A stretch of 64,000 nt of DNA, the filler included, from Collodictyon triciliatum (lineage: Eukaryota), in NCBI GenBank assembly GCA_043381765.1. It is 21 parts of 21 records of this genome, joined end to end, with 100 filler letters (N's around TTAATTAATTAA, not from the genome) between each part and the next. Parts side by side here need not be neighbours in the genome. Positions count along the whole stretch, not along the records: positions 9,171 to 12,126 come from JBHJMP010008022.1; 20 more parts are not named here. One strand, given 5' to 3'. The notes under the pieces were generated by a model. It had not been told where the DNA came from and searched no databases. It was given only the letters and a program-made list of their open reading frames with translations. Every line of letters begins with the position of its first letter. Positions within the stretch are counted from its first letter, which is position 1. Both the position numbers and the translations under genes were made by a program. This document shows, piece after piece, positions 1 to 64,000 of the stretch.

Positions 1-304
1 AAAAGAAAAAGAAAAAGAAAAAGAAAAAGAAAAAGAAAAAGAAAAAGAAAAAGAAAAAGAAAAAGAAAAAGAAAAAGAAAGAGAAAGAGAAAAAGAAAAA
101 GAAAAAGAAAAAGAAAAAGAAAAAGAAAAAGAAAGAGAAAAAGAAAAAGAAAAAGAAAAAGAAAGAGAAAAAGAAAAAGAAAAAGAAAAAGAAAAAGAAA
201 AAGAAAAAAAGAAGAATAAGAAAAAGCACTACTCAGGTGATGATTCACATGTCATTATATTTGTTATCAAAAGAAAAAGAAAAACAGGAAATTTCCTATC
301 ATAC

Positions 305-2792
305 CGATATTTGTTTTGATCGGTTGAATACAAACCGGGCTGTGCCTGTGACAGAATGATATGTTTGTGGAGTCGGTCAAGTCTTCTCCCAGGTTAAGAT
401 AGAGCCCCTTCATAAACGCGCAGGTTGGATGGTATGCCGTAACACATTCCTTTTTTGAGCATTGGATACACGCGCCCATTTTCTCTTTGCAAATATAGCA
501 TATCTACATAAAATATCAGATGAATTAAAATCTGTCAGGTTGTTTTCCCTCTCAAATTCTATAATGTGTAAATATATCCCCTTCTCTTCTGATTAACCCA
601 ACTCCATTGTTTCTCATTCTCACGGTTTTCACAATTTTCACACTAGATTTTTTTTTAAAAAATGTGGAGAAAAAATTGAATAAAATAAGCTTTCGTATTG
701 ATTCACATACAAGTTTCCATCGGTCTGATACGACTTTAGACAAATCTATCGAATCCATCACATCCAAGTCAAATATCCGCACCTCTGGAATCCATAATGC
801 ACAAAGTATATGAACCCATCCGCTGCAATTTCCACGTCATGAAAATTTTAATATAGGGGCTAGTTATAATATTGGATATTATTGAAACAAAAACATTACA
901 TTTTATTCACGAATTAAAAAAGAAATCCAAAAAAAAGGGAGAAAAATACGATTTGTCAATAGTTTGTTTCATCGGTCCTTTTTGACTGCTGCACAACTGA
1001 CACTTCTGTGTTGTTGAGATTACTATGGTCAGGAGCATAAACACACACATTGACCATAGTCTCTTTGAGGCTGTTTTTTTTCTTTTTTTTTAAAATGACT
1101 AAAATGAACAGGTGATGCCCGAAGTTTGCACGATCGACAAAGCCACGCTCCCTCGGGAATACAACTGACTCCATAGCATTCTGCACAATTTATTCGGGAT
1201 TGGAAGAAATATACGTCTTAGTGATGCACTTGTTTGTTTTCATAGAGGTAACACTACTGAAAAATTAATTAAAACAAAGGCAAATAAATAAAGAAGCCAA
1301 AGCGAAGACAATTCAGCTGTACAAAAAAAAAAGTTTAAAAATAAACAATATTATGATTAAATAAAGGATTTTCTGAATTATATATATGTATTTTTTTTAT
1401 TCTTCCTTTCAACTTTTGTGCTGAATTATATATATATGTATATTATTCACGAAAAAATCTTAACCCTTATATGTATGAAAGATTGTATACATTGCATGCG
1501 ATTTAGGCAAACACATCAGATATTAATTCGTGTCAAGCAAAGGCATCAACCTTGGTGGACTGCGAGATTACATCCATCACAGTATACAATAAGATTGGTG
1601 TCGTCTGAATCCTCACAATTACAAACCGAACACATCATGTATGTCTCAGTGTATTTTCTTCTTTTATCCCCATTCAAATCTGGAATCTAATTAACAAAAA
1701 TAAAATAAAATAAAAATTCACAAATGATATTTAAGTGCTCAAATCACAATCAAATAATTTACATATTTTAAGCAATATGAAAATAATTGGGATTTTGATC
1801 CGTACAAGCTCTTCGTCGTGCTTTTCGAATGTATCTACCACGGATTCAAACATATCAAAAGTAACTGGAGTGCGGGTCACTGAAACGTTCTTTGAGTTCA
1901 ACTCCTATGTATTTTAAACGAATTATTAAATATTCGAATCGTATATAATTCAGAACAAATAATAAAAACAAAAACAAAAACAAAAACAAAAACAAAAACA
2001 AAAACAAAAACAAAAACAAAAACAAAAACAAAAACAAAAACAAAAACAAAAAAGGGTAATAAAACAGGAAACACTACTTATACAGCCATTCCACTTCGAT
2101 TTTATTTTCATGAAAAAATTTTTTATTAAAAAAATGGTTTTTTTTAATTAAAGCTGACGCGAAGAAAAATCTCATCCTCGCTGTCCATGTCATATTCGGG
2201 TGGCCTCAATAAATCATCTGCTGGTGCTATAAAATATGATGAGCTGTTCAATAATGATAATGTGACTATCATTCAGGGCGCAAACCACCAAATTAAATGC
2301 AAAAAATAATAAGCATAAAAATAAATAAATAAATCATTTAGACAATTAACTTTATGTACACAAACAATCGAAGCAATATTTATAATTCATAAAAAAAATA
2401 TATTTAGAGTCACGGCACTTGGCCTTCAACTTACGCTTCCATTTTATATATCCATCTGTCCTCCACACTGGTATCTTGCATGGAGTGTCATTTTCTCTCC
2501 GACTCTAATCAATCATTATATTATGCGTGTATGTATTTATATGATAGTTCGTACAAAATTCGGCCATAGTTATGGTTTTAGAGTAGTATTTTTTATATGA
2601 ATATTAAAAGAGTAGCTACTTTTTATTTCTTTCTGAATTTCTTTATGTTCAAAGGGAAAAATATTATCATGAAAAAATCTTTCAACCAAAGAGAATGAAC
2701 ATGAATATAAAATTTATACTAACATCAACAATTTCTCGGTAGGACGGTCGTTTTAACAGTGCCAGGTTTACATTCTTAAGTAGAGCCGTTTC
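305..2792 (-). CDS. BRPF/JADE/NTO1-like PHD-finger chromatin protein (EPL1-like + PHD + extended PHD), partial, multi-exon
   Basis: GT-AG exons join to PPEYDMDSEDEIFLRELNSK...[84 protein letters not shown] and ICKEKMGACIQCSKKECVTAYHPTCA...FCHRH. Confidence 0.9.
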
Positions 2793-2957
2793 CTATATCA
2801 AAATTTAAAGTTGGGCATAATACCATAAGTAAAAGGCAACATAACAAAAAGACACATAAAAAAGACACATAAAAAAAGACACATAAAAAAAGACACATAA
2901 AAAAAGACACATAAAAAAAGACACATAAAAAAAGACACATAAAAAAAGACACATAAA

Positions 2958-3056
2958 NNNNNNNNNNNNNNNNNNNNNNNNNNNNNNNNNNNNNNNNNNN
3001 NTTAATTAATTAANNNNNNNNNNNNNNNNNNNNNNNNNNNNNNNNNNNNNNNNNNN
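2958..3056. other. Artificial contig-join spacer (N-run + TTAATTAATTAA + N-run), recurring about every 3.05 kb
   Basis: The same six-frame-stop 12-mer flanked by Ns recurs at ~3002, 6059, 9115, 12171, 15227, 18283 ... 61008. The pieces between are ~2.95 kb with slowly decreasing length. Confidence 0.98.
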
Positions 3057-3059
3057 NTG

Positions 3060-3091
<32 letters not shown>

Positions 3092-3132
3092 TGTTTTGTT
3101 TTTGTTTTGTTTTTGTTTTGTTTTTGTTTTGT

Positions 3133-3163
<31 letters not shown>

Positions 3164-3258
3164 TGTTTTGTTTTTTTTGTCAACTCTTTTAGTGGAGAGC
3201 GCAGATATTTGTATGAGTCTTGTGAGTGGGAAGTAACGCGTGGCGAAGAGGGAAAGTA

Positions 3259-4436
<1,178 letters not shown>

Positions 4437-5785
4437 TGGATCGTCTGCTTTGCGTCACTGTTGGATGATGATGCTCCTGCTTTATTTACACTCTCCTCGA
4501 GTAATTACTTTACAGTCTCTTGACCTCCGCCTAAGGTGTTAAGTAATAAATATTGAATTGATATTCGTACTGTTCATTTCAAAATTACTAGAGTAGGGTT
4601 TGTTTTCCTTTCCGTAAAAAAAAAAAAAAATAGAAAAAGTTGAAGAAAAAAAATCCAATAAACATATATAGCTCGATACGTATTCGAGCAAATCCCTCAG
4701 ACATTTTAAGTCTTCGCGAAGAAAATGATTCATAATAATGATATGTATAAAGAGACAAAGAGCGCTGTGATGTTTTCAACATAGCACACATTACACCAGA
4801 GGTAGTCTGAGTAGGGGAGAGAATTATGTAAAAAGGAGTGAGATTAAGGGAGTAGAAAGAGAAAGAAAGATATTAGACGATTTAGGGAAAGTAAAAATAA
4901 GAGTACTAGGCGTAGTTGAGAGGATCAAGTTTTCAAAAAAAAAAAAGTTCACTAGGATGCACTACACCGGAATAATTTAAGAAAATATTATTCTTGAGAA
5001 GCTCCTAGTGGTCTATACGAATCCGCTGACCTTAACCGAATAAAACAAGTTGGGTGATGTATAGTGGAACGCTTATTTGTGACTTTGGACCACCCATAAC
5101 ATAGATATTGAGGACCGGAAGCCGAGGGACTAGCGAAAGGTTGCTGATTCGAAGATTTGATCAAATTCAAAGCCTTCCAAGATCTGGAGCTGCCCAGATG
5201 GATTCCGTGAAATACAACGAATATTATAGGTGTGAGGAAGGGAATGACAACTAGACTAGAAAAAGAAGACATAGATGATAAGCGTGTTCGAAGGGCATCA
5301 GCAAGAGAGAGATATGAATAAAGGCCTCGAGCAGAAAGTAGCTCAGGTTGCCAGCACCAGCGAAAGCAGAATGCTCGAGGCAGCAAGGGCTGGGAGACTC
5401 TGAAAGTCAAAGGCACAAACTCGCCACGAATAGAGTGGACGAAGCTACGAGGGCCACGGAGACATTCTAAGGTCGGGTGTAATAATTTGTGTGCAAGGCT
5501 TGTGTGTTTGCTGCTGGTAGATCCCGCTCAACTTGCTTGGAGCCTGTCCTGATCTTTTCCTTGGCGGCTTCTCTCTGTTGGCGATTCTGTCGCCTGCTTC
5601 CTGTGCGGATTGGCCGCCTAACCACTCGAGATCCCAACACCCTTTAAAAGCCAATTTTCAGGAATTCTCTCCTGGTGAGTGCAGAACATTATCTTAAAGT
5701 GGATAATACCGTAAATTTAATTTTGTATACTCAATACCGTTGAAAAGGTACAGTGCGGTTTTCAGTTTATACAGGCTTTAAGGAC

Positions 5786-6014
5786 TCGTGAAATACAGCT
5801 TCCTGAACAGCCTGTTGAAACACGCCCACACTATTTGCTACTCTGACTGCAAGCGAAGAGAGATGTGGGAATGTGTCGTGCGATATCTCCCAAAGTATAT
5901 CCAACCCTTGCTACCCACGCAACCAATCAACCAGTTGGGACGCCCACCTGACCAACTCGCTATCACTGATTTCTTTCCAGTGCTACCCTCTCCACGGTAG
6001 TGTCTTCTCCTACT
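5786..6014 (+). mobile_element. 5'-truncated 3' end of the LINE family seen at 48887-49885
   Basis: Aligns by eye base for base with 49560-49790 (ctcgtg.aatacagcttcctgaac...tcttc.cctact), with scattered substitutions and a 1-nt indel. Confidence 0.9.
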
Positions 6015-6273
6015 NNNNNNNNNNNNNNNNNNNNNNNNNNNNNNNNNNNNNNNNNNNNTTAATTAATTAANNNNNNNNNNNNNNNNNNNNNNNNNNNNNN
6101 NNNNNNNNNNNNNNTTCTTATTTTTGTTTTATTGTTTTTTTATTGTTCTCCTATTTTTCTTTTTTCTTTTTTTTGATATTTTTTTTCATTTTATCTTGTA
6201 TATTCTATCTTTTATCCTCGATGATATCTTTTGTTTTTCGATTCATCCTATTCCTACTTTCTTTTATTTATAG

Positions 6274-8799
6274 CTTGCTCCACTCTCTGGTCTCCTTCTA
6301 CCTCATGATAAATGAGAGAATGAGCAGCAAATTCTCTTTAGCAGAAATCAGAGAGCTCTCAATAAAAACGGTAATTGAGTTTCGAGGATTGTATTTCTCT
6401 CATTTTCATTTTCGAAAAAAATAATTATTTTGACCCTTTTTTTTATGTAAGTCACACTTACCTCTTTCCCCTTGAAATATTTGTTAAAAGGCTATTGAGA
6501 AATTGGCTTCAGATGAGAAGTCAGATACATTCAGACAACAATGGATTCCGATGTCCAAGAAGTTTATCGAATGTTGGAATATTTCATTCTGTTACGTGAA
6601 CCAAAAGCCCGGCAGACCAGGACAAAAACTTACCGAAATTAATGAAGATGTATGTATGCAGCAGAAGTATTTTTTTTTTTCATCTGTTCCGCATTAATTA
6701 CTCATCGTTCGCGTTTTAATATTGAATAGACAAAGCTGAGCAAAATATTGCCCACAAATTCTCGAGAGTCTCAAGGATTAGTGGAAATAATTGAAATTTT
6801 ATCCGAAGTGCATAATCAAATTATCGAGGCTGGATGGAAAGACAACTTGAATCGGGATGACTATACCCCTATACAGTTGATATCCAAGGAAAATATCGTC
6901 GACTGGGACATGGATAACCCTAAATCAGTGAAGATTGATACATTCCAATAACAATATATCCAAACATTTTTCTCCCGTTCCCTTTCTTTTTCTCTTTTTT
7001 TCTCTTTTTTTCTCTTTTTTTCTCTTTTTTTCTCTTTTTTTCTCTTTTTTTCTCTTTTTTTCTCTTTTTTTCTCTTTTTTTCTCTTTTTCTCTTTTAATT
7101 TGCCTTGGTTTATCGTTTTCTGTGAAATCCAAGGTATTAACTTAAATATTCTTTGATGGTTATGACAGACCGCTTGGATTATAATTGACCGTTGTACTTC
7201 TCGAAATTATGAACCGAGACATGGGAGAGATGTCACATTTAATTGGGAGAAGGTTGGTTTTATAATAGAAATCGAAAATTATAAGTTTTAAAGAACACTC
7301 ATAACAATATTGTATCATAGAAAAATAATATATTAATATCATTCATATGATTATTCCCTGTCATAGATGGAGGGACTTATTTTCCAGAAAGCAATCATGT
7401 CTCGTAACCTGATAAGGGTGCATAAACTAAACACGATTTCGGGCACGGACGAGAATACAAATGGCGGCAAAAATCAAGTTTGTTGAATATTCATTCTAGA
7501 TCTTTTTTTATTCGAATTTATTAAATTATATTTGGGCAACAACCTGTTACACAAAGAAATGCTTTTTTATTTTCCAGTGGTTTTTTTCTTTGTCATTTAC
7601 TAAAGAATGCTGAAACTAAATTCACTAACTTCTGACATTCGAAGCCAACAGCTACTACGGATACAATAAGCTCCTCTTTGCCGTAAGTTTGATTTCCTTC
7701 GGATATTGAGTTTTTTGTTCGGATTGTCTTTTTTTTTTGTTTCTTGGATATTTAACTTTTATTTTTGAAAAAAATAAAGTTATACTTATCTGGATACTCT
7801 CTTTTCATAAAAAAAAAAAAAAAGAGTGTTCAAATTTTCTGACGACATTGCAAGTCTAACGCCTTGGTCGAAAGTTCACAAAAAAGTGGGCTACAAAGTC
7901 GTTGAAACAGGTAAATGGTTTTTTTTTCATATGTATGATTTCCTTGTTTTCCATAAGCTTATCAAATTTCAATAGAAACCTTCGAAAAGATTCTTCGAGA
8001 AAGTAGAGTGGAAAATGGAACTGATTGCTATGTCGTCTACAAGGTTTGTGGATACAAATTTACAGAAACCATTTTTTTTAAATGTGCATTTAATTACTGA
8101 GCTCAATATTAATTTAGTAAAATTAACAATGATAACTTAAATAAAAAAAAACTATTAAAATAAAGGAAACATTGATGTATGCAAATTATATTGCACTCAC
8201 CGGAGGCAGTCCTGAAATGAAGGTGGACAAATATGTCGATGAGGTAAAATAAATGAAATAAAAAAACTATCGACAAATAAAAATAAAAGTCGGTTATAAC
8301 TTGACCATATAAAGTATTACATATCATATACCCAAAATTATCAAATTTCTTCAATCTTTGTTATGCGATTGGAAAACCATCTAGATTCTTAGAAGGAGAA
8401 AACACCATGAGGCTTTTACCCAAATTTCTTTATGTGAGTTGCATAGCTTCTCGGACAATTTGATGAAGAAAGTGCCTGTCGAGCAGCTTATTTCATCAAT
8501 CTACAAGAAAAAGATAAATGTAACATGTCTTTGTTAATCCTTCGAATTTATACTATCGAACTTGCCTGTCTTTTCAAAAAGAAAAATTCAGGTTTAACAT
8601 ATTGCAAACACTGAAAATAACCAGAATGTAATATGCTAATAACAAATGTGAAAAAAATTAGCACACCATGAGTGAGAATATCAGAAAATATCTGAGACCA
8701 ATCGAAGACGCTGAGCTCAAAAGCTTTTTGAACGGACTCTACAATTTCATGAGAGACAGCCTCTTGGAGACGACGTACAGTGACACTGGTTCGCTCAAG
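6274..8799 (+). CDS. RNF213 (mysterin)-like C-terminal domain, partial, about 11 exons
   Basis: Spliced translation ...KFIECWN...LSKILP...LVEIIEILSEVHNQII...IIIDRCTSRNYEPRHGRDVTFNWEKMEGLIFQK...YIALTGGSPEMKVDKYVDEIL...SIYKKKI...SFLNGLYNFM...GSLK parallels the RNF213 C-terminal motifs as I recall them (LHNEIV, LILSNCQY...EFDLEK, TAGGDPNMQL). Confidence 0.65.
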
Positions 8800-8977
8800 G
8801 TTAGCCAAATTACCAACAGCGCCTTATATTTTCTTTCTTTTTGGTGTATTATCTGTATGACATTTTATTATGGTATACGCTTTCTTTATCACACATGCTC
8901 GAATCCACCAAAAACTACCATGATGTAGTTCAAATTGTTTTGTAGTCATAATTGTGCCCGTAATTGAATTATTTTTA

Positions 8978-9070
<93 letters not shown>

Positions 9071-9599
9071 NNNNNNNNNNNNNNNNNNNNNNNNNNNNNN
9101 NNNNNNNNNNNNNNTTAATTAATTAANNNNNNNNNNNNNNNNNNNNNNNNNNNNNNNNNNNNNNNNNNNNCTTTAGTTGTAAGCGGGGTTGGGGCTGGGC
9201 TCTTATATCCTTTCGGACGAATACTTGCTCTGGAGGGGTACCCTCCGACCATCTTGTGCTCCTCGTTGGTTGGGCTCGTCCGCGTGTTACGTGTAAAATG
9301 AGGATTTACAAAGATAGCTTTGGCCAACTTGGCCTAATTAATTTCTTAGATGGGCACGATACCCTCGATAGAAATTTATTTTATCAAAAAATTTCTTTTG
9401 GGAAATCGAGATGGTAAGACGAATCCCTTCCAATTGCTGGCTAAGGACACGATACTTTCCGATATATTGTTCTTGGTTGAAAACCTGGTAGTCGAGCTCT
9501 TGAGAGGGTTTTTCTTCAGGAGCGGTCAGGGTCGCAGATCGAAAGCCTCTCTCTCTCTCTCTCTCTCTCTCTTTGATTAGGTAGTGTTAGCTACTTGAT

Positions 9600-9762
9600 C
9601 GGTTTAAACAACTTTTGAACTTTTCATCATTTCCGTTATTACTAGGAAAGTATACTAAACTTTCGATTGGTAAGCCTGGAGCACTAGTATCCAAAGTCTC
9701 ATCACATTTTTTCACAAAGCTTGTGCAGTGGTGAAGGCTGCCAGGAAAGACCCGACAGCCTA
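9600..9762 (-). ncRNA. Candidate Fanzor omegaRNA scaffold / element right end
   Basis: Begins at the stop codon with hairpin GGCTGTCGGG-TCTTT-CCTGGCAGCC (10 bp, two G-U pairs that form only on the minus strand). Further stems follow: CACAA/TTGTG, ATACTA/TAGTAT, TTTCC/GGAAA. Confidence 0.55.
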
Positions 9763-11654
9763 TTTTTTAAAGCAAGGTGTATGCATATTTTGAAGGATTA
9801 AAAGAACTTTCTTGGGTATATTTTTAGCGCTGTTTAAGTCCTTTGTCAAGAATACACTCTGTTTGCTCTCTAAGCGATTGCATTCTTTACATATGAGACA
9901 TCTATACACCATTCTTTGAATTTCCTTTCAGTTTCATATATTCCAGTTCTTTTTCGCAGTTGTGGCACATCTTGGAGGTTCTAAATTCATTTACACTGAC
10001 TGCTTCAAAACGTTTGGATAGTATTTTTTGTAATCCTCTTCCGATTGTTGGCATAAAATGCTTCATCTGAGATTTTCTGCTCCAGTCTCCATACGCCAGT
10101 ACAACATCCTTGCTAAATGTCATTTCGATTCGGTCCACAAACAAGTGTTCACTTCTTTTTGTACTAACATTCTGTCTCCATCTCGTCTTTCGAAAAGGTA
10201 CTTGTTCATAAAATCTGGAAAATTCTATCTGGTATCTTGATTTCATAGATACATATTATCGAAATTTTTCATAATCGAGCGTGCATGAATTATGTTTATC
10301 AGTTATGTCTCTAAATCGATTAAAGAAACCCTTGATGTCTCAAACTGCTGATTCTCTTCAAAAGTCCTGTGACCAAAAGAAACAGCACTTTGTAAATCTG
10401 TTTTCATGCATATACCTGAATAATTATACTTTTTTTTCTCGCACAAGAGTATTTTGTGTTTTTTAAGAGATTTGCTATCATGTCATCTTTGGTGTGCCGT
10501 GCAACGTAATTTCTTACCTGTCTCATCCATCATGTAAACCATATTAAACTTGCTTGCGTCCACTCCAGCTATTATTTTTTTCGCTAATAAAGATAACTGC
10601 TCTTCCGAAAGTTCATGTATATAAACATATTCTTGGGTCTTTTGATGAAATTGGGATTTTGGATTTGAAATACCTTTCTTTTTAAACAATAATGACACCG
10701 CCAAGCCATCTGTTTGTATCATGTATTTAAAAATGTAGTCTGTTTGATGAAAGACCATCTTCTTAATTGCAAAGAACTTATCCCATAGTATCTCTTTGCA
10801 TTCTGATAAATTCTTCAATAATAATGTCTTTCCAGACAATACTAATACATCTATCAAACATGCAGTATCTTGAGTAATATGACGCGGTATATTGGCAGTT
10901 CTTATAGAAATTGGTTGAAACAGTTTGGTTCAAATGTGCTCATAAATGCGATTCATGTAAATCAGACACGGAGTGTACTTGTTTGGATTGACTTTAACGT
11001 CATATTCGATACCTTCTACAATATCGCCGGGAATGATATGACGCAAATGCGTTGTAGGCCATTCTTTATATTGTTCCAGTATGTCGAGTTTCATGAAGAT
11101 GGCTTTTTTTTTTAGCTTTCACAACTCTACCTTTTTAATAGCTTCCGTAACATTCTTGTCTTTAGGAATTGTTTGAGTTATAAAGCGCAGTAACCTCTTT
11201 ACAAAAAGCTACCTAGTGTTATTATGATAAGCTGTTAACATTTGCTTCGCCAAGTACGATAATACACGAGACAGTCCAACCAACGGAAAGCGTTCTTCTC
11301 GGGACAAAAGGAATCGAAAATCATTGAGATAAAAAGTCATCATATCTTAACTCAAACCTGATTTTTTTTTTAACTTGTGGAGTTATCATGTGAAACTATT
11401 CCGACTGCCTTTAAAGCGTACAAAAAAAAAATTTTTTTTTCATCGATTGTTGGGAGTTGTTGTGATTTCAATATGTGACATCTTGCAAATAGATAAGTGT
11501 CGGTAACCAAATAATGACACAATAAAACCGTATCGTTGATTTTGTCATAGTCATCTGCATTCTTTACAATCGACTCTAGAGATGTTTCTACATTACGATA
11601 GTCTGGTTTTACAGACTTTAGATTCTCAGACTCAAGACATTTTCTTTTCTTCAT
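9760..11654 (-). pseudogene. Fanzor1 (eukaryotic TnpB/OMEGA RNA-guided nuclease), frameshifted with internal stops
   Basis: Joined frames give MKKRK..., LSYLAKQMLTAYHNN, YDVKVNPNKY..LIYMN, KLFQPISIRTANIPRHI, FKYMIQTDGLAVSLLF, RuvC-I IAGVDASK, FYEQVPFRKTRW, VVLAYGDWS, VNEFRTSKMCHNC, YRCLICKEC and RuvC-III TKDLNSAKNI. Stop TAG is at 9760-9762. Confidence 0.88.
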
Positions 11655-12226
11655 CTGAAAGTCTTTATTTTACTTTTTCCTTTAGAAAACTACCGAGTTT
11701 TCAATTTTAATAAAACTTAATTTAATTAGTCAATTTAATAAATAATTTAAAAAACTGCATAATCAATTTATGTAAAATTAAGCATCTACCGAGACTTTCA
11801 AAATGTGCGCATTGTGGCAAACAAACACACCAAGTTTTTTATAAGTGATTTGAGACAAAACGTTGAGAACTGATTCGGCGAGTTCGAAAGGACGGTCGTA
11901 TAGCCATTGCGACTGAAATTCAACATATCGACCCCAAACAACATGATTACCGCCGCAAATGTGGATAGGATTATTTTATTTTATTTTTTGAAATGCGTGT
12001 TTGGTGGCAGGTTTACAGAGTGGGTTCTGTCTGGGTCAAGTCAACGGCTTGTTTACAATTTTTGAATTAATATTATATTAATGAAAATAAAATATAAATT
12101 GATTACAGGAATAGAATGAGATTTTTNNNNNNNNNNNNNNNNNNNNNNNNNNNNNNNNNNNNNNNNNNNNTTAATTAATTAANNNNNNNNNNNNNNNNNN
12201 NNNNNNNNNNNNNNNNNNNNNNNNNN

Positions 12227-12258
<32 letters not shown>

Positions 12259-12361
12259 CACTGGTTTTTTTTTTTTTTTTTTTTTTTACAATGAAACATT
12301 GTCTTGTACGTATTTTATTGGATAGTATGAGTGATCACACCCACAGGGCGCCCTCAACGGG

Positions 12362-14441
12362 ATGTTTCTGAGCGCTGCATCGTTTGCTGGTCGTGAAAAT
12401 GCAGTTGATACCAAGGTATCTGCGCCTCCCAAAGAAGCCGAGGAGAAAGTCGAGGAGGCAGGAAGCGACATTGACGTGATACAGGATGAAGACGAATTTG
12501 AGTGCAGCGAAGCCTCTGGCTGGACTGAAGAATCATGGATACAGTCTTTTCTATCCATGGACGGAAACGAGGTTCAATCACTATATTACCTAATTTCTTT
12601 TAATAGCGCATAAAGCTTGACTATTATTCAAATTTTACCTATTATTCTTTTTCTTTGTTCAATAATTTTATGAATAATTTCTTCTATCTTTTGGGGTGCG
12701 ATAAAATGTTCAATTTTTCTTTGAAACCTAATGGTCTTGTTTTAAACTACTTTGGAGTTCTTCACTGATGTATCGGATGATTTTTTGATGGATGACTTCA
12801 ATCTTACTGGGCTCAGTAGTGTTGTCCCGAACTATCGACAAGCTCTGCAGATTTTGCAAGATTCTGATAACGAAGGTGAAATGATTGAAATGTTTAAACA
12901 TCCAAACAAACAAACAAACAAACAAACAAACAAACAAACAAACAAACAAACAAACAAACAAACAAACAAACAAACAAACATCCAAACATCCAAACATCCA
13001 AACATCCAAACATCCAAACATCCAAACATCCAAACATCCAAACATCCAAACATCCAAACATCCAAACATCCAAACATCCGAACATCCAAACAAACATCCA
13101 AACAAACATCCAAACAAACATCCAAACAAACATCCAAACAAACATCCAAACAAACATCCAAACAAACATCCAAACAAACAAACAAACAATACATATATGA
13201 CAGTCAGTATAATTTCAAGGTGTTAATCTGTCGATTGATTTATGTTATACATTTTTCATTTTCATTTTCATTGGTAGTTTCAATCTCAATTTTCACTGAA
13301 GTGAGAAAAACATTTACAGATACTGCCATAACAGAGGATGAACAGTTGTCACTTGATCGTTCATGCATTGAACTATACGGGCTTATTCATGCCCGATTCA
13401 TAATCACTGCGCGAGGATTGGCGGCTATGGTATTAGATCCTTTACTCCTTAAGTTGCTGGAACTTTCTGTATTATTTTTGTAAAAAAAAAACAACTCCAA
13501 AACCATAATTTCGAAAGAAATATAATATACAACTCATCAATTTACAGAATGAAAAGTTTCAATCAGGCCATTTTGGTTGTTGTCCTCGAGTATTTTGTCA
13601 AAACCAATACTTGTTGCCGGTGGGGACAACAGATATTCCAAGGAAAGACACTATAAAGCTCTTTTGTCCTCGATGCGAAGAAATATATAACCCTTCATCC
13701 CGGCGTCATTCGAGTATTTATATATATATNNNNNNNNNNNNNNNNNNNNNNNNNNNNNNNNNNNNNNNNNNNNNNNNNNNNNNNNNNNNNNNNNNNNNNN
13801 NNNNNNNNNNNNNNNNNNNNNNNNNNNNNNNNNNNNNNNNNNNNNNNNNNNNNNNNNNNNNNNNNNNNNNNNNNNNNNNNNNNNNNNNNNNNNNNNNNNN
13901 NNNNNNNNNNNNNNNNNNNNNNNNNNNNNNNNNNNNNNNNNNNNNNNNNNNNNNNNNNNNNNNNNNNNNNNNNNNNNNNNNNNNNNNNNNNNNNNNNNNN
14001 NNNNNNNNNNNNNNNNNNNNNNNNNNNNNNNNNNNNNNNNNNNNNNNNNNNNNNNNNNNNNNNNNNNNNNNNNNNNNNNNNNNNNNNNNNNNNNNNNNNN
14101 NNNNNNNNNNNNNNNNNNNNNNNNNNNNNNNNNNNNNNNNNNNNNNNNNNNNNNNNNNNNNNNNNNNNNNNNNNNNNNNNNNNNNNNNNNNNNNNNNNNN
14201 NNNNNNTTCTAATCTTTCTAAATATTTATTATCTTACCGCAGAGAGCGTTTGATGAAATCATGTGAGCGCACTGACTTCCCGTCTGATGCTAGGTCATCC
14301 CTGAACAATATTGCTATAAATGGGAGCCCAGTAAGCATACCAAATGAAATTGATGCCTCAGACAAAAATCTCAGTCCCTTGCATCAGCTGACGAGTGCAA
14401 TAGAGGGCATCTCCATAACTGACCCACTCGGAAAAAACTAA
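12362..14441 (+). CDS. CSNK2B: Casein kinase II regulatory subunit beta; multi-exon, spans an internal N gap
   Basis: SWIQSFLSMDGNE|FFTDVSDDFLMDDFNLTGL...LYGLIHARFIITARGLAAM|...FGCCPRVFCQNQYLLPVG...KLFCPRCEEIYNP. The exact start is uncertain; last exon ~14243-14441. Confidence 0.93.
12897..13188. repeat. Intronic compound microsatellite (AAAC)n/(CATCCAAA)n
   Basis: Read directly from the sequence; lies inside a CK2 beta intron. Confidence 0.95.
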
Positions 14442-14892
14442 CATTGTTATGGTCCGTAAGTGTATTTCCCCTTTGACCTTTTGTAAATAAGCATGACACT
14501 TGACAAAACACCCATGATAATGACCTCTTCTGATATCCTCTTAAACTCCAACACATAAAATTGAAGTTAGATACCCGAGTCGATGGCCACATATCATCAG
14601 GCCTAGGAAAAAAATATATCCAAAATATCGCCTAGCCGTATGTAATCTACGAGCCTTTTTGATGCCTTCTTTTTCCGCGAGCACATGTCCAACAATCACT
14701 GGGTGCTATAAGACGACATAGAATCCTGGACAAAGAATAAACTTTCGCAAGTTGGCCACTTCGCAACTTAATAACGGCGTCCTCATGGACTCTTCCTTTC
14801 AATCATACTCACTCGTGTCATTGGAGTCGGCGAGGAGTTGGTTTGGTATTAAAGTATATATTCGCTGATTGTTCTAAAGGTGCGTTGCTTTC

Positions 14893-15071
14893 CTATTGTT
14901 TATTCAAATCCCTGTGAAATGGTGAGATAAATTCTTTGTATTGCGCCCGTAATTCGCTTGATGTGGGAATAAAATGTCCGCCTTCGTGTTGGGCTACAAC
15001 AGCACCATCAAATAATCTTGATAACGCTTGAGACCTATCAGCTGTCACGAGCTGGTCCGTACTTCCAAATA
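14893..15071 (-). CDS. OVCA2/FSH1-family serine hydrolase, last exon
   Basis: FGSTDQLVTADRSQALSRLFDGAVVAQHEGGHFIPTSSELRAQYKEFI...*. It carries the GxxD and HxGGHxIP motifs, with an AG acceptor at 15072-15073. Confidence 0.85.
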
Positions 15072-15282
15072 CTACAAAATGGGATTTGTTTGTGAGAAAA
15101 AATCAAAAAGCAATTATTCATACATCACGAGGAAATGAAATGGGGGAAGGGGGGGGAGGGGTGAAAAAAAAAGAAAAAAAAANNNNNNNNNNNNNNNNNN
15201 NNNNNNNNNNNNNNNNNNNNNNNNNNTTAATTAATTAANNNNNNNNNNNNNNNNNNNNNNNNNNNNNNNNNNNNNNNNNNNN

Positions 15283-15470
15283 GCGTCTTTTGTGTAGGAT
15301 GGTTTCCAGTGCTTCGTGGTTCACATAGTCATATGCTTTCTCCAGGTCGTAGAAAATCATAGCGCGGGGTGTCCCGCTTACTTGGTATTCCATGTACTCT
15401 TTGTTGACAACCATGATAATTTGCCCTTGTCTCAGTATTAGAGGGCTCTGGGTCTTTGTAAAACACAAGT
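15283..15470 (-). mobile_element. Non-LTR retrotransposon reverse transcriptase fragment
   Basis: AMIFYDLEKAYDYVNHEALETIL matches the LINE RT DxEKAYDxV motif; cut off by the contig edge. Confidence 0.85.
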
Positions 15471-16274
15471 GCTAAATGTATATAAAATATAATATATTGT
15501 TGAAATTTACAGATTATATCATTTGTAAGATAAATTATACGAATATAGATCTTATATTAATATATTCCACATATATTAAGAGCCCTTTACTTGTTTCGGA
15601 CCTGATGACGACACACTCGGACATGGTGACGAAGTTTGAGAGTGTAGGATATTCCTAATAAGGAATAAGGGCACTTATAGTTTACTTAAATAGACCACTA
15701 GACCCAATATGCACAAATTAGAATCCACATAAATATAAACGACACATATGGAGAACAATAAATGACCATATTTGTAAATTCATGAAGATTCCAGAAAGAG
15801 AACTCTCTTCACAACAACCACTGCTTGCACACCGCACGTTTAAATTCATTTTTTTCTGAAAAACACAGGAAGAAATTATTATTTTTCTATACAAAAGTTC
15901 AAATTGCAAACGAATCAAACAATAATTTCCGAAACTTTTCCTGAAGAGCGAAACTGCTGAGATTTGGCCCACAGTTTTTTTCTTCTCTCTGTCGGGTTCC
16001 TCTGCCATCCAAGTCGAGAGGCTGATTGCAGTCAATGGACACGCCGATGAGATGAATGGCAGGACAAAACCAACTCTTGAGCCGGCCGGGTGTGCTTTCC
16101 TCCCTGGCGACTTTTCTCTCACCCAGCGATTTCTCACCACCCACCTTGGCGACTTCTCCTTGCAGGGTGGTTATATAAGCGAGCGAGCAACCCCGAGTCT
16201 CGAGCAGAGGAAGTTGGGCCCAGTGCAGCGACAGCCATAACCCCACCAGACAGACCAGCCAGCCAGCCGGATCC

Positions 16275-17168
16275 ATGTCGGAAGCCAAAGGCAACAGCCA
16301 CCTCAGCACCAGCAGCACCAGCAGTGCGATCAGCGCGAACGGCTTCCCCGAATCCCTTGTGGCGGATCTGCCAGAGAATGTGCGGCGCGAACTGCACACA
16401 CAAATGATCCAGTATCTGCACAACAGTTGCGCCCGCCAGATGCCCGGCCCAACAGCGGGTCTTTCTGCCTCTGCCTCGACTTCAGCGACCTCGGGGTCAC
16501 TCTCAGCGCCAGCAGCGGCAGTCACTTCGCCAGGAATCGCCAGCAGCGGATTTGGCAATGGCCTCATCTCGCTATTTGATGCAGTTGAGGTGCCGCGATC
16601 AGTGGAGGAGGTGATGCGGCTTATTCGGCGCTTCCAGCTTGTCTCGGAGGAGGCTGTTTGCGGTGGGATTCTTTACATGCAGCGCTTCCTGCGCGCCCGG
16701 GACTGCATTCTGACGCACGATAATCTACGCCCGCTCTTTCTGGTGGCAACTGCGCTGGCTGCAAAGTTTATTGAGGATGTGACCTACAATAACCTGACCT
16801 TTGCCCAGCTCGGAGACATCCCTTTGGATCTCTTCAACGCCCTGGAACTTGAGTTTCTTGCAGCTGTCCGATTCCACCTAAGTATCGATCCAGCGCGCCT
16901 GGAGTCGGTTCTCCGGGCATTCTTAGCTGAGGCCCACACACGGATCACACTCGCACCAACACCGATTCCAAATCCCATTCATGTTAGTTCCTCCACCAGC
17001 CAGGGACTGCACAACAGTGCAGCCCCACCTCAGAGCGAGACTCAGGCTCATGGGCGAAGGCAGACACCTTCGCGGCCACAGACGACACAGTCACAAGAAA
17101 ACACAAACTCAGATGAACAGCACCACAGGCGAGCACAGACCCCTGTTCGGCCTTCACGGAGAAGATAG
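16275..17168 (+). CDS. PHO80/cyclin-U (P-type)-like cyclin, intronless
   Basis: GC-rich 297-aa ORF with LYMQRF...LTHDNLRPLFLVATALAAKFIEDVTYNNLTFAQLGDIPLDLFNALELEFLAAVRFHLSI. Confidence 0.9.
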   Translation: MSEAKGNSHLSTSSTSSAISANGFPESLVADLPENVRRELHTQMIQYLHNSCARQMPGPTAGLSASASTSATSGSLSAPAAAVTSPGIASSGFGNGLISLFDAVEVPRSVEEVMRLIRRFQLVSEEAVCGGILYMQRFLRARDCILTHDNLRPLFLVATALAAKFIEDVTYNNLTFAQLGDIPLDLFNALELEFLAAVRFHLSIDPARLESVLRAFLAEAHTRITLAPTPIPNPIHVSSSTSQGLHNSAAPPQSETQAHGRRQTPSRPQTTQSQENTNSDEQHHRRAQTPVRPSRRR

Positions 17169-18187
17169 TCCTCCCTGTTTATGGTGAGGGAAGAACCAGT
17201 GGCGTCTAGATGGATGTATTTTTTTTCGTAACTAAAAAAAAAAATAAGAAAAAAAAAAAAGGAAAGGAAAGAAAAAGAAAAGATGAACCACGTGGAGAAA
17301 ATCCAAGAACGTGTTTCTGTGCCCACACCGAACTTGTCTCCGATGGTAGACTTTCAGTATCTAATCCCCTCCCTCTTCGTCTCTCCATATTCGCTCATAT
17401 CTGTTACAAATACTTTTGGGGTTTACACCAACAGACCCACACCCAGCTTCTATGAGATGTATCCACACTTACAATGATTAAAACCAACAAAAAGAAATCT
17501 CCCAAGGGCCCGTCTCATCTCCATTTATCCAGAAATCACGTGTCATCGGAACTTTCCTCGTTTTTCTTTTAGGGTCATTTTCGTTATCATTCTGATCAAA
17601 GGAAGATATCATCAAGGCGAACAAGCGATACACTATGTTAAAGCCTTCGGTGCCCCAAGGCAAGAGCCACCCGGTGCACGCTACGTATGTCTTCCTCATA
17701 TCACTCACCAGCCACCGATTCGACTTCCTTCTTTGCATCCCAGCAGGTGGGAAAAACCTTTTGAGTTATGACGATTAATACCAAAAGAAAAAGGAAAAAG
17801 AAAAAAGGAACCGAAAAAGCCGGGGGGCTTTGAGACTCTCCACATTGTTACAAAGAGAGGCGATCGAACGAAAAGTCTATGATCCTTTCCTTTTTTTTTT
17901 TTTTTTTTAATAATAATACTATTATTAATTTTTTTTTCGCACTGCCTTAATGTTTACAGGTTTGAAAAAATTATTTTTTTTTTAAAATGGTCATCTTAGA
18001 CTGAATAGTTGATTGCGATTTATGGGCGGTGAAGATTGGATTTGATTTGATGGGATTGGTTGAGGAATAGGAGGTTGGACGGGGATCTGCTTAAGTGGGA
18101 GTTGTTGAGGATCGGCAGAGTGTCCGTCCATTATTCATGCGGCTCAACGCACTCGGCAGGGATGACGAACATCTGTGCTTGTGATTA

Positions 18188-18238
<51 letters not shown>

Positions 18239-18338
18239 NNNNNNNNNNNNNNNNNNNNNNNNNNNNNNNNNNNNNNNNNNNNTTAATTAATTAANNNNNN
18301 NNNNNNNNNNNNNNNNNNNNNNNNNNNNNNNNNNNNNN

Positions 18339-18710
18339 GCGATCTTCAAGTCTAGACGCAAACTCTTCTCTGAGAAATTCGTACTGAGAGGGATTGTCGT
18401 AGAAGGCCGTACGCTCGCGTTGGATTTTCTTTGCCTACAAAATCAAGAGATGAATAATAAATAATAAAAAAAGTAAATAAAAAAAAAACACTTGTTCAAT
18501 TGAAAGTAAATCGAGAGATGAAATATAAATCACGAAAGTGTCAATAAAACAAAACGAATCCAACAGCAGAAAACTCACGTCTCGGTCGAAGATAACCATG
18601 CTTGAGTTATTTGTGGCCTGCCGGGCGAGCGAGGAAGTCCGTAACGTTCGCATGTTGCGGCAGATGCCCCAGCCATGCATACCTTTGCTGAGTGCATGCC
18701 AGGTTGCCAT
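18339..18710 (-). CDS. NDUFAF5: NDUFAF5 (complex I assembly factor), first two exons with a putative mitochondrial presequence
   Basis: MATWHALSKG...RNMRTLRTSSLARQ...VIFDRD|AKKIQRERTAF...QYEFLREEFASRLEDR; intron 18578-18435 is GT-AG. Confidence 0.8.
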
Positions 18711-19273
18711 TCTTTCGGGTGGCTTTGTGGAGGGAGATGGAGAAGCAGGGAGTCTGTTGGTGAGGAGACCTGCAGGATGATCGTGCCGTGCCTCTGTGCT
18801 GTGCTTCTCAACCCAACACTACCTCGCAAGCAGGCCGTGCGTGCGTCTGCAAATCGGAAAGCGGAAAACACAAAGGAAAGTTTCATTATAACTAATTGTG
18901 GATAATATAACTCAATGTCATTTTCGACATATGCAGTGGCACAAAGTACTCAATATGCATCGTATAATTAGATGAAACAAATAATTCTAGAGCTAAATTG
19001 TCTAGGGTGCTAAGATCCATTGCGTTGCGTTGTGCGCTGCCCTTGCTGCGCTGGCAATGGAAATACACAAACGTCTTGCAGAGGGCCCAATTGATCAATC
19101 CCTGATGAGCTGGCCACAGCCAACTTGGTGTCGTGATCACGCCACCGGTCAAACTGCTAACGAGCCATCAAACAACCTCAAGTACGTTCGGTCACATTCC
19201 TAGTTCTCTACCGCCTTTATTTCGTAAAAACAATAGTTCTATCGTCGGACAAGTTCACACCCGAAACCTCGAG

Positions 19274-21129
19274 ATGAAAGAATTCTGGCCTTTCTTCCTA
19301 TTGGCGGCATATTTCTCCCCGTGGAGGGAGCTCTCGCCCATCCTATTTTTTGTTGGCGTTTACTACTTGATCGCTTCGCGCCAGGATCCCATCATGAAGG
19401 TTTAGACTTCCCTTTTATGAAAGAAAGCTTGCCCTTGGGATACTAGCCTCACTTTGTTTGTATATACGGTTAGAAGTTGAAGAAGGAGATCAAGAAACCT
19501 GACTTCGTCGCTATCGGTCTGTTCCCATTTATCCGTTCGATTTTAAAGTGACATCAAGTATCTCCATTCTTTTTTTGTTATTTTTTTTTTTAACCTATCA
19601 TTCTATCATTTCTTATCCTTCTCAATTTTTTTCAATACAAAAATATCGGCCTGTTCCTTTTCTTCTCCCGGAGGGGGGTATCTTAACTACGACATGAAAT
19701 ACCACTCTCTTCAAAACACTTTGTTATTCAAACTGAATTTCAATTCGCTATCTATATTAGATTGCATGTAGAATACTTTATACTCCCAAGACTCACTAAA
19801 ATTCGTATGATATTGACCATTGAATTATCCTATCGCACATAATAGGCGATAAATACCGTAACATTGATGAATTAGGCGAGGCTCTAAGAAAGGCCGGGCT
19901 GGAAGGATCGAATTTAATTTTAGGTAACTAGAAACCTTGCGTTCATGTAAGTATCTATCTAACTAAGACAATGGGTCTTGATAAGGATTGTGAATTCTAT
20001 GTTACAGCTTATGCAACTGAGAGCAACAATAGGTTTGTATGAGGTTCCCATGAACTTGATACAAATTCATATGTAGGTGTGGATTTTACCTCTAGCAATA
20101 CTTCCTCAGGAAGGAGAACGTTTGGAGATAACCTTCACGCTATATCTCCAAAAAGAAAGAATCCGTATCAAGAGGTTATCGAGATCATTGGGAAGACTCT
20201 GGTACATTTCCTGGTGTTTTTTTTGTCTATTATGCACGTTGAGATGTGCTGATTGCATCGTCCAAAAAAAGAAATATTCAGCACTTGCTACTCATAGATG
20301 ATTCATTTTTTTTTTTAATGCGATGGCTTTAATATTCTAGGCCCCCTTTGATGATGATAACGAAATTGATGCTTTTGGATTTGGTGACAATATGACTTGC
20401 GACGAATCTGTATTTTCCTTCAATACCGGAAGTCCATGTCAAGGATTCGCTGATGTAAGTCTTGATATTCTTTAATTTCTGCAAGGGTAATATTATTATA
20501 TCTGCCTCGGAACCCTCCCCTTCCCCACCTCCCCCTCCCTGGCCTCCTTCCCAAATGAAATAATTATAATCCTGTTTCATAAAAAGTAATTAACAAAAGG
20601 TCCTTGAGAAATATTCAAATATCGCTCAAACTGTTACACTATCCGGACCAACATGTTTTGCTCCCATTATTCGGCAAGCCATTGAAATCGTGAAGGAGAA
20701 GAAGTCATATCATATTCTAGTCATAATAGCCGATGGACAAGTGACCCTTCACCTTATATTTAAAACAACAGCATACACATTTTTTTAAGACTCTAATTCA
20801 TATATATAACCATGTCAAAAGATCCAGTAACTGAATGATATATGTATTAGATGTCCAATCAAAGAAAAACAGCAAATGCGATTGTCGAGGCATCCGACTA
20901 TCCTTTAAGCATTGTTGTAGTTGGGGTTGGAGATGGACCCTGGGATACCATGGAAGAATATGTAAGGATTTAGAATAATAATAATTTCGCAGTTATCTCC
21001 TTTGCGCGCATTAATTTTGAGAGTCACCAGATATTGATCTGTATGTTATGCTTTCCTGCTCGTTAATCAGCTAATAATACCGTTTTGAATGCCCAGGATG
21101 ACCAACTTCCTGAACGAAGATTTGACAAT
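19274..21129 (+). CDS. RGLG/copine-type VWA-domain protein with a hydrophobic N-terminus, 3'-partial
   Basis: ALRKAGLEGSNLILG|VDFTSSN...NPYQEVIEIIGKTL|APFDDDNEIDAFGFGD...LSGPTCFAPII...YHILVIIADGQ...AIVEASDYPLSIVVVGVGDGPWDTMEEY|DDQLPERRFDN. Confidence 0.92.
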
Positions 21130-22579
21130 GTAGGCTTATGACCAAGCGAACGAATCATTTTTGAAAAAACAAAGAAACAAAGAAACAAAGAAACAAAGAA
21201 ACAAAGAAACAAAGAAACAAAGAAACAAAGAAACAAAGAAACAAAGAAACAAAGAAACAAAGAAACAAAGAAACAAAGAAACGAAACAATGAANNNNNNN
21301 NNNNNNNNNNNNNNNNNNNNNNNNNNNNNNNNNNNNNTTAATTAATTAANNNNNNNNNNNNNNNNNNNNNNNNNNNNNNNNNNNNNNNNNNNNCGGGTTG
21401 AGCAAACTTCACTGCTGGTTGTGCATGATTTCAATACCAAATAAACGGTCAAGCTTCAATCCCATCAATTATTAATAACCCTGAATAGCCTAGTTTTTTG
21501 GCTCAGACACTCAGAAAGAAATACAGGAGAAGGGACCCGGTGTTCCATTAAAAATACGTCGTAAAGCTAAATGTTATGTAAAAATTATCTCAGATACAGC
21601 GACATAAACTCGACAGGACCGATTTTCAAAGAAACAAAGCCATGTGCAAACTTTCATCAGTCATGCAACCTCATGCGCTCTTTATTCAGTCTCAAACATG
21701 ACCAGAAACTGCGCTAAAGCTCTTCTATTTCCAATAAAAAAAGTCTACGTGTAATAACAATTAATCTCAACTATGCCTCTAATCAATACTCTTTCATCTT
21801 ATTTTTCTGTTGTCTTCCTTACCAGTCAATCAAATTTATACAACTATCGCTCCGAAACTATAAAAGTCCTATCAATTACATTCAATCCGATAATCAGCCA
21901 TCGATTTCACTTCCCTGTATACAGCTTATTTATGTCCTATAATTAATACAAGTTTTACTATTCTAGGTTTCTGTCTAAAAACCATTTCAACATTCCAATA
22001 TATATCACCTATTAACTCATATAATGTGCCACTTGTACTTTGCAAAAAAAAATATTATTTACAATCTGTGTCTAAAGAACAATTAAATAGCTATAGTCTA
22101 TACATCTTATTTCGCATAATATGTGTCCATTTACATTTATTTGTATTTATTTGCATAATTCTGAGAGTTTCTCATTATTTGTACTCTATCCACCTCAATC
22201 TGCACATATTCTCATTAATCCACATCAATCAGCACACCAATTGCCATATATTTGCACTTTATCCCTTGTTCCCATCTGCCTTCCACGCCATGCACCCGTG
22301 TCTCTTGCTTCACCACCTTTGCTTCTTCACCTTCTTCGATATGCTGCGCTTCTTCGCTTGTCATCCTCTCTGCCGCCTATGTACGGTCTTGCGTCCCTTG
22401 TGTCCCTCCCGCGCCACACCATCTGCTTCCATTTTCGGAGGACCGATTGCCCTATAATAACACCCCAACTACCTATACACCCACCACCGCCTTCTCCTCT
22501 CTTTTCCCATCATCAAAAAAAAATAAAAAAATTGAATCCCTTACTCACCGGCCTTGCCCAGGTACCGTACCTTTCCTGG

Positions 22580-22884
22580 CGCCCTAAATAAAACTTTTCC
22601 AAATCTTAGCACTGTAGGTGGAAATACAGCTGATGCTGATGGTTTTGAAATACGTATAGTAGCTTATCGAGTTGCAAGTGATACACCAAATACGATCACG
22701 ATTGAAAATACATCAGGTACTACAATGCTTTTTTATTGCAAGTGGAACAATAACTGAAGTGCCAAGTACTGGTTCAAACACTTTACAATTTTTAGCTAGT
22801 ACAGCTAGTGGACAACTCATTTGTGTGTATAGACTTGACAATGTCAGTAATTATAGCTGGATAGTAAGAAGTTACGGTGGATAA
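22580..22884 (+). pseudogene. Frameshifted Thr/Ser/Gly-rich beta-strand gene fragment of unknown origin
   Basis: Two overlapping frames join to FPNLSTVGGNTADADGFEIRIVAY...TITIENTSG...ASGTITEVPSTGSNTLQF...LICVY...SWIVRSYGG*. Confidence 0.35.
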
Positions 22885-23658
22885 ATTTATTTATTATTAT
22901 TTGGACCCGGTGTTGATTGTATCGTTGATTATTAACTTGTGTTTGATTGCTGAGCGTGCGATAGAGTCCATACAATAAATTTGAAGTTTCCGTTACAGAT
23001 GTAAAACGTGAGAATAATGTGCCAAAAAATTTTACGCTTGGGTCGTAGAAAAAAATGTCCACTTACTGTTTTAAGGTTCAGAATACCGAACAAAACATTC
23101 AGTGAGTATACAAAGCATACAAAGCATACAAAGCATCTCACCCGAAAAAATGAGAATGCGCGTTGTGAGAAAAGTCGTCTTTCGGTGGTTTATAAAAGTT
23201 TAGCCATGATGATAATTTACCTTTTCACACATTACATTTCGTCAAAGAGCATTAGTTTAAGGTAACAAGAGCATTTTTTTTATTTGTTTTTGTTTTTTCA
23301 ACATTCATTTCATCAAAACATAAGCAAGAGTATTTCGATCGTCTGAAGTAGAATGAGTGACGACGATGCTGATTCCCAAAATTATAAATTAAATAAAAAA
23401 AATATGAAGAAAAGAGAGGTCGTGGAATGAGGAGTACGATAAACGGGGAAAAAAGCGAGGGAGAGAGAAAGGGCTCTTGCAAAACTCAAGAGGCAAAATG
23501 AGTTGCGTGAAGAAAGGGAAATCAAGAATCAAAAAGAGAAAATAACGAAATAGAAAAGTGGAAGGTGAAAAAATAAAAAAAAAAAGTAAATAGAGTTTAA
23601 GATGTACTGAAGTTTTTTTATAAATTTGTCCATGTAACAGCTCCTGATGAGATTTGCT

Positions 23659-24129
23659 GCGGGATTATGATACGGGATTATGGCACGGGATTATGACACG
23701 GGATTATGACATGGGATTATGATACTGGATTATGCCACGGGATTATGCCACGGGATTATGACACTGCGGGATTATGAAACGGGATTATACTACGGGATTA
23801 TGGCACGGGATTTTGACACGGGATTTTGACACGGGATTTTGACACGGGATTATGACACGGGATTATGATACTGGATTATGACACGGGATTATGATACTGG
23901 ATTATGACATGGGATAATGATACTGGATTATGACACGGGATTATGATACTGGATTATGCCACGGGATTATGACACGGGATTATGACACGGGATTATGACA
24001 CGGGATTATACTACGGGATTATGATACGGGATTTTGTCACTGGATTATACTACGGGATTATGCCACGGGATTATGACACGGGATTATGATACGGGATTAT
24101 GATACGGGATTATGATACGGGATTATGAC
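23659..24129. repeat. 13-bp minisatellite, consensus CGGGATTATGACA, about 36 degenerate copies
   Basis: Read directly; variants include ATGATAC, ATGCCAC, TTTGACAC and ATACTAC. Confidence 0.95.
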
Positions 24130-24446
24130 GCCATAAATCAAGGGTTTACTATATCACTGGGTGGGATGGTTTGTGTTTGTATCATATATGATTTTTCTTT
24201 TTTCTTTTTCTTTTTTTCTTTCTTTCTTTTTCTCTTTTTCTCTTTTTCTCTTTTTTTTCTTTTTTTCTTTTTTTCTTTTTTTCTTTTTTTCTTTTTTTCT
24301 TTTTTTCTTTTTTTCTTTTTTTCTTTTTTTCTTTTTTTCTTTTTTTNNNNNNNNNNNNNNNNNNNNNNNNNNNNNNNNNNNNNNNNNNNNTTAATTAATT
24401 AANNNNNNNNNNNNNNNNNNNNNNNNNNNNNNNNNNNNNNNNNNNN

Positions 24447-24513
<67 letters not shown>

Positions 24514-27500
24514 TAATAATAGTAATAGATGTACTGCTTCATTTAGTCTAGTCTAAGCTGTTTTGAAGCTTTACCAATTCGCTCTCAAGTCCCGTAGCTT
24601 CACACAATTATTTGTGGCCGCAGTTAAAAAGAGTTCATAAGACTCCGGTGGATGTGATACATATTAAGAGTTTTCACACATCCTAGCACTGAAGATTAAA
24701 GGAATAATCAACGCTACAATTATTTTTTTTACAATAATGATGATAGATAAAATAAGGCAGAAAAGAAACAAGGAATCCGTGATGGCCGAATATTAGTGAT
24801 CATGCGTATTATATGATTGTCGGGACATAGGACGTTCTACGAGTATGTAAAGATATAATGATATGGAAACCTATGTATGGGGCGAGCATGTGCACCAGGT
24901 ATTTCCGTGCTATCGATTTTATGACCATATCCATTACGGTAAGACTCTCATCTGATGATGAACAAATGACAATATCTTGACGTAGAAAAAAAAACAATCG
25001 ATCAGTTAAAAAGATATGAATGTAAAAATAATATGATTAATCATGTCATACAATGACATACAAGTATAGGGAATAATAATTAAGTTTTTTTTTTCAGAGA
25101 AAGTGACCTAAATGGAAATTTCCTTACGTGATAAAAAGGAATTTATGCATGAAAAGTCTGTGATATTTTGGGCCTCTGATGATAATTTCACAGCTGATCG
25201 GTACTCATTGTTATTCTGGAACCTGTTTTTATATTTTTATTACATTTATTTCATCGATTTGAGGGATTGTTATACATACAAGGATATTAGAGCAAAAACA
25301 TCCTTTGAAAGGTATCATTTAAGATTTCAAGGCTTTCTTTCGCCATTACCGAAGGAGGTCGCCTTTAGGGATTTCCTCAATCACGTCTTTGTACCCAATC
25401 AACTGATTGCCGCAACTAAGAAAAAATTTATCCATATAATAGAACTTTGATTGCCGAATTGGGCCTGAAAACTCTGGATTCTCCTTCATTTAATTTTTTT
25501 AAGAGAGTGTAAAAAATATATTGATAATTAAAAAAAAAATTATTTATGGCCGTACTTGGAGAGTCAGTTTATATACATGAACATGAGCATTATATTTTTA
25601 AAAGAAAAGATAGAAAATTCCAATACCCTTGCATCATCCTTTGTGTTGTTGACAACGTTCCGAAATACGACAAATGTGTTAGGATTTCCACTGCCCCAGA
25701 GCCGAACCGTTCTATCAGCAGAAAAAGTCAACAAATAATCATTCTTGAGACTATAAGCAACTGAAAGAACCGGGGCATTGCGTCCTATCCATTAAGTTAA
25801 CAGGTAGATTATGGACAAGTGGTATAATGAGTAACTTACTTCGTCCACAATCCAGTGCCACTATATAGTGTTGGTTCACAACCAAAAACTGATGAACTGA
25901 ATGTCACTTTATAAAATACCTCGATAATCTGTTCCTTCTCCTTTAAACTTTGCTAAAGGGAGCTTTATTTCACGAGTGACTTTATCAGACCCGCAGTTGG
26001 TTATTCTCTCTCAATTGCCTTGATTGATACAAATCGACAGTATTAAGATTCGCTTTCTCTTCCTTTATTTTTAAAAACCATCATCACACAGAAACACCCA
26101 AGGGGGGAAAAAACAAGAAGGCAGTGATATTGGAAAAAATATCCACTTGAATGAATCATGCGTAGAGTGGCGCCGGAGTGTGGCAGAATAGCATATGCCC
26201 GAGGTTGAGGGACATGAGGAGGCTCACGATTTATGGGGTGTTTTTTTCCCAGTAAGTTCCTAGAATGTCAGATGAAAGAATGCAATATCAAAACATATCT
26301 CAAAAATCTCATCTTTCCCCAACGCATACGCGTTTTTTCAATTTGAAAATCAGCTTTTATTCATTCTGTCATAGGCTTCCCTTTTAAAACAATTTAAAGA
26401 AAAAAGAAAAGATGATTATTATGTATATAAACCAGGTGTATGTATCTGTGTTTAACTCTTTTTTTAAAATTTATGTTATTTACTATATATGATTAAGTGC
26501 TGGTTATAAATGCGAAGCCCTGATGAGACTAATCTCTTTAAAGTTGTCTCTGGTTTCGTTGAGTTGACTGAAGCGGCCCCGTATCTTGATGACTTTACCC
26601 TTGTGTGAAATGTAATTGGGTCTTAACAACTTTTGGAACTTTTCTTTCAAAGTTGAGGAGGTTGAAGCCATACATGCAAAAAGAAGGGGAAAACATGGTT
26701 GAGATTGGATTATAACACATGTGACTTCTTTGTGTCAATCAGTCCAATATGTAGAGAAATATTGCAAGATATCCTGATGAATTTACCTCCATTTTAATCG
26801 TCTTGTAAACGAAATACATAATGAGAAATGAAATGAAGAAAAAAATAATAAGGTGACATTAAATAAAGTATACACGAGCTCTCCCAATCTTACGAAGGAT
26901 TATCTTCCGCCTTGGGCCCTAGTTTGACAACAAAATCCGTCATAAGGCAGGAATTGGCCTGCAGTGGCTTTAGAAGAAACACTGAAATGACTTCATCACT
27001 TTGCTAGGTATTACAAAGAGTGTTGAAGTTTTTGTTTATATTATATATAACTGATGTTTTATTCACATAGATGCATTTTTAATAGACTAATTATGATAAT
27101 ATATTTTTTAATCGTAAGAAAGGGTAAATATATGAATATACAATTTGAATAGGATTTGTAGCCACGATGAAGCTAAATACTTTTGGATGAAAATGATTGG
27201 CCATGCAGCGAATGCTCTTCATTTTAAAAAGAAAAAGACGGGTTAATTCTCTTACCACTTTCGAATACCAGTCATTAATATTGGTAAACCAGAAAAATGA
27301 GATCCGATCAATATTATCACGACAAACGACATGATTCGATGCAGTAAACCCGACACTGGGAGATGCTAAAGATGCCAATGATTGTGCTACTAGTGATTGA
27401 GAGGACGCTTCAAAAAAACAAAAAAAAAAAANNNNNNNNNNNNNNNNNNNNNNNNNNNNNNNNNNNNNNNNNNNNTTAATTAATTAANNNNNNNNNNNNN

Positions 27501-27532
27501 NNNNNNNNNNNNNNNNNNNNNNNNNNNNNNNG

Positions 27533-27600
<68 letters not shown>

Positions 27601-28556
27601 GGTGTTCTAGCTTTCTTTCCCCCAACCCCAGCTTTGTGGGCTGCCCTCCACTATGTGCGCGAAGAAGGAGCCCGAGCTATCGACCCAGCTGACGCTTTTG
27701 CAGTCGATTGTTGCCCGTGTATGAAGAATCATAGCTGTATTTTAATTCTTGGACTTATTGTGGTTTGTGCCCTTTTTGTACATTTAACACAGTAGTTGAA
27801 ATGGCTCGGCCTTGATTTTATTAAAGTGCGCTATTCTAGCGCGTGCCTGTTCAAGAATTATTACCACTACAATTATTATAATAATTATCATAATAATAAT
27901 ACTATTAAAGCTGTGTGCATTTATCCACAAAAGATAATTGCGCGGCTGTGAAGCCTTCGAGGCCGAGTTGTTCACCGCAGCAGCGCAGACGCGCCAGGAT
28001 TCATCTTTGTGTTGACGCATTTATGGCTTCGTGTTGTTTTCTTTTGCTCTGAAACAACGCGCAATGCCTGGGATATCATTCAATTGGTTGGAAGCTTCAA
28101 CTGGTCGCCCACCGGAGCTAAGTGGTGTGTGCAGGGGTTTGTGTTTTTTTTTGGAATTTTATTCCACATTTATCCTCCAATCTTGCTTTTTGGTTGCGCG
28201 CGGGTAATAGAGCAGACTATTCGTATAAAATGTACATATAAGGTATGTATATAAAAGAACAGTGGCTTCTTTGAGACTAAATGTATTTTTCCCTTACGTG
28301 GAAATATTATCTGGAATTTAATGCAAATCAATTTATTTGAATATTTAGAACATTAGAAGTGTCATTCATGATATAAATAATAAATGATTACAATATAAAG
28401 TCATTTGATGTATACACACAAACACAAAAGATTGGGTGAAAATGCAAGACTGCTTGGCCTTGCTGGGCTGTCTGGAGTCATAGCAAGGATTCGCACGAAA
28501 CCTCCAGCCAACAGACCAGCCGAAAAGGACACAGGACAGAAGATAATCGGAGCAGG

Positions 28557-29943
28557 ATGGCCGACACAGAGAATCCCATTCGCATTATATTTAGTGACAT
28601 TGACGGAACGCTCGTCCACTTCCCAAAGTATATGCCTGCTGGAAGTTGGATCCAACCTGTCAACACAACAGAGGTATCGGCCGGGAATGAAGCCCGTGTC
28701 GGAGACACGTTGTATTTTGAGGATGGACGCAGTGTTGAGTGTGTTCGAATTCCAAGCACTACAATGGGCGATGCTTTCATGTCTGTCAGTTCGCAAAGTA
28801 CAATAAGGTATCTATGGGGTTGAAATGCCCGCCGTGCGAATAAATACATGGCAATGCATCTTTATTTTACATTTGTGAATCCTTTCCTGATGGCGATGTT
28901 GATTTGAATAAGTAAATAATTTTTTTTTTATTTTTGACTAATTTTGATATCCTTTTTGTGATTTTGTTAAATTAGTTCATTATATTAATGCATGAACCCT
29001 TTTCTCTTTTTCTTTCTGATAGATAGATGGATAAAGCAAACTGTACAAAATTTTATTTGTTAAATGATCCCTTTTAAAAAAGGAGCATGATAAATCATTC
29101 AATAGGCAACTTCGAAACGATGGTGTTTTGTTCGTGATGATTACCGGTGCGAGAAGAGAGACTCTCCTTAAGAGGCTTGCACACCTACCCGATTGTGACT
29201 ATGCCATCGCGGAGAATGGAGGCCGTATCTATCACTTCCCTCGTCCTATATCATCCTCACGCTTGGACATCTCCATCATAAACGAAATGCATTTGGACAA
29301 GGAGTGGGCGAGTCGCTTTGTACCTTTATGTGGACCAGTCCTATCTCAGGACGTCCCACTTTCGGCTCGTGATGGGCCCATCTGGGACCTTGCTCGGTTC
29401 ATACAATCTAGGGGGTGGAAAGTTGACTGCAAGGATTACTGGTCCTTGTTCCGTATTAATCTCACCAATTCCACAGGAGTTGGCTCATCTCTCGGGGGGA
29501 AGGATGAATCACAGCAGCTACTTTCTGAAATTGAAGAGTGGGTTTTGGGTCTCAAAGCAGCAGGCTCGACTCCCGAATCAATGACTCTCGAGACCTGGAG
29601 TATCTGTCGCAACTTGGACAAGATGGATGTAATGCCTTCTATCTCTGGGAAAGGCAGCGCTATGCAGTGGGTTTTGAAAAAATGTGCCATCGACCGCCGC
29701 TATTCTGTTGTTATGATGGATGATGATAACGACCTTCCCATGGCTGAATTGGCTGGGAGAGTTTTCCTTCCCTATATTACGGGCAAAAGAGTACAGTTTC
29801 TGGTGAATTTGGAGAAAGCACCAGAGAACTATGACCTGAAGAAACCAGTCCAGGCAAGGTGGTTTGTTGCAAAAACACCAGGTATCATCGGGACACAACA
29901 AGCTCTCGATGAGATTTTAAAATGCGTCACCAAAAAAATATAA
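28557..29943 (+). CDS. HAD-superfamily subfamily IIB (Cof/SPP-like) hydrolase
   Basis: Motif I FSDIDGTL, motif II ITGAR, AENGGRI, motif III SGKGSA and motif IV MDDDNDLPM; intron ~28808-29105. Confidence 0.9.
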
Positions 29944-30014
29944 ATCTACCCAAACAATCGAATGTTTCATGTTAATCAAACTCATTCTATCGCGGTTCTT
30001 TTTCTCTTCGCTTT

Positions 30015-30160
30015 TATTATTTCTTTCAATTTATGGAAGACAGGAGTTTTGGCCTTGATTCGCTGGCCATCGTCAGCATGAGCGCTACTTGGGGCCGAGC
30101 GGCGGAGAAGTCGGTTTTCAAGAGTTACATTTTTTTTTCCTTTATTCGATTCAAATTCAA
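30015..30160 (+). repeat. Dispersed non-coding repeat, copy 1
   Basis: ttggccttgattcgctggccatcgtcagcatgagcgctacttggggccgagcggcggagaagtcgg aligns with 33440-33510. Confidence 0.75.
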
Positions 30161-30409
30161 GAGTTAAATCTTGAAGTTTGGCACATAGCCATGGTCTTGT
30201 GCTTGCGCGGGATAGGTAAGGTGAGATTTAGTCCCTTTCTCTCCGCTTCTTTTTTTCTCTTTCGCGTGTCTTTTATCATAAGCCCATTGTATCCATTAGT
30301 CAATATTGTAATATCCTCTGTTTTTAACACGAAAGGGAGACTTTGTAGATGTTTCTTATTTGTCTTCGACAGAGTTGCGGTACTTGGCAGAATTATTGGT
30401 GATGGCTCT

Positions 30410-30471
<62 letters not shown>

Positions 30472-30620
30472 TTTTTGTTTTTTNNNNNNNNNNNNNNNNN
30501 NNNNNNNNNNNNNNNNNNNNNNNNNNNTTAATTAATTAANNNNNNNNNNNNNNNNNNNNNNNNNNNNNNNNNNNNNNNNNNNNAAAGTAAAAAAAAAGAA
30601 AAAAAAAAGAAAAAAAAAAG

Positions 30621-30722
<102 letters not shown>

Positions 30723-30865
30723 AAAAAAGTAAAAAAAAAAGTAAAAAAAAGTAAAAAAAAGTAAAAAAAAGTAAAAAAAGAAAAGAAAAAGAAGAAAAAG
30801 AAGAAAAAAGAAAAAAAGAAAGGAAAAAGAAAGGCTCAAGACAGACGAGCAAAAAACCCCACTCT

Positions 30866-31165
30866 GAAAATAATGACTTCAAAGCAGCGCACGATAAGGC
30901 ACTCAAGATCGGAGTGCGGCAGGTGTTTATGGAGGACCTATAGAAAAAGTTTACCACGGATAACATCTTCCCGGTCATCCAGGCAGAATGCATATGTCAA
31001 GGCCGGTACTTGTTGGAGATTTCGCTGGCGCGGCTGGTGATTGCGTGGCGCCTGGTACACTTCAAGCTCTCCATATAAGTGCTGTACCCGATGCTGCGCA
31101 TCATCGCTCCGTGGTGGCTGCCGGAGTTCTCAGCGTCCTTCCAAGGCCGTCCTACTCCCATATAG
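30866..31165 (+). pseudogene. Argininosuccinate synthase fragment; intronless, with stops and an internal deletion
   Basis: DFKAAHDKALKIGVRQVFMEDL*KKFTTDNIFPVIQAECICQGRYLLEISLARLVIA / VHFKLSI*VLYPMLRIIAPWWLPEFSASFQGR matches ASS motifs RYLLGTSLARP and IAPWR. The HGATGKGNDQ segment is missing. Confidence 0.8.
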
Positions 31166-32199
31166 AGCCCATCCATATTACTATTAATTAGGCACGACAA
31201 GTTTATACCCTTCTTTGTCCCTAGAAATAATAGTCAATGCAAGTATATTCCCCTTAATGAAGTGGGTTGGAACTGCTCCGTAAAAAACAGTGTAAGTTTT
31301 ATGTCATTTGAAAAGATTGAGATATATAATTGACGGCTTTTCATGCTGATATTGTGTTAAGTTTGAATATTGAATGGCATACATATAAAATCAATTAGTT
31401 CGATTTGACTGAGTAACAAGATAAGCAGAAAGGTTATTTCGTTGTCCTATCTACATGAGCGACGACCAAGTAAATTCCCATAATTTGAGAAGGAAATAAG
31501 AAAAAAATTGACTGCAAAATGAAAAGTATAATGAGTTTCCTTAAAAAAAAAAGAAAGGGAAACCGGACCAGCAAATATGCAGGTTTACGACAGGCAAAGA
31601 AAGCAAAAGGAGACACCGCAGCAAATAGAAGAAAGGCTTCATGACCAAGCATCAACTCACTACGAATCGAAGAGAACAAGAAAGGCCTGATGAAAGGGCT
31701 AGTAGGCTTCATGTTCTAGCCATCAACTCATAAAGAGCAACATAATTATGAATATAGTGCTCAGTATTAATTGTTATGCTTCGTTCATCCGTTTCCATGT
31801 TTTCTTTTTTATTTTCACCCATTCCAAGGCGAAGCACAGGTACCAAGGCTAGTATTAAGTGTATATCTATATCATTTACATTTATTTTTATTTTCTTCAC
31901 TACCCAAGCCATACAAAGCTGAGGGTGAATACCAGACCTTAATTTGTTAAGAAATCATCCCATCCACTTAATCCTACACCCACAGAGCACTTTGTCTCCT
32001 TTCAGCCATAATCGACCCCAGAGAGCACAGACCGGAACATATATTTGTATTGGTATCGATAACATAGCAGGAGGAGGAAGAAGAGAATAGAAGACCTCAC
32101 CATTTTTGCGACTTTTCGCCTACCAAAGAATCATTGATTGGGACGGACAGCTGCGCACTGCTGCAGACGTCCTGAAGGAGATAAGTAGGGGCGCCGTGG

Positions 32200-33290
32200 G
32201 CACAAGCGTGCCTGTCCGTGGGGGCTAATGCGACGGCAAAGAGCGCCCACCAGATACCGACGAGGCCGATGCAGAGGTCGGGCAGGAAAGGGAGGCGTAA
32301 GGCCAGGAGTACCGCCAGAGACATGGCGACGAGCGAGTAGCCGAGAAGATACCTGACATCAACCAGACGGTGATGGCCCAGGCCGCGATACCTTGCAGCC
32401 TGTCAGCAATGTGAAAGAGGGTGCCGACTGGGATGAGGGCAGCCGTTTGTCGCTGGTGAAGGCCGCAGGCACATAGGCACGCGCAAGATGGATTAGGTCG
32501 CAACGAAGGACAGCAGCACAAGCCCAACAAGGACAGCCCCGCAGATGGCCAGCGCCACGTAGAGCAGGATGTAGACGGTCAGGAGGATGACGTGTGCATA
32601 TAGCGCAACAATGTCACCCGCCGCCTCAGCCAGAACCGCGGCTCCTTGGAAGCTTGAGACCTCCAGCGCAGCCATGACCCCGGCTGCTGCCTTGCCACAT
32701 ACATCTATCTGTCACAACCACCAGGCAAAGACCACTCTGAGCATCCTGTGCATCAGAGACGTCGCCATGGCTGTGCCTGTGAGCCCGAGTTCCGCAGTGC
32801 AAATGAGCGCATAGTTTGCTAGGATGTTGAAGAGGTTGGCAGCAAGGCCCAGGCCAGACACGGAGCCATACGGCCTTGCGCATGCTGGTGCTCCTGCAGG
32901 ACCGTGGACACAGCGAGAAACATCACCCCGGAATCAGCCAGAGGCAGTAGTTGCCCGTCATCCGCGCGATGGCTGCATCATGTCCCCAGGGTGTTGGGAT
33001 AGGTGCTCATGCAGACACAAAAGAATCACGACAATTTGAAACATGTGTTGCCCAGCGCTGCTGCTGCCAGCTCATTCTTGCCTTGGTGCCCACCATCATC
33101 CGGTCCGTAGTATGCAGTAGAGTCAGCAGCAGATTTGTCAATACTGTGGGGATTCCGAGGTGGAGCAGTTCCTTCAGTTTGGCCATGAGTCTACTAGCCA
33201 GGCCCCCTTCTGTGTCGCGGTGCTCTGTGTCTTTGTTTGCTTGCTGGTCGTCGCTGCCGTCATTGTCTGGGTACTCGCTGCTCAGCATTC
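32200..33290 (-). pseudogene. MATE-family efflux transporter pseudogene; intronless, frameshifted, internally deleted
   Basis: ELLHLGIPTVLTNLL...MMVG/HQGKNELAAAALGN, VMAALEVSSFQ, LFHIADRLQGI and GYSLVAMSLAVLLA...GLVGIWWAL lie in several different frames. Confidence 0.8.
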
Positions 33291-33399
33291 TGCGTGGGTG
33301 GGTATCTTGCTTCTCCTATTTTTTTTTTTCTTTGGAGGCGAGACTTTGTAATATGCGCGATGCGGCCTATGGCTATTGCAGGGGTTCATTTTTTTCTTT

Positions 33400-33533
33400 T
33401 TTTCTTCCTTTCTATTTTGTGCGGGATGGTGAAGATGTTGGCTTTGGTTCGCTAGCCATCGTTTGCATGGACGCTACTTGGTGGCCGGGTGGCGGAGAAG
33501 TAGTCGGTAATCAGGAATTGCATCCTGCGGTTT
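33400..33533 (+). repeat. Dispersed non-coding repeat, copy 2
   Basis: Homologous to 30015-30130; its 5' part recurs at 56143-56183. Confidence 0.75.
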
Positions 33534-33633
33534 NNNNNNNNNNNNNNNNNNNNNNNNNNNNNNNNNNNNNNNNNNNNTTAATTAATTAANNNNNNNNNNN
33601 NNNNNNNNNNNNNNNNNNNNNNNNNNNNNNNNN

Positions 33634-33790
33634 GGACATTGCACAAATGTGTGCTCAATGGATTCATCGCCGTTGCTGCTAAGTGTGCGTTGCTGGGAGA
33701 CTTTGCCAGCTTTTGCCGCGCGTGTGCCTATCCATAGCTCCCTATTGGTGATATGAAGCATTAGAGAGCGGTGATTTGGAAGGACTTGTG
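33634..33790 (-). mobile_element. LINE ORF2 zf-RVT-region fragment
   Basis: HRSLMLHITNRELWIGTRAAKA...GDESIEHTFVQC is homologous to LLLSISNRELWIG...GDESIEHAFLKC at ~49190-49320. Confidence 0.85.
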
Positions 33791-34280
33791 GGGTTCGTTC
33801 TTGTCTTCGGCTTGCTGTGAGCGGGATGTGGGTGATGCCCAGTGTTTCTCACCACTGTTGATGTTTTGAATTTTTGTAGGGTGTCAGTAGTGGGATTTTG
33901 CCTCATGAAAATTGAAGACAGTTGCCTAATCAACGTAACGTTGAAAAATTATTTTTTCCAAGCATTTTGATATTTTTCTACATATACATCATATATGCCC
34001 ATCCTCTACCTATCTCATTTTCTAGATTTTTTAAATGGTTTTAAAATTTTTATTTTACTATCGATTAAGAAAGATTAAGAAAAATATCGAAAAATTCTAT
34101 GAAATAAATAGTGAGGGAAAATATCCTAATTATTGAAATAAATTCTATTTAGCCATTTATATACTTGTAGTGACATTTTAGCCTTCAATGACCTTATACA
34201 AAAGCTCTCAATTTTCACAGTTTAAGATGTTTATTGATCCTTTTTGTTTTTATTGGACTTTGAAGGAGCATGAATGAGTT

Positions 34281-34721
34281 TCATGAAGAAGCTGAGTTGG
34301 AAAGCGTGAGAAGCCAGATAGCTGCAGTGTTTGAGGATACATTTTTGCATAAGGGAGTTGTTTTTGGACCAAAGTTGTCGATTAATTCTTCTTCGGAAGA
34401 TAATGGAGATGCAAGTACGGTTTCTAAGTAGTTAAATTGACGAGGTTTGTATTCATCCTTTCGAGGGTTAGATGGAAAACTTGAAAGAGAGGGCGTATTA
34501 CATTGATTTGCCAGCGAAGAAGCGATTTGGGCGCGATGTCTCTTGGATTTGAGGTGCTCCGTGCGCGCTTGTTCAGAAAAACCACGCCATGTTGGGCATG
34601 AAGGGCAAATAAAGGCAATAGTGTGTCGCTGAGGATTAAGTTTGCAAATATTGAGATGGAGCCGGCGATTGCGTTTAGAAGAAAGCTGCTTTTCGCAATG
34701 CGGGCAAATAGCCTTGTCCAT
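34281..34721 (-). CDS. C2H2 zinc-finger ORF, possibly transposon-derived or partial
   Basis: CPHC...LHLNIC and CPSC...EHLKSKRH zinc fingers; no clear continuation. Confidence 0.5.
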   Translation of the reverse strand: MDKAICPHCEKQLSSKRNRRLHLNICKLNPQRHTIAFICPSCPTWRGFSEQARTEHLKSKRHRAQIASSLANQCNTPSLSSFPSNPRKDEYKPRQFNYLETVLASPLSSEEELIDNFGPKTTPLCKNVSSNTAAIWLLTLSNSASS

Positions 34722-36246
34722 TTCAGTATGTTTTATTCCTGTTTTTCTTGAATTCTAATGGAATTTTTAATATATGTTTACAATTTGCACACACTCTAAT
34801 ATTAAAAAAAATTGAATTAATGAGCTAAGTGTTAAGTTTTCTCAAATTTATTGAGATCTCCCACGCTTGAATTTTCTTTGGGGAAATCTTTGAACATGCA
34901 GAAAAAACAGAGGCTTCCACAATATTGAATTTAAGGGATTTGAGTTATCTTATAACCAGAAAATTTTTTCAATGGTGTCCATGCCGATAAAAATATTAAA
35001 TTAGATAGAATAATAACAAAAAAAAAATCAATGATCTGAGGTCGAAACCTACCAGTTAGCAAAAAAAACGATTTTTCTATAAAATCGAATTTACCAGAGA
35101 ACTAGGGTATTTTCTTTATGTATGGGTGTAATTGTGAACTTTAAATTTCATGGGAAATGGGAAATTCAGTATTTTATGCAAAGTTTTGATTCCCAGCTAA
35201 AGATTTATCACGTAAATACAGGCTTTAAAAATAAAATAGATTTATTCAATATGCGGTTGAATAAAGTTGAATGTGAGACTGTTCTATTGACATTTGTAGG
35301 TGTCTTGGCAAATTCAATTCCTTTGCCCACGCTACGTATCAATAGACAAATTTTTTATACTTTTTATTTAATAAATCAATACGGATCCATATAAAGATAA
35401 GAAACGAGGTTCTTATATTTTTCAACAAAATCGTCCTCGGTTTTGAATTACTGAATAAATTCCAGTTGAAATCTCATATTTTTATCTCCCGAATATCACC
35501 CAAACATATATTCTTCAGACATCCAAGTACCGATGTATCGACTAAAAAATATAAATCATTTGAACTGCTATTAGGCATCTGGATGGAGCCAATAAAGCTT
35601 TTGTTTTGGTTTCGCTCTCACCGAATTATGCCAGTTGTTAAAATAATTTGACATTTTTTGCCGCGAGTTTACAAAATATTACAAGAAAAATTGCAATTTA
35701 AGTGAAGTTAAAAATCGATCACCTTTTCACATGCAAAATTAGGACAAAAACGCGCCAAAAGTAACGGTATGAAGTAAACTAATAGTTATGTTTGCTATAA
35801 ATCGTGACACTATTGTAAGCCGATCGCTATACAGAATAATATGTTAGTCTGCACGTCACATTTCGGTAATCTTTTAGCCTTGGTGGTAGAACTCTGCATA
35901 AAAACACAAAAAATTTACCAAAATGTAAAACGAAAAAAAGAAAATTATTTCCTTTGCTTCGTTTAATATGTTATAAATAGTGAAAGACTTTGAGAAGACA
36001 CATATTGGATTGTTTTGGAATTTTTAGTTAATCAAAATTTTATCACTTGTTTTTCATACGGTGCAGTTGGGGAACTTTTTTTTGACATATAGTTGTGTTG
36101 GTGATTCAAAGAAATAATATTTACAAGATACCTTGACTTTTACTTTCTATAAATTTATTTCTTGGTGCTAATAATTTATTTTTTTTGCCACTATGGTACA
36201 TACCACGGTCAATATATTACATCCAATGCACCCAAAGATCTAATTT

Positions 36247-36583
36247 TCATGTTAAATGCATGAGAGACAGGGCGAGGTTGAATCTCTTGGCCTCTTTCCA
36301 CATGTCTCTTCTCACAGAGTCTGAGTAGTAAAGAACGTGCAGGTGGCGAAGAAAGCTATTGAGGAAAGAGATTTGTATGATGTCATTCAGTTTATTATCA
36401 GGAATGGGTGGCTGGTTGTTGAGTCTTGCTTTGCGTGAGTATATGCGTGCTATCCACATAGTCCATAACAAATGGCCTCGCGTCACTGCCCATAATGTTT
36501 TTGCATCTGGGCGCAACTGTTTCAGAGGCCCAAATATCGCCTGGCTTGGGCAAACAGCCGCAGCCGTCTTGAGTGTCAGTCGA
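36247..36583 (-). mobile_element. LINE ORF2 C-terminal fragment (related subfamily)
   Basis: TLWAVTRGHLLWTMW...SFLNSFLRHLHVLYYSDSVRRDMW compares with ILWTVTRGHMLWFLW...SFLNNLLKHARILCYSDRKRREMW at 49.4-49.65 kb. Confidence 0.88.
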
Positions 36584-37221
36584 NNNNNNNNNNNNNNNNN
36601 NNNNNNNNNNNNNNNNNNNNNNNNNNNTTAATTAATTAANNNNNNNNNNNNNNNNNNNNNNNNNNNNNNNNNNNNNNNNNNNNTCGGCCACTCTCCAACC
36701 GCAGCGACGCCGGACTTAGCACAAAGAGACGCATCCGTGCAGGTGATTCAGGAAACCCACGAACACACGGCAACTCCTCCGCACCAACGCGACTCATGTG
36801 GCCACCCCCAGTATTCCCAGACCCATATGGCAATTCCCAGTTCTTTGGTGACGCCCGGAGATGCACGCGACAAGCACCCGGCTATTCCCAAGACTTTCGA
36901 TGCAAGAGGTCAACCTTGGCTGTGGCCAACCCCGAACCGGTGAATTTCCAAGGAAGCACTAGCACACAAGTTCTGCACAAGTCGTCTTCTCGGAAAAATT
37001 CGCCGGCCTTTGCGGGATATTTAACGTCGTCTTGTCGAAATCCCTGCTCCACTTTTTTTATTCACACAGTACTATCTGATCTCCGTGTGCACAACCCACC
37101 ATCCTGACTCGAGTTATTCTGTCCTGTGTGATTATCAAGTCCACTTATAAAACTAATAAATGATGTGTATTGTATTGACACCCAGCCAGTCCACCCTTAT
37201 ACATAGCCGGAATCTCTCCAG

Positions 37222-51220: not shown

Positions 51221-51953
51221 TGTGACTTTTGGAGGAGTTTGCTATGACAGGTACCACAGTGAGAACGGAAGACTGACACTCGCTGGAACGACCAAAGAGC
51301 TGGCTTGACCCTAAATCACTGATTTCTCGCACTACTCTTTTTTGCTTTCTGCCCCCGGAATATCTCGGCTCTTGGAATGATATATGACTCAGTGCAGACT
51401 TCATTGGGTGCGTGCTTTCTGCCACATGCTTATGAGCTGCCTTTTCTACTTGCTGTCTAGGTTGCCGCAGCATATAAGGCCAGCTTTGTTCGTTTGCGGC
51501 TAATGACAAGGCAAAGAGCGCGTTCAGACGCCAGGACGAGCGCGTGGTAGCACGTGCGCAGATACAGTGGCAACAACTGTGAATGTCATCCAGAGACGCT
51601 CTCTATGTCGGTGAATATAATATTTGACTGCATATTTTGCAAATTAAATGGTACGGAACTCATTCATGCTGGAGTTTATATGTTTTCTTGTATTTTCCAA
51701 CCTTGTAACAATCGATTTTATTTCATCTGAGCTTTCTCGATCCACAGACTTTAGGTGCGACGAAGCGCTTTAAAAAAACAAAAAAACAAAAAAACAAAAA
51801 AACAAAAAAACAAAAAAACAAAAAAACAAAANNNNNNNNNNNNNNNNNNNNNNNNNNNNNNNNNNNNNNNNNNNNTTAATTAATTAANNNNNNNNNNNNN
51901 NNNNNNNNNNNNNNNNNNNNNNNNNNNNNNNGGTGAATCATTTCTGATGAAAG

Positions 51954-51989
<36 letters not shown>

Positions 51990-52036
51990 AAAAGGAAAAA
52001 AAAAAAAAAAAAAAAAGGAAAAAAAAAAAAAAGAAG

Positions 52037-52138
<102 letters not shown>

Positions 52139-52728
52139 AAAAAAGAAAAAAAGAAAAAAAGAAAAAAAGAAAAAAAGAAAAGCTCTCGCCGATCACAAAA
52201 CCATTTGCTACATAATTCGGGTGTCAACTTATCCCAACCACAGCTTAACTTTTTCCATAGAGACGAAGATAATATCCCTGGCTCTTTTAGGAGCACGATA
52301 TGGAACGAGAAAAAAATATTAAACAGATGCAAAATACCAGTACATATGATAAGGCATATTTTTTTCTTTCAGATTAATAATGGGCATATTGTAAGAAAAA
52401 TCAGAAGAGGCTAAGGGTTGTCTTCTAATGCGTGTTAGATTACGTAGTATTTCGTTAAATTATTCAACATTATCTCAATCTATGCATTAGAAAATTTTGA
52501 AACTTCTATTCATATGCATTTGTTATTACTCGCAGGTTGGAGGACACAAGAACTCAGGTATGGGTGAATCTAATCTATAATATCGTGCTTATACACATTA
52601 TTTGCTAATTATAGATATGTCTTGGTGAATTATGGTTCATACATATGACGCACAGGCGATCCAAGGGTAAAATTAATGTAGTTATATGGGATTGCAAACC
52701 ACAATTTGCGGGGATAGCCCAACCCAAA

Positions 52729-52833
<105 letters not shown>

Positions 52834-53188
52834 ATTTGCCTATATTTTACATTCCAAATTCGACTTTGATTGAATAACAACGAAAAATATGTGTCTGTTG
52901 TTAGGGTCAAAATTTGCATCTTAAAAATGTCATGAATCAAAATGCATCATTATACCGTTTAGTGCAAGACATAGCCTCTTGATAGCCTCGCATTATCACA
53001 AAGAGGGAATTAAAAAAACCTATATCAATCATATAGAATAAAAGAAATCAGAAGAGAGGAGCGTATCATATTTTTCTTAATTTCGAGGGAGATTTTTTTT
53101 TAAATACGCTTGGAATGCCGTCTTTACTCACCGAATCAAATTAACTCCAAAATATATTTCTAGACGACAATTTGTCAGTTAATTGAAC

Positions 53189-54875
53189 ATGGGAAGCAGT
53201 CTTTCAGTTCGAGATGCATTTCTTTTAGGTTTTCGAATGATAACGATAATGACAATCATATGACCATAAAAGAATAAGTTATAAATGATTAATTCAAATC
53301 TTCATATATTCACCATTTTTCAATAAATACTTTTTATTTTATTTTATGAGGTGAATATGAGTAATGCTCTATTCTACAGGACTAGTCTTCCACTACCTAA
53401 TATGTGGTGCCCAGGGACAAGATTATGTAATGAACACTTTGACAGGTCATACTGACAATGTTTGGTGTGTTACTGTTACAGCTGACGGCTCAAAAATTGT
53501 GTCCGGAAGTTATGACTCTACGATAAAGATATGGGGGATTTCCAATGGAGCATTAATTCGCACATTGACTGGTCACACCAGTTATGTTCGCAGTGTGACC
53601 GTTACTTCTGATAACACAAAAATTGTTTCTGGGGGCCAAGAGAACGCAATTAAAGTCTGGAATCTTGTAAACGGAGCCATTATCCGTACCTTGACTGGAC
53701 ATACTTTTGAAGTTATTGCAATCGGTGTTACGCCAGACAGCACAAAAATCGTGTCCGGAAGTGTTGATAACACGATTAAAATTTGGAACCTTGCCGATGG
53801 AACATTGATTCGCACTTTGACAGGTCATACAGGATATGTTTACAGTCTGGCCATAGCCCCAGATGGTTTAAAAATTGTGTCAGGAAGCAATGACAACACA
53901 ATCAAAATTTGGAACATCGCCGATGGAACATTAATTCGCACCTTGACCGGACACACTGAAGATGTGCGTGGTGTTGATATTACTCCCGATGGCACAAAAA
54001 TTGTCTCTGGAAGTCGTGATTTAACCGTCAGAATTTGGAATATTGCTACTGGAGCTTTCATTCGCTCAATGACTAGTCATACTGATTGGGTTAATAGCGT
54101 TTCTGTCACTCCTGATGGTACTAAAATTGCTTCTGCATGCCGCGATTTAACGATTAAACTTTGGAATATTTATGACGGGGCGTTACTTCGCACATTGAAC
54201 AGTCATACTATGAATGTTCAGACAGTGGTTTTCACTCCTGATGGTTCGAAAATAGTATCAGGAAGCAATGATGGTACAATCAAAATTTGGAATCCACCCG
54301 AAATAACACCACCAACCGGGTCCAAATCTCGGTCCAAATATCGGTCCAAATCTCGGTCCAAATCTCGGTCCAAATCTCGGTCCAAATCTCGGTCCAAATT
54401 ACGTTCCAAATCACGTTCCAAATCACGTTCCAAATCACGTTCCAAATCACGTTCCAAATCACGTTCCAAGACACGTTCCACATCACTTTCCAAATCACGT
54501 TCCAAGACACGTTCCACATCACTTTCCAAATCACGTTCCAAATCACGTTCCAAATCACGTTCCAAATCACGTTCCATATCACGCTCCAAGACGTCCACGA
54601 GGACACCCAGCAAGACACCCAGCAAGACACCCACTAAGACACCCAGCAAGACACCCAGCAAGACACCCACTAAGACACCCAGCAAGACACCCAGCAAGAC
54701 ACCCACTAAGACACCCACTAAGACACCCAGCAAGACACCCAGCAAGACACCCACCAAGACACCCACCAAGACACCCACCAAGACACCCAGCAAGACACCC
54801 AGCAAGACACCCAGCAAGACACCCAGCAAGACACCCAGCAAGACACCCAGCAAGACACCCAGCAAGACACCCAGC
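53189..54875 (+). CDS. Secreted 7-blade WD40 protein with (SKSR)n and (TPSK/TPTK)n tail, 3'-partial
   Basis: Exon 53189-53228 plus the exon from 53380 give the signal-like MGSSLSVRDAFLLGLVFHYLICGAQG, then seven TLTGHT...SGSxDxTIKIWN-type repeats and 12-bp tandem coding repeats. Confidence 0.85.
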
Positions 54876-55019
54876 NNNNNNNNNNNNNNNNNNNNNNNNN
54901 NNNNNNNNNNNNNNNNNNNTTAATTAATTAANNNNNNNNNNNNNNNNNNNNNNNNNNNNNNNNNNNNNNNNNNNNCTACTATTTTGCTTCAAAAGAATAA
55001 AAAAAAAAAAAAAATACTG

Positions 55020-57690
55020 CAGATGCTATGACCCCCATCATACGCGAGCGTCTTTGCGCTGATTGAGTGCGGACGTTTTCTTCCTTGTCGGGATATCTCT
55101 TAAAATGGACTTTTGGAGACTCTGTAAAAGATTTTGATGGATTCAAGCAAAATTTTGAAAATGTCAAAGTAACTTTTTCCTGTGTTGGATTCACCTTTTG
55201 ATGTACCAGATAAACATAAATGAAACTCATATCTGACAGGTTGGTATCTTAACTCCGGTGCGATAAAGTGAAAAATAAATGTGCTAGCACATGGTACAGG
55301 TCGCATATACAAACGAATCGGATTTAAAAGAAGGATTGTCGAAAAACATGTATTTTGAATCAGAAACCTTTGAGTGTCTCGTCTTGTGTTATGTTTTCAC
55401 TTCGAGCTTTCGGTGATAATGACCGAGTGGCAGTTCCGGGTGGGCTGATCGAGATGCGGTATTTAAGTTCGTCGACATGTCCTGGGGTATAAACTGGCTG
55501 CGACTCATCCCCACTTTTTCTTGGTGACCCAACAACCGATTTCATCGAAGACGCTGTGGCAGGACGTGATGCTGTTTTAATAGATTCTATATCCAAGCGA
55601 AGGTCGGGATCTCCAAAGACTTTAGACTCTATTACAAATTCTAAAAATATGCCCATGAGTGTCTGCCTTGATCAACCAGTTTCTTATCAGGAAAAGAAAA
55701 AAAAAGAGTATTTCACATAGGGCAGCGAGTATTAATAAAAATCCAAAGTGTATATTTCGTCATGCTATTAAAACTCCTGAATGCAAACCTGGCCATTTCT
55801 GATACACTGTTTTATAAAAGAAAAATTAGATATGGGGTGGTTACTACGTAGTACCACATACTTTGAAGGGTTATAAAGGAAGTACAAATTGGTTGATTAT
55901 GAACGACCCAAAGAATGATATATTAAATAAAAATCAAAAAAAAAAAAACGAAAAATTATGAAATTCTACCAAACAAACACAGGTAAATCAAAATATAACA
56001 TCATAACTAACTTGCTTGACTGGCCCTTTCTTCAAGGTAAATTTGGCGTCGGTAGTACATCAGCTGCGCGTCTTTTTCTAAAGACGGGATGAGATAAATC
56101 ATGATCAATTCTCAAAATCAAAAGGTTGATTATTTTTTTTATTCTTCCTTTCAATTTTGTGCAGGACGGTGGGATGTTGGCTTAAAATCAAAAGGATGAT
56201 AATTGATTCCGTTCAAATTAGTTACAGATTAATATACAGTATGAAATCAAATCAAAGACATATATTCTCAAAATAATATAATACTATTTTCTATATTCAA
56301 ATGAGGAGCCGTCTCTGGTCTACCAAGGATAGCGGTTGGTGATGCGGGACCTTCAAGGTTAAAGAAGTAAAAAAAATTAAAAAAAAAAAAGTAATCGGAT
56401 CCATGTTATCAGATGATAAATGAAAAATTGAATCTCGTACTTATTTATGACTAAAAAATAATATAGAAACAATCAAACCCATACGATGGATTGATCGGGT
56501 GGATGCAAATTGAGCCATGGTTTGCTGGCGTGGCTGAGGTAGATGGAATGCATTGACATGTGGTGGAGGTTTGTTAACACTCGGAGTAATCCAACTTCGC
56601 ATAAGATATTCTCCTTCCTTGTTGAGTATTCGCTCGCTATAAAAAGGGATATGATAAGGTAAATGTATCGCAGAAATCCCATATTTGAGTGCATTGATTA
56701 AGATCTTGCTTTTTTCTGCGTATGTTAATTAAATTAAATATGATTTTTTTCCTTTATTCGATTCAAAGTGTAGCGAGGTTATGCCATACAAAGGGGAAAT
56801 TAAATTAAATATGATTATATACGACAGTAGTTTTTTTTTTAAAAAAAAAAAAAAGGTTAACAAAAAAGAGATTATACAAATATGGGCGTCTCTCATGGGA
56901 TTTTATGATTTAGGGAGGTATTTTTTTTTTGATTATAAGTACATGTAGGTATCACTCACAGTTCCTCGTGGTTCGGGCGTGCATCCAGGTCATTTGATTT
57001 TCGTGATGATAAATATTTTGCCATTGGAGATTTTTGTGTAAGTGGCTGGATGACAGCTGCATTGGAGAAGACTGGCAAATTGAAACACTTTTCGGATGAT
57101 TTTACTCGTCGACTCGATGGGGTAGACAAAGAAATATCAGACCTATGTTTTATGATATTTTCGGTACCTTTGAAAACCCATATAGTCATAACGCAACACT
57201 AACTTCACACTCAACTAAATGATTAGTCTGTGTGTGGATGGGTGGGTAAAATGAAGGATTTAATAACGAAGGAAAATATCCTTGCTGTGAATATTAGAAC
57301 TCATGAGTAAAGACGATGGAAAAAAGCATGGCGATTAATATCGTGATAATGACTATTGAAGAAACCAGGTATATATATCACAAACTTGCTGATAGGGATA
57401 TAGTTTGGTGGGAGAGTTGCTTTCTTCGATGGGCTGAGGTTTTCCTTTTTGAAAGGCAGGGAATTGATGTCCACCTGGTTTGCTCCTGCAGGCAAACCTT
57501 GTCCTTCTTTTGCCTTTGATGAACCCTTAAGAGAGGCGACATTGGATCGGGTCTGACTTTTGTGCTTTTGCGAGTCTATCGGCACTCGGGACCTTTGTGC
57601 GCCATGATTTGCGTTTCCAAGTTTTTTTGGTTCCTCGGTTGTGTTGACTTCTAAAGTCACCCGATGCATCTTCTTCAGTTTGATATCGAG
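55020..57690 (-). CDS. Uncharacterised Ser/Pro/Lys-rich multi-exon protein, partial
   Basis: Several open, GT-AG-bounded, higher-GC segments (57373-57690, 56960-57142, 56480-56637, 55367-55640); no recognisable domain. Confidence 0.5.
56143..56183 (+). repeat. Short fragment of the dispersed repeat family
   Basis: tcttcctttcaattttgtgcaggacggtgggatgttggctt compares with tcttcctttctattttgtgcgggatggtgaagatgttggctt at ~33403. Confidence 0.7.
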
Positions 57691-57843
57691 CTAACGGGTC
57701 GCGCACAAAAAAAAAAATACCTGTTATTATTGTCCTTTTTTTATTGTCTTTTTTTTATTGTCTTTTTTTTATTGTCTTTTTTTTATTGTCTTTTTTTTAT
57801 TGTCTTTTTTTTATTGTCTTTTTTTATTGTCTTTTTTTTTTTG

Positions 57844-57919
<76 letters not shown>

Positions 57920-59003
57920 NNNNNNNNNNNNNNNNNNNNNNNNNNNNNNNNNNNNNNNNNNNNTTAATTAATTAANNNNNNNNNNNNNNNNNNNNNNNNN
58001 NNNNNNNNNNNNNNNNNNNAATCTTACAAATGGGATTTTTTTTTTTTACGTGAATGGTCTCTTTTTTCCCTTTTTCTTCTTTCTTTCTATTTGTTCGAAT
58101 AGGTTTCTTGTGCAATGGAACTTGTTTTGTATTAGAAGGAAAAGTCTGGAAGTCAGCATCTTTGGGATATCTGCAAGAAAGATTATTTTACCAATCCCAA
58201 ATAGAAAAGAGTCTTTTTCTTCCTCCTTAAAAAAGAAAAAAGAAAAAAAAAAGAGACTTTGTTACTCATGTTTCTGCCGAAGGTTTCATTAGCTTGCATT
58301 TGATTGGAAAGAATACGCCTTTTACTGGGATACAATACATCTTGAAGCTCTGTCCAAACTAGGCCGTTCAATAAATATGCAGCTTTCTGATGTCATGTCT
58401 AACAAATGAATATAATTATAGGCGAGATAGGAGGGCGCAGTCTTTATAAAAACAGTTTCATTTCTTCTCTTTTTCTTCTGTTGATATAAGAGTCCGAGGT
58501 TGCAATCAGGATTCACCGATAAAAAAGTCCCATCCTTTCGACAGTAGATTCGGACTTCCATCATTCCGCGGTTCGCTGCCTTTTTTTTTCCTCCCAGAGA
58601 TTAGTAGAGCAGAGAACTGGTTATGACTTTTCTCGAAGGTGTACAACACAGTCTTCGTTTTTCAAGAGGTGTTTGGTGGGCCGCATTACTTCATTGCAGT
58701 TTATCATGTTTGAATGTTTGATGGAGAATCAGTTTCTCGAAGCGAGATTGACTATGAAGGAGGATGAATAATGCCGAGTTATTGCGCGTAATCACCCTGG
58801 GATTTATTGCAAAATGATATTATCAAATAATCACATAAAACCAAATATAATATTCACATCCATTTTTACTATTCGGCATTTTCATAAATACACACAATTA
58901 GTTGCGATTAATTTGTTTTGTTTTTATTCAATCAGACTTTTCTCATTCTGCCTTTTTATCCTCCTTTGAGGATTTTTCTCCGTCATTCTCTCCAATCATA
59001 TTC

Positions 59004-60963
59004 TCATTCGCTTTTGCCAAACATTTGGATGCGGTGATTTGCATAGTCGCAAACATAGAGTTTCTGATTCAGTCCAAAGCAGACTCCCATCGGACTGTAA
59101 AAGTGTCCATCATTTGATGAAGACTGCGACGATGTGCCGAAAGTGTGAACAACGACATTGTCTTTTGTCATGTCATAAACGCGGATGTGATGATATCCAT
59201 GTTCACTCACCACAATTGTGTTGTTCGGACCTTCTGCAATCGAAACATTACTCGATACATTATTGATTCTGACAGCGCGCAGAAATCTCCCCATCGTATC
59301 ATAAATGTTGATTTTGTCACCGCCGTATCCAATCACACACACTTCGCTCTTTGCAGTTACGCAAATGCCCTCCGGGGATGCGATTCCTTCATCACCAGAG
59401 GATGCTCTCGCAAACGAGCGTTCGTACTCAAACACACGGTTGAACTTGTCCACTTGATTCTTGCTATTGTTTGTAACATAAAGATTGCCTTCGCTGTCAA
59501 AGCATGCATTAAACGGATTGGAGAATCCGCCAAAGTCACTGGATTCTGTGCTTTGTGCGCTTCTTTTGCGACCCGATTGGATTGTCTCAATCATCTTGAA
59601 GTTATCATCAAAGATTTGCACACGATTATTTGAGCTGTCACAAACAGCAATGCATCCATCATGCGAAATGGCGATTCCAATTGGATAGCTGAATTGACTT
59701 GGGCCTGAGCCATTCGTGCCAAACGTGCAGGAAAAGCTCAAATCCTCATTCAGTACATGAACGTGATGGTTACTACGAACAACAACGAATATCTGATTTG
59801 TCTTTGGATGAGCTGCGATTCCCCATGGATTAGAAATCTGTTGGGCTTCACTTCCATTTCACTCGACCTTCTTCTGAAACACATAGTTTTTGATGTTGTA
59901 TTTCCACGGCTTCTGATACAAGTCTATGTTCGTTCTTTTCTTCATCTCCTGTTCTTCTTTCATTTTCCCTTGCTCCATCTTTGCAATCTGTTCCTTCATT
60001 ACGCGATGCTCCTGTACCTCACTCTCCAACTCTTACATGTGCTTGTCTGTCTCGTTCATGCGTCTCTGCCACTCGGCATTTTCTCTTCGCAGCTCTTCCA
60101 AGACTGACTCACACTTTGCGTGGATTTCCTTCAGCACATGCGCCCCGCCTTCTCCTATCACAACGTTGCCGCCAATCTCTATGCTTACTTGCAGCTGCTC
60201 TACATTCACATTACCGACTTCTTCTATGTCTATCTGCAAAGCTGTGCGAGCAAACATGGCGCTCTTGAAAAGCTTGGTCACAACTCTTTCGCGCTCGTAG
60301 ATCTCCTTGGACTCTCTGAGCATGGAAATGGAGTGCCTTAGAATGTTCTCGGATGCCACCATTCGATGCTGTGTGTACTTGATTTTGCTGCTCGCTGGCT
60401 GCAAGGCTAGGATTAACTGAGTTCATTATCGTGATTAGCATCATCTTTTTTCATGTTTAGTGAATTATGGAGGCAATCGCACAACAAAAAAACCCATTTG
60501 CATTGTCAATATCGGATAATAATGATGACGATAAGAGGAATGATTACAGTTTCTTTCAGCTTCTCCTTCAACTGTGCTGCTTTTTGTACAATATCATCGT
60601 ACAAGTTGTCGATCTTTGCATTTTGGTCTCGCTCCTCATCATCAATCTAGGGAATTGAATATTTGAGGAAGTAAACAGAAAAAAGAAGAAACATATAGCA
60701 TGAGCACTTCATGAGAAAACCTTTTTTATCTCGCTCTCGACTTTTGACTTGATTTCAGCAATTGCGTTGATTTTCCTTTCCACCTCCTCAATCAAGTCGT
60801 CCTCCTTGATAGGATCATAATCGATATTCTCAACTTCGATATATTCGTGTGTTTTGGTGATTTTTACATCTTGAAAACCACATCTATCACACATTTCAAC
60901 GACGGGCCAGCATTGCTTGCAGATGGAAACGATGGGAAACTTGTGCAGAATACATTCGCGCAT
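59004..60963 (-). pseudogene. B-box / coiled-coil / NHL-repeat (TRIM-NHL-like) gene with two in-frame stops, 5'-partial
   Basis: B-box-like CILH..CKQC..CDRC..H, coiled coil and NHL repeats (FGTNGSGPSQFSYPIGIA; FYSPMGVC..YVCDYANHRIQMF). TAA at 60033-60035 and TGA at 59859-59861 interrupt an otherwise unshifted frame. Confidence 0.75.
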
Positions 60964-61225
60964 NNNNNNNNNNNNNNNNNNNNNNNNNNNNNNNNNNNNN
61001 NNNNNNNTTAATTAATTAANNNNNNNNNNNNNNNNNNNNNNNNNNNNNNNNNNNNNNNNNNNNAAAAGAAAAAAAGAAAAAAAGAAAAAAAGAAAAAAAG
61101 AAAAAAAGAAAAAAAGAAAAAAAGAAAAAAAGAAAAAAAGAAAAAAAGAAAAAAAGAAAATAATAAAATCTACTCTTTCCTTTTTTTTATTTTATAATTC
61201 CTTGTAATCTCCCTGCTTTTCAGGA

Positions 61226-63674
61226 ATGCGTGCTGCACCGACTCTCCTTTTGGTTGCCATTTGCGCGGCGGCATTTGTAGCTTCCGTACCGCTTTTCGGT
61301 GGCGATGAATCCCCTGAGGTTTGAGATCCGTTTTAACCGCCGTTTTTATCTTTTTTCTTTTTCTTTTTTTTCCTATTTTCCTATTTCCCTCTTTTTTTTC
61401 CTCTTTTTTTCCCTTTTTTTCCCCTTTATCCTTTACTTTCTTCATGTTTCATTTCGTTTCATTTTTCATTTCATTTTTCTTTCTCTCTCTTATTTAAAAA
61501 TAACCAACAATGTTGTCGCATACAAGGTTTCTGTCCTCTTTAAACTGCGCGACCGCACCGGGCATTCCGTCAGCTCCTTCGGACGCTTCAAGTGCTCCCA
61601 AGAGTTGTTTGACATTGTTGGGGACACGGCCAAGGTTTTCCATTCCTTTAAAGTTTACTTAAATGTGACATAGCCAACCTTTTTAACTTTATTTATGGGT
61701 TGCACATAAAAGCTTCATTTCTTTCAATTATCTTTTCTGTTATGACCTAAATGAGCCTTGCAATGAGTGATTCTCTTTGCTCATATTCTTTCCTTATTTC
61801 GAATACAAAATCTATTGTTATTTTTTAAATCCACATATTTAATTTATTACGTGCCGAAACATAATGATATCTTTATTTACACTCCTTTAGCGTCCCTGAT
61901 TTTTTTCTTTTCAACCTAGTACATCGGTAAAATGGATGACTTGGAAAGCCTCCAGAAGTTCGGCTTCGAGGTTTTGGACATCCTGCCTGGACGCCCATTC
62001 TCGGAGATGTCTAAATTATTCTAATTGAAAAAAAAAGACCTTTTGTTTTGGGATGAAAATAGGATGCATACACGACATCTAATCAAAGCCATGCTTTGTA
62101 TTCATTTTTTTATCTCAGAAATACTGTTGAAGTATCCTTCGTTGCCTAGTCGTTCATCTCATGGAAGATATGTTCACTATTTCATTCTCGAACAGAGCTC
62201 CTCCAGCGGGATATGATAATCCTACGGCTCTGTTCCAGAAGTTCACAGAACTCGAAGCAAAGTATCCATCCTTGGCAAAGCTCGTGAATCTGAATCAGCA
62301 ATACGGATTGCCGCTGACTTGGGAAAATCGCATCATCTATACATTCAAAATCACAGTGAGTGATTTCTCAGTCCCTCATACACTATTGAATACCTTGTTG
62401 AAAGGCATACGTGCCTTAGGAATCTACTACTACTCTCTCTCTCTCAATAATGACACGCGTACCGTTTCATATATGTAAATGCACCAATTGTCTTTTCTTT
62501 TCTTGATTATTTTTATCTAAGCAGGGAAAGGAAATGCAATTCCATGTTTAATGTAATGTTCTCAAATTCACTTAAAACCCTTTACAGGCGAACGTCACTG
62601 TCGACCATGACCGACCCAATGTTTTGATTGTCTCCAATCATCATTCTCGCGAGTTGATCACTCCTCAGCTCGCTTTGGACAGTGCACAAAGACTTTTGGC
62701 TGGATGTAACGATTGATTCATTTTCCCCTATTTTTCTTTTTCCATTTTAATACAAACGAATCACCTTTTTTTTTTATCACTCCTTTTTTCCCGATTTCTG
62801 ATATTTTTTTAATTATGCACTTTTGATGTCATGATTCCAATCTTTTATTTTATAGACGGTGTTGACTCTACCCTGACCCAACTCATTAACAACAACCAGG
62901 TTCGCTATGTTTCTGAGTTTGCAATTTAAATATAGCCACGTTCATTTCTCCAACAAATAGAGTGCATCATTTGTAATATTAACTTTGGGTTTAATTACGT
63001 GCGTAGATTTACATCATTTACACTCTCAACCCCGACGGACTGGCCTATGTCTGGAGCACAGATAACTACTGGAGACTTAACCGCCGCAACAATGGACGCA
63101 ATTATGGCGTTTGTCATTTGATCAGTGAATTCAAAATAGCAACAAAAGCGGCGAATAATCAAAGACTATGAATCAAAGAAATATTACCCATAGAAATATT
63201 TATCAAACAAATATTAATCCAAGAAGTGTGATTCCTAGAAATATTAAATCAAACAAGAGTTGATTAAACAAATAAAAACAAAAGCAGTGAATAGGCAAGA
63301 TAAAATGACAAGTAATCGACTCCCGCATAATCCCTCAGGTGGACCTGAACCGCAACTACCCCGTCGGGTGGGATTTCTCATGTGGCGGGTCAACTGTGCC
63401 CGGAAGCGAAACATATCGCGGCCCAGCGCCCGGTTCCGAGCCCGAGACACAGTTGATGATGACCTTCCAGAAAGAGCGCCACTTTGATCGGGTCCTTGAC
63501 TTCCACTCGTATGCCCGCGAAGTCCGTCCAAACTACGGCTCATGCGGGACACTGCCATCGCGCGTGGACACGATGTTTAAATCTTATGGGGACCAATTGG
63601 CCACGTCTGCGAGCTATGCGCGTACTCAGTCGTGCTGCATGGGCGGAGACATTCACTTTGCTTACTTCAGCGAG
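61226..63674 (+). CDS. Secreted M14 zinc carboxypeptidase (carboxypeptidase T-like), 3'-partial
   Basis: Signal peptide MRAAPTLLLVAICAAAFVAS, HHSRE, NPDG, WRLNRR, GVDLNRNY, YRGPAPGSEPET and DFHSY across GT-AG exons. Confidence 0.93.
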
Positions 63675-63727
63675 GTTTGGGCCGATGAATGATGCTTGTG
63701 ACTGATTTGATGAATGATTTAATGCTT

Positions 63728-64000
63728 GGTGTGATGAATGGTGTGATGAATGGTGTGATGAATGGTGTGATGAATGGTGTGATGAATGGTGTGATGAATG
63801 GTGTGATGAATGATGTGATGAATGGTGTGATGAATGATGTGATGAATGGTGTGATGAATGGTGTGATGAATGGTGTGATGAATGGTGTGATGAATGATGT
63901 GATGAATGGTGTGATGAATGGTGTGATGAATGGTGTGATGAATGGTGTGATGAATGGTGTGATGAATGGTGTGATGAATGGTGTGATGAATGGTGTGATG
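63728..64000. repeat. 12-bp tandem repeat (GTGATGAATGGT)n, intronic
   Basis: Read directly; runs to the end of the window. Confidence 0.95.

Follow-up and report, generated by a model that had tools for sequence, protein, structure and literature searches.

The window (the whole 64,000-nucleotide stretch of joined Collodictyon triciliatum records that was analyzed, GCA_043381765.1) very probably carries on its minus strand, at 9712..11654, a decayed and non-functional copy of a Fanzor1 nuclease gene within a repeated mobile unit of ~2.4 kb, in a eukaryotic nuclear genome of protist type. As a molecular fossil the copy is real but ordinary, since Fanzor1 has already been described in protists, fungi and giant viruses.

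Reading frame and conserved motifs

Four frame pieces (11654-11379, 11376-10300, 10297-9914 and 9909-9715, all minus strand) were chained between 11654 and 9712 into a single reading of 647 positions, in agreement with the original prediction that several short minus-strand frames form one protein of ~600 aa. Every break of the read-through was written as X, 11 times in all, for 8 stops and 3 frame joins. The reading runs from an ATG at 11654-11652 to a terminal TGA at 9714-9712 and is collinear, to within 1-2 residues, with residues 1-640 of the intact 648-aa relative P0157. Identity was 60.4% (382/632 aligned positions) and the alignment held no insertions at the breaks; the read-through was also collinear with P0002. 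The locus had been predicted to begin at 9760. That limit was moved, because the TAG at 9760..9762 is a premature stop opposite Q of P0157 and is followed by 15 further codons of homology up to the TGA at 9714-9712. Within the window, tblastn of the 4 pieces returned self-matches and otherwise only matches at E of at least 0.31, with no second copy.

Every predicted motif was located on the minus strand. KKRK (11640..11651) is a basic, NLS-like N-terminal motif, and the N-terminus is likewise basic in 17 intact relatives (consensus MKKKKK). TDG, read as IQTDG, lies at 10705..10713, and none of its residues (T312, D313, G314) varies among the same 17 proteins. RuvC-I reads GVDAS (10552..10566; Asp codon 10560-10558) and aligns with IDPNKRD of SpuFz1; D364 is retained, and the invariant P365 and G366 are replaced by A and S. 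GDW (10082..10090; G521 invariant in relatives) occupies the canonical RuvC-II place without a Glu and was aligned to GDWS of SpuFz1, GNWS of PpFz1 and GNWG of GtFz1. NEFRTSK (9971..9991) supplies the alternative catalytic Glu (codon 9988-9986; E555 invariant in relatives), 34 residues beyond the G of GDW, together with the TS motif, and was aligned to DEFRTS, EHYTS and DEYKTS of the three solved Fanzor1 proteins. The C4 zinc ribbon (9889..9967) consists of CHNC at 9967-9956 and CLIC at 9900-9889, with all four Cys invariant in relatives. RuvC-III reads KDLNSAKNI (9817..9843; Asp codon 9840-9838), in which D604 is retained and the invariant R603 is replaced by K; the third catalytic residue of SpuFz1 is Asp 606 (PMC11423790). 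Among the 17 intact relatives, the columns of the D/E/D triad and of the four Cys are all invariant.

In a Pfam search of 7 window pieces, one gave a sub-threshold match and 6 gave none; PF07282 matched the zinc-ribbon region weakly (E 0.0071, 16.9 bits, under the 26.3 cut-off), and PF26935/DUF8286 was not reported by the Pfam copy searched, even for P0157. The read-through was also compared with the family motif D-X(125,275)-[TS][TS]-X-X-C4-X(5,50)-RD, as given by Bao and Jurka (2013, PMC3627910). Its first part was present, with D at read-through position 366, TS at 560-561 (gap 193), CHNC at 564 and CLIC at 586. At the closing X(5,50)-RD the 15-residue spacing fits and the window reads KD. 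We read this R to K change as decay of a dead copy; KD in place of RD bars the window copy as a functional member of the family and leaves its descent from the family unaffected.

According to Jiang et al. (2023, PMC10530073), a rearranged RuvC-II is shared by all Fanzors and the TnpB2 group: the canonical Glu position is taken by an inert residue, and another Glu, conserved further downstream at a distance of about 45 residues, is catalytic in Fanzors. The same arrangement was found in the window, where GDW and the Glu of NEFRTS both stand on columns invariant in relatives. The layout named in the original prediction is thus present, but the statement that it characterizes Fanzor1 was too narrow. 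Because the relocated Glu is common to Fanzor2 and TnpB2, the motifs alone cannot discriminate among these groups, and the choice between Fanzor1 and Fanzor2 is decided here by which solved structures are matched by the sequences and by a predicted model.

Assignment to Fanzor1 and loss of function

Window pieces were searched against the PDB with phmmer, and two of the three main ones matched solved structures. The 348-aa middle piece gave matches at E 5.3e-8, 2.4e-6 and 1.5e-5 and the 145-aa C piece at E 3.6e-11, 2.8e-4 and 7.7e-4; each search, with a limit of E<=10, listed just 3 sequences, the Fanzor1 structures GtFz1, PpFz1 and SpuFz1. P0157 likewise matched Fanzor1 alone (3/3 at E<=0.01). 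Among 1.84 billion representative proteins, 1024 matched the middle piece at E<=1e-3. Judged by these searches, the similarity of the window pieces to Fanzor1 is far beyond chance. The RuvC-III Asp is on the last piece (65 aa), which matched no Fanzor when searched alone in the PDB, so the catalytic assignment of that Asp is indirect; the placement of the piece rests on collinearity with P0157 and P0002.

The fold (the WED/REC/RuvC/TNB arrangement of the solved Fanzor1 proteins) was tested on an AlphaFold model of the closest intact relative, P0157 (pLDDT 79.0, pTM 0.73). The top 7 Foldseek matches were all Fanzor1 (GtFz1, PpFz1 and SpuFz1; E 1.1e-26 to 1.3e-23, TM 0.60-0.79). The next class was Cas12 at E 9.6e-7, Fanzor2 appeared at rank 22 (E 1.5e-4, TM 0.21/0.28) and ISDra2 TnpB at rank 43. 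The comparison with Fanzor and TnpB structures that had been proposed for this locus therefore placed Fanzor1 far above TnpB, Fanzor2 and Cas12, and the predicted Fanzor1 identity was borne out by sequence and by model.

It is highly improbable that the remnant belongs instead to another nuclease of the TnpB family, either Fanzor2/IS607 TnpB or a Cas12-like protein. Such an origin would account for the relocated Glu and for the D...E...C4...D order of the motifs, both of which are also attributed to Fanzor2 and TnpB2 in PMC10530073, but no Fanzor2, TnpB or Cas12 chain was returned by the PDB sequence searches (E<=10 for the pieces, E<=0.01 for P0157), the Foldseek gap between Fanzor1 (E about 1e-26) and Fanzor2 is wide, and a protein of ~650 aa with a long N-terminal REC-type region is Fanzor1-like. 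The window copy is accordingly best classed, from its sequence, as Fanzor1 by descent and as a pseudogene.

Eight in-frame stops (3 TAA, 2 TAG and 3 TGA) and three frameshifts interrupt the reading. Starting from the 5' end of the gene, the first frameshift (11377..11378, frame 2 to frame 1) adjoins a run of ten A, where 44 nt stand against 14 codons in P0157; it is the sole lesion that could be a homopolymer sequencing or assembly error. It is followed by TAA at 11347..11349 (E in the paralogue fragment P0046), TAG at 11209..11211 (E in all five covering relatives), TGA at 11119..11121 (R in P0003), TGA at 10930..10932 (G in P0003; D in P0182, P0001 and P0157), TGA at 10483..10485 (R in P0024 and P0157; K in P0001) and TAA at 10303..10305 (S of P0157). 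At the second frameshift (10298..10299, frame 1 to frame 0) one base is missing. Contigs of other copies have one extra base behind 10298, with a share by word depth of 142/219.5 in X3 (8 contigs), 16/25.2 in X5, 9.4/36.6 in X1 and 7.8/119.5 in X2. A further TAA lies at 10256..10258 (E of P0157). The third frameshift (9910..9913, frame 0 to frame 1) is one extra base, and other copies are one base shorter here; in X3 the base is absent at 9911 (5 contigs, depth 71.2/211) or at 9914 (4 contigs, 63.1/211). The TAG at 9760..9762, described above, is the last of the stops. The five stops of the middle piece are sense residues in every covering relative and hence private to the window copy, and frameshifts 2 and 3 are missing in many other copies. 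The copy departs from the family at 11 of 71 invariant columns, among them the neighbors of the RuvC-I Asp (P365A and G366S).

The lesions might in principle be only apparent, the gene being intact and its breaks being introns, a variant code, programmed frameshifts or assembly errors. We consider this scarcely credible. Introns are frequent in Fanzor genes according to PMC10530073, yet no break contains an inserted segment and the 648-aa relative with which the reading lines up has no introns. TGA makes up 3/8 of the stops, but TAA, TAG and TGA all occur in frame, together with three frameshifts, and host frames of 520, 329, 291 and 284 aa in the window are open under the standard code. The ten-A run adjoins a single frameshift, and sequencing or assembly error has to be set against sense codons in other copies at the five stops covered and the loss of the 11 invariant residues. 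Neither the intact frame nor the intact catalytic neighborhood expected of a functional Fanzor1 is found in the window copy, which, to judge by its sequence, is dead, as originally predicted from several stops and frameshifts. Because of the stops, the frameshifts and the lost conserved residues, no nuclease is made from it today, and the copy itself is of little consequence.

Repeat unit, intact relatives and origin

Contigs from one organism's run were placed on this stretch (489 contigs, likeness 80 to >99%; classes 78/132/139/140), with up to 19 contigs at the most deeply covered position. The unit also recurs in freshwater metagenomes. Upstream of the gene, a 5' non-coding part of ~440 nt (11655..12095, minus strand) is covered by contigs of other copies; six contigs depart from the window sequence at 12093-12098 into three different sequences, which places the 5' end of the unit near 12094-12098. 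A candidate GT-AG gap of 172 nt lies within this 5' part, at 11861-11690. Toward the 3' end, cover by other copies thins below about 9700, and single-copy flank contigs start ~100-200 nt from the gene end (records 9 and 25).

Terminal inverted repeats were sought in the window by a repeat search, which gave short chance-level pairs only; the best left/right inverted match of the end regions (score 15) was equalled by 321/500 shuffles, and no target-site duplication was shown for the window copy. A 13-nt likeness of the 3' flank (9632-9620) to the viral repeat scored 18, a score reached by 34/500 shuffles, and was not counted. The single-sequence fold of 9800-9621 (-42.2 kcal/mol, z -2.12; 6/200 shuffles fold as well) contains, where the coding region ends, a hairpin whose stem has 11 pairs (9736..9760, minus strand), possibly a remnant of a guide-RNA scaffold. 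A scan of 8000-12126 against Rfam was negative at E<=1.

Protein searches were run in two length ranges. Among proteins of 610-2000 aa, 25 were found at E<=1e-20, the best being P0157 (57% over the middle piece); among those of 191-609 aa, 3 were found at E<=1e-30, the closest at 59%. Relatives 70-75% identical to the window copy were fragments of 84-139 aa, and across both ranges no intact protein was closer than P0157 (60%). The suggestion that the family may have intact copies was thus partly supported: it is multi-copy and other members are without the window's lesions, but the nearest intact protein found is 60% identical. This 40% divergence between the window copy and P0157 means a different subfamily or species.

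More distant relatives are plentiful. Of 160 relative loci retrieved, 156 retain the motifs in a frame open over at least 450 aa. Fanzor1 is widely sampled, and public contigs already contain intact relatives from the DUF8286 clade in the hundreds; with P0157 intact and 156 open frames (160 loci) available, rebuilding the fossil for tools is unnecessary. Most members of the wider clade (Pfam DUF8286) come from giant-virus contigs, where they form inverted-repeat elements of 2.4 kb whose 3' tail is structured. In IMG/VR, 355/565 candidate stretches encode a relative and 35/80 retained loci bear GVMAG names; look-alike clusters in the Atlas are 92-100% Nucleocytoviricota. In 14 giant-virus loci, conservation continues past the stop for 81-82 nt (eleven loci) or 73-75 nt (three loci) and ends sharply at an invariant GGTGTAA, and the 3' tail has a predicted fold with compensatory changes in 5/36 pairs. 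[quoted passage not shown]

A FastTree of 55 chosen rows was midpoint-rooted, with several long branches flagged. The window copy and P0157 were sisters (support 100) on a long branch of their own (stem 0.66), beside a clade that holds viral loci (support 87, unstarred). That neighbor clade, the closest DNA-level relatives in IMG/VR giant-virus contigs and the Atlas clusters would all suit a remnant that arrived with an integrated giant-virus fragment and not as a transposon multiplying in the host genome. Such an arrival is nevertheless very unlikely. The repeat unit is short, with contigs diverging at its 5' limit into different flanks and single-copy sequence close to the gene 3' end; the run of a single organism contains many diverged copies; and the window copy and P0157 form the separate long branch. 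No viral and no transposase domain was seen in 9 flanking frames (54 aa or longer), and a host ubiquitin-conjugating enzyme accounts for two of them. An Atlas query with a hydrolase frame of the host gave clusters from bacteria and archaea only.

The preferred reading remains that of a decayed copy of a repeated mobile unit, and the following history is proposed for it. From homology, the ancestor was probably an RNA-guided double-strand DNA endonuclease, whose RuvC site would have comprised D (GVD), the relocated E (NEF) and D (KD), with a C4 zinc ribbon, and whose basic N-terminus may have served as a nuclear-import signal, in line with the predicted NLS-like character of KKRK. Its omegaRNA would have come from the element 3' end, with the guide part reading into flanking DNA, and the intact nuclease may have cut sites akin to the element's insertion site, favoring persistence or spread of the element. 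After insertion, the window copy would have drifted neutrally, acquiring its eight stops and three frameshifts and losing conserved residues. Its lineage (window copy and P0157) lies within the Fanzor1 clade DUF8286, otherwise made up mainly of giant-virus inverted-repeat Fanzor-only elements.

More tentatively, and less likely than not, this may be a host-resident lineage that split from the giant-virus Fanzor1-only elements, multiplied in a freshwater protist and is still transcribed with a spliced 5' leader of eukaryotic style. If true, an RNA-guided nuclease would have jumped from virus to host (or from host to virus), with live copies and a distinct guide RNA still to find. In any case, the fossil flags a Fanzor1 sublineage for which identity falls to only ~60% with the nearest intact protein in public data and to 37-47% with the abundant giant-virus members, and adds one more data point for the known traffic of Fanzors between giant viruses and protists.

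Comparison with known systems

The solved Fanzor1 proteins SpuFz1 (8GKH, 9CEU-9CEZ), GtFz1 (9CER-9CET) and PpFz1 (9CF0-9CF3) were the sole PDB sequence matches. Their motif order is that of the window copy (RuvC-I Asp, G-x-W, relocated Glu before TS-x-x-C, C4 and RuvC-III Asp), and they are about 18-20% identical to the P0157 model in structural alignments; they differ in that the window copy is a pseudogene. Closer at hand, P0157, from a public assembly (ENA source), is collinear with the window copy from its MKKRK start up to 8 residues short of the end; P0001 and P0182 are fragments of the same subgroup. P0157 differs in being intact and in retaining the invariant DPG and RD.

The giant-virus Fanzor1-only elements (L081-L160; DUF8286/PF26935) belong to the same protein clade and are 37-47% identical to P0157. 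Their unit is of the size found here, with ~430 nt before the ATG as against ~440 nt in the window and, as in the window unit, no adjacent transposase. Unlike the window copy, they are intact (156/160 loci open), and they have terminal inverted repeats (7/14 loci) and a structured 3' tail, neither of which was detected in the window copy. The decayed Fanzor1 families of eukaryote genomes described by Bao and Jurka (PMC3627910), CRe-1/2/3 of Chlamydomonas among them, are likewise multi-copy and non-autonomous, and some of their copies are truncated or decayed. Those families are intron-bearing Helitron2 elements, whereas the window coding region is intron-less and no Helitron ends were identified for it.

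Fanzor2/IS607 TnpB, represented by ApmFz2 (9B0L), likewise combines a RuvC domain carrying a relocated Glu with a zinc ribbon and an omegaRNA guide. ApmFz2 differs in having a 466-residue chain that lacks a long REC-type N-terminal half, and Fanzor2/IS607 TnpB, unlike the window unit, is accompanied by a serine-recombinase TnpA.

Reading frame and identity of the Fanzor1 remnant

The minus strand was translated in three frames, and four adjoining pieces (11654-11379, 11376-10300, 10297-9914 and 9909-9715) were joined by script with an X placed at each break. The joined reading had 647 positions, of which 11 were X (eight stops and three frame joins). Every motif named in the original prediction was located on this strand: KKRK (11651-11640), TDG (10713-10705), GVDAS (10566-10552), GDW (10090-10082), NEFRTSK (9991-9971), CHNC (9967-9956), CLIC (9900-9889) and KDLNSAKNI (9843-9817). 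Position 9760, proposed as the limit of the locus, is actually a premature TAG, and homology extends to a TGA at 9714-9712.

The 348-aa middle piece was searched against all PDB chains with phmmer and matched three distinct sequences at E<=10, every one Fanzor1 (GtFz1, 5.3e-8; PpFz1, 2.4e-6; SpuFz1, 1.5e-5). The same three were matched by the 145-aa piece carrying GDW, NEFRTSK and the first CxxC (E 3.6e-11, 2.8e-4 and 7.7e-4). The last 65-aa piece searched alone gave no relevant match, and seven pieces searched against Pfam gave a single zinc-ribbon match, below threshold. HMMER searches over 1.84 billion representative proteins returned 1024 relatives at E<=1e-3, of which 462 reached E<=1e-10. 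An intact 648-aa public protein, P0157, was recovered by word-indexed search of longer proteins (E 6.7e-118); it was collinear with the window reading from the MKKRK start to within 8 residues of its own end and identical at 382 of 632 aligned positions. No open frame closer to the window than P0157 was found in protein searches. P0157 was modelled with AlphaFold on the basis of 17 intact relatives (pLDDT 79.0, pTM 0.73), and the model was used as Foldseek query. Ranks 1-7 were the three solved Fanzor1 structures (E 1.1e-26 to 1.3e-23, TM 0.60-0.79); the first non-Fanzor1 match was Cas12 at 9.6e-7, with Fanzor2 at rank 22 (TM 0.21/0.28) and ISDra2 TnpB at rank 43.

In the PDB alignments, window GVD lay opposite IDPNKRD of SpuFz1, GDW opposite GDWS, GNWS and GNWG, and the Glu of NEFRTS opposite the Glu of DEFRTS, EHYTS and DEYKTS. 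The third catalytic residue of SpuFz1 is D606 according to Xu et al. (2024; PMC11423790); the KD Asp of the window is a candidate for that role, since it falls on column D604, which is invariant in the 17 intact relatives. The Fanzor family motif of Bao and Jurka (PMC3627910) combines spacing, C4 and RD; the window fitted it in its C4 ribbon and in the 193 residues between D and TS, but had KD in place of RD. The rearranged RuvC-II had been taken as a mark of Fanzor1. It is common to all Fanzors and TnpB2 according to Jiang et al. (2023; PMC10530073), so it is the sequence and structure matches that separate Fanzor1 from Fanzor2 here. By these several lines of evidence, the remnant is Fanzor1, as first proposed.

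Decay of the window copy and its family

In-frame stops were found on the minus strand at 11349-11347 (TAA), 11211-11209 (TAG), 11121-11119, 10932-10930 and 10485-10483 (TGA), 10305-10303 and 10258-10256 (TAA) and 9762-9760 (TAG), and frameshifts near 11378, at 10299/10298 and at 9913-9910. The 17 intact relatives share 71 invariant columns; the window keeps 60 of them and loses 11. Among the losses are P365A and G366S, next to the RuvC-I Asp, and R603K, next to the RuvC-III Asp. With eight stops, three frameshifts and these losses, the copy is dead, as predicted, and the remnant is a Fanzor1-derived pseudogene. Introns at the breaks were rejected: no break held inserted sequence, and the stops lay opposite sense residues. 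Recoding of the stops is unlikely: TAA, TAG and TGA each interrupt the reading, and with the standard code host frames stay open for 520, 329, 291 and 284 aa. An assembly error could account for just one lesion, the first frameshift, which adjoins ten consecutive A.

The closest paralogue fragment, P0024, reads GVDAG where the window has GVDAS; DPG is present in 17/17 intact relatives. Judged from these sequences, the Pro-to-Ala change may predate this copy and be typical of its subfamily, which would put the full activity of the subfamily's founder in question. Three protein fragments (P0046, P0003 and P0024) that share 70-75% identity with the window have sense residues at five of its stops, namely E, E, R, G and R, which argues that the family spread as an open gene and that the window copy decayed later.

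No second Fanzor copy was found within the window. Public contigs were aligned to window 9200-12100. One organism's run, X3, gave 489 contigs (78, 132, 139 and 140 at over 99%, 95-99%, 90-95% and under 90% alike), with a depth of up to 19 distinct contigs at a single position; 194, 67 and 37 contigs came from three metagenome runs. An extra base behind 10298 was present in many other copies (by depth, 142/219.5 in X3, 16/25.2 in X5, 9.4/36.6 in X1 and 7.8/119.5 in X2), and in X3 one base fewer was read at 9911 or 9914 (71.2 and 63.1 of 211 by depth). The window copy thus shares two of its three frameshifts with only a subset of copies. Six contigs diverged from the window at 12093-12098 and continued into three different sequences, which puts the 5' end of the unit ~440 nt before the ATG. 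The flank 9200-9539/9598 was covered by single contigs with 5-6 differences, which indicates that this organism itself, or one very close to it, occurs in those samples.

Setting, ends and possible transcripts

The window is eukaryotic nuclear DNA, with host frames for casein kinase II beta, a ubiquitin-conjugating enzyme, a cyclin, and WD40, NHL and RING proteins. Nine frames flanking the remnant included no transposase. Runs of N recur every ~3050 nt (e.g., 9071-9170 and 12127-12226) as paired blocks of 44 N flanking the 12-mer TTAATTAATTAA, and divide the window into equal 2956-nt pieces. These blocks are artificial masking or joining, and gene adjacency across them is not to be assumed; the remnant and its flanks all lie inside a single piece (9171-12126). 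A separate gap of 477 N lies at 13730-14206. Low-complexity runs (poly-A/T, hexamer repeats within frames) are abundant across the window, and a (GA)n microsatellite (9540-9584) and a long (AAT)n (8975-9070) lie just downstream of the remnant.

In the window copy, no inverted repeats and no well-supported RNA structure could be shown: its region gave no Rfam match, and the single-sequence RNA fold at the remnant's 3' end had a z of -2.12. Minus-strand hairpins lie at or after the coding end: an 11-pair stem at 9760-9736 and, at about 9700-9657, a 7 + 3-pair stem with a one-base bulge enclosing a small inner hairpin. By this single-sequence prediction, both might be leftovers of a guide-RNA scaffold.

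Eleven X3 contigs leave the window at 9620 (minus strand) and continue into non-window letters resembling the reverse complement of a SMART template-switch adaptor. If this reading is right, X3 would be a cDNA run with a minus-strand RNA starting at 9620, ~90 nt downstream of the remnant; a frame with its ATG at 9251 follows this putative start. Adaptor sequence has probably inflated the very high depth of bin 9588-9684. In X3 only, four contigs skip about 173-174 nt, from 11689/11690 to 11864, in the unit's 5' non-coding part, with one or two bridging letters in between. Should those letters be copy variants, the skip would be 11690-11861, 172 nt that begin with GT and end with AG when read on the minus strand, as an intron of the 5' leader would. 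This is a weak hint of splicing, and a deletion variant with a short direct repeat on either side is just as likely. Across 11690-11861, the listed pieces of X1 and X2, which are DNA-type runs, show no break.

Giant-virus relatives and known Fanzor1 units

JGI metagenome contigs encoded at least 558 relatives among the 599 candidate stretches listed, and 355/565 candidate stretches of IMG/VR encoded one. The 160 loci kept were 37-47% identical to P0157, and in 156 the frame was open over at least 450 aa and contained the motifs. Contig names in 35 of 80 viral loci included GVMAG, which we take to denote a giant virus, and look-alike clusters in the Atlas (Pfam DUF8286) were 92-100% Nucleocytoviricota. 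The window's Fanzor1 clade is a large one, found for the most part in giant-virus contigs. A quick, unrooted FastTree of 55 chosen rows, with long branches flagged, placed the window and P0157 as sisters on a long stem (support 100), adjoining a clade that includes viral loci (support 87).

The 3' tail was analyzed in 15 viral loci of one well-supported clade, one of which lacked downstream sequence and was dropped (n=14: L090, L094, L096, L097, L101, L108, L115, L120, L128, L129, L136, L150, L159 and L091). Beyond the stop codon, eleven loci were conserved for 81 to 82 nt and three for 73 to 75 nt, up to an abrupt end at an invariant GGTGTAA. RNAalifold predicted 36 pairs, with compensatory changes in 5; one covarying pair was AU in 5 loci, CG in 5 and UA in 4. 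In 7/14, the reverse complement of the tail end was found upstream of the gene, adjoining TA, as a 32-44-nt inverted repeat 416-441 nt from the ATG (693 in one). No left repeat was found within 700 nt upstream in the other seven, which may be one-ended or rearranged copies. The tail and repeats together identify the viral loci as Fanzor-only units of ~2.4 kb, of the inverted-repeat type, whose 3' tail resembles a guide RNA.

The window unit matches these viral units in size and layout, and, judged by homology, its ancestor most likely worked as they do. The ancestral nuclease would have entered the nucleus via its basic N-terminus, been loaded with RNA made from the unit's 3' end and cut DNA matching a flank-derived guide. 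That a virus-related Fanzor1 lineage is still alive and transcribed in this protist seems rather unlikely. Bao and Jurka (2013; PMC3627910) described Fanzor1 units that are non-autonomous, decayed and present in many copies, from the genomes of eukaryotes as well as from giant viruses; the window copy is likewise decayed and multi-copy. The original prediction read the remnant correctly, yet the remnant is ordinary: such decayed units have been known since 2013.

What the first reader, a model, noticed from the sequence alone, without database searches (positions are those of the whole stretch)
9600..9762. Strand-specific structured region just after the Fanzor stop: candidate omegaRNA
Seen: a GC-rich 10-bp hairpin at 9736-9760 overlaps the stop codon, and its two G-U pairs form only on the Fanzor-sense strand. 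Next come a nested stem (TCACCAC..CACAA-GCT-TTGTG..GTGATGA), ATACTA/TAGTAT and TTTCC/GGAAA, ending near ...AAAAGTTGTTTAAA at ~9603. Known: Fanzor/TnpB omegaRNAs are encoded at the ORF 3' end up to the transposon right end, and the guide comes from flanking DNA. Inference: the scaffold spans about 9762-9603 and the guide is the next 15-20 nt (toward 9580).
Basis: partly seen in the sequence, partly recalled or inferred. Interest (0 to 1): 0.75.

Follow-up and report, generated by a model that had tools for sequence, protein, structure and literature searches.

The report
Helitron-borne Fanzor guide-RNA scaffold
The hairpins are the worn guide-RNA scaffold of a dead RNA-guided nuclease (Fanzor1) gene that a rolling-circle transposon captured and copied hundreds of times, and the RNA ends about 40 bases earlier than first proposed, at a hairpin that also looks like the transposon's stop signal.

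Summary
Partly right. The stretch is the right end of a decayed Fanzor1 element with hundreds of copies in this genome. Copies stop sharply at CTAG (9642), not 9603; 9621-9603 belongs to a different repeat, and the TTTCC/GGAAA stem is private to this copy. The TAG stop is a minority variant: most copies and two intact relatives read through the first hairpin. Stems 1 and 2 (9761-9699) are homologous to 3' ends of giant-virus Fanzor1s, where they covary; a model built only from those finds them as best hit in 29 of 29 sibling loci, on the gene's strand (this copy scores weakly). So scaffold 9761-9641, guide 9640-9622; no RNA evidence exists. The carrier is a non-autonomous Helitron1: long copies hold a decayed RepHel/STPR start, Fanzor-less siblings end in a canonical terminator where the cassette begins, ends are hairpin-9 nt-CTAG|T, no duplication. 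The viral relatives are mariner-type, so the RNA's 3' stem was swapped for a Helitron terminator. All copies examined are dead and decaying neutrally. The scan noted such ends before on other contigs of this genome and judged Helitron unproven or wrong; the linkage found here contradicts that.

The parts
9712..11654 (-). Decayed Fanzor1 gene (ATG at 11654; stops and frameshifts throughout; family-modal stop TGA at 9714-9712, inside stem 2)
   Evidence: RuvC D at 10563-10549, E at 9994-9974, KD in place of RD at 9843; 68% and 60% identity of two pieces to intact P0001; P0001's best solved relatives are GtFz1, PpFz1, SpuFz1
11655..12126 (-). Non-coding 5' part of the Fanzor cassette; the contig ends at 12126, so this copy's Helitron shell is not in the window
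   Evidence: 40 scored matches at 84-94%; continues upstream into the Helitron shell in siblings
9760..9762 (-). TAG, a minority variant of a Gln codon
   Evidence: T in 19 of 48, C in 27 of 48; P0001 and P0002 read KKQAVG here
9735..9761 (-). Stem-loop 1 of the candidate omegaRNA (11 bp, two G-U)
   Evidence: aligned to the covarying stem 1 of viral relatives
9699..9734 (-). Stem-loop 2: 8-bp outer stem, one unpaired A, inner hairpin, 5-nt A-rich bulge; decayed in this copy
   Evidence: same register in viral relatives with changed pairs; 90% of cells paired over 48 copies
9684..9698 (-). Linker matched by the last 15 positions of the viral-derived model
9654..9671 (-). Sub-terminal 18-nt hairpin (7-bp palindrome in the family, two mismatches here): Helitron1-type terminator and last stem of the RNA
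   Evidence: loop inverted in 10 of 55 copies
9642..9645 (-). CTAG, right end of the element
   Evidence: similarity between copies ends here; CTAG in 30, CTAA in 4 of 48 ends
9641..9641 (-). T of the target dinucleotide, probably read as the last scaffold base
   Evidence: T in 37 of 41 well-preserved ends; inference from PMC10711439 section 25
9622..9640 (-). Unique flank, the would-be guide
   Evidence: differs between all copies; next repeat starts at 9621
9171..9621 (-).
   Evidence: 40 scored matches of 57 candidates, most starting at query 22-28 with unrelated DNA upstream

Best explanation
9761-9641 (minus strand) is the decayed template of a Fanzor1 omegaRNA scaffold at the right end of a non-autonomous Helitron1 element of about 3.5 kb. 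When intact, the RNA was cut from the Fanzor transcript, began in the last codons of the gene with stem 1, ran through stem 2, a linker and the terminal hairpin to CTAG plus the target T, and took the next 15-20 flanking bases as guide (inferred from known Fanzor1s). A resident Helitron lost or bypassed its own terminator and took up the Fanzor cassette; the mariner-type terminal stem of the viral relatives is replaced by a hairpin 9 nt before CTAG that served as rolling-circle terminator on single-stranded DNA (inferred) and sits inside the RNA. RepHel supplied in trans copied the element in one burst to several hundred places; all copies examined have since decayed. Shown: boundaries, structure homology, Helitron linkage, no duplication, neutral decay. 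Inferred: expression, binding, cleavage, terminator function, order of events.
For: Right end sharp at CTAG|T. Stems 1-2 covary in 12 viral/metagenome relatives: 13 of 22 pairs with double changes, 0 of 500 shuffles reach the covariation score. A model built from those alone gives stems 1-2-linker as best hit in 29 of 29 sibling loci on the gene's strand, 17 at E<=0.01, best 5.6e-6; a sequence-only profile finds nothing under E 1.6; 4 Fanzor-free control loci give no hit. Intact P0001 reads through stem 1 as GtFz1 does (PMC10432273 passage). Helitron1: RepHel start (54-62% aa, 74-80% nt) in long copies; the RepHel gene has STPRs, Helitron_like_N and PIF1, and STPRs are almost confined to Helitron1 (PMC11417382 passage); 4 of 19 loci found with RepHel DNA run on into the cassette and 3 end in a canonical terminator; of 67 shell anchors 49 are followed by the cassette, 6 by a canonical terminator at the same point, 12 by neither. 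No target duplication in 13 two-ended or 32 mixed copies.
Against: No RNA or protein data. This copy alone scores only 8.6 bits, E 2.7, seventh of 15 hits in the window. In a second set of 15 copies only 9 gave full hits, 1 a partial one and 5 none at E<=3. No covariation within the 48 genomic copies (171 of 500 shuffles as high), and the stems are no better conserved than the gene: expected for dead copies, but it gives no support. Stem 1 starts 18 nt further from the RD motif than in the viral relatives, so its homology rests on shape more than position. The left end is not fixed to a base and shows no clear 5'-TC. The ACTAG/CTAGT closing stem is weak (over 0.5 in 4 of 48). The DNA of the nearest intact relative P0001 could not be fetched, so when the carrier changed is unknown. 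The 12 viral rows are related and the structure was drawn from them.
Confidence: 0.75

Rival explanations
1. Helitron passenger with a dead RNA: stems 1-2 are inherited omegaRNA remnants, but losing the mariner terminal stem at capture disabled the guide, the last hairpin acts only on DNA, and the burst owed nothing to Fanzor.
For: Terminal hairpin is a perfect DNA palindrome whose loop is inverted in 10 of 55 copies; the last 31 nt vary 2.5-3 times more than the gene; closing stem weak; no intact gene among 50 long copies.
Against: The family-level frame is open with its catalytic motifs and codon positions decay equally, so the master gene was intact at the burst; the part beyond stem 1 is reported as variable and largely dispensable in Fanzor1s (PMC11423790 section 5); P0001's tail changes are compatible with keeping stem 1 paired (inference).
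Confidence: 0.17
2. The element is not a Helitron but a mariner-derived or unclassified duplication-flanked Fanzor1 element whose end only resembles a Helitron end (reading of earlier scan notes).
For: The relatives with DNA are flanked by TA and inverted repeats (28 of 38); no 5'-TC.
Against: No such inverted repeat in this genome at one mismatch; no duplication; RepHel remnant and terminator-ended siblings share the shell.
Confidence: 0.05
3. One reading: a 160-nt scaffold to 9603 with the guide beyond.
For: The short complementary words are present in this copy.
Against: No copy shares DNA beyond 9641; 9621 onward is another repeat; the longer stretch folds no better than shuffles.
Confidence: 0.02

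Closest known systems
Fanzor1 omegaRNA (GtFz1, SpuFz1, PpFz1; PMC10432273 passages, PMC11423790 section 5 and passages)
   Same: Structured RNA between the end of the gene and the transposon right end, overlapping the last codons as in GtFz1 (17 aa), first stem-loop followed by further stems, guide from the flank; length about 120 nt plus guide, between SpuFz1 (90) and GtFz1 (150).
   Different: Ends in a Helitron hairpin-CTAG, not an inverted repeat; dead; not shown to be expressed. The published omegaRNA sequences were not compared (Table S3 not found).
CRe-1, -2, -3 of Chlamydomonas reinhardtii, Fanzor1 in non-autonomous Helitron2 (PMC3627910 parts 2-4 read; PMC10530073 passages)
   Same: Fanzor1 riding a non-autonomous rolling-circle element, no transposase in cis, many 5'-truncated or internally deleted copies, conserved 3' RNA.
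   Different: Helitron1-type end (CTAG|T, STPR-bearing RepHel) rather than Helitron2 with asymmetric inverted repeats and TTTT targets; no duplications even in truncated copies; intronless; hundreds of copies.
Mariner-type Fanzor1 elements of giant viruses (PGv-1 kind; loci L161-L298)
   Same: Protein 38-47% identical to P0001; stems 1-2 and linker in the same order and register.
   Different: They end in a long stem formed with the inverted repeat and TA; here that part is replaced.
Canonical Helitron1 / Helraiser (PMC4778049 passages)
   Same: 18-19-nt hairpin 9-11 nt before CTAG, insertion before T, AT-rich 3' flank, capture by terminator loss or read-through.
   Different: 5'-TC not demonstrated; the captured cargo is a whole RNA-guided nuclease cassette.

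Membership tests
Fanzor1 | RuvC D, E just before a C4 zinc finger, RD motif | tested here: met
   Motifs present at family level and in P0001; window copy has D, E and KD but is broken
Fanzor1 | Closest solved structures are Fanzor1s | tested here: met
   P0001 hits GtFz1 2.1e-28, PpFz1, SpuFz1 only
Fanzor omegaRNA | Lies between gene end and element right end, conserved up to the end, variable beyond | tested here: met
Fanzor omegaRNA | Structure conserved across families with compensatory changes | tested here: met
   Stems 1-2; not for the terminal hairpin; none within this genome's copies
Fanzor omegaRNA | Expressed as a small RNA reaching 14-20 nt into the flank | not testable with these tools
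   No RNA holder listed; the one run is contigs of uncertain kind
Fanzor omegaRNA | Binds the protein and guides cleavage next to a TAM | not testable with these tools
   bench work
Helitron1 | Sub-terminal hairpin about 10 nt before CTRR-3' | tested here: met
   34 of 48 ends CTAG or CTAA, 9-nt spacer
Helitron1 | Insertion between A and T | tested here: inconclusive
   T after the end in 37 of 41; the A depends on where the left end lies
Helitron1 | 5'-TC terminus | tested here: inconclusive
   Left end near (A)TAAATTT before a GTTT microsatellite, not fixed to a base, no shared TC in 22 left ends
Helitron1 | No target-site duplication, no terminal inverted repeat | tested here: met
   0 of 13; 2 of 32 against 7% by chance; viral-type repeat absent. 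Some left junctions were only roughly placed
Helitron1 | Derived from or sharing sequence with a RepHel element | tested here: met
Helitron2 (CRe type) | Asymmetric inverted repeats, the 3' one 20-30 bp from the end, T|T target | tested here: not met
   Only a 7-bp inverted match, internal on the 5' side and about 48 nt from the 3' end; end is CTAG
Tc1/mariner Fanzor element | Terminal inverted repeats with TA duplication | tested here: not met
   met by the viral relatives

The most novel reading that the evidence does not exclude
A complete Fanzor1 system changed carrier, from a cut-and-paste mariner-type element to a canonical Helitron1, and stayed active by rebuilding the 3' stem of its guide RNA as the Helitron terminator, so one hairpin works on single-stranded DNA as stop signal and in the RNA as scaffold. 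Each new insertion then made a guide to its own empty allele, and that homing is why Fanzor-bearing shells outnumber Fanzor-less ones (49 against 6 in my sample) and reached hundreds of copies.
Probability: 0.25. Interest if true: 0.75.

Novelty: new variant of a known kind. Interest (0 to 1): 0.5.

Why it matters
The RNA itself is of a known kind and this copy is dead. What adds something is the anatomy: the same genome holds the RepHel donor family, Fanzor-less siblings and the Fanzor-bearing derivative, with the capture point visible, and outside relatives show which part of the guide RNA was kept and which was replaced. That bears on two open questions named in PMC13565253 (passages): how Fanzor1 moves between transposon superfamilies, and what a homing nuclease does for a Helitron that does not excise. 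It also defines a testable scaffold whose last stem is a Helitron terminator. Fanzor-Helitron pairs are in print (Helitron2 in PMC3627910; unspecified non-autonomous Helitron families in PMC10530073). I found no description of a Helitron1-borne Fanzor in paper searches, but Repbase was not available and may hold one.

Tried and rejected
Rfam: no match at E<=5. Sequencing runs: no RNA holder listed; the single run X1 (kind guessed, contigs only) covers the element with many variants and says nothing on expression. RNAalifold on 48 copies recovered only stem 1 and a spurious pairing. One search used a mis-indexed structure and is void; one search is the corrected count. Helitron2 reading from a 7-bp inverted match: rejected on position. 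Mariner donor in this genome: none at one mismatch (assembly incomplete). Intact copy: none in 50 copies of 1.7 kb or more, longest open stretch 311 aa. Whether the loop inversion arose once or many times is unresolved: 9 changes for 10 copies, no clustering, but a star tree., 120 only showed that the family is large. For alignment A4 I used 12 of 48 located viral/metagenome ends (the near clade) and dropped L168 and L194, which misaligned. A 3'-end hairpin scan of RepHel loci with strict settings found no terminator; they were seen by eye and.

Full report
Setting. The window is a string of unrelated contigs of about 3 kb joined by N linkers. The finding lies on contig 9171-12126, at the 3' end of a gene on the minus strand that is broken by many stops and frameshifts. 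Two pieces are 68% and 60% identical to an intact 648-aa protein, P0001, whose only solved relatives are the Fanzor1 proteins GtFz1, PpFz1 and SpuFz1. The family is large: 380 candidates for the 3' DNA, 40 scored, 86-90% identical; 478 candidates for a protein piece, 150 scored, 66-82% identical. None of 50 long copies is intact. In 31 copies not picked by the 3' query the three codon positions differ equally from the majority (0.068, 0.072, 0.064), and 55 copies form a star tree with end branches near 0.07: one burst, then neutral decay.

The observation. The 10-bp hairpin at 9760-9736 with two G-U pairs is there. The nested stem is a family feature that has decayed in this copy. The two last pairings are not real: ATACTA/TAGTAT is not formed in the ensemble, and TTTCC/GGAAA occurs in 1 of 48 copies.

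The right end. In 30 aligned loci similarity stops at CTAG, 9645-9642 in the window. Of 48 distinct ends 30 are CTAG and 4 CTAA; the next base is T in 37 of the 41 best-preserved ends (7 dropped for more than two mismatches to the end motif); an 18-nt palindrome lies 9 nt upstream. The stop is not fixed either: 27 of 48 copies have CAG for TAG, the commonest spacing (16 of 48) reads through stem 1 to a TGA in stem 2, and P0001 and P0002 have the same read-through tail. The GtFz1 omegaRNA likewise overlaps 17 codons (PMC10432273, passage).

Is it an omegaRNA? Within this genome there is no covariation and the stems are not better kept than the gene (0.096 against a median of 0.065), as expected of dead copies. 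The test came from outside. Relatives with DNA, 38-47% identical to P0001, lie in giant-virus and aquatic metagenome contigs. Of 59 distinct 3' regions 48 had a locatable end, and 28 of 38 with enough upstream DNA have a TA-flanked inverted repeat. In the 12 nearest, stems 1 and 2 covary (13 of 22 pairs; 0 of 500 shuffles; related rows, structure drawn from them). Their stem 2 has the same register as here: 8-pair outer stem, one A, inner hairpin, 5-nt A-rich bulge, with changed pairs. A covariance model built from these 12 alone finds stems 1-2 and the linker as the best hit in 29 of 29 sibling loci on the gene's strand, 17 at E<=0.01 and 25 at E<=0.1 (E-values rough). A sequence-only profile does not. 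In 15 copies found by other queries it gave 9 full hits, 1 partial and 5 none; 4 Fanzor-free loci gave none. The window copy is hit at 9762-9684 but at only 8.6 bits. Beyond the linker the relatives have a small stem and a long stem made with the inverted repeat; here the Helitron-type hairpin stands instead. In solved Fanzor1s the part beyond stem 1 is variable (PMC11423790 section 5), and fixed target bases can be part of the scaffold (PMC10711439 section 25; PMC13565253 passage), so the T at 9641 is probably scaffold and the guide 9640-9622. No expression data exist.

The carrier. Full copies run about 1 kb further upstream than this contig, to about 3.5 kb. The genome has a RepHel gene with STPRs, Helitron_like_N and PIF1 domains, partly masked. 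Long Fanzor copies carry its decayed start (54-62% amino-acid, 74-80% nucleotide identity). Searching from the RepHel side, 4 of 19 loci run on into the Fanzor cassette on the same strand and 3 end in a canonical Helitron terminator. Of 67 shell anchors, 49 are followed by the cassette, 6 by a canonical hairpin and CTAG-like end (one of them loosely) at the point where the cassette begins, 12 by neither, mostly contig ends or deletions. There is no target duplication (0 of 13; 2 of 32 against 7% by chance) and no viral-type inverted repeat. STPRs are almost confined to Helitron1 (PMC11417382 passage); hairpin, CTAG|T, AT-rich 3' flank and read-through capture match Helraiser (PMC4778049 passages). 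The left end is the weak point: it lies near an (A)TAAATTT motif before a GTTT microsatellite, is shared with Fanzor-less siblings, and shows no common TC. This window's own copy lacks its left part, so its shell is inferred from siblings.

Mechanism. Shown: boundaries, cross-family structure, Helitron linkage, burst and decay. Inferred: the cassette was captured when the Helitron's terminator was lost or bypassed; the new hairpin-CTAG ended rolling-circle copying by RepHel in trans; the transcript yielded a scaffold of about 120 nt plus a flank guide that could cut empty alleles and favour homing. That homing drove the burst is more speculative (0.25); the 49-to-6 excess is suggestive but most loci were seeded from Fanzor copies, although a search seeded from a Fanzor-less copy also returned mostly rows that stop before its terminator.

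Comparison and novelty. Fanzor1 omegaRNAs, and Fanzor1 on Helitron2 elements (CRe-1 to -3; PMC3627910 parts 2-4 of 7 read), are known; PMC10530073 (passages) mentions non-autonomous Helitron families without type, and its supplement search showed no table rows. Searches showed no Helitron1-borne Fanzor or carrier switch traced at this level; Repbase and unseen supplements may hold one. Earlier notes of this scan on other contigs of the genome call such ends omegaRNA scaffolds and judge the Helitron idea unproven or wrong; I could not see their sequences and assume the same family. I had the Helitron reading before the look-up (note 14); the wording that the last stem doubles as terminator appears in one of them. 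Verdict: new variant of a known kind, interest 0.5.

Noticed in passing
window 9671-9654 and siblings: The loop of the terminal palindrome is inverted in 10 of 55 copies scattered over a star tree, and the last 31 nt vary 2.5-3 times more than the gene.
   Followed up: partly
3' flanks of 41 copies; L116, L122: Flank is A-rich with an ATAAA-like motif at +4 to +10, also after Fanzor-less siblings; a similar motif precedes the left end.
   Followed up: partly
window 9621-9171 (minus); L353-L363: 5' end of another repeat with a sharp start, a GA microsatellite and a long low-complexity open frame; perhaps a retrotransposon first gene, not identified.
   Followed up: partly
window 23074-23520 and 31247-31808: Two more fragments of the RepHel-derived Helitron shell on other contigs of the window; the first belongs to a family followed by a short tandem repeat.
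   Followed up: no
L070, L071, L157: Three copies join the Helitron shell directly to about the same point inside the Fanzor gene, a possible deletion subfamily; in L157 a worn canonical terminator lies at the join.
   Followed up: no
L132 (G000:C6377:627-4208): RepHel frame open for 1194 codons (partly masked, cut by the contig end): candidate source of transposase in trans.
   Followed up: partly
window 12362-14441 (plus): Intron-containing casein kinase II beta gene on the neighbouring contig; Pfam CK_II_beta E 1.3e-8.
   Followed up: no
L078, L156, L375: These copies share another repeat inserted or captured in the 5' part.
   Followed up: no
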